Shown in pieces: positions 1-64,000 of a stretch of 64,000 nt of DNA. Source of the DNA: an uncultured bacterium (GTDB lineage: Bacteria > Desulfobacterota_D > UBA1144 > Nemesobacterales > UBA2774); the NCBI GenBank assembly GCA_963825135.1, contig CAWGRW010000009.1, positions 2,080,001 to 2,144,000 on the forward strand, written 5' to 3'. Below the pieces are notes generated by a model. The model made no database searches and was not told where the DNA came from. It worked only from the letters and a program-made list of their open reading frames with translations. How positions within the stretch are numbered: position 1 is the stretch's first letter; each line of letters starts with the position of its first letter. A program made the position numbers and the translations under genes.

Positions 1-3
1 AGC

Positions 4-357
4 CTAGTCTACAAGAAGAACCCAGCCGTAATTATTGCCTTCGATCTTCCCGGTCATTGTGACATTCTCTCTCTGAGGCATCATGGATACCTTCATGAGT
101 CCGTCCTGAAGACCTTGAATTGTATAGACGGTGCCGTCCTTCGTCATAAGTATGTGCTGATGCGGCGGTAAGGTGTTACAGGGCCCTGTGGAGATTACGG
201 GTGTAACTGTGCCTTTCTTGTAATCCGGTATCAGACAAATTACGGTTCCCGTAATTGTCTTCGTGCCCTCATCCGCTGCAAAAGAACGGACCGTGAAAAG
301 ACCGGCCAAAGCTACTGCGATTACTAACGACATTATAACTAGTCTAAATCCTTGCAT
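4..357 (-). CDS. Hypothetical secreted protein
   Basis: ORF 4..426; the likely start is M24 (357), with GGAGG upstream, followed by a signal-peptide-like hydrophobic stretch ending SFA-ADE. Confidence 0.65.
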   Translation of the reverse strand: MQGFRLVIMSLVIAVALAGLFTVRSFAADEGTKTITGTVICLIPDYKKGTVTPVISTGPCNTLPPHQHILMTKDGTVYTIQGLQDGLMKVSMMPQRENVTMTGKIEGNNYGWVLLVD

Positions 358-469
358 TTTTAATACCTCCCTAAGGTGATTTTTACTTATGTTATTTATA
401 CGCTGGGAATGTGAGAATGGATTCATTTTTATAGCGTCGAAATAATATTTGAAAAATACAGGGAAATCC

Positions 470-685
470 TTATTTCTCCTGAAGAAAGCTTTTGGTAAGC
501 TCTATCGTCTTTTTGTATGTATTGAGGAAGGCCACGCAGTCGGGGCATATTCCCAGGTGCTTCTCGAACTCCGCTTTGGTCTCCGGACTCAGCTCTCCGC
601 TCAGGAAGTCCAGTATCAGGTTCGTCGCGTCCCTGCATGTGTCCACGTTCTCTGGTTTGTTCGTTGGAATTGATCGTATGGTCAT
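470..685 (-). CDS. Small zinc-finger (zf-HC2) anti-sigma factor
   Basis: C..(LDFLSGELS)..HLGICPDC gives the HxxxCxxC ZAS motif; lies directly downstream of an ECF sigma gene. Confidence 0.85.
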   Translation of the reverse strand: MTIRSIPTNKPENVDTCRDATNLILDFLSGELSPETKAEFEKHLGICPDCVAFLNTYKKTIELTKSFLQEK

Positions 686-827
686 GTTATCCCTTTTTTA
701 TACGGTTAGACGTATAGAAAAAAGAATAGGATCCAAAATTAATATATATGTATGCAAATGCGAAGAATAGTCCGTTTCCAGTTTCGTGTAAATGCCCCGA
801 TTTCCAGTGCCAACAGGCATTTATGAG

Positions 828-1496
828 CTATACAGCAGAATATCCAAGCTGTACCGCCAGTTTTGACCGGAGATATAGCCTTGCCCTGTGGAGTCTGCCT
901 TTTACGGCCAGCACGCTCAGCCCCAGGACGTTTCCTATCTCCGGATTCGTCAGCTCTTCGATTTCACTCAGGACTATGACGGTCCTGTCCAGCGGCGAGA
1001 GCTCTTGCATCGCACTCTCTATTATCGTCTTTAGCTCCTTGTCGGCAACCTTCTTTTCAACCTCCTGCGACCAGTCGATCACAGGCCTCTCCGCGTGGTG
1101 TCCGTCGTCATCGAACCTCGGCATGTAGTCGTCGAGCGAGACAGTTCTCTCTCTCTTATTTTTTCTTAACTTGGAGATGGCTTCGTTTGTGATAAGCCTG
1201 TACAGCCAGGTCGAGAACTTGGAATCGGTGCGGAAGGTGTGGGCTTTTCTATAAATCGTAAGCGATACCTCCTGCACCACGTCCTCTGCGTCGGAATGGT
1301 CGTTAGTTACTTTCAAGGCCGTCCGGTAGATTCTTTCCCTGTACCGTCTGAGAATTTCATTGAGTGCTCCCTCGTCCCCGCCTTCTGCGATCAGGCCAAT
1401 CAGGCTCTCGTCAGCGACATTCGATATATCAGAGATTCGATCTCTGATCTTAAGACTCTCATTCCTTTCTACATTCCTATTATCGACCATGCTCAT
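828..1496 (-). CDS. ECF-family RNA polymerase sigma-70 factor
   Basis: Region 2 DAEDVVQEV..SKFSTWLYRL and region 4 EIGNVLGLSVLAVKGRLHRAR. Confidence 0.95.
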   Translation of the reverse strand: MSMVDNRNVERNESLKIRDRISDISNVADESLIGLIAEGGDEGALNEILRRYRERIYRTALKVTNDHSDAEDVVQEVSLTIYRKAHTFRTDSKFSTWLYRLITNEAISKLRKNKRERTVSLDDYMPRFDDDGHHAERPVIDWSQEVEKKVADKELKTIIESAMQELSPLDRTVIVLSEIEELTNPEIGNVLGLSVLAVKGRLHRARLYLRSKLAVQLGYSAV

Positions 1497-1522
1497 GATG
1501 TGCTACCCCCTGGATTTTTGTT

Positions 1523-1804
1523 TTATATCCGCTCATTGTCCACAAGATCGTTTAAAAGGGTCTTGATGAAAGCAGAGCATTTGACTATCTCCATGCGCTC
1601 GTCCTTTAACTTCGATAGCGCTTCCAAACCTTCGTCGTCAATAAAAGTCACGCCGGAAAAATCGAGTGTTATCGTTTTTTTGTTTCTGGCGCACGCGCAG
1701 TTGCAGGCTTGCTCCAGCTCCTCTACATACGGACCTTCAATTTTTCCGTCTATCTTCAGCGTGAGATTTTCGCTGTCCTGTTTTATTTTTGAAATCATAA
1801 GCAT
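1523..1804 (-). CDS. STAS-domain (anti-anti-sigma-like) protein
   Basis: LKIDGKI...ITLDFSGVTFIDDEGL STAS signature in a 93-aa protein. Confidence 0.85.
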   Translation of the reverse strand: MLMISKIKQDSENLTLKIDGKIEGPYVEELEQACNCACARNKKTITLDFSGVTFIDDEGLEALSKLKDERMEIVKCSAFIKTLLNDLVDNERI

Positions 1805-1876
1805 TTATTCACCTTTCCTCGTTTTCTGGTTTTAATCCTGACTCACTATTCTGTGATGTCATTTGATGACTATAAG

Positions 1877-1892
1877 TGCAATTGCTGTGCCA
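1877..1892 (-). promoter_or_regulatory. Sigma54 (-24/-12) promoter for the STAS-ECF-anti-sigma genes
   Basis: Minus strand reads TGGCACAGCAATTGCA, matching TGGCAC-N5-TTGCW, about 70 bp upstream of the STAS start and next to a divergent sigma54 activator. Confidence 0.85.
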
Positions 1893-1992
1893 ATCGTAAA
1901 TTATTGTGTCTTGGCAGTCGTATCTCCCTTATATCATTCAACTATTGTCCATTCTTCGAAAATCAGCCGGAAAGATGTGACCAACCTTATCC

Positions 1993-2024
1993 ATGAAATA
2001 TGGTGACAGTTACGAAATATCGTG
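1993..2024. promoter_or_regulatory. Candidate enhancer (UAS) for the divergent activator
   Basis: Imperfect tandem repeat ATGAAATATGGTG (1993) / ACGAAATATCGTG (2012), about 100-130 bp upstream of the sigma54 promoter. Confidence 0.45.
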
Positions 2025-2192
2025 GTTTTCAGGAAGAAGAAGTGGTATGCTATTTTACTAAATGGTCGTTTCAAACCGGCGCATCTTTTCTAAGCTATCT
2101 ATACAGAAGTCTTTTTAGTGAACGATATATGTATTCCTGTAATTGTTTTGATACACCGGGGCGTAAGGAATCCAAATAGGGGGTTTAGACAT

Positions 2193-4364
2193 ATGAGCGA
2201 TAATAGGCAATTAGAAGAAACTCACAATAGAGCGGAGATCGTATTCTCACAAAACCTCCCGGATTTACGCTCGAACGGAAATGACTATTATAAGGATCTC
2301 GAGATACTGAATCATCTCGCTCAGGGCACTGCTTCGGTCGTGGGCTCCAATTTCTTTAACTCGCTCGTTCATCACCTGGCATCGGCGATGAAGGTTCGTT
2401 ACGCGTTCATAGCCCAGTGCACGGACGACACGTTCACCAGGGTAAGGACTCTATCCTTCTGGGTGGATAACCATTTCGGCGAGAACATAGAATTCGAGCT
2501 TAAAGGCACTCCTTGCGAAAATGTTATCGCCGGAAACGTAAGCGTGTATCCCGACAGGCTCCAGTCGCTGTTCCCGGAGGATACGGGCCTGGTCGATATG
2601 AGCGCTCAGAGCTATCTCGGAATACCGATAAGGGACGCATGGGAAAATGTTCTGGGTCACATTGCCGTAATAGACGATAAGCCGATGGGTCATGAGCCCT
2701 TGGGTATAAACGTGCTGCAGATTTTCGCGGCCCGCGCGGGCGCCGAAATAGAGCGCAAGCGCGCCGAGGATTCCCTCAGGGAAAACTATATGGTGCTTGC
2801 GAAGAAGAACCGTTACGAAACCATAATAGGCAACGTCACGCGGATGGTGCATCAGTCCCTGAAGCCCGAAGAGGTTTTCGAGAACGCAGTCGATGCGCTC
2901 AGCAAGAATATAGAAAAGGTGAACTGCGCGGGAATATATTTGATAGAGGGGGATGAGGCCGTACTCAAGGCGCAAAGAGGGTACCCGGTAAAGTATCTGG
3001 AGTTCACGAGCCGGATCGTGCGTCCGAAAGGGTTTACTTGGGAGACCATAACGAAAGGGGAGCCGAATTATTGCCCCGATCTGGATACGGTGGCCGCGGC
3101 GAGCGTCGCTAGAAGGGCGGGGGTTAAAAGTTTTCTCTGTGTTCCCATCAGGAGCAGAGGGGGGGTTATTGGAACTCTGGATATAACTTCCTTCCATAAG
3201 AATGCTTTTGATGAGGACGAGCTAAAGCTCCTGGAAATCGTATCGAGGCAGATAGAGACGGCGGTGAACAATGCGAGACAAACAGCCGAGCTTAGGGAGT
3301 CTCAGCTGTCGCTGCAGATGGCGCTGGCAGAGGTCGAGGAGCTTAAAAACAGGCTTCAGATTGAAAACGTCTATCTGCGTGAAGAAATAAATACGGAGAA
3401 TAATTTCGAGGAGATCGTAGGCAGGTGCGATGAGATCAAGCGTGTTCTGGTCAGTGTCGGGCAGGTAGCGCGAACCGGGACGACAGTGTTGATTCATGGA
3501 GAGACAGGGACCGGAAAGGAGCTCGTCGCGCGCGCGATACATAACCTGAGTGACAGAAAGCACAGGACCCTCGTAAAGGTCAATTGCGGGGCTATATCGG
3601 CGGGGCTCGTGGAGAGCGAGCTCTTCGGCCACGAGAAAGGGGCGTTTACGGGTGCGCTGCAAAAGAGGGTCGGCAGGTTCGAGCTTGCTGACGGCGGTAC
3701 GATATTTCTGGATGAAGTGGGGGAGCTTCCTCCCGATGTGCAGGTGAAGCTGCTCAGGGTACTCCAGGAAGGCGAATTCGAAAGGGTAGGGAGCAGCGAA
3801 ACGATTAAGGTCGACGTAAGGGTTATAGCGGCCACAAACAGGGACCTCGAAGAAGCGGTAAGGGATAAATCATTCAGGTCCGACCTTTATTACAGGCTCA
3901 ACATCTTCCCTATATACGTACCTCCGCTTCGCGAGCGGAAACCGGACATCCCGCTGCTCGCTAATTTCTTCCTGACTAAATTTTCGAAAAAACTTGGCAA
4001 GGATTTTACCGGATTCTCCAATGGCACTCTGGACAGACTTCTCGATTACCACTGGCCGGGAAACATCAGGGAGCTCCAAAATATTGTGGAAAGGGCGGTC
4101 GTGATATCAAATTCACCCGTGATCGATATAGATGACTCGGTGCTCGGCAACGCGAATGGTTCATCCGCAAGCGCGGCCGAAGATAATAAGTCCCTCGAGG
4201 ATGTGGAACGTAATCATATAATCAGCGTGCTGGAGGAGTCAGGCTGGGTTATTGACGGCAAGAGGGGGGCTGCTACGGTGCTCAATATCAACCCCAATAC
4301 GCTCAGGTCTCGGATGAAAAAACTGGGCATAACCAAGCCCGAGCGTATGAACCGCGGCCTGTGA
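2193..4364 (+). CDS. Sigma54-dependent activator (GAF-GAF-AAA+-HTH, FhlA/NifA-like)
   Basis: Walker A GETGTGKE, intact GAFTGA, Walker B IFLDE, WPGNIREL, C-terminal HTH NPNTLRSRMKKLGI and two N-terminal GAF domains. Start placed at M26 of the listed ORF. Confidence 0.95.
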   Translation: MSDNRQLEETHNRAEIVFSQNLPDLRSNGNDYYKDLEILNHLAQGTASVVGSNFFNSLVHHLASAMKVRYAFIAQCTDDTFTRVRTLSFWVDNHFGENIEFELKGTPCENVIAGNVSVYPDRLQSLFPEDTGLVDMSAQSYLGIPIRDAWENVLGHIAVIDDKPMGHEPLGINVLQIFAARAGAEIERKRAEDSLRENYMVLAKKNRYETIIGNVTRMVHQSLKPEEVFENAVDALSKNIEKVNCAGIYLIEGDEAVLKAQRGYPVKYLEFTSRIVRPKGFTWETITKGEPNYCPDLDTVAAASVARRAGVKSFLCVPIRSRGGVIGTLDITSFHKNAFDEDELKLLEIVSRQIETAVNNARQTAELRESQLSLQMALAEVEELKNRLQIENVYLREEINTENNFEEIVGRCDEIKRVLVSVGQVARTGTTVLIHGETGTGKELVARAIHNLSDRKHRTLVKVNCGAISAGLVESELFGHEKGAFTGALQKRVGRFELADGGTIFLDEVGELPPDVQVKLLRVLQEGEFERVGSSETIKVDVRVIAATNRDLEEAVRDKSFRSDLYYRLNIFPIYVPPLRERKPDIPLLANFFLTKFSKKLGKDFTGFSNGTLDRLLDYHWPGNIRELQNIVERAVVISNSPVIDIDDSVLGNANGSSASAAEDNKSLEDVERNHIISVLEESGWVIDGKRGAATVLNINPNTLRSRMKKLGITKPERMNRGL

Positions 4365-4380
4365 TAGTTCTCGAACACCC

Positions 4381-6387
4381 TCAGCCCGTTTGCTGGTCGT
4401 TTTGATATTTTTCTATTTCTGTCCAGGCTCGTATAACCTCAGCCACGGTCCATGCTTGCGCGATGCACCCTCTGGGCGTCATCGGAGCGTCACCGTCGAA
4501 GATTTCACTCAGGCTGCCCACACCGTGCGAGCGCAGCTGTCCCAGCATGGGTATTAAAAAGCCCTTGGCCTTTTCTGTCTCCCCGTATGCTCTCAGGTGC
4601 GCCAGAGCAAAATGCCCGAGGAGCCAGCCCCATACGGTGCCCTGGTGGTACGCGCCGTCCCTCGACCTCGAATCGCCTCCGTAATGCCCTTTGTAGTCGG
4701 GGTGATCGGGCGAGAGGCTCCTGAGCCCGTGTGATGTCAGTAGGCTGAGCGCGCAGGCTTCGACGACTTTTTTCTGCCTATCCGAAGAGAGAGGGCTTTC
4801 CGGAAGGGATACGGCGAACAGCTGATTCGGTCTTAAAGACGGGTCATCGCCGGCCGGCCCGTCGATCACGTCGAAGCAGTAGCCGGTTTTTTCGTTCCAG
4901 AAGCGTGAAAACCCTTCAAGTGCTCTGGCTGCCGCGGATTCGTATTTTTTTGCGGGTTTTTCCAGTTGCCCGGCGAAACTCGCCATAGAGCGGAGGGCGT
5001 TGAACCAGAGGGCGTTTACCTCCACGGGTTTGCCGATACGGGGAGTGACCACCCAGTCTCCCACCTTGGCATCCATCCATGTGAGCTGCACCCCCGCCTC
5101 TCCCGCATAGAGGAGACCGTCTGTCGGATCGACCTTGATGTTATAACGGGTCCCCTTACTGTGCCAGTCGATTATTCCGTCCAGTATCGGAAACATCTCT
5201 TCGAGAAACGCTCTGTCTTTCGTGTCTTCGAAGTATGCGCGTACCGCCTCGAAATACCAGAGCGTCGCGTCGACCGTGTTGTATTCGGGCTTTTCCCCCG
5301 CGTCCGGGAAACGGTTGGGCAGCATCCCCATATCGACATAGGCTGAAAAGGTTTTGATTATCGACCTCGCGATTTCCGGGCGTCCCGTGGATATGGTCAG
5401 TCCGGGCAGGCTTATCATCGTATCTCTTCCCCAGTCCCCGAACCAGTGATACCCCGCTATGACGCTTTTGCCGTCTTTGTCCTGTCCGGAGGGCCTCCTT
5501 ACGATGAACTGATCCGCGGCCAGGGCCAGATGGCCGAGACCGGCATTTGTTTCCGCATAGTTGTTCTTTTGTTTGACTCTGAATCTTTTATTGATTTGTT
5601 CTTCATATTCCTTCCTCTGTCCGAGCGCCTTGTTTCCGTCTGTATCGGAAGATTGTTCCGTGCTGGCCGCGATATTGAAAGACTCGCCTTCCCGGAGTGT
5701 GCATGTCAGGTTCGCGGCGTGGAGGTGGTCTTCCAAATGATCGAGCCCCCTGTATTCTTCGAGCGCCAGATTGAAGCCGTAATACCAGTCGTCCGCCGTC
5801 TCCGTCTCCGCTTTATCCGTAAGGATACAAAAAGGCACGGCGCCGTCATAGGCGGTTATTCGTATTCCATTGCCGGTTCTTTCAACCTTCATCCTCCAGC
5901 CGCCCGCATGAGTCGAGCCGTGGTAATCCCTGTAGTTCACATATGCTTTTACGCTCATGCTCAGGGGCCGCGAGGCCCTTTTGAGCTCGTACCTGATATA
6001 TGTCGTATTGCTCCCCTGCGCCATCCATATTCGCTTCTCAAGGAGGGCGTCGGCGCAGGCGAAATCCCAGACGGGGATTGCGCCGTCGAGGTAAAACCTT
6101 TCGATGTTTACATACCCTTCGGGGCTGACCGTGCCGTCTGCCCACCGGTTTGAGCTGAGCGGATAATTCTTCCCTCCGTAAGTGACCGTCTCGTCAAGTT
6201 TCGTTACGAGAAGGTTCCTGCCGAGAGGGGGCTTGAGCGCCGCCACCAGGAGTCCGTGATATCTTCGAGAAAGTAAACCCGCGACCGTACCGGAGGCGAA
6301 CCCCCCTATACCGTTTGTCACGAGCCATTCCCTTTTTTCCGAGATTCCCGGCTCGCAGCTGATCTCCCTTCCGAATTCAATCGCCAT
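4381..6387 (-). CDS. Glycogen debranching enzyme (amylo-alpha-1,6-glucosidase)
   Basis: EWLVTNGIGGFASGT N-domain; IAGYHWFGDWGRDT, LTWMDAK, YHQGTVW and GCIAQAW motifs. Confidence 0.93.
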   Translation of the reverse strand: MAIEFGREISCEPGISEKREWLVTNGIGGFASGTVAGLLSRRYHGLLVAALKPPLGRNLLVTKLDETVTYGGKNYPLSSNRWADGTVSPEGYVNIERFYLDGAIPVWDFACADALLEKRIWMAQGSNTTYIRYELKRASRPLSMSVKAYVNYRDYHGSTHAGGWRMKVERTGNGIRITAYDGAVPFCILTDKAETETADDWYYGFNLALEEYRGLDHLEDHLHAANLTCTLREGESFNIAASTEQSSDTDGNKALGQRKEYEEQINKRFRVKQKNNYAETNAGLGHLALAADQFIVRRPSGQDKDGKSVIAGYHWFGDWGRDTMISLPGLTISTGRPEIARSIIKTFSAYVDMGMLPNRFPDAGEKPEYNTVDATLWYFEAVRAYFEDTKDRAFLEEMFPILDGIIDWHSKGTRYNIKVDPTDGLLYAGEAGVQLTWMDAKVGDWVVTPRIGKPVEVNALWFNALRSMASFAGQLEKPAKKYESAAARALEGFSRFWNEKTGYCFDVIDGPAGDDPSLRPNQLFAVSLPESPLSSDRQKKVVEACALSLLTSHGLRSLSPDHPDYKGHYGGDSRSRDGAYHQGTVWGWLLGHFALAHLRAYGETEKAKGFLIPMLGQLRSHGVGSLSEIFDGDAPMTPRGCIAQAWTVAEVIRAWTEIEKYQNDQQTG

Positions 6388-6446
6388 AATCGAGTCTCCC
6401 TCCCGTTCCTGTCATCCGTATGCTGTGGATAATGGATACCATCAGA

Positions 6447-9143
6447 TTATGTGTGATCCCATTTTACCGCAATCCTTTTTTTATCCGTTTCGAGAGGCTG
6501 TGAGTATTCCGAGGTCTGCTGAATGAGCTTGGCAACCAGGCCTGTCCATCCGGTCTGGTGGCTCGCTCCGATTCCCGCTCCGTTGTCGCCGTGGAAATAT
6601 TCGTGGAAAGGTATATAACCCCTCCACTCAGGGTCGGTTTGAAACTTCTCTGTCCCGCCGAAAACAGGTCTCTTTCCCTGATCGTCCGTAAGGAAAATGC
6701 GTGTCAGCCTGCGGGAAATCTCTGCAGCGACCTCCCATAGTGTCATGTAGTTACCGGATCCGGTCGGACACTCTACTTTAAAATCGTCCCCCAGGTAATA
6801 GTGGAATTTCTGAAGGGATTCAATTATCAGGTAGTTAACCGGGAACCAGATCGGCCCGCGCCAGTTGGAATTTCCGCCGAAAAGTCCGCTCGTGGATTCC
6901 GCGGGCTCGTAATCGACCCTGTACTCGTTCCCGTTCACATGGAACCTGTAGGGATTATCTTTGTGAAACCTCGAAAGTGCGCGGATGCCGTAGGGACTGA
7001 AAAACTCCGACTCATCGAGCATCTTTTTCAGCATCCTTCTCAGCTTGCCCTCGTCCACGATCGAGAGGAGCCTTCTTTCGCGCATACCTTTGGTTTTCAT
7101 GCAGGCGACGTTTTCCCTCAGATCCGGGCGGTTTTCTATAAACCAGGCGAGCCTCCCGTTAAAACCCTTCAGGCTGTCGAGCACTTCGGGCTCGAGCGTC
7201 TGGATCGCGAACAGGGGTATAAGACCCACCATGGAGCGTACCTTCATGGGCAGGTGCTTGCCGTCCGGAAGGTGAAGCACGTCGTAGTAAAAGCCGTCCT
7301 CTTCGTTCCAAAGGCCGTCCATATCCCCGCCCAGGAGGTTCATGGCCTTCGCTATATAAAGAAAATGCTCATAGAATTTACTCGCTATGTCCTCGTAGCT
7401 CGGGTTCTCCTTCGCCAGCTCGAGCGCTATTGCCAGCATGTTAAGGCAGTACATACCCATCCAGCTCGTACCGTCGGCCTGTTCGATGTGACCGCCCGTC
7501 GGGAGCTGCGCGCTTCTGTCGAAGACGCCTATGTTGTCGAGCCCCAGAAAGCCTCCTTCGAAAACGTTTCTCCCCTCCCGGTCCTTCCTGTTCACCCACC
7601 AGGTGAAGTTAAGGAGGAGCTTTTGAAAGACGCTCTCCAGGAAGCGAAGGTCCTTCCTGCCGTACATTTTCTTTTCTATATTGTAGACCCTCCATGCCGC
7701 CCAGGCATGTACCGGCGGGTTTACGTCGCCGAACGCCCACTCGTAGGCGGGAATTTGCCCGTTGGGATGCATATACCATTCCCTCGTAAGCAGGGTCAGC
7801 TGACGCTTCGCGAATTCGGGATCGATAATCGCAAGTGGTATCGTATGGAATGCCAGGTCCCAGGCTGCGAACCACGGGTACTCCCATTTGTCGGGCATCG
7901 AGAGTATGTCGTCGTTATAGAGGTGCGCCCATTCACGGTTCCTGCCGTTTCTACGTTCGGGAGGAGGGGAGGGGTGATTGGGGTCTCCCTTGAGCCAGTC
8001 CTCTATGACATAGTAATAGTACTGCTTTGTCCACAGCATCCCCGCGAATGCCTGTCTCTGAACTGCTTTCGATTCTTCGCCGGCGTTGAAAGGGTTGATA
8101 CGCTCATAGAACTCGTCCGCCTCCCGCTTACGGTCCTCAAATACCTTTTCGAACTCCTGACCGAAGGGCGACGTGAGCTTGTTCGAATCGCTCAAGCGGA
8201 GCCTGATTATTTTTGTCCCTCCGCCGGGGATCTCTCCTGCGTATTGTGCGGACATTTTGGTCCCGGTCCCTGCAGCGTTCACCGCTTCTTTTTTCCCATC
8301 CACTATATAGTCATTGATGCCGTCCTTGACATAAGGTGAAGCGTTTTTGATTCCAAAGAGCTTCTCCGAATTGGTCTCGTTTTCCGTAAATAGAATCTCG
8401 TCCGGGTTCTCTATATAGAGCCATCTGTTTCCCAGTGTGGGGTGGTTGGCCTCGACGCGATTCTCTGCCTTATCAGGCCCGGTTTTGCTCAGAGAGGGCT
8501 TCACCCCGCCGTTCCAGGACCAAGTGTTCCTGAACCAGAGGGTAGGCAGGAGATGGAGTGCCGCGGTTTCGGGCCCTCTGTTGACAGCCGTTATCTTGAT
8601 GAGCACATCGTCGCCTGACGCCTTCGCATATTCGATAAAGATATCGAAATAGCGGTTGTCGTCGAACACCCCGGTGTTAATAAGCTCGTATTCGAGATCG
8701 TGTTTCCCCCTCCGCTTGTTCTCTTCGACGAGCTTTGCATAGGGGAATGCTTCATGGGGGTATTTGTATAAATACTTCATATAGGAATGGGTGGGCGTGC
8801 TGTCGAGATAGAAATAATATTCCTTAACGTCTTCTCCGTGATTCCCCTCGCTTCCGGTAAGTCCGAATATCCTCTCTTTGAGTATCTGGTCCTTACCGTT
8901 CCACAGCGCCAGCGCGAAGCAGAGTCTCTGGTGGTTGTCCGATATTCCGCCAATCCCGTCCTCTCCCCATCTGTACGCCCTCGAGCGGGACTGCTCGTGT
9001 GAAAAATAATCCCAGGCCGTACCGTAAGGACTGTAGTCCTCCCTCACCGTCCCCCACTGCCTTTCGCTCAGGTAAGGCCCCCACCTCTTCCAATGCGCTT
9101 TTTTCTGACTGTCTTCCTCGAGCCTTTTTTCTTCACTGGTCAT
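6447..9143 (-). CDS. GH63-like (MGH1-type) glucosidase
   Basis: [44 protein letters not shown] and [10 protein letters not shown] motifs. Confidence 0.9.
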
Positions 9144-9190
9144 TTAATTCACTCCTTTTGGTTGCGGCTGGACGTATCATAGGGTCTCCA

Positions 9191-9538
9191 TTATCCGATC
9201 ATATCGAGGACCGTCTCCTCGAGCGACAGGTCCGGGCGGGGTCCGGCCCACGTAGCGGCTGTTTCTTCACCGTGTGTACGCCGGGAAGACTTATCCTCGT
9301 CGGGGAACGACACGATCATCACGACCTTATCCGAGAGCTTGCCGAAGGTCTCATTCTTGAGATGTCTCAGGAATATGAGGAGTTCCGACTTCTTCCCCTC
9401 GACCGTCGCGCCTGACGGGTTTAGCCGGTACCTGAGTCCCATCTCCTCTGAAAGAATAGCTATGGACATTACACAGTCGTTCAGGCTGAACGGCGTATCA
9501 AAGTCCACTGGATAGAGCGTGATTTTAAGACATATCAT
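9191..9538 (-). CDS. Thiamine-binding-protein-like (MTH1187/YkoF) small protein
   Basis: ITLYP...GLRYRLNPSGATVEG resembles the MTH1187 family. Confidence 0.5.
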   Translation of the reverse strand: MICLKITLYPVDFDTPFSLNDCVMSIAILSEEMGLRYRLNPSGATVEGKKSELLIFLRHLKNETFGKLSDKVVMIVSFPDEDKSSRRTHGEETAATWAGPRPDLSLEETVLDMIG

Positions 9539-9590
9539 GGCATTTCCCCTTTTTGTAAATAAGTTGTTCCTTGCGGACGTTTGTTATGCT

Positions 9591-9782
9591 TTATTTAGGT
9601 TTCTTCGTCTTCGCCTTAACAAGCTTTTCGGCTTCGAGCCAGTGCTCGAAATCTTTCCCGTCCTCTCTTCCCCTCTCCTCGTAAATTTCATAAGCCTTTC
9701 TTGCTATAGCGTCCGTTAACGCGCTATTGTCTTTACCGGGCTTTCTGCCAATCGGTCCCGTTTTCCTCTTTGTATCCGCCAT
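9591..9782 (-). CDS. DUF2934-type small protein
   Basis: IARKAYEIYEERGREDGKDFEHWLEAE signature; start at MADTK with an AGGAGA RBS. Confidence 0.85.
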   Translation of the reverse strand: MADTKRKTGPIGRKPGKDNSALTDAIARKAYEIYEERGREDGKDFEHWLEAEKLVKAKTKKPK

Positions 9783-9831
9783 TTTTTGTCTCTCCTGTGC
9801 CACCGGTGATTTTTCACAAATATTGCTAAGC

Positions 9832-10014
9832 CTAGTCGGGCTGCCTAACTTCGACGTTTCCGCAATTAGGGCATGTGTGTATTTCCTCGACGACCCCCCC
9901 GAATACGGGATCTGCTTTGCGGCTCCCTTCAACAGTCTCGTAACTGATTTTCTCCGCATGGTTATTCATATCGGCCCCGCACTGGGGACATTTCATTTTA
10001 TTCTTCGGCATCAT
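9832..10014 (-). CDS. Small zinc-ribbon protein
   Basis: Two knuckles, CPQCG and CPNCG, in 60 aa; AAGGAGG RBS immediately upstream. Confidence 0.7.
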   Translation of the reverse strand: MMPKNKMKCPQCGADMNNHAEKISYETVEGSRKADPVFGGVVEEIHTCPNCGNVEVRQPD

Positions 10015-10072
10015 GCCTCCTTCCTTATTATCTCACTCAATACAGGTGAGGTTTCATTTATTAGCAGGATTT

Positions 10073-10639
10073 TCATATCTCTATGCTCTCACGTCCGTGC
10101 TTAAGCACCTTCGCCATCCATACGAGCTCTTTTATAAATTTTTCGGCCCGCTTCACAAATGCCTCTTCCTTGAGCTTCCCGGTTTCGTCAAAAGCGTTCT
10201 GCACGGCCGAGAAGTTGACGTCCCAGAAAATGGCGACGAGTCCAAGCTCCCTCATCACGGGAAGGAGGTTCTCGATCACTCTTGTGCCGCCGAAGGGGCC
10301 GGCCGAGACGCCGCAGATGCCCACAGCCTTATGTATATACTCCTTTAAGTTGGTATCGAGGGCGTGCTTCAGGAACCCGGGGTAGCCGTGGTTGTATTCC
10401 GGGGAGACGATGACGAACGCGTCTGCATCCATGGCGATTTTAGAAAATCCCGGGTCCTTTATCTGCTCGCCCGCGTCGTCTGTCGGGAGAGGAATGTTCC
10501 GGATGTCGACTACTTCCGTCTTGACGCCCTCCTGCTTGGCGATCTCCCGTGCCATAAAATTCGCTACGTGCTCGCTCATCCGTCCCTTTCTGACCGTTCC
10601 CAGTATTACGGGTATAAATATTGGTTTTCCGGATTCCAT
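10073..10639 (-). CDS. NADPH-dependent FMN reductase
   Basis: ILGTVRKGR, ADAFVIVSPEYNHGYPGFLKHALD and GPFGG motifs. Confidence 0.92.
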   Translation of the reverse strand: MESGKPIFIPVILGTVRKGRMSEHVANFMAREIAKQEGVKTEVVDIRNIPLPTDDAGEQIKDPGFSKIAMDADAFVIVSPEYNHGYPGFLKHALDTNLKEYIHKAVGICGVSAGPFGGTRVIENLLPVMRELGLVAIFWDVNFSAVQNAFDETGKLKEEAFVKRAEKFIKELVWMAKVLKHGRESIEI

Positions 10640-10660
10640 TTCCTGCTCCTTGTAACGTGA

Positions 10661-11701
10661 TTATTTCTCTATGACCTGCATCACATGACCGTCGGGGTCC
10701 CGCACGAGAAATCCCTTTTTAAAACCGAATTCCCCGTCAGGGACTTCCACCGCGCCTCCCGATACCACGGAGTAACCCTTGTCTCTCAGGCTTTGGACGA
10801 GTCCGTCCGGATTATCGGTCTCCAGAGTCGTCTGCCAGTGAACTATATCATTTGCTTTTTCATCGTCAGGTGCGGGACGTCCGCCCCCGGGCGCCAGATA
10901 TTCGAGGAACTCTATACCGGGGCCTTCAGAGGATTTTAATCCCGTTATACGGAGCACCGCGCCGAATACGTTATTGAGGTGCTCCTGCTCGGTTCCGTAA
11001 TTCATACTTTCACCCGCTACCTTCATACCGAGCGCATCCCGGTAAAATTTCAGGCTCTCCTCCGTATCGTCTACGACTATCGCGGTATGGTCTATACCCA
11101 GGAAGAGTTTATCACCATTCCCCTGCCATTTGGAGTTTCCCTTTCCCGGCGGGAAATATATTATTTCGAGGTAGTGCCCGTCAGGGTCCCTGAAGTAAAA
11201 GGCCCTTATCCCGGCTGCCGCCTTATTCGAGGCGGGGATCGTTTGAGGCGCAGTCGAGGCGTACCTTACCTTGTTCTGTCTTAGCTGCTCGAACGCCTTG
11301 TCTATGTCGCTTACTACTATTGCTATGTGCTGAAACCAGAGGTCGTTGCTCCTTGTATCACGGGGGAAGGGTTTACCTTCCGGGGTTAGGTACTCGGTCA
11401 GTTCGATCGTTTCGTCCCCGAGCTGCATGTGTACGACCCTGATCCTGAGCCCGAATACCCCGAGTAAATGCTCATACTCGTCACCGTATACCTCGGTGTC
11501 GGAAACCTTTTTAAAATTGAGGACTTTGGAATAAAAATCTACGGACCTGTCCATGTCCGAAACCGTCATGCCGACGGCGTCTACCGCGTGCACGGAGGCT
11601 TTATCTTCAGAGTAGGCGGCCGTCAGCCAGGCTAAAGAAATGATGATTATAGCAAGGCATGTCAGAACTTGTCTTCCGGTTTTCAGAGAGACTGCTTTCA
11701 T
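10661..11701 (-). CDS. Secreted double-domain VOC (glyoxalase-like) protein
   Basis: Signal peptide; two VOC repeats (QHIAIVV..FYFRDPDGH and IDHTAIVV..LVRDPDGH). Confidence 0.88.
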   Translation of the reverse strand: MKAVSLKTGRQVLTCLAIIIISLAWLTAAYSEDKASVHAVDAVGMTVSDMDRSVDFYSKVLNFKKVSDTEVYGDEYEHLLGVFGLRIRVVHMQLGDETIELTEYLTPEGKPFPRDTRSNDLWFQHIAIVVSDIDKAFEQLRQNKVRYASTAPQTIPASNKAAAGIRAFYFRDPDGHYLEIIYFPPGKGNSKWQGNGDKLFLGIDHTAIVVDDTEESLKFYRDALGMKVAGESMNYGTEQEHLNNVFGAVLRITGLKSSEGPGIEFLEYLAPGGGRPAPDDEKANDIVHWQTTLETDNPDGLVQSLRDKGYSVVSGGAVEVPDGEFGFKKGFLVRDPDGHVMQVIEK

Positions 11702-11758
11702 AAGATTCCCGTCCTCGTGCTCGTTTGCAGTTTATGGTTCATTGTCTTTTCCGGTTTC

Positions 11759-13309
11759 TCACGCGAGTCTTTCGAGCAGATGATCCCCGACGCGCAGGGC
11801 GTTCGCCATTATCGTGAGGGCCGGGTTAACAGCGCCGCAGGAGGGGAAGAAACTCGCATCGACGACGTAGAGGTTATCGAGGTCGTGCGCCTTGCAGTTC
11901 ACGTCGAGGGCCGAAGAAGCCGGGTCTTTCCCGAAGCGTATGGTCCCGTTCTGGTGAGCGACCCCCGCGAGAGGTATCTGCTGACCTATGAAGAGGTTCC
12001 TCGGGATGAGATGCTCCTCGTGGCACCCGATCGCGTTCATTAGGCCCTTGAGCCTGGCGATTAAACGTTTGTGCGGCTCCTGGTTGTTGGGCGTATAAGA
12101 GAGAACGATCTTCCCGTTCGAGTCGAGCGTGACCCTGTTATTCGGATCGGGCAGGTCCTCGGACGTTATCCAGAAATCGAGCGAATGCTTGGCCATGATA
12201 TCGAGGGTCATTCCTGGAACGATAGCCGGGGCTCCTGCTGAAAGCGTCGCCGCGTCCAGCTTTCCGACGAACGATATGTGGCCCATCGGGAATTCGTAAT
12301 CGTCCGAGCCGAAATAAAAATCGTTGAGGGCAAGTGTTTTCTGGAATATTGTCGGATTGGGCTTTTTGGACAAAGCCATGACTATGGAATTCACGTGTCC
12401 CATGTAGTGTCTTCCGACGGTGTCGGAGTTGTTCGCCAGTCCGCGCGGGTGTCTGTCGTTTGCCGACCTGAGGAGAAGCGCCGCCGAGTTTATCGCGCCG
12501 CATGATACCACGACCATTTTCGCCGTATATTCCTCGGTGTTTCCGTTCCTCTCGACTATTACCTTCGAGACCTCGCGTCCGGAGGGACTCGTCTCTAAGC
12601 GTGCTACGTATGAGTTCGTAAGGAGTGTCACGTTTTCATGTTCGAGCGCGGGGTCCACGCAGAGCACCTGAGCGTCTGATTTCGCGTTTACCAGGCACGG
12701 ATGACCGTCGCAAGTGCTGCATCTTATACAGGGGCTCTTCCTGGGGTCGCTCTCGTCGAGCCTCACGCCCACCGGGACGTGGAACGGCTTTAATCCGCAC
12801 TTCTCCAGATCATCGTGAAGCTCCTGCATCCTCGGTTCGTGAGATACCGGAGGGTGGGGGTAGGGCGCGCTCGCCTCGGGTTCGGTCGGGTCTTCCCCGC
12901 GCTTTCCGTGCACATGATACAGGTTCTCCGCTTTTGTGTAATAGGGCTCCAGCTCTTCGTAAGAAATAGGCCACGCGGGAGACATGCCGTCTTTGTGCTG
13001 ATACTCTCCGAAGTCCTCTCTCCTAAGCCTGAAGAGCGCGGCTCCGTAGAATTTGGTGTTGCCCCCGACATAATAATTCGTATGCGGGTGGAGCGGCTTG
13101 CCGTCCTTGTCGTGCCAGATTTCTTTCGTCTGATACTTGCCCTGGACGTTCACGGCGCGGGTGTCCCAGTTGTCTTTTTCGCGGGGCACATAGTTGCCCC
13201 TTTCGAGGAGGAGTATTTTCTTGCCTGAAGGAGCGAGTGCGTAAGCCAGCGTGCCGCCCCCTGCCCCGGTCCCGATTATTATTACGTCGTAATGGTTCTC
13301 TGATGACAT
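11759..13309 (-). CDS. GMC-family FAD oxidoreductase
   Basis: YDVIIIGTGAGGG, VGGNTKFYGA, CIRCSTCDGHPC, HQNGT and NPALTI motifs; start at MSSEN. Confidence 0.93.
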   Translation of the reverse strand: MSSENHYDVIIIGTGAGGGTLAYALAPSGKKILLLERGNYVPREKDNWDTRAVNVQGKYQTKEIWHDKDGKPLHPHTNYYVGGNTKFYGAALFRLRREDFGEYQHKDGMSPAWPISYEELEPYYTKAENLYHVHGKRGEDPTEPEASAPYPHPPVSHEPRMQELHDDLEKCGLKPFHVPVGVRLDESDPRKSPCIRCSTCDGHPCLVNAKSDAQVLCVDPALEHENVTLLTNSYVARLETSPSGREVSKVIVERNGNTEEYTAKMVVVSCGAINSAALLLRSANDRHPRGLANNSDTVGRHYMGHVNSIVMALSKKPNPTIFQKTLALNDFYFGSDDYEFPMGHISFVGKLDAATLSAGAPAIVPGMTLDIMAKHSLDFWITSEDLPDPNNRVTLDSNGKIVLSYTPNNQEPHKRLIARLKGLMNAIGCHEEHLIPRNLFIGQQIPLAGVAHQNGTIRFGKDPASSALDVNCKAHDLDNLYVVDASFFPSCGAVNPALTIMANALRVGDHLLERLA

Positions 13310-13323
13310 TGTTATGGCCTCCG

Positions 13324-14166
13324 TTATTTGGATGCTGCTAGTGGAGCCGTACCGAAGTTGACGCCGAACCGTTCGCACCATATCGTCACTGAATGGTAGT
13401 CTGCAAGATTTATATCGGACGGTATCTCGTAGTTCTGGTCTCCGACGTTGCCCTTGAGCGGCCCAAGCTCCAGATAGCCGGCTTTGGTGACCGTGTCGTT
13501 ATCGTTCGCATCCTGAGCAGCGCCCAGGAATATGTGCACGTCGGGGCCGTTCGACGTCTCGAAGTCCGTGAGCCTGAGCACGCGCTTCCCGTCGGGGAGC
13601 TCGAATATCGCTGCCGTCCCTTTGGTCTCGTGCGCCACTCCATGGAAGCTGCCCTCGGATATACTTACCGGTCCGGAATTCGCGGCCGGAGCCGTTTTAA
13701 GAGGAGCGGTTCCGAAATTGACGCCGAATCGTTCGCACCAGATCGTCACGGAATTATATTTGCCCAGATCGGTGCCAGGAGGTATCTCGTAGTTCTGGTC
13801 TCCGACGTTGCCCTTGAGCGGCCCAAGCTCCAGATAGCCGGCTTTGGTGACCGTGTCGTTATCGTTCGCATCCTGAGCAGCGCCCAGGAATATGTGCACG
13901 TCGGGGCCGTTCGATGTCTCGAAGTCCGTGAGCCTGAGCACGCGCTTCCCGTCGGGGAGCTCGAATATCGCTGCCGTCCCTTTGGTCTCGTGCGCCACTC
14001 CGTGGAAGCTTCCTGCTTTTATCGTGCTGGTTGAATCGGCGTGCTCAGTGGAAGCGCCCGGCAGACCTTCGTTCACGCTCTTGTTGATAAACAGCTTCTC
14101 GGGCCTGAAAAGATACCAGGCTATCAGAATTACGATTATTCCCAATACTATAATAACTTTTCTCAT
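13324..14166 (-). CDS. Membrane-anchored protein with two DM13 domains
   Basis: N-terminal TM helix, then two copies of GSFHG..LRLTDFETSNGPD..LKGNVGDQNY..SVTIWCERFGVNFG. Confidence 0.9.
   Translation of the reverse strand: MRKVIIVLGIIVILIAWYLFRPEKLFINKSVNEGLPGASTEHADSTSTIKAGSFHGVAHETKGTAAIFELPDGKRVLRLTDFETSNGPDVHIFLGAAQDANDNDTVTKAGYLELGPLKGNVGDQNYEIPPGTDLGKYNSVTIWCERFGVNFGTAPLKTAPAANSGPVSISEGSFHGVAHETKGTAAIFELPDGKRVLRLTDFETSNGPDVHIFLGAAQDANDNDTVTKAGYLELGPLKGNVGDQNYEIPSDINLADYHSVTIWCERFGVNFGTAPLAASK
13421..14010. repeat. Near-identical intragenic direct repeat (230 bp x2, period 360 bp)
   Basis: 13421-13650 and 13781-14010 differ at only two positions by eye (13555/13915 and 13642/14002). 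Confidence 0.95.
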
Positions 14167-14486
14167 CTCAGTGAAGCCTCCGTTTAATTTTGTAAGAGGC
14201 ATAAGCTGCTCATTGCCCATGCCGTACTTCGGATTTGGTACGTTAGACGCATGAACCTAATCGAGGGATTTATGGGTGTGTTAAGGCCGGATTAATGTTG
14301 ATAAAGGAGAAATCAACTAACCATGATTATTTGGGTCCGGACCGAGGGGCCTAAAGCCAGCCTATCTCGTATTTAGCGTGATTCTATTGAGGGGGACACG
14401 CCTGTCTTTAAAATGCCGGGGAGCGCCCCATCCGGGGAGAATATGTAAGCTACAGGGTCAGGCCCCCGGTTGAGTGTTAATAGAAA

Positions 14487-14527
14487 GGCTGCTGCATATG
14501 CCATTATAATGATCGTGTGCAGCAGCC
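14487..14527 (-). terminator. Stem-loop downstream of msrB
   Basis: GGCTGCTGCA...TGCAGCAGCC inverted repeat followed by a short T-rich stretch on the minus strand. Confidence 0.55.
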
Positions 14528-14569
14528 GGATTGCCAGTTTACATGACTATATTTTATGTGTCTGCAAGA

Positions 14570-15184
14570 CTATTCGAATAAAACAACGAATTCTGCATAG
14601 CCGTTTTTTTTGAGATCTTCTTTAGGTATGAATCGGAGCGACGCCGAGTTGATGCAGTACCTCAGGCCTGTCGGGGGAGGGCCGTCGTCGAAGACATGGC
14701 CGAGATGCGAATCGGCCGCCTTGCTCCTCACTTCAAATCTCGTGATTATGAGACTGTTATCCTTAACTTCGACGAAATTTTCCGGAACGAGGGGTTTCGT
14801 GAAGCTAGGCCAGCCCGTGCCGGAATCGAATTTGTCTTTCGAGCTGAATAGCGGCTCGCCCGAGACTATGTCTACGTATATACCGTCTTTATGGTTGTCC
14901 CAGTATTCGTTGTTGAAAGGCTTTTCAGTCCCGTTTTCCTGTGTGACTTTATACTGTATCGGGGTGAGCTCCTTTTTGAGCTCGTCTTTGGAGGGTTTAA
15001 CGAACCCACCGCTCTCCTGACCCGTATTGACCGCCTGTCCGTTGCCGGCTTTATCTGTTCCGCTATCGCTCGCCGAGCTTGCCGGGGTGGTCTCGGCCCT
15101 CATCATCATGTCCATGTCGAGCCAGTTCAATGCAACAAAAATGGCAATAACGGCTGTAACTACAATAAGCGTAGTTTTAATCAT
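14570..15184 (-). CDS. msrB: Peptide-methionine (R)-S-oxide reductase with N-terminal export/anchor helix
   Basis: [28 protein letters not shown] and LRYCINS motifs. Confidence 0.96.
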
Positions 15185-15296
15185 GTTTTGTCCCTCTCCA
15201 TATTGATTTGTACATCTTATCCATAGTATACGGAACCCGGGCGCTTTTGGATTTCTCTTTTTTGCCGGGATGCCTCGAAATCCCTCAAGTTAATCT

Positions 15297-15929
15297 TTAT
15301 CTCTGTGTTTCTCGCGGCGTCAGCCTCCCCGTGAGCGTATAAAACGGAAGCAGGAGCGCGTAGACGATCAGGAGTATCTCGATACTCCAGAAGCACAACA
15401 GCATTGTGATCGTCGCTATTATCGGTATGATGAGAAACCTGAACCGGACCGAATCCGCGTACTCGCGGGTTACAAAATCAGCGATAAGGTCGGGCTTAGA
15501 GCTCGCGTAAACCCACTGAAAATAAAGCGTCCAGCCTATGAGCGTGAGGTTAGCGCCGAAGAATAACGGGGCTATCTGTGTCTGGCCGAACGAGTTTATG
15601 AGGCTCGTGGAGAAAGGCAGCAGGGAGACGAACATAAAGAATAGTATGTTGAGCCAGAGCAGCACCCGGTCCGAATGCTTTATCGAATGGTACATGTAGT
15701 GATGCGCCACCCAGTAGATTCCGAGTCCGATGAAGCTCACTATATAAGAAAGGAACTTGGGCCACATATTGAAGAGCGCCGGGGCAAGCTGAACGTTAGA
15801 CGCGTGCTGGGGAAGATCCGATGTCTTGAGCTCGAATATGAGGAGCGTCATCACGATCGCGAATATGCCGTCGCTCAGCGCCTCGATTCTGTTCTTGCCT
15901 AATTCAAAGGGTTTGGCCCGGGTATCCAT
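15297..15929 (-). CDS. TMEM175-family (DUF1211) membrane protein / potassium channel
   Basis: RIEALSDGIFAIVMTLL signature, YWVAHH and multiple TM helices. Confidence 0.9.
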   Translation of the reverse strand: MDTRAKPFELGKNRIEALSDGIFAIVMTLLIFELKTSDLPQHASNVQLAPALFNMWPKFLSYIVSFIGLGIYWVAHHYMYHSIKHSDRVLLWLNILFFMFVSLLPFSTSLINSFGQTQIAPLFFGANLTLIGWTLYFQWVYASSKPDLIADFVTREYADSVRFRFLIIPIIATITMLLCFWSIEILLIVYALLLPFYTLTGRLTPRETQR

Positions 15930-16009
15930 GGGTGTTACTCCTCCCTGTTAACAAGCGCTTCCCAGCGCATAGATATCGTTGTTTCCCTGCTGTGCCTGAT
16001 TGGCCTGGG

Positions 16010-17014
16010 CTAGGCTGTTTTGCGGGCGAGGTCTTCGTACCTGATATTCCAGTCCGCCTGCATGCCTATGTTTTTCAGTGTCGATAGCACGCGTCCCGGT
16101 TCACCGAGATCGCTCCATTGTACGTCCTTCACGGCAAGGACCATGAGGTTGTCGGTGGATATCTCGAGCACTCTCTGTGAGAAATTGGCCTGGGTAATTT
16201 TTTCGTAGATATAATCCACTGCGTCGCTTTCCGAAGGGGTGCCTATCATATCGGACGACCTCACGAAATCGCGGTAGAGCACGGGGAGAGACCTGCTGAT
16301 CATGCCGAGGAAGGCAGATACCCTTCCCGTCATGACGAAACTATTCCAGAGACAGCCTCCTTGCAGCAGCTCGACGGCGGTTTTTTTGTCCGGCTTCTCC
16401 CAGAACCGTCTGACCCGTTTTGGAGCTGCCGGGGATTCGCTTGCGAGTCCGGTGCAGGGCTCGATCCATCCGTATTCCGTTTCGGCCGAGCTCGGGGTGA
16501 TCCCGAGCAGTACCACCATATCCTGATTGCGCTCTACGGCTTCGAAAGCCGTTTCGACCTGTCCCATGAACACCTCGTCATCGGACAGATAATGGTCCGA
16601 AGGGAAAAACGTGACGGACGCATCGGGGTCGACCCTGGCGATCCGGAGCAGGCTGTAGAGAATCGCGGGAGCTGTTCCCAGGTTCGCGGGTTGATCCACG
16701 ATCTGGTCGGGTTTGAATCTGTCGAAGAGGTAATTATAGAATCTTTCGTGGGTACGTGTGACGGACAGGAGTATATTACCGCTCTGTATGCGGGCCCTCA
16801 CCCGTTTAATCGTCCTCTCTAGAAGAGACTCTTCCCCCAGAATGGGACAGAATTGCTTCGGTCTCTCGTCTCCCGTTATCAGTTTCGTCATGGAGCGGAG
16901 CCGTGTACCGTCGCCGCCTGCCAGAATAATCCCCCACCTGTGGAGCTCGGATTCCTTTTTAATCTCCTTTCCGTCTTCGTCCCCGATCCTGTGAGTAGTC
17001 GGATGTTTTTTCAT
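16010..17014 (-). CDS. Mannose-1-phosphate guanylyltransferase-like nucleotidyltransferase
   Basis: IILAGGDGTRL, RPKQF, FPSDH, EYGWI, FWEKP and WSDLG motifs. Confidence 0.85.
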   Translation of the reverse strand: MKKHPTTHRIGDEDGKEIKKESELHRWGIILAGGDGTRLRSMTKLITGDERPKQFCPILGEESLLERTIKRVRARIQSGNILLSVTRTHERFYNYLFDRFKPDQIVDQPANLGTAPAILYSLLRIARVDPDASVTFFPSDHYLSDDEVFMGQVETAFEAVERNQDMVVLLGITPSSAETEYGWIEPCTGLASESPAAPKRVRRFWEKPDKKTAVELLQGGCLWNSFVMTGRVSAFLGMISRSLPVLYRDFVRSSDMIGTPSESDAVDYIYEKITQANFSQRVLEISTDNLMVLAVKDVQWSDLGEPGRVLSTLKNIGMQADWNIRYEDLARKTA

Positions 17015-17048
17015 GAGTGTGTCCTTGTGGTTCCGTTTCTTTTTTTGT

Positions 17049-18689
17049 CTAATTATAATGCGCATTCGCTCCCTGTATACCGAGGCGCATCATATATAAT
17101 CCGCTCTGGGCGCATAGAAAGAGCGTCTTTCCGTCTTCCCCGCCCCAGGCCATGTTGTGTACGTGCCTGGGAGCGATAATGGTCCCTATGTGCTTTCCGC
17201 CCGCTGAAATCACCCAGATACCGCCCGGGCCCGAGACATAGAGGTTCCCCCGGGAATCGACTTTTATACCGTCGATTGCGTCCTCACCCGGGGCTTCCGT
17301 CATATCGAAGAAGCGCTCCCCCTCCGATAACGTGCCGTCTTTTTTAACTTCATAGCGCATTACGACTTTGTTTTCCGGGTCCCAGTTCCCGACGTAGAGA
17401 TGCTTTTCATCGGGCGAGAATGCTATTCCGTTGGGCCCCTTCAACTCCTTATTCAATAAGACGATTTGACCGTCAGGAGATATCCGGTATACCCCGCTCC
17501 AGGGGATTTCTTTCCTGGGGTCGTTCTCGAACATCGGAAGTCCGAAGGGCGGGTCCGTGAAGTATAGGGAGCCGTCCGACTTGTAAACGAGGTCGTTGGG
17601 GCTGTTAAGCCTCTTGCCCTCGTAGCTGTCGGCAAGCACCGTGACTGCCCCGTCCTTCTCGATTCTCGAAACCCTGTGGTTTCCGTGCTCGTCGATTGTG
17701 AGTCTGCCTTCTTTATCGAGAGCGAGGCCGTTTGATCCGGGCTGCTTAAATTCGGCTATGTCGGAGCCTGAATACCCGCTCGGTTGACGGAATATGGAGA
17801 GCTCCCCGTCCTTCGAGATTTTATAGATAATATTGCTGTTGGGGTCGCTGAAGAGAAGGTATTCACCGTCGTTTACCCAGACCGGGCCCTCGGTGAATTT
17901 GAATCCTTCGGCGAGCTTGAATATCTTCGGGTTAGGCCCGGCTATAGCGTCCATAGCGGGATCGAGCCTTACTACCTCTACATTCACCTCTGAAGGCGTT
18001 ACCGCTATCGGCGCCTCGCTCCCCTCGTAGAACTCAAGCTTTGCCTCCCTCATCCATATGAAATTGGTCGGCGGGTTGGATATAGGTCCGTTAATGCCGA
18101 AGACCGCGAGCTGGATGGTATCTCCCGGCTTCACGTCTCGCCCTATTACAAGCCTGTTGGCTGCGTTCCATCCCGCTATAACGGAGCCGCCCGCCTGACC
18201 GAGGTACCGGGCGAGCTCGCCGTTTACCCAGACCTCTGCGTAGTCGTCAATCGCGGTCTCGAATACGACTGTCGAACCTTCGGTAGCGAAACCGCCGACG
18301 CTTTCAGGGATCGTTACCCTGATCCGGTACCAGTTGAAGCATATCCTGCCCGTCGAACGGCGCTGGCTCAGGGTCTCGGGCGCGATCTTTTCCCATTTCG
18401 AGTCGTCGTAATCGGCGCCGCCCGCTTTTGGCGTGTAGTCATATGTTTTGACGGGGGCCCCCGTGGGCTGATTGTCGGTCCCCGGGCCCTTGAAATCGAC
18501 TTCGGTTATCTTGACGTCGCTGTAGAGCCACTGCCCTTTTACCTCCTCTGCCCCCTCCGAAGTAGCGAGATCGATGACGGCGGCGGGCTTCCCGTTCGGA
18601 ACGTCAACAGGCTCGACACTGCGGGCGACGAGCGCAGATATGATGGATAAAAGAAATACGGCCGTGTATATGATGGATTCGAGTATCAT
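17049..18689 (-). CDS. Secreted SMP-30/gluconolactonase with an N-terminal beta-sandwich domain
   Basis: FTEGPVW, GSNGL, LNSPND, GPNGIAFSPD and DGIKVD motifs; N-domain with IDDYAEVWVNG. Confidence 0.9.
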   Translation of the reverse strand: MILESIIYTAVFLLSIISALVARSVEPVDVPNGKPAAVIDLATSEGAEEVKGQWLYSDVKITEVDFKGPGTDNQPTGAPVKTYDYTPKAGGADYDDSKWEKIAPETLSQRRSTGRICFNWYRIRVTIPESVGGFATEGSTVVFETAIDDYAEVWVNGELARYLGQAGGSVIAGWNAANRLVIGRDVKPGDTIQLAVFGINGPISNPPTNFIWMREAKLEFYEGSEAPIAVTPSEVNVEVVRLDPAMDAIAGPNPKIFKLAEGFKFTEGPVWVNDGEYLLFSDPNSNIIYKISKDGELSIFRQPSGYSGSDIAEFKQPGSNGLALDKEGRLTIDEHGNHRVSRIEKDGAVTVLADSYEGKRLNSPNDLVYKSDGSLYFTDPPFGLPMFENDPRKEIPWSGVYRISPDGQIVLLNKELKGPNGIAFSPDEKHLYVGNWDPENKVVMRYEVKKDGTLSEGERFFDMTEAPGEDAIDGIKVDSRGNLYVSGPGGIWVISAGGKHIGTIIAPRHVHNMAWGGEDGKTLFLCAQSGLYMMRLGIQGANAHYN

Positions 18690-19183
18690 TGTTTCTCTCC
18701 TGGATTTTCGGTCTCGCTTACCGCCGATGCTCCGACTATTGCGATATCTTCGTCTTCCTGCGGGGTGTTTCCGCTGACGCCGATTGCGCCCGCCACCTTG
18801 CCGCTAATGATGATCGGTATCCCTCCCTGGAGAGGCGTCGCACCCGGAAGCGCGAGCGCCGCAACCCGGCCCTCGCGAATCTGGTCCTCGAATACCTTGC
18901 TCGGCCGCCTGAATATGGCGGCTGTGCGCGCCTTACCTATCCCCACTTCGACGCTCGCCACCTGAGTATCGTCCAGGCGCTCGAGGAGTATCAGATGCCC
19001 GCCGTCGTCGACGACCGCTATCACCACTGTCGCGCCTCTCCTGGCCGCTTCCTTCTCCGCGGCCTCGACCGCTTTCTTCGCTGCTCCCAGGGTGAGGATC
19101 GGTTTTACTGGAGTCTCGGCTTCGGCCGCGAGCACAGCGGGTATCGTCAGAATTAATAGAAGAGTGGATATTATTTTTTTCAT
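18686..19183 (-). CDS. GlcG/HbpS-family heme-binding protein (exported)
   Basis: IAVVDDGGHL, GKARTAA, GGIPI..GAIGVSG and signal peptide. Confidence 0.9.
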   Translation of the reverse strand: MKKIISTLLLILTIPAVLAAEAETPVKPILTLGAAKKAVEAAEKEAARRGATVVIAVVDDGGHLILLERLDDTQVASVEVGIGKARTAAIFRRPSKVFEDQIREGRVAALALPGATPLQGGIPIIISGKVAGAIGVSGNTPQEDEDIAIVGASAVSETENPGEKQ

Positions 19184-19201
19184 TTTCGCTCTCTCCCCGA
19201 C

Positions 19202-20062
19202 CTAACCAACCTTGACTACGTAATAGAGGAGCGGACCGTTCACTGTCTTAAACCAGTGAGGGACGCCGGCCGGCACGATGATCACGTCACCGGGCTTGAT
19301 CTCGCGCGGCTCACCCCCTGAGATCTCTTTCCCTCGTATCTCATCGGGCGCAATTGACTTGCCTTCGACGACTGTCCCTTCCGTCACGAACATGGCGGAC
19401 CCTTCGAGGACATAGATGATGTCCGTATCTTTGGTATGGACCTCCGCGACGCCCGGCTCGGTTCTGCGGCTCGCATGTACTTTGTAGCCGGCCGTCTCTG
19501 TGAGCGGCATGCCCTTGGCGAATGCAGCCTTGACCTCACTATTGTCGAAGTAAGTGACGGGAGCGGTGCTCATCTCTGCGGATGAACCGTTCATTAGCGC
19601 GCCGGCCCCTGCGAGCGCGAGCTCTTCGTCCTGCTGTGCGCTGGATGCACCGCTCACTCCGACGGCTCCCACAATCTCCCCGTTGATCGTTATCGGCACC
19701 CCGCCCTGGAGGGGGGTGAAGTCCTGAAGGGCGACCATGCTGGTGCGCCCGTTCTTGATTACGTCTTCAAAAAACTTGGTCGGCTTCTTAAAAAGAGCGG
19801 CCGTCCTCGCCTTTCCGATGGAAATATTCGCGCCTGCCGCAAACGTCCCGTCGATACGCTCAAGCGCCATCAGGTTTCCGCCGTCGTCCACGACCGCTAC
19901 TACCGCGCCCGGAGCGTTCAGTCTTTTTGCCTCGGCCATGGCCGCTGCGATCACGATATCGGCGCCCTCGAGCGTGAGTGATTTCTTCTCCGCCACCTGC
20001 GCCTCCGCTGACACGGCGCACGTAAAAAGCAGTATTGCCAAAACCAGTTCGATAATCTTCAT
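19202..20062 (-). CDS. GlcG/HbpS heme-binding domain fused to a C-terminal cupin
   Basis: HbpS motifs followed by EVHTKDTDIIYVLEG...PGDVIIVPAGVPHWF cupin motifs; start at MKIIEL. Confidence 0.88.
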   Translation of the reverse strand: MKIIELVLAILLFTCAVSAEAQVAEKKSLTLEGADIVIAAAMAEAKRLNAPGAVVAVVDDGGNLMALERIDGTFAAGANISIGKARTAALFKKPTKFFEDVIKNGRTSMVALQDFTPLQGGVPITINGEIVGAVGVSGASSAQQDEELALAGAGALMNGSSAEMSTAPVTYFDNSEVKAAFAKGMPLTETAGYKVHASRRTEPGVAEVHTKDTDIIYVLEGSAMFVTEGTVVEGKSIAPDEIRGKEISGGEPREIKPGDVIIVPAGVPHWFKTVNGPLLYYVVKVG

Positions 20063-20155
20063 TATTAATCCCTCCCGGAATTTATCTGACTCTGAACGGC
20101 CGGCTTGTCTCTCGATATGAAACACGGCCGGCCGTCACATGATTTGATTCACTGT

Positions 20156-20569
20156 TTAATTCATCGCCGCTGCGAACGGAGCCTCGCCGAGCAGGGCTTG
20201 CGCGTATGCGCACCAGATCTGGACCTTTGCTACATCGTGCACGTATGAGGGCACCGTGATTGACTTATTAATCTTGTCACCCTTTATGGGCAGGCGCTCC
20301 AGCAGGTAAACGTTGCCTTTCGAATCCACGACCTGCCAGTGTGGGTCGGGGGTCCCCGGTACTACGAAATCGTCGGAGAGCGTAAGGACGGTTTTGCCCC
20401 CGTCTTTCGTGAGCGTCACGGTACCGCCGTTTACCTTAGCGCCCGAGAACGGCTGCGAAGTCATCTGATCCGCGGCGTAGCCGGCCGCTGCCCCGATTAT
20501 CAGCACGAGAAGCATAACGATCGAAACAACGCCTGATTTAATACTCGTCGACTTAAAAGAGCTAAGCAT
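20156..20569 (-). CDS. Secreted DM13-like protein
   Basis: Signal peptide; LTLSDDF..PDPH..VQIWC pattern parallels DM13. Confidence 0.6.
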   Translation of the reverse strand: MLSSFKSTSIKSGVVSIVMLLVLIIGAAAGYAADQMTSQPFSGAKVNGGTVTLTKDGGKTVLTLSDDFVVPGTPDPHWQVVDSKGNVYLLERLPIKGDKINKSITVPSYVHDVAKVQIWCAYAQALLGEAPFAAAMN

Positions 20570-20603
20570 TTTACTTCCTCCTGTGTTAGTGTTTTTAAAT
20601 CTT

Positions 20604-21437
20604 CTAAATTAAGCTTCTTACTTTTTCCGTCGCCAGATTCATATTCTCGGACTTTACCTCTCCCGGATACCCGCAGTGAATGCACCGCTTGTTGTTCTGA
20701 TGGTGGAGCTTCGCGCACGATACCGCGTTCGCCCCTTTAACGCGGACATAAACCTCCGCGGCCAGCAGCATCCCGAATAAAGGAGCCGTAAAGTAGATCC
20801 ATAGCCCGCTATGGTTGTTCGCGAAGAGGCTCGAGCCGAGAGAGCGCGCCGGGTTCATGCTCATTCCCGAGATCGGGGCCTCGAACGTGATGTAAGTCGC
20901 TACGAGCAATCCGGCGAAGAGCCCCGTGTACCTCGCGATGCTCGGGGTGTTCGATACGGTGAGCACGACCGTCATGAGGATGAACGAGATGACCGCCTCC
21001 GCAATAAAAGCGATTATCACCCCTTGCATACCCGGAAAGGTGGCTGCGTAGTTCACGTGGGGGTGCGATGCGATCCTGCCGATTAATATGTGAGCGATAA
21101 GCACGCCTGCCGCCGCTCCTGCGAACTGGGCTATTACGTAAAACGCCGCGTCCCAGGCCTTTACCTTGCCGAGCCTGAGGAATGTGAGGGTTACTGACGG
21201 GTTGATGTGCGCGCCTGACTGCTTGCCCCAGGGAGAATAGATGATGGATATCGCGGTCAGACCCATTGCCATACCCATCAGCACTCTCCTGGTCATCGGG
21301 TCGGGTATTGCGCCATGGACCGGAGAAGAGGGGTGCTCTAGAAGCGCCACGAATAAGCACGCGGATATCATAAAGAACCCGAGCCCGGCGGCTTCGATCA
21401 GGTATTCGGGCCAATGATTTTTCAGTATTGTCAGCAT
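20604..21437 (-). CDS. MIP/aquaporin-family channel with a Cys/His C-terminal tail
   Basis: SGAHINPSVT and SMNPARS loops; tail CAKLHHQNNKRCIHCG. Confidence 0.93.
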   Translation of the reverse strand: MLTILKNHWPEYLIEAAGLGFFMISACLFVALLEHPSSPVHGAIPDPMTRRVLMGMAMGLTAISIIYSPWGKQSGAHINPSVTLTFLRLGKVKAWDAAFYVIAQFAGAAAGVLIAHILIGRIASHPHVNYAATFPGMQGVIIAFIAEAVISFILMTVVLTVSNTPSIARYTGLFAGLLVATYITFEAPISGMSMNPARSLGSSLFANNHSGLWIYFTAPLFGMLLAAEVYVRVKGANAVSCAKLHHQNNKRCIHCGYPGEVKSENMNLATEKVRSLI

Positions 21438-21455
21438 GGCGGTATTGACCCTATT

Positions 21456-22562
21456 TCAGTTAAGCGGAGCTACTTCGCAGAAGACTTTAATCGCGCCTTT
21501 CGCGTTTGTGAGGGTGTTCATGAGCTCTTTGTAGTTTTCGAGTCCTTTGACCGGGTGAGTGAGGAAATTGGAAATCCACCCCGGCCATTCATGCTCCGCG
21601 TGCGAAATGTCTTTTACGCCCATCTCGAAGTATTCGCGGTTCGCGTTGACGGTTCCCACGACTACCTTGTTACCCAGGACGAATCCGAGGTTTATCATGT
21701 CGCAAGGCACTTCGACCTTCCGGTCCCCTCCCGTAACGCTCGAGAGCACGAGGACGCCGTTCTTACCAAGGCAATTCATCGCCTCGAACACGATTGGAGA
21801 GAAGCCCGTCGCCTCGAAGATTATGTCGAAAGGACCGTGTTTGTCCGCCGCTTGCATAATATTTATTTCGTCTGTCGTGTGGTAATGCGCACCGATCTGT
21901 TCTATCAGGTCCGAGTTCAGGTACGGGGCTTTGGTCCTGCCGAATACATGTACCTGCATACCCCTCAATCTGAGGGCCATGGCGGCGAGGAGACCGATGG
22001 TCCCGGCTCCCAGCACCGCCGCGCGCTTCGGGCGCCAAACGCGGAGGCGTCTCTGTATCTCGTAAGCCTGGGCAATGCCCTTTTCGATGACACTCGTGGG
22101 CTCGAGGAGAACTCCGAATTCCTTCAAGCCCCTAGGGACTTTCACGAGGTATTCGGGATCCTCAACATAATATTCAGTCAGGAAGCCGTGGAGGAGGTTT
22201 ATTCCATGCTCAAAGTAGTTGTCGTCGGTCGTCGTATCGTACTTGCCAATTTTGTCGTAGATGCTTCCGCCGGGTCTCCTGACAGTGGCCGTGACGTAGT
22301 CTCCGGGGACGAACTCCGTGACGTTCTTTCCCACTTCCTCGACTATCCCGAAGCTCTCGTGTCCTATCACCAGAAAATCGTATCCGGTAGGCGCGGCCCC
22401 GTACTCGGCGGCGTTTATCTCCTTATCCGTTCCGTCCACCCCCACGCGCAGTACTTTCACCAACACCCCGCGCCCGTCCGGTATCTCGTTTATATTGGGC
22501 TTCGGGAGCTCCGTAAGGTGAACGCTGCCCGGCTTGCCCGGAATGACTCCTATCGCTTTCAT
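21456..22562 (-). CDS. Zn-dependent (MDR-type) glucose 1-dehydrogenase
   Basis: GVDGTD, GHE, TVRRP, LGAGTIG and GTVNAN are typical of the archaeal-type GDH family. Confidence 0.88.
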
Positions 22563-22686
22563 AAATCCGCTCTCCTTGGTACTAAAGTTGCCAAGTTAGA
22601 CGAACGTATGGCGGGGATGGATTTACGGCATGGCTATGTGGAGCTGATCGCTAAAGGCGGCAGGGCGATATAGGGCAGGGAGAGTA

Positions 22687-23457
22687 TCAAACCCCTCTTT
22701 CCAGGAGTATCTTCGAGGGCTTCGGGACCTTCCTCAATTTTATACCGAACTTGTCGACGATGTTCTTATGAATATAGGCGACGGCTTCATCGACCGAATC
22801 GGTGAACACGAGGAAGCCGAGGTCGTTCTCGTCTATCGTTTGTTCCATGACCATCAAATCGAGAAAATCCATGAGGGGCTTGAAATAATCCCTACCCAGG
22901 AGGATTATCGGAAAGTTGTAGATCTTCTTTGTCTGGATCAGGGTCAGCGTTTCAAAGAGCTCGTCCATTGTCCCCGCGCCGCCCGGCAGCACGACGAACG
23001 CATACGAGTATTTAAGGAGCATGAGTTTCCTGACGAAGAAATACTTGAAAGTTACCATTATGTCGAGGTAGGGGTTCGGCTTTTGCTCCATCGGGAGCTT
23101 GATATTACAGCCTATCGATTTTCCGCCCGCTTCCTTCGCCCCCCTGTTGGCCGCTTCCATGATGCCGGGCCCGCCTCCGGTCATTACGGCGAAGCCCATG
23201 TTCGCGAGCTCGTACCCCATCTTCCGTGCGAGCTCGTACTTCGGGTTCCCTTCCTTCGTTCTCGCCGATCCGAAGACAGTGACGACCGGGCCTACGAAAT
23301 GGAGTATCCTGAACCCCCTTAAGAACTCCCGCATTACGCGGAATAAAAACCAGAGCTCCCTCAGCCTCGAGTGCGGCCCTTCGATGAACTGCATCTCCTC
23401 CGTGCGGGGTTTTACGCTCTTTTGCCTGTAAAAGAATTCCCTGAGGTCCTTTAACAT
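22687..23457 (-). CDS. LOG-family (TIGR00730) nucleotide-binding protein
   Basis: TVFGSAR, TGGGPGIMEAANRGA and PGGAGTMDE motifs. Confidence 0.92.
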   Translation of the reverse strand: MLKDLREFFYRQKSVKPRTEEMQFIEGPHSRLRELWFLFRVMREFLRGFRILHFVGPVVTVFGSARTKEGNPKYELARKMGYELANMGFAVMTGGGPGIMEAANRGAKEAGGKSIGCNIKLPMEQKPNPYLDIMVTFKYFFVRKLMLLKYSYAFVVLPGGAGTMDELFETLTLIQTKKIYNFPIILLGRDYFKPLMDFLDLMVMEQTIDENDLGFLVFTDSVDEAVAYIHKNIVDKFGIKLRKVPKPSKILLERGV

Positions 23458-23598
23458 GTTCGTATTATCCCCGTAGATATTTAAACGCTACAGCCGCCAC
23501 GCTCTGGAGTCTATCTCTTAAATACATCAATATAGTGGATTGTGTCAATAGATTCCGGGGTTTCGGTTATGATTTCGACCGGCGTTCTCCGGCCGCTT

Positions 23599-24762
23599 TC
23601 AGTAAACGGCTTTATCGGCCGGCTTGGCGGATCCGATAACGAAGCTGTTAATAATTGTCCGGGCGTATTCTTGACCCTGCGCCCTGTCGTACACGCCGCC
23701 CTCGGCCAATCTGTCTGAGTATTCGAACAGGTATTCGTATAGTTTTTTATCCTGATAGCTATTTTTCAATCTTAGAGTCGGGTTTGACTTAATCGCTTCT
23801 TCCCACACCTGTCTCACATCAGCCCAGAACGGCGCGGTCCGCTCCCAGTATTCTCTGGCGGCCGAGTCGTTAAAACCGGACAACCGTTCATACCGGTCGA
23901 GCCCGATCTCTTTTGCGAGGTAGGGGTCGTTCCCGAGCTCCTTACCGTCCCCGTCCACGACCATTTTGAGGTTGTCCTGTTCATGCGCCCAGCCGGTGGG
24001 AGTGATGGTTATGCGGTTCACGCCCGAGAGCACGTTATAATCGTCCCTCACGCTGAATTCCCGCCTCGGCAGCGGGCGCCATGTGACGGGGCTCGTCCAG
24101 GTCACATCGTTCCCGTCGTACACCCATTCCGCGAGCGCTTCGTATCTGGGCGTATCGTCTACCTGATAGACCGCCTGGGACCATTTCCCGGCGGCTTGGT
24201 CCCTGGGGACTTTGACCGTTTGCCAGGTGTTGTTGCCTCTGTACTCCAAAATCTCCTCGTCCTGATAAGTCCAGTCCTGACGCCAGTGTTTGGTTACTGA
24301 CGGGCCCTCCACTTTCCCGTTTTCGTCCAGGAAATACATTACGAGTATGTGCTGGAGACTTATGAAGCTGCCCGTGTCCTCGATCACCTTTATGTATTCA
24401 GTCGCCCAGGACTGATAGGGGCGGTCAACCTTGTATCCGGTACGGAGCGGTATTGTCTCGATGAAATTGAACGTGACCCTGTATGTTCCGGCCATCGACA
24501 GAATGGCTCTTCTGTCGCGCTCGTACTTCGTGATGCCGGGTTCCCGTACGGCGATCAATCCGGGGTTCGGGGATTTGTCCAGTATGACGGGCGCGCCCGC
24601 GGTCACGCCGCCCCTGGGCTTCATAGAGTCGTTATCCGAGTATTCCCAGCTGAAGGTGAATTGCTTCTCCGCCGGCGGGTTTTGTTGAACGGCAGTCTTC
24701 GCGGCGCAGCCGCTTACTGCGATCGGCAAACAAATGAGTAAGGGCAGCAGTTTTTTCGTCAT
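23599..24762 (-). CDS. DUF6607-type lipoprotein
   Basis: Lipobox VSGC; KHWRQDW, YQVDDTPRY and WRPLPRRE motifs; start at MTKKLL. Confidence 0.75.
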   Translation of the reverse strand: MTKKLLPLLICLPIAVSGCAAKTAVQQNPPAEKQFTFSWEYSDNDSMKPRGGVTAGAPVILDKSPNPGLIAVREPGITKYERDRRAILSMAGTYRVTFNFIETIPLRTGYKVDRPYQSWATEYIKVIEDTGSFISLQHILVMYFLDENGKVEGPSVTKHWRQDWTYQDEEILEYRGNNTWQTVKVPRDQAAGKWSQAVYQVDDTPRYEALAEWVYDGNDVTWTSPVTWRPLPRREFSVRDDYNVLSGVNRITITPTGWAHEQDNLKMVVDGDGKELGNDPYLAKEIGLDRYERLSGFNDSAAREYWERTAPFWADVRQVWEEAIKSNPTLRLKNSYQDKKLYEYLFEYSDRLAEGGVYDRAQGQEYARTIINSFVIGSAKPADKAVY

Positions 24763-24986
24763 GACCCGGCTTGCTCGCAAGAAACGTTTAAAGATTACCC
24801 AAGCCGAAGAAAGATTCGAAATTAAGCCGGATTTTTGTAAATATCCCGGGAAGATAATTTTAATGATAAATATTAATAAAGTTCCTGATATTCGCCCGTA
24901 CCCGAGCTGAAAGTTCAATTGAGCTGTATATTTTGCCTATGGCAACGGTCGGAAACACGCCTCAAAACCGATTGAAGGAGGAAGTG

Positions 24987-25673
24987 ATGAGCACTCGTAT
25001 CTTTCTTATAATTATATATTTAGTTTTTGTAATATTAGTCTCGGCATCTATAGACTCGCGAGCCGATGTGCTTTGCGCCAACGAAAGAAGCGGAGTCGTC
25101 AGAATCCGCCCTGAGGAATGCGAGCCTGATGAGACTGTAGTGGATTTGAGCGGAATTGCGCAGTCCCCCGCGGTCAAGCCGCCCCGGTGGAGATGGCTGG
25201 GCGAGGGCGAGGGGACCTACTGGTACGTACCAAAAGCAAACCTGCCCGCCGTAGAATGGGATACATCCGATCCCGAGAGCTATTCGCCCGTAATTGACCA
25301 GACGGTATGGCATATCGATCATTACGCGAACGGATATTTCTCAGGAACCGTAGTCGCGCAGATAGGGGTGCATCCGCCGCAGTGTCAGTACCTGATTGGG
25401 TCCGTAACTCCGAACGGCACGGTCTATATCACCTTCAATTCTCTTGCTGCTGTGCCTGTGGGCTCGCCTGCGTTGACGACTGGGGTGGGGACAATGGTGC
25501 TTAAGGGAAACGACTGGACATTCAACATGCAGATGGCCTCGGGTCAAGCCTCTAGCCAGATCACACACTGGGCTTACATGCTCGAGTGCACGCCGGATGA
25601 GAAGTGCTGGACGGACCTGCCCGGGATACAGACGAGCCTGCCTGATTTTGTCGCCGAATGCGGTACCCAATAG
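24987..25673 (+). CDS. Hypothetical secreted protein
   Basis: AGGAGG RBS before MSTRIF, signal peptide and several paired Cys. Confidence 0.65.
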   Translation: MSTRIFLIIIYLVFVILVSASIDSRADVLCANERSGVVRIRPEECEPDETVVDLSGIAQSPAVKPPRWRWLGEGEGTYWYVPKANLPAVEWDTSDPESYSPVIDQTVWHIDHYANGYFSGTVVAQIGVHPPQCQYLIGSVTPNGTVYITFNSLAAVPVGSPALTTGVGTMVLKGNDWTFNMQMASGQASSQITHWAYMLECTPDEKCWTDLPGIQTSLPDFVAECGTQ

Positions 25674-25914
25674 CCTCGCTGGGGACCACAATAGGCAAAG
25701 CCCAATAACGATTTGTAAAATACGGGCGGGAGCCGGTCCACGCTCGCATTCTGCATCGGAGATTGCCTGCCGGGCCCGGGCTTGGCGACGCTATCGGGCT
25801 TCTATGTAAATATTACATTAAGGGGAGTGTATAACCTTAACAACTTTCCCGTAATGACTTATACTAACTTTTGGTCTCAGGTTATGATGATATGAGCCTT
25901 TACCCCGAATCGTA

Positions 25915-28587
25915 ATGAATAAAGTCGATAAAAAGAAACCCGGGAAAACAAATAAGTCCGTAATTGATTCCGGAAACCATCTGTTGGCGGTTCTCGATAC
26001 GGTGGGGGAAGGGATTGTGACGATCGATTCCGAGGGCACGGTTATCATGGTCAACAGAGAATTCGAAAATATCTGGGGTTATCAGCGCGACGAGATAATC
26101 GGAGTCAACCTGACGATTCTCATGCCGGAGAAATACAGGGGCGCTCACAAAGCCGGTATGAAGCGCTACCTCTCGACAAGAGAGGCTGTCGTTCTCGGCC
26201 GCAGGCTTGAGCTCGAGGGTCTCAGAAAAGACGGGTCCGTCTTCCCTCTCGAAATCCGCATAACCGAAACGGAGATAAACCGTGACGTCTATTTTACCGC
26301 GGCGGTTCGGGACCTTACCGATCTTAAAAAAGCGGCCAAGCTCCTGCACGACGAAGCGCAGCTAAGGAGGCAGAACGAAGTTCTTCTGGAGCTTGCAAAG
26401 AGCGAAGCGATCGAAGCGGGAGACCTCGACGCGATCCTGATAAAGATAACTGAAGCAGCGACTAGAACACTGGGAGTCGAGAGGGCTAATATATGGTTAT
26501 ACGATGAGGCGCGGACCCGGATCCATTGTATCGAGCAGTATGAGGCCGGGACCGGAAAGCACTCCGACGGAGCCGAGTTGTCAGCCTCCGACTACCCGAC
26601 GTACTTCAAGGCTCTGGAGAACGAAAGAATTATTGCCGCGCACGACGCCGCAACCGATCCAAGGACGTCGGAGTTCGACGAAACGTATCTCAAACCGTTG
26701 GGTATCACTTCCATGCTCGATGCCCCGGTAAGGCTTAAGGGGCGAATGATAGGACTGATATGCCATGAGCACATGGGGCCGCAGAGGACGTGGACCCTCG
26801 AAGAACAGAACTTCGCGGGATCTGTCGCAGACCTGCTTTCGCTCGCTCTGGAAGCGAGAGAGCGGAAAAGGGTGGAGAAATCCCTGAGAGAGAGCGAGGA
26901 AAAATTCCGCACATTAGTTGAAAATACATATGACTATATCTATGAAGCGAGCATCGACGGCAAATTCCTTTACCTGAGCTCCAAACACAAGGATGTCCTC
27001 GGTTATGATCCCCAGGAATTTATCGGCAGTGATATATTTGAGCTGATCTACCCGGAAGACCGTCCGGCGGTGATGGAGGTATTTCAAAAGATTATTAATA
27101 CCTCGACCTCGGGACACGCCGTATACAGGTACCGGCACAAGAACGGTGACTGGCTCTGGTTTGAAGCTACCGGCAGGCCATACGTAACTATGGGCGGTAA
27201 GACGCGGATACTCATCTTCAGCAGGGAAATCACGGAGAGGAAGAATGCCGAGGAAGCCCTCAAAGAGACGCTCGGCCAGCTCTCCAGGAAAAACAGATAT
27301 GAGACTATAATCAGCGCGGTTACCAGGAGCGTTCACCAATCGACGGACCTGGAAAACGTGCTTGAAAACGCCGTCCAGGCGATATTCGAGAACATAGAAA
27401 AGGCCGATAGCGTATCTATTTATTTTGTAGAAGGGGAGGAAGCCGTTCTAAAAGCGCACAGGGGTTATGTCGACTGGTATATAAAGAGGGTAGCCAGAAT
27501 CCCATATCCCCGCGGATACGCATGGAAGGTGATTATGGATGAAAATCCGAGGTATTGCCCGGATACGGAGATGGATACCGTGATAGGGCCCGCGGGAAGA
27601 GAGTTAGGAATAAAATGCTATTTGTCCCTTCCGATCCTTTATGCGGGTAAGACTATAGGTACGATAAATATTAACTCGTTCCAGAAGGGGGCGTTCGATG
27701 AGGAGGAGCTGAAACTCCTCGAGATAGTGGGTGATCAGATTTCGGTCGCGATAGGTAACGCCAGGCAGAAAGGGGCGCTCCAGGAAGCGATGTCCGAAGT
27801 TGAGCTGCTAAAAAAGCGGCTTAAGAATAATAAGCTCTTTTTGCCCGAGGAAGAAACGCGCGAGCTGCATTTCGAAGGGATCATAGGCAAATGCTCTCCG
27901 CTGCGCAAGGCGATGTTCATGGCGGAGCGGATCGCTCCCACGGATTCTGCAGTGCTGATCAAGGGCGAGCCGGGCACGGGCAAGCATTTATTCGCGGAGA
28001 CTATTCACAGGATGTCTGTGAGGGCCGAAAACCCTTTCGTGAAAATCAACCTTAAGGGCCATGAGGGAGGCCTTGCCGAGGTTCGGATGTTCGGGTTTGA
28101 AGAAAAGGGTGCCGACAGCACCGCTATTTCCCTTTCCGTAGGCAGCGTGGAGCTCGCAAATAACGGCACTGTATATATTAAAGATATCAGCGGGTTGTCC
28201 ATAAATATACAGAGAATACTATTGTCCATATTACAGGAAGGGGAGTTCGTTCGTCCCGGCAGCTCGCGTGCAATTAAAGTGAATGTCAGGGTCATTGCGG
28301 GGACGAACGGGGAACTGGAGAAGTCGGTGGAGGACGGACTATTTCTCGAAGACCTGTTTCATGAGCTCAGCGGGTCTCAGATTATACTACCGCCGTTGAA
28401 AGAGAGGTTGGAAGATATCCCACTTCTTGCCCAGCATTTCTTATTAAAGCACGGTAAAAAGCCCGGGAAGGAATTGAAATCCATATCACAGCATCTGCTG
28501 GACAATTTTGATTCTTATGATTGGACGGATAACGTCAGGCAGCTCGAAAGAATAATAAAAGACGCCGTTGCCGCATCCGGCACCTGA
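25915..28587 (+). CDS. PAS-GAF-PAS-GAF sensor with a degenerate sigma54-type AAA+ domain and no HTH
   Basis: FixL-like PAS (LMPEKYRGAH..GLRKDGSVFP); Walker A GEPGTGK kept; GAFTGA replaced by GADSTA; Walker B replaced by YIKDI; the ORF ends shortly after WTDNVRQLE. Confidence 0.88.
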   Translation: MNKVDKKKPGKTNKSVIDSGNHLLAVLDTVGEGIVTIDSEGTVIMVNREFENIWGYQRDEIIGVNLTILMPEKYRGAHKAGMKRYLSTREAVVLGRRLELEGLRKDGSVFPLEIRITETEINRDVYFTAAVRDLTDLKKAAKLLHDEAQLRRQNEVLLELAKSEAIEAGDLDAILIKITEAATRTLGVERANIWLYDEARTRIHCIEQYEAGTGKHSDGAELSASDYPTYFKALENERIIAAHDAATDPRTSEFDETYLKPLGITSMLDAPVRLKGRMIGLICHEHMGPQRTWTLEEQNFAGSVADLLSLALEARERKRVEKSLRESEEKFRTLVENTYDYIYEASIDGKFLYLSSKHKDVLGYDPQEFIGSDIFELIYPEDRPAVMEVFQKIINTSTSGHAVYRYRHKNGDWLWFEATGRPYVTMGGKTRILIFSREITERKNAEEALKETLGQLSRKNRYETIISAVTRSVHQSTDLENVLENAVQAIFENIEKADSVSIYFVEGEEAVLKAHRGYVDWYIKRVARIPYPRGYAWKVIMDENPRYCPDTEMDTVIGPAGRELGIKCYLSLPILYAGKTIGTININSFQKGAFDEEELKLLEIVGDQISVAIGNARQKGALQEAMSEVELLKKRLKNNKLFLPEEETRELHFEGIIGKCSPLRKAMFMAERIAPTDSAVLIKGEPGTGKHLFAETIHRMSVRAENPFVKINLKGHEGGLAEVRMFGFEEKGADSTAISLSVGSVELANNGTVYIKDISGLSINIQRILLSILQEGEFVRPGSSRAIKVNVRVIAGTNGELEKSVEDGLFLEDLFHELSGSQIILPPLKERLEDIPLLAQHFLLKHGKKPGKELKSISQHLLDNFDSYDWTDNVRQLERIIKDAVAASGT

Positions 28588-28605
28588 GGGCCGGGAATAG
28601 TTTAA

Positions 28606-31452
28606 ATGAAGAAAAATTATAGGAACCTGAATCAGGCGCTTCTTACAGCGCTCATGACTTATTCCGGGAGAATTTGTTACAAGTCCAAGCGGGAGGGAGA
28701 GTTCCGGGATATATCGTTCGGGGATTTTAAGAAGCTGGTCCTCCGGTTGTCGGCATATCTTCTCGGCAAGGGGTTTGAACCCGGGTCGAGAGTAATAATT
28801 TTTTCGGAAAATTCGCCGGAGTGGATGGCTGTCTGTATAGCGTCCCTGTTTTCAGGCGGGATTGTCATTCCCGTAGCCGCGAATTCCAAGCCCGAACTAT
28901 TGAACCGCATACTAAAAGATTCATCGGCGTCGCTAGTGTTCGTGCAAAACGTTTTTCAGGCGGCCGGTGTCGGGAATATGTGTGAGAACAAACCTTCTAT
29001 AATAGTTATGGAGGATATCGACGGAAGCGGGGATCGGACGATGCACCTCACTTCTATTGGTAAAGGCTCAATTACGGAGGAGGATGTCAAAGCGGTAAAG
29101 ATACGCGCCGAGAGCGTAAACCCGGAATCTACTGCCCTAATTTTCTACACCGCCAAAGAGACAGGGGTTCCGAGGGGCGTCGTGTTCTCACACGGCAGGA
29201 TGCTCGATACACTCACCCACGTTTCGGAATGGTTTGGTCTGGACGAATTCGACCTGGGGTTCACATCTACGAACTGGAGCAATTTCCAGAGTTTCGTGAT
29301 CGCCCTCGAATACATATATTCAGGCATTGGGAATGCGCTCTCCCAGAGCATAGATACCGTATTCGAGGACCTTCAGCAGACGAGTCCCACTGTCACCATG
29401 ACAAGCCCATTTGCCCTGGAGTATATTCACAGACGAATTATGCACGAGCTTGACGAGATGCCTGAGTCGAGGCGGAAAATTTTCCAGTGGGCGCTTGCAC
29501 TTGGAAGGCAATACCGCTCCGAGGAGTCCACGGCGTCAAAGGAGCTGCGTGAGCAGTATACCCGCGCAGATATGGCATTTTTCGGGAGGATGAGGGCGAT
29601 ACTGGGAGGGAGGCTCCTGCGGATTTATTGCGCGGGTGCTCATTTGTCGAGGGAGCTCGCCGGTTTCGCCGAGGCCATAGGACTGTTGCCCCTGAACGTT
29701 TATTCAATCGTTGAGGCTGGCGGCTTTCCTGCCTTGAGCCGCCCTTACGCCCGCAGGATGGGTTCCTGCGGTCAGGTCGCTCCGGGTTTCCAGATAAGAA
29801 TCTCGGACGAAGGCGAAGTCCTGGTGCGAGGAGAAACGGTTTCCGCCAGTTACTGGAACTCCCAGGAGCAATATGAGAATCTCTTTGACAGGGACGGGTG
29901 GTTCCGTACCGGAGATTTGGGGAAGTTCGACCAGGACGGGTATCTGTTCCTGACCGGTCATAAGGAGTCAATTTTCCTCCTGTCAAACGGCCATAAAATC
30001 GTACCGTCCAAAATTGAGAACTATATCGCGGACAACCCCTTCATAACGCAAGCCCTCGTATTCGGCGAAGGTAAATCCTATGTGTCTGCTTTGATCGTTC
30101 CGAATTTTCAGGTAATCGGGGAATATCTAACCGCTTATGAATCTTCACAACAAAACGGCGACATGCCTATCGATACGTTTAATCCGGCGGTTAAGGCGCT
30201 CATAGATAAAACGGTCTCGGATGTAAATAATCAGCTGAACGTGTGGGAAAAGATACAGGCGTATACGATGATCGATAAGCCATTCAGCGGGTATGGTTCG
30301 GATTCGGCGGAGCTCGAAAGGAGCGACCGGGCCGAAGTTCTAAAGAAATACTCGCTCTATATCAACGCTATGTATCCCGACACCCTCAAGATCGATAACG
30401 ACGATATAAAGCTCGTGCAGCTCGATCCCGACCAGCTTCGCGACCTTCTCGAAAAGCAGGACATTCTGACCGCATGGATGGAAGAAGCCGGCATCGGGTT
30501 TTTGCTGGATCTCGCGCGTTCCAAAGGCATTGACGCACTATCCATGGTGAACATTTGCGAGACCGCGACCAGCATCGCGCAGATGCAGAGCGAGGAAAAA
30601 CCTATATCCACCGCTCTTATCGTTGGCGATCCGACGCACATATCCAGCGTGCTGCCCGACGGGGAGATACAATTTCACCGTTTCGATCATATAAGGCGTA
30701 TGCAGCAGGTGGTTATCGCCCTGGCGAAAATAGTCGACGGTGTGGTGCTGGGTTACGGGATAGATAAATACGGGTATCTGAGGCGTGTCCATAAGCTGGA
30801 AATAGATGCGGATGGTCCGTCTAACTTTCTCCTGGGTCCGCAGTTCAGGAAGCATGCCGCGATATCGAGCAAGTGCGATGCGATTGTATTCTATGTGCCG
30901 GTAGGCGGCAGGCAGGTGCGGGTATTTTCGGACGGGCAGATGGTCGCGAGGTATTCGAACGGGAACTGGATGGCCGAGAACTTTCCGCACATCGACGAGA
31001 CCGTCGAAAGGCTTGCTCTCAAAAAGAGCTATGACGTCGAACTCCTGAGGCGAATTTTTCGTTGTGCTTTCCTGATGTCGGAGAGGAACCTGGGAGCTAT
31101 TTTCGTTGTCGGTGAGTCTGATAAAATATTGAAGAAGTCGGACCCTCCTGAAATAAGCCCTTACGCGACGATAACCAATGCTTATATAGGCAAATTGACG
31201 GACAGCGAGATAATAAATTTTGCGAAACAGGACGGGGCGACTATAATAGATTCGGCCGAAGGCGCGTTTCGGGGCTGTATGGTACTTCTACGTCCCAGCG
31301 CCGATACCCAGGCGGAGATAGGGATAGGCAAGGGCTCGAGACACTCGAGCGCGTCAAAAATGAGCGCAGAGGCGGGGTGTCTTGCAATCACTGTATCCCA
31401 GGACGGTCCGATCACCGTGTACGACAGCGGGGAGCGTATTATGACCATATAG
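28606..31452 (+). CDS. AMP-binding (acyl-CoA synthetase-like) domain fused to C-terminal diadenylate cyclase (DisA_N) domain(s)
   Basis: ANL motifs GEVLVRG, GWFRTGDLG, NGHKIVPSKIE; DAC motifs GAIFVV, KQDGA (31231), GSRHSSA (31339), ITVSQDG. Confidence 0.85.
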   Translation: MKKNYRNLNQALLTALMTYSGRICYKSKREGEFRDISFGDFKKLVLRLSAYLLGKGFEPGSRVIIFSENSPEWMAVCIASLFSGGIVIPVAANSKPELLNRILKDSSASLVFVQNVFQAAGVGNMCENKPSIIVMEDIDGSGDRTMHLTSIGKGSITEEDVKAVKIRAESVNPESTALIFYTAKETGVPRGVVFSHGRMLDTLTHVSEWFGLDEFDLGFTSTNWSNFQSFVIALEYIYSGIGNALSQSIDTVFEDLQQTSPTVTMTSPFALEYIHRRIMHELDEMPESRRKIFQWALALGRQYRSEESTASKELREQYTRADMAFFGRMRAILGGRLLRIYCAGAHLSRELAGFAEAIGLLPLNVYSIVEAGGFPALSRPYARRMGSCGQVAPGFQIRISDEGEVLVRGETVSASYWNSQEQYENLFDRDGWFRTGDLGKFDQDGYLFLTGHKESIFLLSNGHKIVPSKIENYIADNPFITQALVFGEGKSYVSALIVPNFQVIGEYLTAYESSQQNGDMPIDTFNPAVKALIDKTVSDVNNQLNVWEKIQAYTMIDKPFSGYGSDSAELERSDRAEVLKKYSLYINAMYPDTLKIDNDDIKLVQLDPDQLRDLLEKQDILTAWMEEAGIGFLLDLARSKGIDALSMVNICETATSIAQMQSEEKPISTALIVGDPTHISSVLPDGEIQFHRFDHIRRMQQVVIALAKIVDGVVLGYGIDKYGYLRRVHKLEIDADGPSNFLLGPQFRKHAAISSKCDAIVFYVPVGGRQVRVFSDGQMVARYSNGNWMAENFPHIDETVERLALKKSYDVELLRRIFRCAFLMSERNLGAIFVVGESDKILKKSDPPEISPYATITNAYIGKLTDSEIINFAKQDGATIIDSAEGAFRGCMVLLRPSADTQAEIGIGKGSRHSSASKMSAEAGCLAITVSQDGPITVYDSGERIMTI

Positions 31453-31533
31453 ATTGGACCGGCTCACTCTGATTTCTTTGAGTGAGACGGTATCCGGCGG
31501 CCAAGCAAAAAAGAGCCTGAAATATTATTAAAG

Positions 31534-31562
31534 TTGACGGCAGGATTTAAATAAGTTAAAAT
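31534..31562 (+). promoter_or_regulatory. Sigma70 promoter of the cold-shock gene
   Basis: TTGACG-N17-TAAAAT, about 100 nt upstream of the start, consistent with a long csp leader. Confidence 0.7.
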
Positions 31563-31664
31563 ACAGTTAAGGTTGCAGTAGTTCTTGTCAAATGTAAGAT
31601 TACCATCTGAAAGCGATTTTGAACCACTTGCATAACCCAATTTAAAATAGGAGGTAGCACCCTA

Positions 31665-31874
31665 ATGGCAGAACGTAAAATTGGCACTGTAAAGTGGTTC
31701 AATTCTACAAAAGGTTTCGGTTTCATTGAGGTAGAGAACGGCGAAGACGTTTTCGTACATTACAGTGAAATTAAAGCGACCGGCTTCCGCACGTTGGAAG
31801 AAGGTCAGCGCGTAGAGTTCACCGTTGTAAAGGGACAGAAAGGTCCCCAGGCTCAGAATGTAGTACTGGCTTAA
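31665..31874 (+). CDS. Cold-shock protein (CspA family)
   Basis: GTVKWFN, KGFGFI and DVFVHY motifs; AGGAGG RBS. Confidence 0.97.
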
Positions 31875-31886
31875 CGGAAAAAATTG

Positions 31887-31922
31887 GTGAGCCGGATACC
31901 CCGGCTCACTTCTTTCCTTTTA
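31887..31922 (+). terminator. Intrinsic terminator
   Basis: GTGAGCCGG/CCGGCTCAC stem followed by a T-rich tail. Confidence 0.8.
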
Positions 31923-31933
31923 TTAACCCCTGT

Positions 31934-32770
31934 CTACTCAAAAGCTCTTATGCTTCCGATCTTAAACTTCTGGTTTCCGGTGATCTGATTAAATTCCACC
32001 CGGCTGTTTACGTTCGGGATCTCGGGTTTGAAGGCGAAGTTCGTTATAGGCTTTCCGAAAATCAAGTCTTTTATCAGGGCGATGAACTGCGGTGACTCGG
32101 CCATGTTCTTATAGGTAATCACAAGCTTCCTCGGGACCGGGCGTTTGCCGTCTTCGATCCAGATCTGCCAGTCAATATCCTTCTCGACGAATACCAGATG
32201 GTGGCAATTCGTGCCCATGACCTTGCTTAGACCAAAATAGGCCCCGGAAATAACATCAGCTGTCATTGCCTTGTACGTATCTATAAAAAGAAACTCGCTC
32301 AGAGCGGGGGTAAACTGATATTCCTCTTTCAGCTTATTCAGTGCCTGGTCTACAGAAGGGGGAAGCGTCGCGAGTGAGAAATCGTTAAGCGGCACTTCAA
32401 GGAGCGTCGCCTGTCCTGCGTCATACCAGAGTTTGTATCCCCCGAGGTCGGTTATATATCCCACGTAAAATTTATCCGGTTTCTTGAGGTATACGGTTTC
32501 TTCCGCGTTGTATTGAATCTTCTGTTTGGATTCCAGCACATCGTCGAACATCATTTCCGCTTTAAATGTATATTCATATTGACTGCCCATATAGTAGCTC
32601 ATGGCCTGAAGGACGGCTGCAGCCTTAGGGTCTATATTCGGATTCGCATCCTGGGCGTTGGCGCTAACCTGCAGGAACAACGAGCCGTAGCCCGCAAATA
32701 ATACGGCAATGAATATATAGAGTGAGATTGAACTCAGCTTCTTTGGTAAACAGTGTGCAGCTCTAATCAT
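31934..32770 (-). CDS. DUF2092-type periplasmic protein
   Basis: KKPDKF, CHHLVF..DIDWQIWI and PRKLVITYK motifs; signal peptide. Confidence 0.8.
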   Translation of the reverse strand: MIRAAHCLPKKLSSISLYIFIAVLFAGYGSLFLQVSANAQDANPNIDPKAAAVLQAMSYYMGSQYEYTFKAEMMFDDVLESKQKIQYNAEETVYLKKPDKFYVGYITDLGGYKLWYDAGQATLLEVPLNDFSLATLPPSVDQALNKLKEEYQFTPALSEFLFIDTYKAMTADVISGAYFGLSKVMGTNCHHLVFVEKDIDWQIWIEDGKRPVPRKLVITYKNMAESPQFIALIKDLIFGKPITNFAFKPEIPNVNSRVEFNQITGNQKFKIGSIRAFE

Positions 32771-33112
32771 AATACCCCCTCCTTTTTCCTTGTGGTAAGC
32801 CCGCATTTTATTTTTGTAAAGCTTCCCAGCAGTTTATACAGTATCATAATTCTTTCACGGTTTTCAACCTTCGGCCATAGAGTCCGGACAGGATACCGGC
32901 TATCCCCTCGTTACGACCTTCGTCTGCGGGGACTATTAGAACTCTTCCGGCACCATGCCTGATCTGAATCTATTCTATTGACTGTATTGACATAAAATTG
33001 AAAGAGACCAATAATTAGGCAAACGTTTAATCAATCCCGGGTGTAAGCCTTGAGCGGGACGGAGGGCGGGAGATTTCTTTCAATAATTCAAATGGGTAAG
33101 GAGATGAGAGAT

Positions 33113-34336
33113 ATGAACTTTTTGCGTGCCGTCATTGTGGTTCTTTTTGCCGTTAATTTGTTCTTTATTCCGCGCTCGCACGCGGGATTCAGCTTCGTGC
33201 CGAACGATTTGATGACTACCCCGTTCGGCCCTGCATATGCCGATATATTACTCGAACCTACGAATTTTCTGCCGTGCGAAGGGGGACCGTATGCCCTCTG
33301 TTATTACTCGGGCCCCGGACCAGAGACATGCGAGCTTACCGGGGACGGTACGTTCGCAAATTGCAAGTGCTTCGAAATCGCGTATGGGAAATATTTCGTC
33401 GATATAAACGCAATACTCGATAAGGACATATATCTCGATACTGTGGATGTATGCGGCGCCGACGGAAGCGGTTGTCAGACGACGAACTCGGCTCCTGTCT
33501 GCGAATCTATAAACAGCGGGAGTTTTATTCCCGGGGCTGACGTCATATCCGTGTTCAGCTTCGATTGCATCCCTGAGGAGGGTATAGGAGATACGAACTG
33601 TCCGCAATCCCTTTATGCCGGGTGCATGACGGCTCCCTGTCTCAGGACCGGGGAGGAGGGGATAGTGCAATGCTCGTGTCCGACCTACGACGGGCCCTAT
33701 CAGGTGGGGCTCGATAATCAGGCCTGCGTGCTGGAGGACGACCTCGTGTGGTCAGCCGCATACAACCCGAATATCACCGGCACAGCGCCGGTACCGCCTC
33801 CGGGAGGCTGCATACCCGACGCGCCGGAATCGGTCGGAGGTTGTCCGCTTATCAGCGAGGACATTCCTCCTCCCCCGCCTAACGTCGACTGCGGTGAGGT
33901 GTGCGAGGAGTATGACAGCTGTGTTAGTTCCAATGACCTCCAATCCGGGTATACATGCGACGCTACTTTGTGTACATCGCGGTGTAACGACAGGGGGCTC
34001 GTGGGGGAAGCGTGCTCCGGACTTCAGGGCTGTGCAATTTCGGAGATAGTCAAGCTCGAATCGGAGGTCGGGTGCAGCTGCTGCGCGAGCCAGATTTGCG
34101 GCTGTGACGCTGACAGCAAAACCGACAAAGCGGTGTTCGGACTCAATAAGCGACAGAGGGAGAAGGGTATAACACCCCAGTGCGATATAAACGGCACGCT
34201 TTGCGGGGAGAGTAAGCATAACGGGGGCTCGGGCTGCGCTCTCGCCGCCGAGGGCGGGGACGGAAGCTTTCCGCTACTTTTCATGTTGCCTGCACTTGTG
34301 GTTGCGGTAAGATTATGGAGAAAGTCCCGCTATTGA
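33113..34336 (+). CDS. Cys-rich secreted protein with a C-terminal GGxGC-TM-basic sorting signal
   Basis: Signal peptide; 33 Cys counted; ends GGSGCALAA..hydrophobic..WRKSRY. Confidence 0.8.
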   Translation: MNFLRAVIVVLFAVNLFFIPRSHAGFSFVPNDLMTTPFGPAYADILLEPTNFLPCEGGPYALCYYSGPGPETCELTGDGTFANCKCFEIAYGKYFVDINAILDKDIYLDTVDVCGADGSGCQTTNSAPVCESINSGSFIPGADVISVFSFDCIPEEGIGDTNCPQSLYAGCMTAPCLRTGEEGIVQCSCPTYDGPYQVGLDNQACVLEDDLVWSAAYNPNITGTAPVPPPGGCIPDAPESVGGCPLISEDIPPPPPNVDCGEVCEEYDSCVSSNDLQSGYTCDATLCTSRCNDRGLVGEACSGLQGCAISEIVKLESEVGCSCCASQICGCDADSKTDKAVFGLNKRQREKGITPQCDINGTLCGESKHNGGSGCALAAEGGDGSFPLLFMLPALVVAVRLWRKSRY

Positions 34337-34375
34337 TTGGAGAAGTCCGTGGGTAAAAAAAGCGTATATATCGGA

Positions 34376-34579
34376 ATGAGAAAAGTGCTTATCGCTCTGG
34401 CAATCGTCACGATCCTGTCGGCGGCAGTCATTTATCTGACGTCGACACCCGTAAAGTGCGACGACTGCAATCAGGGGAATAAGTGCAGCACTTCCTTTGA
34501 CTGCGGGGAGATCGGGGTCTGTTATTGTCAGTATACCTTCGAGGAGGAGAACGGCGAAGGTACCTGTTTTTTTGAATAG
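34376..34579 (+). CDS. Small Cys-rich exported or anchored peptide
   Basis: N-terminal hydrophobic helix, then 7 Cys in about 40 aa. Confidence 0.6.
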   Translation: MRKVLIALAIVTILSAAVIYLTSTPVKCDDCNQGNKCSTSFDCGEIGVCYCQYTFEEENGEGTCFFE

Positions 34580-34646
34580 CGAGGCTGTCCGGCAGATACC
34601 ATGGAGCGTGCTTCCCGCATGTCCCGGCGGCGATTACCAGAGTTGT

Positions 34647-35339
34647 CTACTTACACCCTTTTCTTAATTGTTCGAGCGACGTATTGAATCCCCTCAGCGC
34701 GGGCGGTATGTCGATGCTGAACAGCATTATATCCACAGGCTCCACGTCCTGCTGATATGCATTGAAAGTATCCCCGCTATCGTAAACGAGCGTGCCGCCG
34801 GATGCGTCATACGCCTTAACCTGGCCGCCTGCGGGTCCGGCGTAGGCTATGAAGGATTTCGGCGTTTCGTTGCCTGTCCCCGAACCAGAAACCGTATTAT
34901 CGTGATTCAGCTGAACCTGATCGCCGAGAACGGACTTTACGCCGCTTCTGTCCATGACGAGCACTACGAGTCCCCCGCCGTTTTCATTGAAGGTCTCAAG
35001 GTTCGTAATCTGAAAGAATATAGGGGGGGCGAATTTCCCGGAATCCGTGTAGCGGCATCCGAGAAGTCCCGTGCCTGCAAAATCGTCCCTGCCGGGAGCC
35101 ACATGGATCGACGGGATTGCGAGAATGCATTCGGCTCTGCAGATTATATTCTGCGGGATGGAGTTATTCGGGTCTCCTTTCACATCCGCCGAAATGCCGT
35201 TGATGAATTTAGAGGAATTGTCGGATATGGTCTGGACGGGGGTTTTGACATTAAATCCTTCTGTCTGTGCGAAGGATGAAACACCGGTGAGTATTGCAAA
35301 TAAAGCGGCGGACATGATCGGCATTGCAAATTTTATCAT
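34647..35339 (-). CDS. Divergent SYLF/Ysc84-like lipid-binding protein
   Basis: IP..II.RAECILAIP, GTGLLGCR, PPIFF and LVVLVM resemble the SYLF domain; signal peptide. Confidence 0.55.
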   Translation of the reverse strand: MIKFAMPIMSAALFAILTGVSSFAQTEGFNVKTPVQTISDNSSKFINGISADVKGDPNNSIPQNIICRAECILAIPSIHVAPGRDDFAGTGLLGCRYTDSGKFAPPIFFQITNLETFNENGGGLVVLVMDRSGVKSVLGDQVQLNHDNTVSGSGTGNETPKSFIAYAGPAGGQVKAYDASGGTLVYDSGDTFNAYQQDVEPVDIMLFSIDIPPALRGFNTSLEQLRKGCK

Positions 35340-35435
35340 TAGCGGGGTCTCCGGGAAAATAGAATGTAAAAAAAACTGACGACACATTAAACTATTCGAG
35401 AAAAGTTAAGGTACCGTTAAGATAGAGTTAAAATT

Positions 35436-35954
35436 CTATTTGCGCTCCATCATAATTTGAAGGGAAGGCAGAAACGGAATATCCGTAATTCCGGGATCGA
35501 TTCCGAGCTGCTTAATTAATGTCGTTATTTGACCACGGTGGTGCGTTTGATGATTGAACATGTGCGCGGCAAGTATCCATCTCGGAAACGTCCTGGTCTG
35601 CCCGTCCACATTGCTGATATATACGTAATCACGGTCCATGTATTCCCCGGTCAATGTCCCCGCCCACTCAATCAATTCGATGTCGATTTTTTCCTGGGCC
35701 GCTCTCAGATCGTCAAAATCCTCGAAAATATCGACGCCTAATTCCCGCGGGGTGAATTTAGTGTCGCGGAGTCTTTCAAGCCAGGCTATGTCACCGTAAT
35801 AAATATGGTTCAGGGTGCCGTGTATCGATTTGAAGTATGTCCCCAGATCCTTCTTTCGGTCGTTATCCGGGATCCGGCCGCATACGTCGTACAGCTTGCC
35901 GTCCATCCACAGGTTATATTGAGCCATGAGTTCGTAGTAATTTTTTGGGAACAA
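35436..35954 (-). CDS. DinB/YfiT-family protein
   Basis: YNLW, FKSIHGTLNHI and HMFNHQTHHRGQ motifs. Confidence 0.93.
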   Translation of the reverse strand: MFPKNYYELMAQYNLWMDGKLYDVCGRIPDNDRKKDLGTYFKSIHGTLNHIYYGDIAWLERLRDTKFTPRELGVDIFEDFDDLRAAQEKIDIELIEWAGTLTGEYMDRDYVYISNVDGQTRTFPRWILAAHMFNHQTHHRGQITTLIKQLGIDPGITDIPFLPSLQIMMERK

Positions 35955-36025
35955 AGGGGGAGCGCCTCGTTTGTCTCCTGGATAAGGTCGTAATCCTGTA
36001 TGTTAAGGCGGCCCCTGTATGAGTC

Positions 36026-36373
36026 CTAGATCAAATGATATATGAGCATAAAGACGTATCGGAGGTTCCTCACCTTATCCCTCACTTCATGCGTGTCGCT
36101 CATGGTCCTTACCTGGAGCTCGAGGAAGCTGTTATAGTGTCTGGCGACAATCTCGAATTCTTGAAAGTTTATTCTTATCGGGTCATGGATCATCAGGGGA
36201 CGGACGTTTAGCCTGGCGCTTTCCACGATAATATCGTCTCCATCCATATGTGCATGGAACCAGCGCTCGGAATCGGGCAGGGGCAGCTCAATCCCCGTAC
36301 CTATTTTCGATTTCAGGAGCTCCCATTCTTCTTTTTTGGAATCGCTGAATTCAATCTTTCTGTCGAATAGCAC
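36026..36373 (-). CDS. Hypothetical protein
   Basis: 115-aa ORF with a GTG start and AGGAGG RBS. Confidence 0.65.
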   Translation of the reverse strand: MLFDRKIEFSDSKKEEWELLKSKIGTGIELPLPDSERWFHAHMDGDDIIVESARLNVRPLMIHDPIRINFQEFEIVARHYNSFLELQVRTMSDTHEVRDKVRNLRYVFMLIYHLI

Positions 36374-36500
36374 TATTCACTACCTCCTTTGGCGTTAACA
36401 AAGCCGCAGTGAGACTGTAACAGGTTTTTACAGAAATGCTAGTATCTTGAGTTCTTCCTGCTTCCCGGTTACGCGGTGCATAACTCTGGCGCGTTTACAA

Positions 36501-36974
36501 TTACTCGTCATTCACTATGGGCGTATTCTGGTTAACGACGGGGTCGGGTTCGTTTACGACGGCTTCGGGCTCTTCTACGGCGGGTCCTGGCTCGTCCTGT
36601 ACGTCCCCATTGTCGTCGGCCTGCTGAGGTTCGGGTTCGTTTACCACGTTTACGTTCTCGTTTATTACAGGCTCGCCGGGCTGTATTATGTAGGGCTCTG
36701 TCTGGTCTATAGGCGGATCAGGCTCAGTGATTACGCTATCGGGCGAGAGAGCAGGGTCGTCGATATCGCCGGGCTCGGGGGCCTGGGGGGTGTCCGGAAT
36801 AGGGGGCGCCATGTCATCGTCATCGTATTGGACCAGCAGGGTCCCTTTGCCGGAGGATAACACAGACGCGCTGGCGGTATCAGAGCTCGCGAATAATGCT
36901 GTGAGACCCGGAAGGGCCATTAACGCTAATAATACATATCCTGCCGGTAATATATTATGTTTAAAGTTTTTCAT
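36501..36974 (-). CDS. Secreted acidic Pro-rich low-complexity protein
   Basis: AGGAGA RBS, hydrophobic N-terminus, D/E/P-rich body; paralogous to 37087..37794. Confidence 0.7.
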   Translation of the reverse strand: MKNFKHNILPAGYVLLALMALPGLTALFASSDTASASVLSSGKGTLLVQYDDDDMAPPIPDTPQAPEPGDIDDPALSPDSVITEPDPPIDQTEPYIIQPGEPVINENVNVVNEPEPQQADDNGDVQDEPGPAVEEPEAVVNEPDPVVNQNTPIVNDE

Positions 36975-37086
36975 GCTTTCTCTCCTGTTGCTCTATTTAG
37001 TTGTTATATTGACCTTTTGTAAAATTGTCAATAGGCTGTCGATATCGCTCTGAGCGAGCGCGGTCCTATCTATAAGCCCTGAGTTC

Positions 37087-37794
37087 CTAGTGCGCCAGGG
37101 GTGCGGGATGAATAACGAGCGGGGCGGGCTGTCTTACGAGGGGCGCCGGGTGATTGACGAGCGGAGCGGACTGCCCTACGAGGGGAGCAGGTTGGATAAC
37201 GAGCGGGGCGGGCTGACGTACAAGCGGCGAGGGCTGCTCAACGAGCGGATATCCCTGGTCGACGAGAGGCCGGGCCTGCTCGACTAGAGGGTATGGTTGG
37301 CCGACTAGGGGTGCTGTATGTTCTACAAGAGGGCCGGGCCTGTCAACTAGCGGCGGGGGCTCGTCTACTAAAGGGTCGGGTTGTTCCACCAAAGGCGCCT
37401 GCTCGTCCGATAAAAACTCTTCATTTTCCTGGAACTCTTGCGGATCTCCGTCCTGATAATTTTCGGATTCGTCTCCATATGTATCAGGGTCCTCAACGTA
37501 GGGCTCGGTTTCGTCGACAGGCGGGTTGGGCTCGGAGGCTGTGCCGTCCGCGGACTGCGCGTCGTCTTCAATTTCACCCGGCTCCCCCGCCTGGGTTACA
37601 TCGGGTACCGTAACCGGCGCAATGCCGCCTTCGTCGTATTGAACGCGTGTTCGACCGGAGTCGGAGGATAAAGCGGCCCCTGACGCAGGGATGAAATCAG
37701 TCGTTAGAATGAATAGGGAAATTCCCGCCGCGATTAGAAGCAAGTGAAAAAAAGACGGTTCTGCGCGGGCTGAGTGTTCGCTTGACTCTCTCAT
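37087..37794 (-). CDS. Secreted acidic protein with a 7-aa xxPxPLV repeat tail
   Basis: Hydrophobic N-terminus; about 15 heptads (e.g. EQPDPLV, RQPAPLV) at the C-terminus. Confidence 0.75.
   Translation of the reverse strand: MRESSEHSARAEPSFFHLLLIAAGISLFILTTDFIPASGAALSSDSGRTRVQYDEGGIAPVTVPDVTQAGEPGEIEDDAQSADGTASEPNPPVDETEPYVEDPDTYGDESENYQDGDPQEFQENEEFLSDEQAPLVEQPDPLVDEPPPLVDRPGPLVEHTAPLVGQPYPLVEQARPLVDQGYPLVEQPSPLVRQPAPLVIQPAPLVGQSAPLVNHPAPLVRQPAPLVIHPAPLAH
37090..37404. repeat. Degenerate 21-bp coding tandem repeat (about 15 units)
   Basis: Recurring ACGAGCGGGGCGGGCTG-like units spaced 21 bp apart. Confidence 0.85.
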
Positions 37795-37837
37795 TGTGCG
37801 TTATTACTGCTTTCAGGACTTATCGTAGGGATATAAT

Positions 37838-38266
37838 TCATTCCTTGATCGGCGTCGCCGATATTACCTGTATATCGCCCAAGTCATAGTTCTGGTTCCC
37901 GGCTCCCACGGTTAAGCCGCCCTTCAGATATGTGTTCTTGCTTTTTGGCGGGAGCGTGACAGGCAGCATCCCGGTGGATGTGGCAATGATTCCGGCGGCG
38001 GGCTGTGAATACGAGGTGTAAATGAGATTCACGCGTATGTCCCTGTACGGAACGTCGGCTGTGTTCTCTATCGTGACGGAGCTCAGTATCGCGACCCTGG
38101 CGGCTGTATAAAAGGACCAGTCCGTGATCTTTATGTACCACTCGGGATGAAGCACCTGGTTGCTGTCATAGCTGAATTTATCCGAATCGACGGGGTTCTG
38201 GGCGTAAGACATCGTGCATATGCATATGAATGCCAGAGCGAACAGCATCTTTCCGAGGTTTTTCAT
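37838..38266 (-). CDS. Hypothetical secreted protein
   Basis: Signal peptide ending SYA-Q; beta-rich body. Confidence 0.65.
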   Translation of the reverse strand: MKNLGKMLFALAFICICTMSYAQNPVDSDKFSYDSNQVLHPEWYIKITDWSFYTAARVAILSSVTIENTADVPYRDIRVNLIYTSYSQPAAGIIATSTGMLPVTLPPKSKNTYLKGGLTVGAGNQNYDLGDIQVISATPIKE

Positions 38267-38378
38267 AACGCAAAGTGTAATCAATAATATTTGCATATTC
38301 CACAAATATATATATGCGGGCAAGCGGGCTATCCTCTAATCGCCGAACATGGGATATAATGTTTTAACTTCAGACGAC

Positions 38379-39026
38379 ATGAAAAAGAATCTCCTGATAA
38401 TATTGACACTTGCAGCCGCAATTGCCGGGTGGGCCCTGTTGGCGTATATGTTTCATAACTATGACTTAAGGGAGAAATACTACGGCAAGGCTTACAGCAG
38501 GCAGGCCCCGGATTTCAACCTCATCGATCAGGACGGGCTCCCCATATCCCTCAAGCGGTTCCGCGGTAAAGTGGTGCTCTTGGAGTGGGGGTACACGAAC
38601 TGCCCCGATGTATGTCCCGTAACCCTATCGAAGCTGAAAAAAGTGATGGAGGAGCTTGGTAACCGATCTGCCGATGTGCAGGTCCTCTTTATAACCGTTG
38701 ACCCCGAGAGGGATACGCCAGAGAGGTTAAAAGAATACATACCTTACTTCAATAAGGACTTTATAGGCGTGACGGGGACACCGGAAGGGATAAAAAAAAC
38801 GGCCAGGGATTACGGGGTTACAATTGTGAAGCACGAGGAAGTTTACGGGAGGAGCGAGAAGGACCACTGGGACAAGTACCTCATGACCCATACTAACACT
38901 GTATTTCTCGTCGACGGGGACGGCACGCTGCTCTTGACGTACCCCCATTACCTGCTCGAGCCCGCAAAAATCACTTCCGATATTAAAAGGCTATTGCGGG
39001 AAAAGGAAAAAATCCCTACACTGTAG
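38379..39026 (+). CDS. SCO1/SenC-family copper chaperone
   Basis: GYTNCPDVCP (CxxxC), TVDPERDT and a conserved His (MTH). Confidence 0.95.
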   Translation: MKKNLLIILTLAAAIAGWALLAYMFHNYDLREKYYGKAYSRQAPDFNLIDQDGLPISLKRFRGKVVLLEWGYTNCPDVCPVTLSKLKKVMEELGNRSADVQVLFITVDPERDTPERLKEYIPYFNKDFIGVTGTPEGIKKTARDYGVTIVKHEEVYGRSEKDHWDKYLMTHTNTVFLVDGDGTLLLTYPHYLLEPAKITSDIKRLLREKEKIPTL

Positions 39027-39054
39027 ATATAGTGAATTCGGGACAGGAGGATAC

Positions 39055-40524
39055 ATGCGATACCACGCCGGAGCCGCAGGCACATTATTAATAATTTTCA
39101 TCATTTCCTTTTTGTCGGTAAGCGGATGCGAAACCACCCATCATAAGCCTGACGGAGAGGCCTTTCACAATCCTCCCATTATATCCAGCGTAGGAGGAGT
39201 GATCGACGAGGACTTCGATGTCCTGTTCTCTCAGAACGAAGTAAACGGAAAACAGTTCGTGAGCCCAACTTACAACGGCGAATATACGCCGCCTGTGCTA
39301 AGGGTGAACCCGGGCGATACGATAAGGCTCAGGGTACACAACCTGATAGACCAGATGACGAACGTCCATTATCACGGCATGAATGTAAGCCCCTTGAGCC
39401 CTTCTGACGATATATTCATCATGATAACGCCGTCAGGGAGCTTCGACTATGAAGTCCAGATCCCCGATGACCACCCTGTAGGTATGTTCTATTATCATGC
39501 CCACCTTTTCGGTCTCACGGAATATCAGATTATGAGCGGACTTTCGGGGGGGCTGATCGTCAACGGAGTGCTCGCCCCGTTCCCTCAGCTCCAGGGCGTT
39601 AAGGAGCAGATCATGTACCTGAAGGACGTGCAGATAATAGACGGTCAGGTGCCGCAGGGAGATGATATAGATATTAGCGCGCCTACGAACCCAACGGTCA
39701 ACGGACAGACGAACCCGGTGCTGACGATACGACCCGGCGAGACGCAGTTCTGGCACATCGCCAATATCGGCGCCGACCACTACTATGACCTGGTACTCGA
39801 AGGCCATCAGTTCTATGAAATTGAAAGAGACGGCAACAGGCATAACCAGACCGTGGTAAAGGACGAGGAATACATGCCGACCGCTTCCCGTGTCGGGGTT
39901 CTGGTCCAGGGCGGCAAGCCGGGGACATACAGGCTGAGGGCGAGGAAAATAAGCACCGGTCCCCAGGGAGACCAATACGGAGGAGAGACTGTGCTGACGA
40001 TGGTCGTCGAGGGCGACCCCGTCGAGAATCCGATCGAGCTTCCAATTTCCCAGGCCGAATTTCCTGTCGTTGAGAATCTGTGCGACCAGCCGGTCCAGAG
40101 GAGCAGGAATTTCGTATTCTCCGAAACCGAGGACGGGGACACCTTCTTCATTAACGGCAAGGAATTCGACCCCGAGCGTGTGGATACTGTGGTGCATATC
40201 GGGGGCCTCGAAAGATGGACGCTTCAGAATACGTCTCAGGAGCTCCATGTATTCCACATTCACTTGACGGACTTTCAGGTATGCGAGATCAACGGTGTTG
40301 AGCAGCCGTTCATAGGGTATCAGGATACCGTGAACCTGCCTTATGAGGGACAGGACCCGGACTTTGACGGGCCCGGTGAAGTCGTGGTAGTCATCGATTT
40401 CAGGAACCCCATAATAGAGGGCAAGGCGGTTTACCATTGCCACATCGGACAGCACGAGGATAACGGAATGATGGCCGTGTTCGAGGCTTGTTTTGCCGAC
40501 GACTGCCCTCCCGAGGAGATGTAA
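39055..40524 (+). CDS. Multicopper oxidase (probable lipoprotein)
   Basis: HYHG, YHAH, HVFHIH and HCHIGQHEDNGM copper motifs; VSGC lipobox. Confidence 0.95.
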   Translation: MRYHAGAAGTLLIIFIISFLSVSGCETTHHKPDGEAFHNPPIISSVGGVIDEDFDVLFSQNEVNGKQFVSPTYNGEYTPPVLRVNPGDTIRLRVHNLIDQMTNVHYHGMNVSPLSPSDDIFIMITPSGSFDYEVQIPDDHPVGMFYYHAHLFGLTEYQIMSGLSGGLIVNGVLAPFPQLQGVKEQIMYLKDVQIIDGQVPQGDDIDISAPTNPTVNGQTNPVLTIRPGETQFWHIANIGADHYYDLVLEGHQFYEIERDGNRHNQTVVKDEEYMPTASRVGVLVQGGKPGTYRLRARKISTGPQGDQYGGETVLTMVVEGDPVENPIELPISQAEFPVVENLCDQPVQRSRNFVFSETEDGDTFFINGKEFDPERVDTVVHIGGLERWTLQNTSQELHVFHIHLTDFQVCEINGVEQPFIGYQDTVNLPYEGQDPDFDGPGEVVVVIDFRNPIIEGKAVYHCHIGQHEDNGMMAVFEACFADDCPPEEM

Positions 40525-40581
40525 CGGGGCTTGAACTTGATCTGATGTGTTAGATTATAATTGACTGGCAACCATCTGGAA

Positions 40582-41605
40582 TTATGCTATTTTCTCGGAA
40601 GCGAGGGTTTCCAGTTGCTTCATAGTTGCGAGGACGAGTTCTTTTAGCCCGGCTCCTGTTGCGGAGGATACGGGGCAAATCGTGATTCGCTTTTTATCGA
40701 AATATTTTTTGACCTCTTTGAGCTTCTCTCTAGCTTCCGTAATGTCTATCTTATTGGGCGCGACGATCTGGGGTTTCCTCGAAAGCTCCGCGCTGTAAGC
40801 TTCGAGCTCCCTGTTCAGGGTCTCGTAATCGTCGAGAGGATCCCTTCCCGTATCCGGAGAAAGGTCGATGAGGTGTATGAGAATCTTCGTGCGCTCGACG
40901 TGCCTCAAGAACTGGATGCCGAGTCCGGCCCCTTCATGAGCGCCTTCAATAATGCCCGGGTATATCGGCGATAACAAACGTTTTTCCGTCCCCGTAGCTT
41001 ACCACCCCAAGGTTCGGTACGAGCGTCGTGAAGGGGTAATCCGCGACCTTCGGTCGTGCGGCCGATATTCTGGATATGAGCGTGGATTTCCCGGCGTTCG
41101 GAAACCCTATTATGCCCACGTCCGCGAGGAGTTTCAGCTCGAGGAGTAATGTCTTCTCCTCGCCTTCGCCGCCGGGCTCGGCTATCTTCGGCGCCTGGTT
41201 GGTCGATGTCGCAAACCGGGCGTTTCCTTTGCCGCCCCTGCCGCCTTTCGCGACGAGCAGCGTTTCATCCTTTTCAGTAAGGTCTCCGAGGACCTCACCC
41301 GTTCCGAAGTCCCTGACAATCGTTCCCATTGGCACAGGGATGTGGAGCGTCTCGGCGTTTTTCCCGTGCATATCCTTTCCCTTTCCGTGCTCGCCTCTTT
41401 TCGCCCTGTAGTGCTGCTTGTATCTGTGGTCGAGGAGTGATGTCATGTTTTCATTCGTTATGACCACTACGTCGCCGCCGTTTCCGCCGTCCCCCCCGTT
41501 CGGGCCGCCGTGCGGGACGTACTTCTCCCTCCTGAAACTAACGCAGCCCCTGCCTCCGTCCCCGGACTTCACGTATATCTTCGCTTCATCAATGAACTTG
41601 ACCAT
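40582..41605 (-). CDS. obgE: GTPase ObgE/CgtA (frameshift near 40955, probably a sequencing error)
   Basis: Gly-rich Obg fold, [22 protein letters not shown] and NKID motifs split across two ORFs by one extra base. Confidence 0.95.
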
Positions 41606-41778
41606 GGGCTGTTATTATAATCGATTATTAAGAATATTCCGGCGAAGACCAAATCGGGTCGTCACGGAGAAAGCGCGTCGAGCTGTAATGTATAATTAAA
41701 ATGGTCGTACGAGACAGCAGACTGTATAGCTCAGTTTGAAACTGTTTAGAAAAATAAACCCTTCGGGAGAGAAACCAA

Positions 41779-42576
41779 ATGTCCAAATCTACTTCGAGAC
41801 AGCACGGATGGACGTCGTCTTCGGAAAACCGGGAGCCCGTGCCCGAGCCCTCTTATGCGGAGCGAGTCAGGACACTCGTATACAGGAACAGAACAGGGAC
41901 GCTATCGACGAATTCTAAGAAGCACCCGGGCTCGCCCTTCGGCTCGCTCATGCCTTACGGGCTCGACGCCAAAGGGCGTCCTATACTCCTTATCAGCACC
42001 ATGGCCGTGCATACTCAAAACCTCGAGCGCGACCCGCATGCGAGTCTCTTTATATCGCAGACCGATACCCAGGGAGACCCGCTCGACGCATCGCGCGTTA
42101 CGCTGATCGGCGGGGTGTCGAAGGTCCCCGGGGGCGAGACCGGCGAGGCCAGGGAGCTTTATCTCTCCCGCTACAGAAACGCCAGCTACTGGGTCGATTT
42201 CGATGATTTCTTTTTCTACCGCATGGATATCGCGGATATTTATTTCGTGGGCGGCTTCGGCGCGATGGGGTGGGTGACCGCGGAAGAATATTACGGGGCC
42301 GGAGTCGATCCGCTCGCGGACGACTCTCAGGGGATAATCTGGCATATGAACGAGGATCACCGTGACGCGCTCTTACTACTCGCGAAGGGGTTCGCAGGAG
42401 TGAACGCGGAAGAGGCCTCGATGACGTCTGTCGACAGGTTAGGATTTCACTTGCGGCTCAGGGCGGGCTCCGAGGTGTTCAGCAGGCGGATCGGTTTTAT
42501 CAGGGAGGCGAGGAGCAAGGAGGAGGCCCGGGAAGTGATCGTGGAAATGGTGAGGCGCGTGAGGGAAGGAGAATAG
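41779..42576 (+). CDS. HugZ-like pyridoxamine 5'-phosphate oxidase-family protein with DUF2470
   Basis: PFGS, HTQNL, VGGFG and HMNEDH motifs. Confidence 0.88.
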   Translation: MSKSTSRQHGWTSSSENREPVPEPSYAERVRTLVYRNRTGTLSTNSKKHPGSPFGSLMPYGLDAKGRPILLISTMAVHTQNLERDPHASLFISQTDTQGDPLDASRVTLIGGVSKVPGGETGEARELYLSRYRNASYWVDFDDFFFYRMDIADIYFVGGFGAMGWVTAEEYYGAGVDPLADDSQGIIWHMNEDHRDALLLLAKGFAGVNAEEASMTSVDRLGFHLRLRAGSEVFSRRIGFIREARSKEEAREVIVEMVRRVREGE

Positions 42577-42582
42577 CCCTTT

Positions 42583-43561
42583 ATGAGAAAAAGGAACGCT
42601 ATAATACTTGGCGCCGGGGTGTCGGGTCTTACATGCGGGGTCAGGCTATTGGAGCAGGGGGTTGATGTCAGGGATAGCCGCCTATTCGCTCCCCCCGAAT
42701 ACCACATCGGATGTCGCGCCGGCGTACTGGTATCCGTATAAGGTCGCGCCCCGGGACAGGGTGCTCGGCTGGGCGGCCTTTTCGTACGGGAGGTTCGTCA
42801 ATCTGAGCCTTATCCCCGAAACCGGCATCTCGATGTCCCCTCTGCTCAAGATATTCGATGAGAAAGTAGAAGAGCCGTTTTGGAAAACCGCGGTGAGTGC
42901 GTTCCGAAGGGCAGGGCCGGAGGAGCTTCCTCCGGGCTATGTGGACGGGTTCGTCACGGAAGTGCCGCGTATAGAGACCCCGGTATATATGCGGTACCTC
43001 CTCAATAGGTTTACTGAATTGGGTGGGGTATTGGAAAAGCTCGACAGGGAAGTGGTTTCCCTCGAGGATATTTCGGGAGACAGGCGGTTACTCATTAACT
43101 GTGCCGGGCTCGGAGCGGGGAAATTATGTCGAGACGAAAACACCTTTTCGATCCGCGGGCAGATAGTGTTGGTGAGGAATGTCGGTTTGAATCGTATTAT
43201 CAGCGTAGAATCGGGGAAGCTCGCCCCTATCTACATAGTGCCCCGGAACGAGGACTGTGTTCTCGGAGGGACAGCGGAAGAGAATGACTGGAATCTGAGT
43301 ATTGACCCCGAAACCTCTGACAAAATATTGGAGAAGTGCATCGCAATCGAGCCCCCGCTGGCAGATGCGGAGGTTATCGGCCATAGGGTCGGGCTCCGCC
43401 CTGGAAGGTCGGAGGTAAGGCTCGAGATCGAAGATCTGCCCGGCGGCAGGGCCCTAGTACACGACTACGGCCATGGTGGTGCGGGGTTTACGCTATCGTG
43501 GGGCTGCGCCGAGGAGGTGTATAAGCTCGCGGAGGATTTCTTTTCCCGAACCGGGAATTAA
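42583..43561 (+). CDS. D-amino-acid oxidase-like FAD oxidoreductase (frameshift near 42672)
   Basis: ATG at 42583 gives MRKRNAIILGAGVSGLT; continues in the listed frame with NCAGLG, RGQ, VGLRP and YGHGGAGFTLSWG. Confidence 0.9.
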
Positions 43562-43731
43562 TCACGGAATCTCCGCGTTATTCTTTCGATTGGATCAACC
43601 GTTAATGCAGTTTATACAAAGTATTTGGCGTTCTCCGTTAAAACATTAGACTCGGTGGTTGAAATGGTATCGAAAGATATACTGCCCGCTTTCAGGGATT
43701 GAGCGATCGGGGCTGATACCCGCGTAAAGTT

Positions 43732-44154
43732 TTATTCCTTGACGTTTGCCTGCTTCGCGACTTCAAGCTGCATTACGTTCTCGAGCACATCCGCCCAGTA
43801 GCGCCACCAGTAGGAGTTTTGCTTGTGCGCGTTCTTCTGGACGTCTGCCCACGATATCACCTGATGTATGTCTCCGTGAAAGAGGAAGAGCTTCTCTGCA
43901 GCGTCTTTGGCCTCATCCGGGTCGACCTGGATTTTATCGAGCTGTGTTTCTATCTGGTTTTTTATTTCGTCTATATACGGGCTTATCTTGTCGGAAAGCT
44001 CTTTTATCGCTTCGGTAGCCTGGATCAAGTCTCCTTCGAGGTCTTCCGAGTTTTTATTAATAACATCGACGAAGTCGAGGATTTTATCTGCGTTGAGTCT
44101 GGCTTTCGTGCTCTCTTTCGAAAGGTCTGTAAGCTCTTTAGCGTTAAGGGCCAT
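43732..44154 (-). CDS. Hypothetical helical protein
   Basis: AAGGAG RBS; 140-aa ORF of coiled-coil-like composition. Confidence 0.7.
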   Translation of the reverse strand: MALNAKELTDLSKESTKARLNADKILDFVDVINKNSEDLEGDLIQATEAIKELSDKISPYIDEIKNQIETQLDKIQVDPDEAKDAAEKLFLFHGDIHQVISWADVQKNAHKQNSYWWRYWADVLENVMQLEVAKQANVKE

Positions 44155-44224
44155 AATATTTCTCCTTTCTATGTTGTGTGGGAATTATAAGGTTAGCACT
44201 TTTTATCGAAAATAACAGTTTCGA

Positions 44225-44890
44225 TTAAGGGAGAATAGCCTTTAGCTCCTCGTCGGCCTGGGCTTTTTCTCCGAGCGCGGGTTCGAGCTCGATGGCCCTT
44301 TTCAGGTCTGAGACGGCCTTTTCGGGTTCACCCGCTCTGAGGAGAAGGCCCGCACGGTTATAGAGTGCGTCCGAGTAATCGGGGTCGATCTCGAGCGTCC
44401 TGTCGTAAGCCTTGAGCGCTCCTTTTAGCTTGTCCAGATTCTGGAGCGATACCGCCTTGTTATACCAGGCTTCGACGTAATTCCCCCGTATGGCTATAGC
44501 CCTGTCGTACGCCTCGATCGATTCGAGCTCTTTGCCTAACGCGCTGAGAGCGGCTCCCTTGTTGCACCATGCAACGGGGAAACCGGGATTCAGCTCTACA
44601 GCCTTAGCGGCGGCTTCGAGCGCGGCTTCGTATCTGCCAAGCCTCCCCAGAGCGGACGCCTTGTTGTTCCAGGCCTCTGCGTAACGCGGATTTATAGTTA
44701 ACGCATTGTCGTAGGCCCTGATTTCATCTTCCGTGCGGCCCATGACCGAGAACGTAATGCCCTTGTTGTACCAAGCCTCCGCGAAATCGGGGTTAAGCTC
44801 GATCGCTTTATCGAGCGCCTCGATCGCGCGGTCGAATTCGCCTTTGTAATAATAATCGGTCGCTTCTAATACGAGATCTTCGGGGTTCAT
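44225..44890 (-). CDS. Tetratricopeptide-repeat protein
   Basis: Repeated 34-aa AWYNKG/AWNNKA units. Confidence 0.95.
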   Translation of the reverse strand: MNPEDLVLEATDYYYKGEFDRAIEALDKAIELNPDFAEAWYNKGITFSVMGRTEDEIRAYDNALTINPRYAEAWNNKASALGRLGRYEAALEAAAKAVELNPGFPVAWCNKGAALSALGKELESIEAYDRAIAIRGNYVEAWYNKAVSLQNLDKLKGALKAYDRTLEIDPDYSDALYNRAGLLLRAGEPEKAVSDLKRAIELEPALGEKAQADEELKAILP

Positions 44891-44900
44891 CGCATGTCCG

Positions 44901-45746
44901 TTACCTGACCGGCCTGTATACCACCAGTCCGGGCTTATTTTTCATGTATTCGCTCAGGTTTTCATCGACGACCTTTTGATTCTTTTCCTTCGATGACGCG
45001 TGCCTTAAGAAAGCCTTGCCGTTTTTCTTGATGACCATCCCTGAATGAGAGACGTCGAGACCTTCCTTCTCGGTGTATATGCCGACGAAGTCGCCGGTCA
45101 TAAGATTGCTCAAAACGGATGCGTCGAGTGCGTCCGAAGGTATATAGTAAATGGTCCTGCTTACTACGGGGATTCCCGGCAGGTAATACGTGCCGTCGCC
45201 TTTACGGTTCAGGTATTTCGATGCCTCCATTGTTTTATCTCCGCCCAGGGCTGAAGTCACGTCCTTTATATATGTGGAATTGTATACAGGCCAGTCGGAT
45301 AAGAAATGATTCCTGTTAGGAAACGCGACAACGCCGTTACGGTACCTTATCTTCCTGAGCGTGTCCTTAAATTCCGGGAACGACCCGGAAAGGCTCATGG
45401 CCTCGACGTAATCAATGAACGTGAAGCAGTCCATGCCCTCGAGGTCGATCGTGAATACTTCGGGGGTTTTAATGTCCCCGGTGAGTGTCGAGCCCGCGTA
45501 CGGCGTGCCGATAAATTTACCCGATATAAAATTTATCCGGTCGCCTGCGCCCCCGAGTTTCGAGGATTCGGTCATGATTTCGGTAAGGCCGCCCTCGGTC
45601 CATTTGCCGAGCTCGATAACCTCCGTCATGTTCTCACCTGCTCCTGCCTCGGCGTAAGCGACGAACGATGCGAGACAGCACACTACTGCCAATGTGATAG
45701 ATAGGATACGTAATTGCGAAAAAATCATATGCGGCCCTGTGCTCAT
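44901..45746 (-). CDS. DUF1460 amidase-like (permuted NlpC/P60) protein
   Basis: FIGTPY, MDCFTFIDYV, RNHF and GLDVSHSG motifs. Confidence 0.88.
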   Translation of the reverse strand: MSTGPHMIFSQLRILSITLAVVCCLASFVAYAEAGAGENMTEVIELGKWTEGGLTEIMTESSKLGGAGDRINFISGKFIGTPYAGSTLTGDIKTPEVFTIDLEGMDCFTFIDYVEAMSLSGSFPEFKDTLRKIRYRNGVVAFPNRNHFLSDWPVYNSTYIKDVTSALGGDKTMEASKYLNRKGDGTYYLPGIPVVSRTIYYIPSDALDASVLSNLMTGDFVGIYTEKEGLDVSHSGMVIKKNGKAFLRHASSKEKNQKVVDENLSEYMKNKPGLVVYRPVR

Positions 45747-45886
45747 GAAGACCTCTTTTGGTGATCGTAGAAGTGTACCAGTACGCCGGGCCTAAAGGAA
45801 CTGTCGGCCGTCATGAGAACGATGTGCCTTCACGGTCGTTTATATTGCAGTCCGCAAGCAGCGAGTTTAGCCCTATTGAATGTCTT

Positions 45887-47116
45887 TTATTCGAATACCT
45901 CGTCGAGCCAGTCAAGAGCGACGGCGGCTGCGTAAGAGGGGTTCCCCACCTGGCAGTGCGTGTCGGCTCCTTCTAATTCCGTGAACCGGTATTTCGTTAC
46001 GGGCCCCGAGACTTTTTCGGCGAACTCGTTAAATTGTTTCTCGGGCTCTCCCCCCTCGCCCGAGCCTTCGAGCGCGAGGCAAGGGCATTTGATGTTCTTC
46101 ACCACGGCGTCGCCAACGTTAAATTCCCTCAGATAAATGAACGTGTCCCTGAACGTGGGCTGTCCATAGCGCACGATCAGGTTCGTGGTCCTCGATTTCG
46201 CTTCCGGAGGGAACACATCGTCCGGGATATTGGGGATGTCCTCTAATGTGAAATTCCGGTCGTCCGGTATCTCCGCGGGGTCGTAGCCGATAAATGCGCT
46301 CAGGTAATCGTGCAGGTTCATTATGGGGGAGTTCGGGATGAGGGCCTTTATCCTGGGCTCGTGAGCAGCGGACCTCGCCGAAAAATATCCGCCGACGCTT
46401 ATTCCCATGAGGGCAAGCCTCGCGGGGTCTACCTCGGGTCTCTCGATAATAAAGTCAATTACGGTTTTCGTGACGTTCTCGAAATCGGGCTCGAAGTGTG
46501 TGTTCGCAAAAAACCTGTAAAGGTCCATCTGACCCGGCCCGGCATAGAGTACGACGTTGTATCCCCTTTCGAGAGCCGGATAGCCGTGCATCAAGTACTC
46601 CTCTTCGAGAGTGCCGTCGAATCCGCTCACGATGAGGAGTGTTTTCCTCTTCTGCGCTTCGGGGCTTGGTGTCATGATGTAGACGGGGAGATCGATATTT
46701 TTATAAGTCAGCATCTCTTCCTCGAAGGTATGCCAGACGTACTTCATGGCTTCGATGAAACAGTCGCGGGATTTTATACCGAGGTCCCTGTGCGCGGGGT
46801 CGAGGGGGCTGGTGTAATACTCGGCCGCGCGGAAGGAATTCGAGGCTTTAAAAAACAGGTCTCGGGCGCTCGTCGTGTGTCCCTTCGACGCGCGCTTGTG
46901 CGCGTCCTTCTGCTGCCACCGGGCGAGCTTCGCGAATTCGTCAACCCAGCTTTCCGGGTCTCCGTCCTTTATGCGCGCCGCGGTCGAGAGGCATTCGCCC
47001 ACGGACGCCCCTCCGAAAGAGGCTGAGCCCAATTGCCTCATGAGCTGAAAGTCCATTTCATCGTTCTCGAAACCCTTGACTCTGGTCTTGCTTCGGGTTA
47101 TTTCCGCCACGGTCAT
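45887..47116 (-). CDS. Alpha/beta hydrolase (2,6-dihydroxypseudooxynicotine-hydrolase-like)
   Basis: GISVGG nucleophile elbow, SGFDG, GPGQ and GADTHCQ motifs. Confidence 0.88.
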   Translation of the reverse strand: MTVAEITRSKTRVKGFENDEMDFQLMRQLGSASFGGASVGECLSTAARIKDGDPESWVDEFAKLARWQQKDAHKRASKGHTTSARDLFFKASNSFRAAEYYTSPLDPAHRDLGIKSRDCFIEAMKYVWHTFEEEMLTYKNIDLPVYIMTPSPEAQKRKTLLIVSGFDGTLEEEYLMHGYPALERGYNVVLYAGPGQMDLYRFFANTHFEPDFENVTKTVIDFIIERPEVDPARLALMGISVGGYFSARSAAHEPRIKALIPNSPIMNLHDYLSAFIGYDPAEIPDDRNFTLEDIPNIPDDVFPPEAKSRTTNLIVRYGQPTFRDTFIYLREFNVGDAVVKNIKCPCLALEGSGEGGEPEKQFNEFAEKVSGPVTKYRFTELEGADTHCQVGNPSYAAAVALDWLDEVFE

Positions 47117-47228
47117 GCTCCGGGATGTGCTTTTTTCTGGTTCGAATATAGAAAACGCTAATTACTATACTGTTTCGACGAAGACATAACAACATTCTAG
47201 TTACCGCCCGCATTCGTTGCCTTAATCC

Positions 47229-48610
47229 TATACTGCTCCCCATTAAGAAGATAGTAGGACACTACAGTGGAAGAAGAGCTACAAGCAGAGAATGGCTGGA
47301 AGCCTTGCACCGGTTCAGGCGGAAGAAGAGTATTTTAGGAATCATATTTCCCGTTTAAACGCAGCTTGATAGAAATGGGGAGCAGTACAACTTTAATAAG
47401 AAATGCTGAGAGACAGATTACTTTATCTCAGTCGCAAGGTCTAAAGTCCAGTATGTTTCCATTTTGCCCTTGAACTTACCTTTATCAACCCCGACCCCGA
47501 CATCTTCATAAGAAGGGTCCATTATGTTCGCACAGTGACCGGGGGAATTGAGCCATGCGTCCATAACAACAGCCTCGAGATCGAACCCGACCGCGATATT
47601 CTCCCCCCAGTTACTCGGGTCATAGCCTTCGTTCATGAGCCTGTCCCCCGGGTCTGAGCCGTCAGAGCCCTCATGGTCGAATAACTTGTTCTTGGCCATA
47701 TCGGTCGAGTGGCTGAGGGCGGCTGCCGCAACCCTGTCGTCCCAGTTAAGTGGAGGAGCCGCGGGGAAAAACGTATCGCCGCAGTTCCTTGCTTCCGCCC
47801 GGACGTTATTGATCAGATCGAGCATCATGACCTCGTTGTGCCCTTCACAACTAGTGAAGGCATGTAATCTTATTTGGTCCAGGCATTCATCTATACCGAG
47901 ACCGCCATTTAGAAAATCAGTTCCCCTACCACCTTTCAATGTATCATTGCCGGTCTTGCCTCTTAAAGTATCGGCTCCTGGTCCCCCAAAGAGCTGATCG
48001 TTTCCAGCTCCACCTATGATTAAATCATTACCTAATCCCCCGCATATTGTGTCGTCACCCCCGAGGCCCCTAATTACATCATTCCCAGCAAGTCCGACGA
48101 TGACATCCGGACCAGGCGTGCCGTCAATCATGTCATCAGCAGGCGTGCCTATGATTGTGGCTTCCAGACCGTTGCATTTGGGTTGAGCAAAAACTGAATC
48201 AGCGTACAATGCGCTGACGGCAAGCGATAGAAATAACAAAATAATCAACTTACTTAATCTCATGAAGATATTCATGTACCCACACGCCTCATATGTAATA
48301 TTGGCCCATAACATAATTCTCCGATACTAATTCTAATGCTCTTAAATTATTTTTGTTGAAGTACTTACAAGCCCTTCGTATTTAGATTTATGTATAAATT
48401 ACTTTTCAGGCCAAATTATAACTAATGAGTATTATGCAATGTAATTTGAAATGACTTTTCTTGATTGCTGGGCTTGCTAAAATCGGATAAAGAGCTAAGC
48501 ATGATAGGGTGTTAACTTTCAAGAGTAAAGCAATATATAAAGTTATAGGAAGTTGCCACACACTTCAAAATCCCAACTTAAACCCAGCTTGACTAAAGGG
48601 GAGCAGTACA
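47229..48610. mobile_element. Non-autonomous IS3-like cassette (IS ends, 4-bp target duplication, passenger gene)
   Basis: Left end TATACTGCTCCCC (47229); right ends GGGGAGCAGTACA ending at 47389 and 48610; ATCC immediately flanks both outer ends; AT-rich interior; no transposase ORF. Confidence 0.7.
47418..48314 (-). CDS. Secreted protein with RTX-type Ca-binding repeats and a CAP (SCP) domain
   Basis: GGxGNDxL repeats; [21 protein letters not shown] and [15 protein letters not shown] motifs. The true start may be a later Met. Confidence 0.92.
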
Positions 48611-48670
48611 ATCCATATCTATCGGCTGACGCCGTAAGATATTCTTTGATTATGGTGTTATGATTTAAGT

Positions 48671-49015
48671 ATGAGATTAAAAGAGTTTTTTGATTCCATT
48701 ACGGATCGGCTCTACGGGGGAGCGGCGGTCAAGTCCGTTTACGGAGAGCCTATAGAGGCACAGGGGAAGACGATTATCCCTGTGGCCAAGGTCGTCTACG
48801 GCTTCGGCGGGGGATTCGGGGAGACTGGGAAAGATAATAAGAACGGGGCCGACAAAGAGGGCGGCGGCGCGGGGGCCGGGGTACGTGCAAAGCCCGTCGG
48901 GGTTATCGAGGTAACCGAAGAGAGCACCCGTTTCATCCCCTGCTGCGACGGAAGGAAGTACGCCGCGCTTCTGGCGCTGGGTTTTATTGCCGGATTTTTT
49001 ATCGGCAGAAGATGA
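48671..49015 (+). CDS. GerW/YtfJ-family protein
   Basis: VYGEPI..TIIPVAKV.YGFGGG and GGGAGAG..PVGVI motifs. Confidence 0.85.
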   Translation: MRLKEFFDSITDRLYGGAAVKSVYGEPIEAQGKTIIPVAKVVYGFGGGFGETGKDNKNGADKEGGGAGAGVRAKPVGVIEVTEESTRFIPCCDGRKYAALLALGFIAGFFIGRR

Positions 49016-49052
49016 ATTCAGTTTACGGATTCATTATCAGTATCGCCGCGCT

Positions 49053-49487
49053 TCATTTCGTCTTCCTTTCCCCGATTATCGTTACGATCAATTTCCTCGG
49101 CCCGCCCTGGTTACGGTGCTCGCATAGGTAGATACCCTGCCAGGTGCCGAGATTGAGCCTGCCGTCCTTCACGGGGACCGTCACCGAGCTCCCGAGTATA
49201 GACGCCTTAATATGAGCCGGCATGTCGTCCGGGCCTTCGAGCGTATGCTCGTAGTAAGGGGCCTCTTCCGGGACATGTTTATTGAAATGGCTTTCGAAGT
49301 CCTCCCTCACTTCGGGTGAGACGTTTTCGTTTATCGTGAGTGAAGCGGAGGTATGGCATATGAATATATGCGCGATGCCGACCGGGTATTCGGATAGCTC
49401 CTTAATCTGCTCGACTATCTCGCGGGTGACGAGATGGAACCCGCGCCTTTTGGGGGAGAGCGTGATTTCTTTCTGTATGGTGTTCAT
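49053..49487 (-). CDS. yjbQ: YjbQ (UPF0047) protein
   Basis: HTSASLTINEN, DDMPAHIK and LGTWQGIYLCEH motifs; start at MNTIQ. Confidence 0.92.
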   Translation of the reverse strand: MNTIQKEITLSPKRRGFHLVTREIVEQIKELSEYPVGIAHIFICHTSASLTINENVSPEVREDFESHFNKHVPEEAPYYEHTLEGPDDMPAHIKASILGSSVTVPVKDGRLNLGTWQGIYLCEHRNQGGPRKLIVTIIGERKTK

Positions 49488-49510
49488 ATGCAGGGCAGGG
49501 GATTTTACTC

Positions 49511-49990
49511 TCAGCTCCCTTTTTCTTCGATGACGACTGCGCCGAGCCTCCGGGCGAGCCCTTGCGCGCCCCAGCTCATTACTATATCGTGGTTCCACTT
49601 AAAGAGCGGCCTCGCGAGGGGCGCTATGAGGTTCATCCAGGCTTTTGTCGTGTCCACACTCCAGTCATACCTGGCGGTGACGTATTCGCCCCGGTCTTTA
49701 ATATTCCAGACCCCGCGGCCCGAGAGCTCTCCCCGCGCGATCCCTTCAATAACGGTCATGGGCTCGACCCGCACGGTCTCCACGTCGAACTTGAGCCTGT
49801 AGGGGAGCGTGCTCTTCCACGTGTAGCGGCGTATGCTGCCTACGCCGAGGTCGTCCCCCTTTTTCAACTCCCTGACCTCTTCCACCCCCCTCCACCATTC
49901 CGGCCACTTCTCCGAATAATAGATTTCATTCCATACCTTATCCAGAGGGGCTTTCACGCGCCAGACTGTTATGAATTCATATGAAGGCAT
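49511..49990 (-). CDS. SRPBCC/polyketide-cyclase-family protein
   Basis: WPEWW, LPYRL and FKWNHD motifs; start at MPSYEF. Confidence 0.85.
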   Translation of the reverse strand: MPSYEFITVWRVKAPLDKVWNEIYYSEKWPEWWRGVEEVRELKKGDDLGVGSIRRYTWKSTLPYRLKFDVETVRVEPMTVIEGIARGELSGRGVWNIKDRGEYVTARYDWSVDTTKAWMNLIAPLARPLFKWNHDIVMSWGAQGLARRLGAVVIEEKGS

Positions 49991-50039
49991 AATGTTACCG
50001 CGTCTATCATTAAGTATTTCGATGCACCAAGACGCGCGT

Positions 50040-50973
50040 TCAGTCAAAGCCGAAAATCAATTTCCCGACAGCGTCTGCCATAGCGTCGATAAATTTGGGG
50101 TCGTCGTTTACCGTCCTCGCGCGGAGGAGTTTTATTCCCGCTTCCTCCGCCGCTTCCTTCGCCTCTATACCGATGTCGAAGAGCACCTCCACGTGGTCGC
50201 AGAGGAACCCGATCGGCTGGACTACCGTATAGCGTACCCCTTCTTTTGCGATCTCCCGTATGACGTCGCATACGTCGGGCTCGAGCCACGGGTCCTGCGG
50301 GCGTCCGCTCCTGCTCTGATATACGAGCCTCCATCTATCGTGCTTAAGCTCTCTCAGCGATCAGACGCGCGGTTGTCATAAGCTGCTCCACGTATGGAGA
50401 GCTTTCCGCCATAGGAACGGGGACGCTGTGCGCGGAGAAAAGGACCATCGTGTCCTTCCTCTCCTCTGCGGGTATTTCGTCGAAGCATTCGGCTAGACGG
50501 TCGGCCAAGTCTTCGATAAAGAGGGGATGGTCGAAGAGGGGGGTGGTGTATTCGAACTCGATCACTACCCCTGTTTCGGCCATCGCTTCGACAACGTCCA
50601 TCTCGTACCGCTCCCAGCTCGCCTCGCACTGATGCGCGGCCATTATCATGCCTATTGCCTTTTTCACCCCGCGGGCGGCCATCTCTTTGAGCGTATCGGG
50701 GATGAACGGATGCCAGTTCCTCATTCCGACGAACACCGGAATTTCGATGCCGCCATCGGCGAGCCTGTTTTCGAGACCCTTTGCCTGCTTGTACGTGTAT
50801 TCGTTAATCGGGGACCTGCCGCCGATAAGCTCGTAATGGCGGGCGACTTCATCGAGCCTCTCTTTCGGTATGGGCCTTCCCTCGGCTACGAGCTCGAGGA
50901 AAGGGCGGATGTCTTCCGGTTTTTCGGGCCCCCCGTATCCAAGGAGCAGTATTGCGTCGAACTTATCTCGCAT
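50040..50973 (-). CDS. hemH: Ferrochelatase (frameshift near 50350)
   Basis: YGGPE, GGRSPI, GMRNWHP and FSAHS motifs; a shifted frame continues YQSRSG..PWLEPD..GFLCDHVEVLFD to TGA at 50040. Confidence 0.93.
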
Positions 50974-51002
50974 AATAAAATCCTTCCTTGGTTTCGGCTT
51001 TC

Positions 51003-52962
51003 TTAAAGTTTTGCGGCCTGGTATTCGTGAACCGCGTCCACGAGCGCGAGCACGTTATCGACGGGCGTCCGCGGGAGTATGCCGTGGCCGAGGTTGAAAA
51101 TGTGTCCGGGCCTTCCCGAAGCCTTGTCCAGGATCTCTCCGGCTCTCTTTCTTATCTCGGAATGGCCTGCAAACAGGACTACCGGGTCGAGGTTCCCCTG
51201 TACCGCTACGTCGTATCCGACCCTCTTCCATGCGTCCGCCAGATCGACCCTCCAGTCAAACCCTATGACGGAGCTTCCGCATTCCTTCATCATATCGAGG
51301 AGCGTCGACGTTCCCGTGCCGAAATTTATTACGGGTACGCCTTTCTCGATCGAGCCTATGAGCTTTCTCATATGCGGCAAAACGTATTCTCTGTAATCGT
51401 CCGGCGACAGGCAGCCGACCCAGCTGTCGAAGAGCTGAACGGCGTCTGCGCCCGATGCTATCTGTCCGTTGAGGTATTTTCCGGTCGCGTCCGTTAGCTT
51501 CTCCATGAGGGTGTGCCATGCCTCCGGGTCCTTATACATGAGCTGTTTGGTGTTCTCGTAATTCCGCGAGCCCCCTCCCTCTATCACATAGGATGCCACT
51601 GTGAAGGGCGCGCCCGCGAATCCGATGAGCGCCTTTTCGGGGTCGAGAGCGCGGCGCGTAATTCCGACCGCTTCATACACGAACCTCATGGCCTCGGGCT
51701 CGAATTCCCGCATACGGTCTACGGCGTTTCCGGACCTTACAGGCCTTAAAATCCTGGGTCCTTCCCCTTTGGAGAATTCAAGCTCGATTCCGAGGGGTTC
51801 TATGATGAGCAGAATGTCCGAGAATATTATGGCCGCGTCGACGCTGAGCCTGTCCACGGCGCTCAGCGTAACCTCGGCCGCAAGCTCGGGCGTCTTGCAG
51901 AGATCGAGGAAAGTTACCTTCGCCCGGAGCTCCCTGTACTCCCGCATGAACCTTCCGGCCTGGCGCATGAGCCATATCGGGGTGAAATCGGTCTTCTCCC
52001 TCCGGCACGCCTTCATGAACGCAGAATTATATGTAATGTCCTTATTCGTTTTATCCTTATCGCTGTTCCAGACCATCTGAACGCGGCGCCAGCTGTTCGT
52101 ATCCACACCGTTTTTGCGGGCCGTCCTCTTCTTCCTGAGAAGCTCGCTCCCGCACCTCGCCATCTCGCGTATTAGGTTCCCCATCTTCGGACTGTCGGGC
52201 TCGTAATCGGCCGCGAGTCCGAACCTGGCGAGAGCCTCCGTCGTCGTCGGCCCTATGGAGCCTATTACAATGTCTTTGAATCCCTCATTGAGGCGGTCTT
52301 CGAGCCCCTCCTCGGATGCTATCTTGAACAGGTTGTAAATCTGCTGGGAGCTCGTGAAAAGCGAAATGTCTTCGTTCTTATCCGTTATAGACTTTATTGC
52401 TTCTCGAAGCGGTTTTGTATCTTCCGGAAGGTCCCACTTATATACGGGTACGGCTGTAACGTAAGCGCCGCGGTTTTTGAGCTCCTCCAGGAACTCTTCG
52501 TTCGAGATTCCGTACTCCTGGACCGCGACGTTCTTACCTCTCACGGCGAGCTCGGCGTCGAGTGTCGAGAGCACGTCGCGCCATGTGTTGGGCTCGGGGA
52601 CTGTGATGTCGGGATCGAGCCCGAGCTCCCTGAGAGCGGCTACGGGCTTCGGGCCGCGCGCCACGATCTTGGTTTTTGCCGAGGGCTTTGGTGAATTCAT
52701 CGAGAGGGTATTTTTTGGAGACGGCCTCCGCGAGCGAGCGAGCGCCGACGCCGGTCATGAAGATTACGATGTCGAATTTGTCCTGTAAGAGCTTTCCCGC
52801 GAATTTCAGGGCGTCCCCGGATTCTGATAGCGGGACCTCCCTCATGGAAGGCGCCACCCTCGGCACCCCTCCGTGATAGAGTATCAGCTTCTCTATCTCC
52901 TTCGCTCTCCGGCTTTCAAACGCCGTGACCCTGAGTCCGTCGAATGAAAAATTACTCGTCAT
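51003..52962 (-). CDS. hemE: Uroporphyrinogen-III synthase / uroporphyrinogen decarboxylase fusion (frameshift near 52675)
   Basis: HemD part FESRR, MTGVG, ARGPKP, PVYKW, SIGP; HemE part PIWLMRQAGR, AAIIFSDIL, FNLGHG. Confidence 0.92.
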
Positions 52963-53124
52963 TTTGGCTGGTTATAAATATATATCTGAGTTTATCACAG
53001 GAGCGAAAACGGTCAATTTCGGAAGAGGCCGGATCGGGCAGAGCGACCGTAATCACGCCCGCTTGATATTAAACCCCTTATTTCATATAATCCCCTTTAC
53101 ACCAATTAACTCCGGAGACGAAAA

Positions 53125-53719
53125 ATGGGAAAGAAGGTCGAATTCTACTACGATTTCAGCAGTCCTTACACATACATAGCCTCAACGAGGATAGAGAAGA
53201 TTATGCAAGGACAACGGGGCCGATCTCGAATGGAAGCCCTTCTTGCTGGGCGGGCTCTTCAACGACACGGGCGTGAAACCGGCGATAGAGATCGGTAACA
53301 AATTTGCATATGCAAAGCAGGACACACAGGATTCGGCGAAGCATTACGGTGTCGATTTTAAATTCCCCGCTATTTTCCCTCTCAACAGTGTAAAGTCAAT
53401 GAGGGGGGCTTTAGCCGCTTCGGAAAAGGGTAAACTGGCCGAATATAACCATGAGATGTTCAGGCTCTACTGGACCGAGGGACGGGACCTGAGCAAGGAC
53501 GACGTGCTCAAGGAAGCTGTCGCCGGTGTCGGGCTCGACCCGGAGTGGTTTATTGCGCGCATAGGGGAGCAGGATATTAAAGACAGGCTCAGGGAGGAGA
53601 CCTCGAAAGCGGCCGCGCGCGGGGCGTTCGGGGCTCCCACCATATTCATAGGGGAGAAGATGTTCTGGGGGAACGACAGGCTCGATTATGCGGACAATTA
53701 TTTGAAGGGGAAGTTGTAG
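53125..53719 (+). CDS. 2-hydroxychromene-2-carboxylate isomerase / DsbA-like protein (frameshift near 53201)
   Basis: ATG at 53125 gives MGKKVEFYYDFSSPYTY; the downstream frame has WKPFLLGG, GAFGAPT and FWGNDRL. Confidence 0.9.
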
Positions 53720-53832
53720 AACGCCGCGGCAAGCTGCTAATTCCGGATAGATTCCGGCTTTAATCATCCCTGTTTTCATTTGAATTAGTTTGTGTAAATT
53801 CTTCCCAGTTCGTTCCAAGGAGAATTCGGACC

Positions 53833-55095
53833 ATGCACAATTCCTATCGATACAGAGACGGTGAGTTCTACGTCGAGGACGTCCCTCTAAGAAAGATCGC
53901 GGAGGCCGTCGGGACCCCGTGCTACATATACAGCTACGCGGTGCTGAGGGACGCGTTCCTGAGCTACAGGGACGCCTTTTCCGGCATCGATACGCTCTTG
54001 TGCTATTCGGTGAAGGCGAATTCCAATCTCGCCGTCCTGAACGCGTTCGCCGGGCTCGGGGCTGGGTTCGATATCGTTTCTCTGGGCGAGCTCATAAGGG
54101 TAAAGCGCGCCGGGGGAGACCCGTCGAAAGTCGTATTTTCAGGCGTAGGGAAAACTGAAGAGGAGATGAGGGCCGCGATAGAAGCGGGGATACTCTTCTT
54201 TAACGTGGAATCGGTCGAGGAGCTTCGCCTGCTCAACAAGGTCGGGAAAGAGCTCGGCAGGAAAGCGCCCGTTGCACTCCGCGTGAATCCGGACATAGAC
54301 CCGAAGACCCACCCCTATATCTCCACCGGCTTTAAAAAGAGCAAATTCGGTATCGAGATTGGAAAGGCGGTCGAGGTCTATGAGGAAGCGGGCGCAATGG
54401 ACGGTATCCGTGTCACCGCTATAGACGCGCACATCGGCTCCCAGATATTCGAGCTCACACCCTTTGTCGATTCGTTAACGAAGCTCGTGAATCTGGCGGA
54501 CGATCTCATAGAGAAAGGCGTAGGTATAGAATACATCGACATCGGAGGCGGACTCGGGATAAGCTACAAGATGGACGAGATACCTCCCCATCCGAAGGAA
54601 TATGCCGGGGTGATAACGGGTCTCGTCGGCGGAAAGCCCTATAAGCTCGTGCTCGAGCCGGGGAGGTCTCTCGTCGGCAATGCGGGCATGCTCGTAACGA
54701 AGGTCTTGTTCCTGAAGGAAGGGACGGCAAAGAAGTTCGTTATCGTCGATGCGGCGATGAACGACCTCATACGCCCGGCGTTCTACGAGTCATACCACGA
54801 GATTCTTACTGTGAGCGGGCCCGCCAAGGCCGTTGAAAAGGTCGATGTCGTCGGGCCAATATGCGAGTCGGGTGACTTCCTCGCGAAGGATAGAAAGTTC
54901 CCGAGGGTAAAGAGCGGCGACCTGCTTGCGGTCATGAGCGCGGGCGCATACGGGTTCGCGATGTCCTCCAACTACAATACCCGGCCCAGAGTACCCGAAG
55001 TGCTCGTAAAGGGCGGCGAGTTCCGCGTTGTCAGGAAGAGGGAGACCTACGACGAAATGCTGAGCGGGGAATCGATCCCCGAATTCGGCGGCTAG
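53833..55095 (+). CDS. lysA: Diaminopimelate decarboxylase
   Basis: YSVKAN, HIGSQ, EPGR, VGPICESGD and GAYG motifs. Confidence 0.97.
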   Translation: MHNSYRYRDGEFYVEDVPLRKIAEAVGTPCYIYSYAVLRDAFLSYRDAFSGIDTLLCYSVKANSNLAVLNAFAGLGAGFDIVSLGELIRVKRAGGDPSKVVFSGVGKTEEEMRAAIEAGILFFNVESVEELRLLNKVGKELGRKAPVALRVNPDIDPKTHPYISTGFKKSKFGIEIGKAVEVYEEAGAMDGIRVTAIDAHIGSQIFELTPFVDSLTKLVNLADDLIEKGVGIEYIDIGGGLGISYKMDEIPPHPKEYAGVITGLVGGKPYKLVLEPGRSLVGNAGMLVTKVLFLKEGTAKKFVIVDAAMNDLIRPAFYESYHEILTVSGPAKAVEKVDVVGPICESGDFLAKDRKFPRVKSGDLLAVMSAGAYGFAMSSNYNTRPRVPEVLVKGGEFRVVRKRETYDEMLSGESIPEFGG

Positions 55096-55251
55096 TACTC
55101 GGGACCGAACCCTTGCGGCATAACGATTGGATGTATTGAGCCGTGCATCCCCGAAAGAGCATAGCTGCGCAACCCTCCGATCCGTGGAAGAGGCCGGAAA
55201 TGTCACATTTCACTTGTGCATGGATACGGGCAAATTCCCTTGCGGGAATGA

Positions 55252-55503
55252 CTAACCGAAGGTGCTGCTGCTCACGGTAGTGTCGATGAGCTTCTCGGCT
55301 TCCTGTATCACCTCTCCCAGTCTCTCTTTGAAGAGGTTGATTCCGCCGAGCGGGATTACGATGCAGGACCTGCCGCCGCTGAGCTCCGTTATTCTGAGAT
55401 ATTTGCCTTTGTGATTTTCTTTCACATCGAAGAAAAAACGCTTCGATTCTATGTCGACATGCTTGCTCGCATGTTCCTTCTCGTCTTTCTCGAGTCTGTC
55501 CAT
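55252..55503 (-). CDS. Single PUR-domain (Pur-alpha-like) nucleic-acid-binding protein
   Basis: SKHVDIESKRFFFDVKEN..GKYLRITE..RSCIVIP matches a PUR repeat. Confidence 0.85.
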   Translation of the reverse strand: MDRLEKDEKEHASKHVDIESKRFFFDVKENHKGKYLRITELSGGRSCIVIPLGGINLFKERLGEVIQEAEKLIDTTVSSSTFG

Positions 55504-55674
55504 TATCTTTCTACCTCCGCCTCTTTCCCGCTCGTATTATGAAGGGAATTCGATGTTGTGGTGTATTAGGGTAGGAAATAATAACTCTTGGTTTTACAAA
55601 AATCAAGATAATAGTTTAAAATAATTTTGTGTATAATTCCTGAGCGTTATGAGTAGTATAGGGGGTCTCCGAAA

Positions 55675-56724
55675 GTGGGTAAAAACATTAGATTCGGTAT
55701 TACCGCGCCGGTCCCCGGCGAGTCCGTCGAGGGGCTGATCGGGTTCGCGAAAACCGCCGAGGACGCAGGGTTCGACACGCTCTGGTTCCCGGACCACATC
55801 GTATTCATGGCCAATAGAATCACCCCTGAAGTCTGGTCGGTCGTGACGGCCGCGGCCGTGAAGACGGGGAAAATAAAAATGGGCACGGTCGGCGACGCGC
55901 ACAGGATGCACCCCGCGGTATTCGCACACCGCCTCGCGACTGTGGACCGTATTTCGAACGGGAGGATTTTCGTATGTGTCGGGTACGGAGAAAAAATGAA
56001 TCTCGATCCCTACGGCATAGCATGGGACAGGCCTCTCACGCGCGTCGAGGAATCGATAAAAATTATGCGCGCGCTGTGGAGCGGGGGACCCGTGAATTTC
56101 GACGGGCAGATATACAAGCTCAAAGACGCGGAGCTCAGGATAGAGCCGGTCAACGATAAGCGAGTCCCTATTTACGTGGCCGCCACGGGCCCGAGGGCGC
56201 TCAGGTTGGCCGGCAAGTTCGGGGACGGATGGGTGACCAACGCCATGCCCCCGAGGCTCTTCGCGGACAAAGCCCTCGCGGTCGGGGAAGGGGCGCGGGA
56301 CAGGGAGGACGGATCGGCCGGGCCCGAGAAGACGCTCTATATATTCACCTCTATAGCGGGGAGCAAGGACGAGGCCTACAAATCGCTCGAGCCGATCAAG
56401 CACGCGTTGATCTGGCCCGAGCTCCTCACACAGGCCGGATACGACATCGAGATCGACGATGAATACAGGGGGCTCGAATACACGAAAATTATGCCTAACG
56501 ACACCGGGATGCTGAAGCGGTTCAAAGAGATGGGCGATAAATACTATTCGCGGGAAATCGTATTCGATTTCGTCGCCGCGGGCTCGAAGAAGGACGTAAT
56601 AGCGAGGCTCGAAGAATACGCCGATGCGGGGGTCGAGCACTTCATATTAAGGGACTTCAGCGCCAACAGGGAAATGTCGATGGAAATATTGTCCGGGGAA
56701 ATAATCCCGTATTTCAGAAAATAA
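55675..56724 (+). CDS. LLM-class (luciferase-like) flavin/F420-dependent oxidoreductase
   Basis: AEDAGFDTLWFPDH, DRISNGR and PIYVAATGP..AGKFGDGW motifs. Confidence 0.9.
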   Translation: MGKNIRFGITAPVPGESVEGLIGFAKTAEDAGFDTLWFPDHIVFMANRITPEVWSVVTAAAVKTGKIKMGTVGDAHRMHPAVFAHRLATVDRISNGRIFVCVGYGEKMNLDPYGIAWDRPLTRVEESIKIMRALWSGGPVNFDGQIYKLKDAELRIEPVNDKRVPIYVAATGPRALRLAGKFGDGWVTNAMPPRLFADKALAVGEGARDREDGSAGPEKTLYIFTSIAGSKDEAYKSLEPIKHALIWPELLTQAGYDIEIDDEYRGLEYTKIMPNDTGMLKRFKEMGDKYYSREIVFDFVAAGSKKDVIARLEEYADAGVEHFILRDFSANREMSMEILSGEIIPYFRK

Positions 56725-56774
56725 ATTTATCCATGATTTGATAACGGACGCGTGAGTAATGTATCTGGACAGAC

Positions 56775-57326
56775 TCAGTGCCTTATCCTGGAAAGCCGGG
56801 CGGTGAAGCTCTTAAAGAGGTCTCCCTGGTTCTCAGGGCCGAAATAGACCCTCCTCATGTAATCGAGCGCGCCGGAGTAGAATTCGAATTCCCTCGAAAG
56901 CTTGCTGAACATGATGGGATTCCCTTCTCCCCTCTCCAGGTCGAGTCTGGACACCACGAAGTAGGATTTCATCCCCTCGTTCATGTAATAACGGAGGTAA
57001 GAGCCCCTGTTTACGTAGTCCCTGAATATGCCGCTCATGAATAGCGCGAAATCCCCCACGTACTTCCTCATTTCCCTCTCATACGCGGAATCGTTCGCCT
57101 GAATGTTCTTGCTCTCGAGGAGCATATGCACTATCGTGTGTATCTTTTTTCCTTCCGAGTCGGTTATTTTATAAAGGCTCTCGGCGCGGGCGAATTCGGT
57201 GAGCATGTCTATTAAATAGACAGCCGCGTCCCTGTCTTTTTCTTTCCCAAGGTCGAGGAAGCTCATGTTAACGAGGCTCCTGAAGAACGATTTGATGGAA
57301 GCAGAGTTGATTTTACCTGTGGTCAT
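56775..57326 (-). CDS. Hypothetical helical protein
   Basis: 183-aa ORF with an RKYVGDFALFMSGIF core; fits between neighbouring genes. Confidence 0.7.
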   Translation of the reverse strand: MTTGKINSASIKSFFRSLVNMSFLDLGKEKDRDAAVYLIDMLTEFARAESLYKITDSEGKKIHTIVHMLLESKNIQANDSAYEREMRKYVGDFALFMSGIFRDYVNRGSYLRYYMNEGMKSYFVVSRLDLERGEGNPIMFSKLSREFEFYSGALDYMRRVYFGPENQGDLFKSFTARLSRIRH

Positions 57327-57510
57327 CGCGCGTATACCCCCGTTCAGCTTCGTTGAGTATAATACAAATTTAGCAAATGATTCGGCTATATGTCAACTGG
57401 TAATTTGGACAGGCCGGGAGCTAAGAAAAAAAAGATTGCCCGGATGGAGCGTCTTCCCGCAGGATGGGTCTCCGGAATGGCGAAAAAGTGATATTCAAAA
57501 GGACACTCTC

Positions 57511-57963
57511 ATGGCAAGGATAAAGATGGAGTACCCCGGGGACGCGGCATTTTCCGCTGAAATAGAGCTGAGGATAAGCGATATAAACTACGGAGGGCAT
57601 CTGGGGCACGATTCCATTCTGTCCCTCACGCACGAGGCCAGGGTCAGGTTCTTCAGACACTTCGGATTCTCCGAGCTCAATGTGGACGGGCCCGGGATAA
57701 TATTGTCAGACGTCGCGATAGTCTATAAATCGGAGAGCTTCTACGGGGAGACCATGATAGTGGAGGTCGCCGTGTGCGATTTCGTCAAATACGGATGCGA
57801 CCTCGTTTACAGGCTCCGCGAGAAGGAGACGGGCAGGGAGGTCGCGCTCGCCAAGACCGGGATCGTGTTCATGGATTACGCCGAGCGGAAGGTCGTCCCC
57901 ATACCCGGGAAGTTCAAGGCGCTCTTCAAGGAGCAGGGGTATTTCCTGGAGATACAGCCTTAA
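57511..57963 (+). CDS. Hotdog-fold thioesterase
   Basis: RISDINYGGHLG and HEARVRF motifs; start at MARIK with an AAGGA RBS. Confidence 0.88.
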   Translation: MARIKMEYPGDAAFSAEIELRISDINYGGHLGHDSILSLTHEARVRFFRHFGFSELNVDGPGIILSDVAIVYKSESFYGETMIVEVAVCDFVKYGCDLVYRLREKETGREVALAKTGIVFMDYAERKVVPIPGKFKALFKEQGYFLEIQP

Positions 57964-58062
57964 CAGCGGATTGTCGAGTAAACCATTACGAGACGAGCTG
58001 ATCGCAATGCTCGATATGATATGACTCTTCAAGACGGGAATCGGTGAGCGAGGAAAGAGCGA

Positions 58063-58084
58063 GGGGAGGGCGTTTACCCTCCCC
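58063..58084. terminator. Stem-loop between convergent genes
   Basis: GGGGAGGG/CCCTCCCC inverted repeat. Confidence 0.55.
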
Positions 58085-58102
58085 CCGGTTAATTATCCAG
58101 AG

Positions 58103-59299
58103 TTAACTCTTTTCCTTTTCAACTATAATCGCGATACCCATACCGCCTCCGATGCAGAGTGCGGCGAGACCGCGCTTTACTTTCTTTCTCTTTTCCATCT
58201 CGTGAAGGAGCGTGACGAGAATTCTCGTACCTGAAGCGCCGATCGGGTGGCCGAGCGCTATGGCGCCGCCGTTCACGTTGATCTTCTCTTCGGGTATCGG
58301 GAGGTCCCTAAGCACCGCGAGGGACTGCGCCGCGAAGGCCTCGTTCAACTCGAATAGGTCTATGTCGTCGAGAGAGAGCTTGGCCTTGTCAAGAGCCTTC
58401 TGAATCGCCGGAACCGGGCCGATGCCCATGATGGAGGGGTCTACTCCGCCCACGGCGTAGGCAATGATAGACGCAACGGGCTTGAGTCCCAGGTCTTTCG
58501 CCTTCTTCTCCGACGTGACCAGCACGGCCGCGGCGCCGTCGTTGATGCCAGACGCGTTACCCGCGGAAACGGTCCCGCCCACTTTGAACACAGCGCGGAG
58601 ACCCTTCAGGGTTTCAAGGGTCGTATCGCCCTTCGGGTGCTCGTCCCTTTCGAAAGGAATGGGATCGCCTCTCCTCTGGGGGATCATTATCGGCACGATC
58701 TCGTCCTTGAACTTCCCCTCGTCCTGAGCAGCCTTGCACTTCATCTGGCTCTTGTATGCGAATGCGTCCTGCTCGTCTTTTGTAATGTTGTAGGATTCCG
58801 CGAGGTTCTCCGCGGTTACGCCCATGTGGTAGTCGTTGAATATGTCCCAGAGGCCGTCGTACACCATGCCGTCCACGATTTCGTCCTTGGGCATGCCCAT
58901 CCTGTAGCCGTAACGGGCTTTCTGCAGATAGAAGGGGGCGAGGTTCATGTTCTCCGAGCCGCCGGCGATTATCGCCTCGGAGTCCCCGGCCTTGATAGCC
59001 TGCGCGGCGAGCGCAATCGACTGGACGCCTGACCCGCATACCCTGTTGATAGTGAATGCAGGGGTTTCCACGGGCAGTCCCGCCTCTATAGCGATCTGTC
59101 TCGATATATTCATTCCCTGCCCCGCGCTCAGGATGTTCCCCATGATGCAGTCGTCAATTTCCTTGGGATCTACCCCTGTACGGTCCAATATTTCCTTTAC
59201 AACCGCGGCCCCTAACTTTGCCGGACTTATATCTTTCAATGTGCCGCCAAAAGCCCCAATCGCAGTTCTTAGCGGTTCGCTAATTACGACTTTCTGCAT
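58103..59299 (-). CDS. Acetyl-CoA C-acetyltransferase (thiolase)
   Basis: [20 protein letters not shown] and LCIGGG motifs. Confidence 0.96.
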
Positions 59300-59468
59300 A
59301 GTTCTAACCTCCTAGATTTTTATTCCCTAATAATGCCGTGAGGGGATTTTACATTAAGGCTTTTTATTTGCAAGTTCGCGGGACCCGGTCTTGACAATGA
59401 TACGGGGTTTGGGTAACCCGTTAGTGATTTTTACCTGATAATCTATATCTATTTGGAGTATAGCATAC

Positions 59469-60588
59469 TTGTCCAAATTAACCGTAGGAGTGATATTTGG
59501 CGGGAGGTCGGTGGAGCATGAGGTATCGCTCCTGTCGGCGAAGTCGATAATCAGGAATTTGGACCCCCGGAAGTACGAGGTGCTCCCTATATTCATCGGG
59601 AAGAGCGGAATCTGGCGAAGGGCTTCCGTCTCTTCATGGCTCGAGGGGGGCGGCCTCGAGATCTCGGGCGACTCGATTCTGTCGCCGTCGCTCAATCCAG
59701 GAAATCACCTATTTTACGAGATATCGGAGCGGGAAGCTCGTTTCCGAGCACAAGGTCGATGTAATATTCCCTGTCCTTCACGGCACGTATGGGGAAGACG
59801 GCGCGGTGCAGGGTATGTTCGAGCTCATGGGGATACCTTATGTCGGCGCCTCGGTGCTGGGTTCTTCCGTGGGTATGGACAAGATAGTGATGAAGGCCCT
59901 GCTTAAGGACTCGGGGCTTCCCGTTCCGGAGTATCTGGGTTTTTATAAATCCGACTGGGTATCGGGAAAGAGCGCAGTGAGGTCGGGCATATTGAAAAAG
60001 ATCGGGCTCCCCTGTTTCGTCAAATCGGCGGACCTGGGATCGAGCGTCGGAATTTCCAAGGTATGGAGGGAAGAAGAGCTCGACGGAGCTGTCGATTATT
60101 CCTGCCGTTTTTCAAAAAGGGTAATCGTCGAGCGGGCCGTGAAGAAGCCCAGGGAAATCGAGGTAAGCGTGCTCGGGAACGAATATCCGCGGGCGTCCTG
60201 TCCCGGGGAAATAGTGCCTCACAGGGAATTCTATGACTACACGGCCAAGTATCTCGAAGAGGGGACAGGGCTTATCGCCCCCGCCGGGCTCGACGAGGCG
60301 ATATCGGAAAGGCTGCGGGATTACGCGGTGCGCACGTTCAGGGCTCTTGACTGCTGCGGGATGGGAAGGGTGGATTTCCTCCTCGAGGAAGGGACGGGGG
60401 AAATTTTCGTGAGCGAGATAAACACGATTCCGGGATTCACGCAGATAAGCATGTACCCCCGTCTGTGGGAGGTAAGCGGTATGAGCTACGGCGAGCTTGT
60501 AGACAGTCTTATAGAGCTTGCCCTGGAGAGGCGGAGGCAGGCTGACGCCCTCGAATCCGATTTTTCGGAAATCGGCGGGAAAGAGTAG
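59469..60588 (+). CDS. ddl: D-alanine--D-alanine ligase (frameshift near 59727)
   Basis: FGGRSVEHEVS, then in a shifted frame FPVLHGTYGEDG, GSSVG and EINTIPGFT. Confidence 0.94.
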
Positions 60589-60850
60589 CGCCGGGTCGGG
60601 GCGTCCTGCCGTATTGTCCCGGTAACGGTTAAATCCCGGTATCTTCAAGAATAACGTTCATAAAAAAAATCCTTTCACGCCGTGCTATAGTCCCGTATTC
60701 TTTATCTCTCCGGAACCGGGATATCTGATTTCCTTGGGTATATTTTAATGATATGCGAATTCACATTTTGACAATAAACTTTTGTAGCGGCGGGACTCCT
60801 TGACACAAAAACGACATAGCGCCTGTTCAACTATTCCGCGAGGTCCTCTA

Positions 60851-63800
60851 ATGAACAAGATTTTACTAGCTCTGTTGTTGTTCTCATTATTCGGAATCAT
60901 GACTGCATCGGCCGAGCCTGCGGGTGAGGGGACGGGGAAGAAGACATCGCCCGACGCACTCATGCTGCAATTCCCCGACGTGAGCGCCGATAAAATAGTC
61001 TTCGTCTATGCGGGGGACATCTGGGTGGTCCCGAAAGCGGGAGGAACAGCCGTCAGGCTGAGCTCGCCAAAGGGAGGCGAGCTATTCCCCAAATTCTCTC
61101 CGGACGGCAGCGAAATCGCCTTCAGCGGGAACTACGACGGCAATACCGACATCTACGTAATGCCGACCGGGGGCGGCGTGCCCAGGAGGCTCACTCATCA
61201 CCCCGACGACGACCTCGTCGCCGAGTGGTACCCGGACGGGAAAAGCATACTCTACCGCTCTAATATGCTCAGCCCCACGCAGCGATACAACAGGCTCTTC
61301 AGGGTCTCCGCGAACGGGGGCATGCCCGAGGCCCTCCCGCTCCCCTTCGGTGAGCTCGGGAGCTTCAGCCCGGACGGGAAGAAACTCGCTTTCGAATACA
61401 TGGCCCCCATGAGGGGGGTTTGGAAAAGGTATAAGGGGGGCATGGCGAGTGATATCTGGATCTACGATTTTACTTCCGGGTCGCTCGACAAGCTGACAGA
61501 CTTTCCGGGCACGGACGCTCTGCCTATGTGGCACGGGGACAGGATTTATTTCCTTTCCGACAGGGGGAAGGAAAAAAAGTTAAACCTGTGGGTTTACGAG
61601 ACCGATACGAAGAAGACGAGGCAGGTTACCGATTACAGCGAGTTCGACGTAAAATGGCCGAGCCTCGGTCCGCAAGACATAGTGTTTGAGAACGGCGGGA
61701 GGATCTACCTTCTGAGCTTATCCGACGAGAGCGTGAGCGAAGTCCCGGTCGAGGTCCCCTATGACCTGCCCGAGGTGCGTCCCCGCCAGAAAGACCTATC
61801 TGAGTATATCTCCGATATGTCTATTTCCCCGAACGGCAAGAGGGCGCTCTTCGAGGCCCGTGGGGAGGTGCTGACCGTTCCCGCGGGAGAGGGGAGCGTA
61901 CGCAACCTTACGAACACCTCAGGCGTAGCCGAGCGTTTCCCGGCGTGGTCGCCCGACGGAAAGTACGTCGCGTATCTCTCCGACAGGTCGGGCGAGTATG
62001 AGCTTTACATGAGGCCCAGTAACGGCGGGGGGCAGGAGGAGAGGATTACCAGGGACGGAAAAGTCTACCGCTACCACCCCGTGTGGTCGCCCGACAGCAG
62101 GAAGCTCGCGTTCAGCGATAAGACGGGAAGTCTTTTTATCGTGGACACCGGCGAAAAGAGCCCCAGGGAGGTGGATAGGGACGAATACGAGAGCATCGGG
62201 ATTTATTCGTGGTCGCCCGACGGGAGGTGGCTCGCTTACGCGAAGAATAACCCGAACAACCTGAAATCAATATATCTATACGATACGAAAAAAGGCGTCA
62301 CCCGCAGGGTTACAAGTGATTTCTATAACAGCAACGGCCCTGTGTTCGACCCCGAAGGTAAGTACCTGTATTTTTTCTCGGACAGGGGCTTTTCACCTGT
62401 TTACGGGGATATGGACGACACGTGGATATACCCCAACTCGACCCAGGTCTACGCCCTGACCCTGAGGAAAGACACGGCGTCGCCGCTCGCGGCCCGGAAT
62501 GAAGATGAAAACGATTCGGGCGGTACGGCGCAAAAGGACAGCGCCGGTAAGGACGGCGTCGTTGCCATCGACTTCGACGGGATTGAGGAGAGGGCGGTCA
62601 AGATACCGGTCAATGCCGGAAACTTCGGGACATTAAGCGCCGCTAACGGCAGGATCGTATATCTACGGTTCCCTCCCGCCGGCAGCGCAGGGCAGGACTC
62701 CCCCAACGGCACACTACAGTTCTTCGACCTGGGAGACCGGAGGGAGAAGACCGTAATACCACGCATTAACGACTACGCGCTTTCAGCGAACGGCGCGAAA
62801 GCGCTCTACCACTCGGGAGACACTTACGGGATCATTGACCTCGCCGAGGGAAAAAACCCCGGAGACGGGTCGATCGATCTCTCCGGAATGAAGACGTTTA
62901 TCGACCCGAGGAAGGAATGGGCTCAGATATTCAACGACGCCTGGCGCATAGAGAGAGACTTCTTCTATGACCCGGGCATGCACGGGGTCGACTGGGAAGC
63001 AGTGAGGGACAGGTACAAAAAGCTCCTCCCTTACATAGTGGACAGGGAAGACCTCAATTACGTGATAAGCGAAATGGTGGGCGAGCTCAATTCCTCGCAT
63101 ACATACGTGGGCGGGGGCGACATTGACGAGCCCGAATCGGTGCCTGTCGGTCTCCTGGGCATAGATTTCGAGCTCGATAAGAAGAATAACGCCTACAGGA
63201 TAAAGAAAATATACAGCGGCGGAGAATATAACGCCGATCTTTACTCTCCGCTTGCGGAGCCCGGAATAAAGGCGGCTGCTGGGGATTACATACTGGCGGT
63301 AAACGGCAAACCCATCGATACGTCGATCGACCCATGGGCGTCTTTTCAGGGGCTTAGCGGGGACACCGTTACATTATCGGTGAACTCCGCTCCCGATATC
63401 AAAACCGCCAGGGAAATTACGGTTAAAGTGATTTCGGATTCGGACGAGCAGAAGCTCAGGTATCTCGACCGCATACTGGAGAATAAGAAGAAGGTGGAGA
63501 AAGCCACCGGGGGGAGGGCGGGATACGTCTACGTCCCGGATACGGGCGTCCTCGGACAGAACGAGCTCGTGCGTCAGTATAGACCTCAGACGGATAAGGA
63601 AGGGATGATTATAGACGAGAGGTTTAACGGAGGCGGGCAGGTGCCCGACCGTTTTGTAGAGCTCCTCAACAGGCCGCTCCTCAATTACTGGGCGGTGCGG
63701 AATTTCAAAGACTCGAAGACCCCTTCGGTCTCGAATAACGGGCCGAAGGTGATGATGATAAACGGGTGGTCGGGCTCGGGCGGAGACGCCTTTCCCTATT

Positions 63801-64000
63801 ACTTCCGTAAAACGGGACTCGGACCTATAGTCGGCACCAGGACCCTCGGAGGGCTTATCGGCATAAGCGGGAACCCGGGTCTCATAGACGGCGGTTTCAT
63901 TACGGCCCCGGGCTATGCGTTCTGGAACTCCCACGGGAAGTGGGAGATAGAGGGGTACGGTGTGGACCCGGATTACAATGTCGAAGACCTGCCCCCGAAT
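60851..64000 (+). CDS. Tricorn-type S41 protease (runs off the window end; absent from the ORF track)
   Basis: ATG at 60851 with a signal peptide, PD40-like repeats (FSPDG, WSPDG), GELNSSH, IDERFNGGG and GSGGD; still in frame at base 64000. Confidence 0.94.
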   Translation, partial: MNKILLALLLFSLFGIMTASAEPAGEGTGKKTSPDALMLQFPDVSADKIVFVYAGDIWVVPKAGGTAVRLSSPKGGELFPKFSPDGSEIAFSGNYDGNTDIYVMPTGGGVPRRLTHHPDDDLVAEWYPDGKSILYRSNMLSPTQRYNRLFRVSANGGMPEALPLPFGELGSFSPDGKKLAFEYMAPMRGVWKRYKGGMASDIWIYDFTSGSLDKLTDFPGTDALPMWHGDRIYFLSDRGKEKKLNLWVYETDTKKTRQVTDYSEFDVKWPSLGPQDIVFENGGRIYLLSLSDESVSEVPVEVPYDLPEVRPRQKDLSEYISDMSISPNGKRALFEARGEVLTVPAGEGSVRNLTNTSGVAERFPAWSPDGKYVAYLSDRSGEYELYMRPSNGGGQEERITRDGKVYRYHPVWSPDSRKLAFSDKTGSLFIVDTGEKSPREVDRDEYESIGIYSWSPDGRWLAYAKNNPNNLKSIYLYDTKKGVTRRVTSDFYNSNGPVFDPEGKYLYFFSDRGFSPVYGDMDDTWIYPNSTQVYALTLRKDTASPLAARNEDENDSGGTAQKDSAGKDGVVAIDFDGIEERAVKIPVNAGNFGTLSAANGRIVYLRFPPAGSAGQDSPNGTLQFFDLGDRREKTVIPRINDYALSANGAKALYHSGDTYGIIDLAEGKNPGDGSIDLSGMKTFIDPRKEWAQIFNDAWRIERDFFYDPGMHGVDWEAVRDRYKKLLPYIVDREDLNYVISEMVGELNSSHTYVGGGDIDEPESVPVGLLGIDFELDKKNNAYRIKKIYSGGEYNADLYSPLAEPGIKAAAGDYILAVNGKPIDTSIDPWASFQGLSGDTVTLSVNSAPDIKTAREITVKVISDSDEQKLRYLDRILENKKKVEKATGGRAGYVYVPDTGVLGQNELVRQYRPQTDKEGMIIDERFNGGGQVPDRFVELLNRPLLNYWAVRNFKDSKTPSVSNNGPKVMMINGWSGSGGDAFPYYFRKTGLGPIVGTRTLGGLIGISGNPGLIDGGFITAPGYAFWNSHGKWEIEGYGVDPDYNVEDLPPN

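Follow-up and report, generated by a model that had tools for sequence, protein, structure and literature searches.

A disarmed sigma54-activator-type sensor gene paired with an ANL-DAC gene: a conserved and apparently undescribed module in an uncultured bacterium

Most c-di-AMP cyclases described to date do housekeeping work, and few of their inputs are known. The closest described systems are GlmM-CdaA and RadA-DisA, in which a partner encoded in the same operon regulates the diadenylate cyclase by contact (PMC8573169). The two genes described here, from a window of 64,000 nucleotides (the whole stretch of DNA analysed) of an uncultured bacterium, would be a variation on such partner-regulated cyclic-dinucleotide signalling. 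As far as PMC8573169 describes those systems, they resemble the present locus in having the partner gene alongside, RadA being likewise an upstream ATPase-fold protein, and in that control is expected at the head-to-head DAC assembly. In contrast, the partner here is a disarmed enhancer-binding protein (bEBP) with PAS/GAF inputs and a putative contact, and the cyclase combines two DAC folds with a pseudo-ANL domain. The pairing appears to be real, conserved and undescribed. No description of the pair or of an ANL-DAC fusion was found in the literature searched; the Galperin 2023 survey of 22 families, as cited in PMC10249747 and PMC12901056, or its supplements may list ANL-DAC.

Gene 1 (25915..28587, + strand) encodes 890 aa and gene 2 (28606..31452, + strand) 948 aa. 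The co-orientation and the gap of exactly 18 bp reported in the initial annotation are both correct. The spacer (28588..28605) holds no terminator-like site on the + strand, and it measures 18-58 bp across 9 loci. The two genes are likely a conserved, co-transcribed module.

Gene 1 is composed of PAS1, GAF1, PAS2, GAF2 and a degenerate sigma54 AAA+ domain, and Pfam returns the same order (PAS-GAF-PAS-GAF-Sigma54_activat-lid) with no HTH found. PAS1 (25972..26322, + strand) is FixL-like, and its H78, present in 13/13 host-family orthologues, aligns with the FixL histidine, which we take to be the proximal heme ligand. Whereas this histidine is common to PAS1 and the FixL-type heme PAS O2 sensor, the distal arginine of FixL is not matched in register: it falls opposite Leu, with basic residues 1-2 positions earlier. 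A FixL-like PAS is found only in the host family, and a second family has another PAS type at that place. The O2 input suggested earlier rests on this host-family-only feature, which may be described as a putative heme-gas input. GAF1 (26365..26874, + strand) is of a type common to the paired sensors and to both sensor-DAC fusions described below, and PAS2 and GAF2 follow at 26890..27789 (+ strand), the GAF2 type being widespread in these genomes.

The AAA+ domain of gene 1 (27862..28584, + strand) is identified by PF00158 at E 2.5e-41 (clade 6 AAA+, Walker A) and retains Walker A (G684-K690) and sensor II (N873/R875). It had been called degenerate, and the alignments bear this out: GAFTGA has become GADSTA (732-737), the Walker B DE is K756/D757, and E817 stands at the arginine finger, the roles of these three elements in bEBPs being taken from PMC7175178. 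The first alignment comprised 10 orthologues from genomes, 7 from protein databases whose context is not known, and 17 intact paralogues; the second added 7 metagenome orthologues, one of them partial, for a total of 24 orthologues. The absence of a DNA-binding output, also claimed initially, extends from gene 1, which ends at residue 890 without an HTH, to its whole clade, since all 24 orthologues end early; an HTH lost by an assembly frameshift is thereby ruled out. The arginine-finger position is E or Q in 24/24 orthologues. Among the 23 readable ones, GAFTGA is absent from all (it is present in 17/17 intact paralogues), the Walker A lysine is kept in all, and Walker B reads DE in 3 and EE in 3, the other 17 having lost it, a graded decay across the relatives.

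The FhlA/NifA-type GAF/PAS bEBPs (group 3 in PMC7175178) have the GAF-AAA core, Walker A and sensor II in common with the gene 1 clade, whereas the clade is without GAFTGA, arginine finger and HTH, and has lost Walker B in 17/23. Among described exceptions, FlgR and CtcC are bEBPs without HTH (PMC7175178), and the NtrC proteins of Caulobacter and Rhodobacter and VpsR are without GAFTGA (10.1101/2023.06.06.543975). As these sources present them, each lacks one standard output and is still a transcription regulator, whereas in the gene 1 clade both of these outputs are missing, as is the arginine finger. No bEBP without both HTH and GAFTGA was found in the literature searched.

Against 37 other bEBPs, 36 of which carry GAFTGA-type loops, the 17 orthologues of the first set fall on one side of a single branch with support 100/98, a value that the long branches of the clade might inflate; its members also have a one-residue insertion in loop 1 in common. 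Gene 1 is 44% identical to an intact bEBP paralogue in the same window, where one lies at 2118-4364, and, judged by its sequence, is a derivative of a sigma54 activator. Of the residues that hardly vary among intact paralogues, the clade retains 46, those of the cis nucleotide pocket among them, and has lost 52. Clade-specific residues are E729, S735, E812, E817 and Q822, and E812 and E817 are among the new conserved residues at arginine-finger positions. The dN/dS of the pseudo-AAA is 0.10-0.25 (6 pairs) vs 0.04-0.06 for intact AAA domains (5 pairs): selection is purifying, relaxed 2-5 times but not neutral, and recent pseudogene decay is ruled out by these values. Gene 1 is an enhancer-binding protein stripped of every transcriptional output yet under selection. 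Between the genomes G000 and G017, the AAA domain of gene 1 and the ANL domain of gene 2 are 52% and 56% identical, the PAS/GAF domains 70-85% and the DAC domains 78-81%, so that AAA and ANL are the fastest-changing parts of the pair.

Gene 2 consists of an ANL-like domain, a helical cap, a DAC-like copy and a DAC. Its homologues number 301 (521-1659 aa), and 117/120 of those listed match both the AMP-binding and the DAC families; Anaerolineae are among the named ones, and the ANL-DAC fusion is widespread. Residue counts refer to the 111 homologues of >=900 aa. The ANL domain (28606..30375, + strand) is long-chain acyl-CoA ligase-like and aligns over its whole length with FadD/ACSL-type ANL enzymes (FadD11, E 2e-52). 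It keeps Y366 (110/111), E370 (106/111) and D437 (111/111), in motifs (Y..xE and TGD) that presumably form the AMP side, around adenine and ribose. In contrast to those enzymes, the P-loop is lost: it reads YTAKETG (181-187), as expected of a domain annotated as degenerate, and a canonical P-loop occurs in 0/111 homologues and is retained by the host genome's own FadD paralogue. The catalytic lysine of the ANL C-domain (A10) could not be made out in the protein from the window and varies within the family, the best candidate column, in a poorly aligning region, having K in 50 and R in 23 of 111. With the AMP-side residues kept and the phosphate loop lost, nothing in these sequences points specifically to the lipid status proposed as an input.

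The cyclase region of gene 2 holds two DAC folds rather than one. DAC2 (31006..31449, + strand) has the canonical fold, with Z 16.5 and rmsd 2.2 against DisA over 127 aligned residues; its D876-G-A and R912-H913-S914 are each found in 111/111, so that R and H of the RHR motif are invariant and its third residue is always S (RHS). DAC1 (30562..30984, + strand; residues 653-793) is overlooked by Pfam. Its profile matches DAC2 at E 6e-5 with 66% probability, and its model, of low confidence (pLDDT 54), resembles the DAC fold with Z 10.0 and rmsd 3.1 over 126 aligned residues; the top 6 hits of that model among 48,161 chains are all DACs. D711 (110/111), G712 (111/111) and H750 (109/111) are conserved in DAC1, the position of the catalytic arginine is variable, and DAC1 is likely a dead copy. 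The whole DAC module has no match among PDB sequences at E up to 1, and the ESM Atlas gave a single lead for DAC1 at 0.76 (DACNV in 37% of members), under the reliable range. The tandem DAC module is joined elsewhere to many unrelated domains, with at least eight other input domains.

DAC-like domains ahead of a DAC have been described in CdaG (PMC13640721). In CdaG and the DS-2C architecture (DACNG-DACNH-DAC; PMC13640721, 10.64898/2026.08.10.743927), as in gene 2, the catalytic DAC has a DAC-related domain in front of it. In contrast, DAC1 keeps the Asp-Gly that DACNH has reportedly lost, and the CBASS or effector neighbours of those systems are not seen at gene 2 loci. The Pfam domains DACNG and DACNH had no match in 21/21 members of the gene 2 family at E up to 5. 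PanDA and Panoptoo consist of a minimal DAC beside a 2TM-beta effector, whereas gene 2 is a 948-aa multidomain protein, and its gene is flanked by those of the sensor and of a cold-shock protein. An anti-phage role of the pair was ruled out on gene neighbourhood.

The two genes co-occur, vanish together and share a fusion; the lack of co-occurrence that the initial annotation named as a refutation is not what the genomes show. Of 101 genomes of the host order, 14 match the DAC module strongly, 11 through an ANL-DAC gene, 2 through a fusion and 1 through a remnant, and gene 1 lies directly upstream of 10/11 full-length copies of gene 2, the exception being G038; the pair of G008, split over contigs with the junction still present, is counted. 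These pairs belong to two families. Their gene surroundings are of at least three kinds, differing between the host family, G066 and G044/G065, and the input domains of the sensor have been reshuffled, and the flanking genes changed, while the pair was kept. Among 67 metagenomic loci, 34 have a full gene 2 and a visible upstream gene, and 7/34 are pairs, some redundant with genome loci. A pseudo-AAA profile scored above 309 bits only at the 10 pair loci in 120 genomes of the class, and no gene 1 without gene 2 was found in these genomes at that cut-off. The profile was built from the pair loci, and held-out members were hence scored: 12/12 orthologues reached 325-408 and 17/17 intact paralogues at most 305, a narrow margin.

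At the syntenic site, both genes are absent in 10/10 relatives checked. DAC remnants persist there in G001 (residues 780-948), G007 (916-948) and G006 (927-948), and since their left breakpoints differ, the deletions were separate. G062 and G069 each have a gene in which PAS-GAF-PAS runs directly into the tandem DAC; these fusions drop AAA, ANL and GAF2 and retain the sensory cassette and the cyclase. The fusion GAF is 63-64% identical to GAF1, the order holds 20 GAF1 matches, the top 12 of which come from the 10 sensors and the 2 fusions, and the dN/dS of the fusion DAC domains (0.12-0.16, two genera) indicates purifying selection. The best AAA matches in G062 and G069 are intact bEBPs with HTH, and these genomes were excluded from the pairs.

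The two-gene system proposed in the initial annotation holds as a conserved adjacency in the host order and fails as an obligatory one, gene 2 living without a nearby sensor in G038 and at 9/9 Chloroflexota genome loci. In five of those Chloroflexota genomes, no member of the gene 1 clade was found anywhere (best match 175 bits; GAF1 at most 42%). The dependence is one-way: in the 120 genomes of the class the sensor is not found without the cyclase, and the cyclase stands alone in Chloroflexota. The DAC tree does not resolve the paired copies as one clade, and a solo copy (L087) is sister to a paired group. A single recruitment is the likely source of all pairs, and the pair counts are therefore not independent. 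Solo copies of gene 2 adjoin other signalling genes, with a DHH-family gene in 4 loci. A search for alignment columns of gene 2 that mark the paired copies gave 16, most also in solo G038 or L087; they were put down to ancestry.

Functional coupling of some kind between the two genes is probable, and its form is a more tentative matter. Our leading but guarded reading is that gene 1 is an add-on sensor controlling the gene 2 cyclase by contact. Gene 2 would be an autonomous one-component cyclase in which DAC2 makes c-di-AMP upon a head-to-head DAC meeting, and the non-catalytic ANL would bind AMP or an adenylated ligand and gate DAC2. A neighbouring bEBP would have been recruited once, in the host order; its pseudo-AAA, having kept the cis nucleotide pocket, would probably bind ATP or ADP but carry out no canonical hydrolysis, and the face that once formed the ring may have turned acidic. 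The pseudo-AAA, probably together with the ANL, would then serve as a non-covalent tether through which the PAS/GAF cassette reaches the tandem DAC, as suggested by the fusions, which drop both once the link is covalent. Ligands of the PAS/GAF domains, which in the host family may be a heme-bound gas or a redox signal, would promote or block assembly of the active DAC.

Control of the cyclase by an add-on sensor is favoured by the adjacency in 10/11 copies of the order, the joint absence in 10/10 relatives, the lack of an orphan sensor and the single clade; by the GAF1-type cassette in the DAC fusions and the purifying selection on AAA and fusion DACs; and by the near-DisA fold of DAC2 with its invariant Asp and Arg, and the DHH gene beside solo gene 2 at 4 loci. 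Contact regulators of DACs encoded in the same operon have a precedent in GlmM-CdaA and RadA-DisA, as PMC8573169 describes them. On the other hand, the sensor is dispensable, because gene 2 persists alone in G038, L087 and Chloroflexota. A single deletion takes out adjacent genes together regardless of function, adjacency alone could have produced a fusion, and the many unrelated domains fused to the tandem DAC make any single fusion weaker as evidence. Moreover, the AAA is relaxed 2-5 times relative to intact AAA domains, and no gene 2 column splits paired from solo copies beyond ancestry. Complex prediction for the pseudo-AAA domain alone with residues 200-948 of gene 2 scored 0.14 (mark 0.32), a value that counts neither for nor against contact.

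The next explanation, that gene 1 is a receptor whose GAF or AAA pocket binds local c-di-AMP and signals to a third protein, is unlikely. It accords with the retained cis nucleotide pocket and lost catalysis, and with a sensor never found without the cyclase and a cyclase found alone. FleQ-type bEBPs also bind c-di-GMP at the AAA domain. However, the R883 position, which we take to correspond to the ExxxR arginine of FleQ, is lost in the gene 1 clade, gene 1 has no output domain, and the PAS-GAF-PAS of the fusions is N-terminal to the cyclase, replacing the ANL in the usual input position.

Somewhat more doubtful is an anti-activator, in which the pseudo-AAA would join and cap intact sigma54-activator rings, and gene 1 would only be co-regulated with the cyclase. 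The genome has a sigma54 gene and 11 other bEBP-like AAA matches, 10 with long HTH-type tails, and the 44% identity to the intact paralogue in the window is compatible with mixed rings; with the cis pocket intact and the trans face dead, such a ring would be poisoned by the missing arginine finger. This proposal leaves unexplained the GAF1 fusion to DAC and the lack of any orphan sensor in 110 pair-less genomes of the class, 45 of which have bEBP-like matches above the cut-off, and the loss of 52 near-invariant residues of intact paralogues speaks against it.

Doubtful to a further degree is the possibility that the sigma54 activator has wholly turned into a post-translational sensor, in which the dead AAA+ docks on the dead ANL, and DAC1, which still has Asp and His but no longer the Arg, forms with DAC2 one asymmetric site making a hybrid or non-canonical dinucleotide instead of c-di-AMP. 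Asymmetric DAC products are described for PanS (10.64898/2026.08.10.743927). If the asymmetric site is real, the tandem-DAC module would be an unrecognised general signalling output.

It is improbable that no functional link exists and that gene 1 is an ex-activator with a separate role and a passive neighbour of gene 2. The single origin of the pairs, the autonomy of gene 2 elsewhere and the joint deletion to which any neighbours are prone would fit such a history, whereas a pair left intact despite changed flanks and reshuffled sensor inputs, a sensor alone in no genome, and a fusion kept under selection in two genera do not. Least probable by far is that gene 2 is inactive as a cyclase and serves as a nucleotide-binding scaffold in a module not setting cyclic-dinucleotide levels: the change of RHR to RHS in 111/111 and the four other DAC genes of the host genome (five in total), three of which outscore gene 2 on Pfam, are set against the invariant catalytic Asp and first Arg, the DHH-family neighbours, and the activity described for PanS enzymes, which are divergent and whose motifs read DGF and GGR (10.64898/2026.08.10.743927).

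The module suggests that c-di-AMP networks may be wired like those of c-di-GMP, in that a genome has several cyclases (five in this one) and PAS/GAF inputs can be swapped. Ready controls are at hand in the solo forms and in the PAS-GAF-PAS-DAC fusion that occurs in nature for the switching of a DAC by a small molecule or gas.

No match to a c-di-AMP riboswitch was found in the host genome, which is 94% complete. The hairpin noted after gene 2 (31463..31486, + strand) is real, with a 7-bp inner stem inside a longer stem (-20.1 kcal/mol, z -2.36, equalled in 5/200 shuffles); it has no U-tract and is absent from the terminator scan list, the nearest strong terminator-like site being 31886-31910, past the cold-shock gene. 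Upstream of gene 1, a sigma70-type promoter-like site (25837..25865, + strand) matches the consensus at 10/12 positions, which is weak evidence alone, as 10 such sites were found vs 5.8 +/- 3.0 in shuffles. The segment 25829-25867 is 90% conserved in G008, where the rest of 25649-25929 has no match.

The gene at window positions 31665-31874, which follows the sensor and ANL-DAC pair and which we take from its sequence to be cold-shock-like, lies between a sequence resembling a promoter (31534-31562) and one resembling a terminator (31886-31910). It is retained in all relatives from which the pair has been lost. Just 5' of the pair, a 246-aa gene (24933-25673) gave no Pfam match; it is present in two copies in genome G003 and is broken in genomes G006, G009, and G023.

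The tandem DAC module has a wide variety of N-terminal domains among the database proteins that match its profile (P0251-P0380). In a scan of 48 of the 150 listed profile matches, the partners comprised zf-HC2 with a Lon_C-like domain, PRTase-CE, CHAT, REC, CBS, winged-helix/ArsR HTH, TPR, LRR, or none. PAS-GAF-PAS is joined directly to tandem DAC, without ANL, at homologue loci L046 (local coordinates 6768-9131) and L047 (2262-4619), where the DAC cap helix continues directly from the PAS C-terminal helix.

A stand-alone second DAC gene converges with the end of ANL-DAC at L044 (7448-8053), L081 (3364-3969), and L082 (7152-7775), and ANL-DAC genes form a tandem pair at L032 (6178-12043) and L098. 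The host genome contains five DAC-domain genes, including one DACNK-DAC (G000:C9; L049:4413-5591).

ANL-DAC homologues lacking the sensor adjoin a DHH-family gene at L094 (2858-4084), L115 (3489-4628), L116 (3044-4183), and L124 (7122-8204), whose predicted product is possibly the matching phosphodiesterase. A SpoIIE phosphatase gene lies immediately 5' of solo ANL-DAC at L025, L084 (2-2568), and L089; that of L084 is a REC-SpoIIE preceded by a kinase. A Ser/Thr kinase is located upstream at L103, and L124 has a related gene.

The intact GAF-GAF-AAA-HTH paralogue of the sensor (window 2118-4364) is divergent from a gene (828-1496) that, judged by sequence, looks like an ECF sigma factor. Similar neighbours recur at other paralogue loci.
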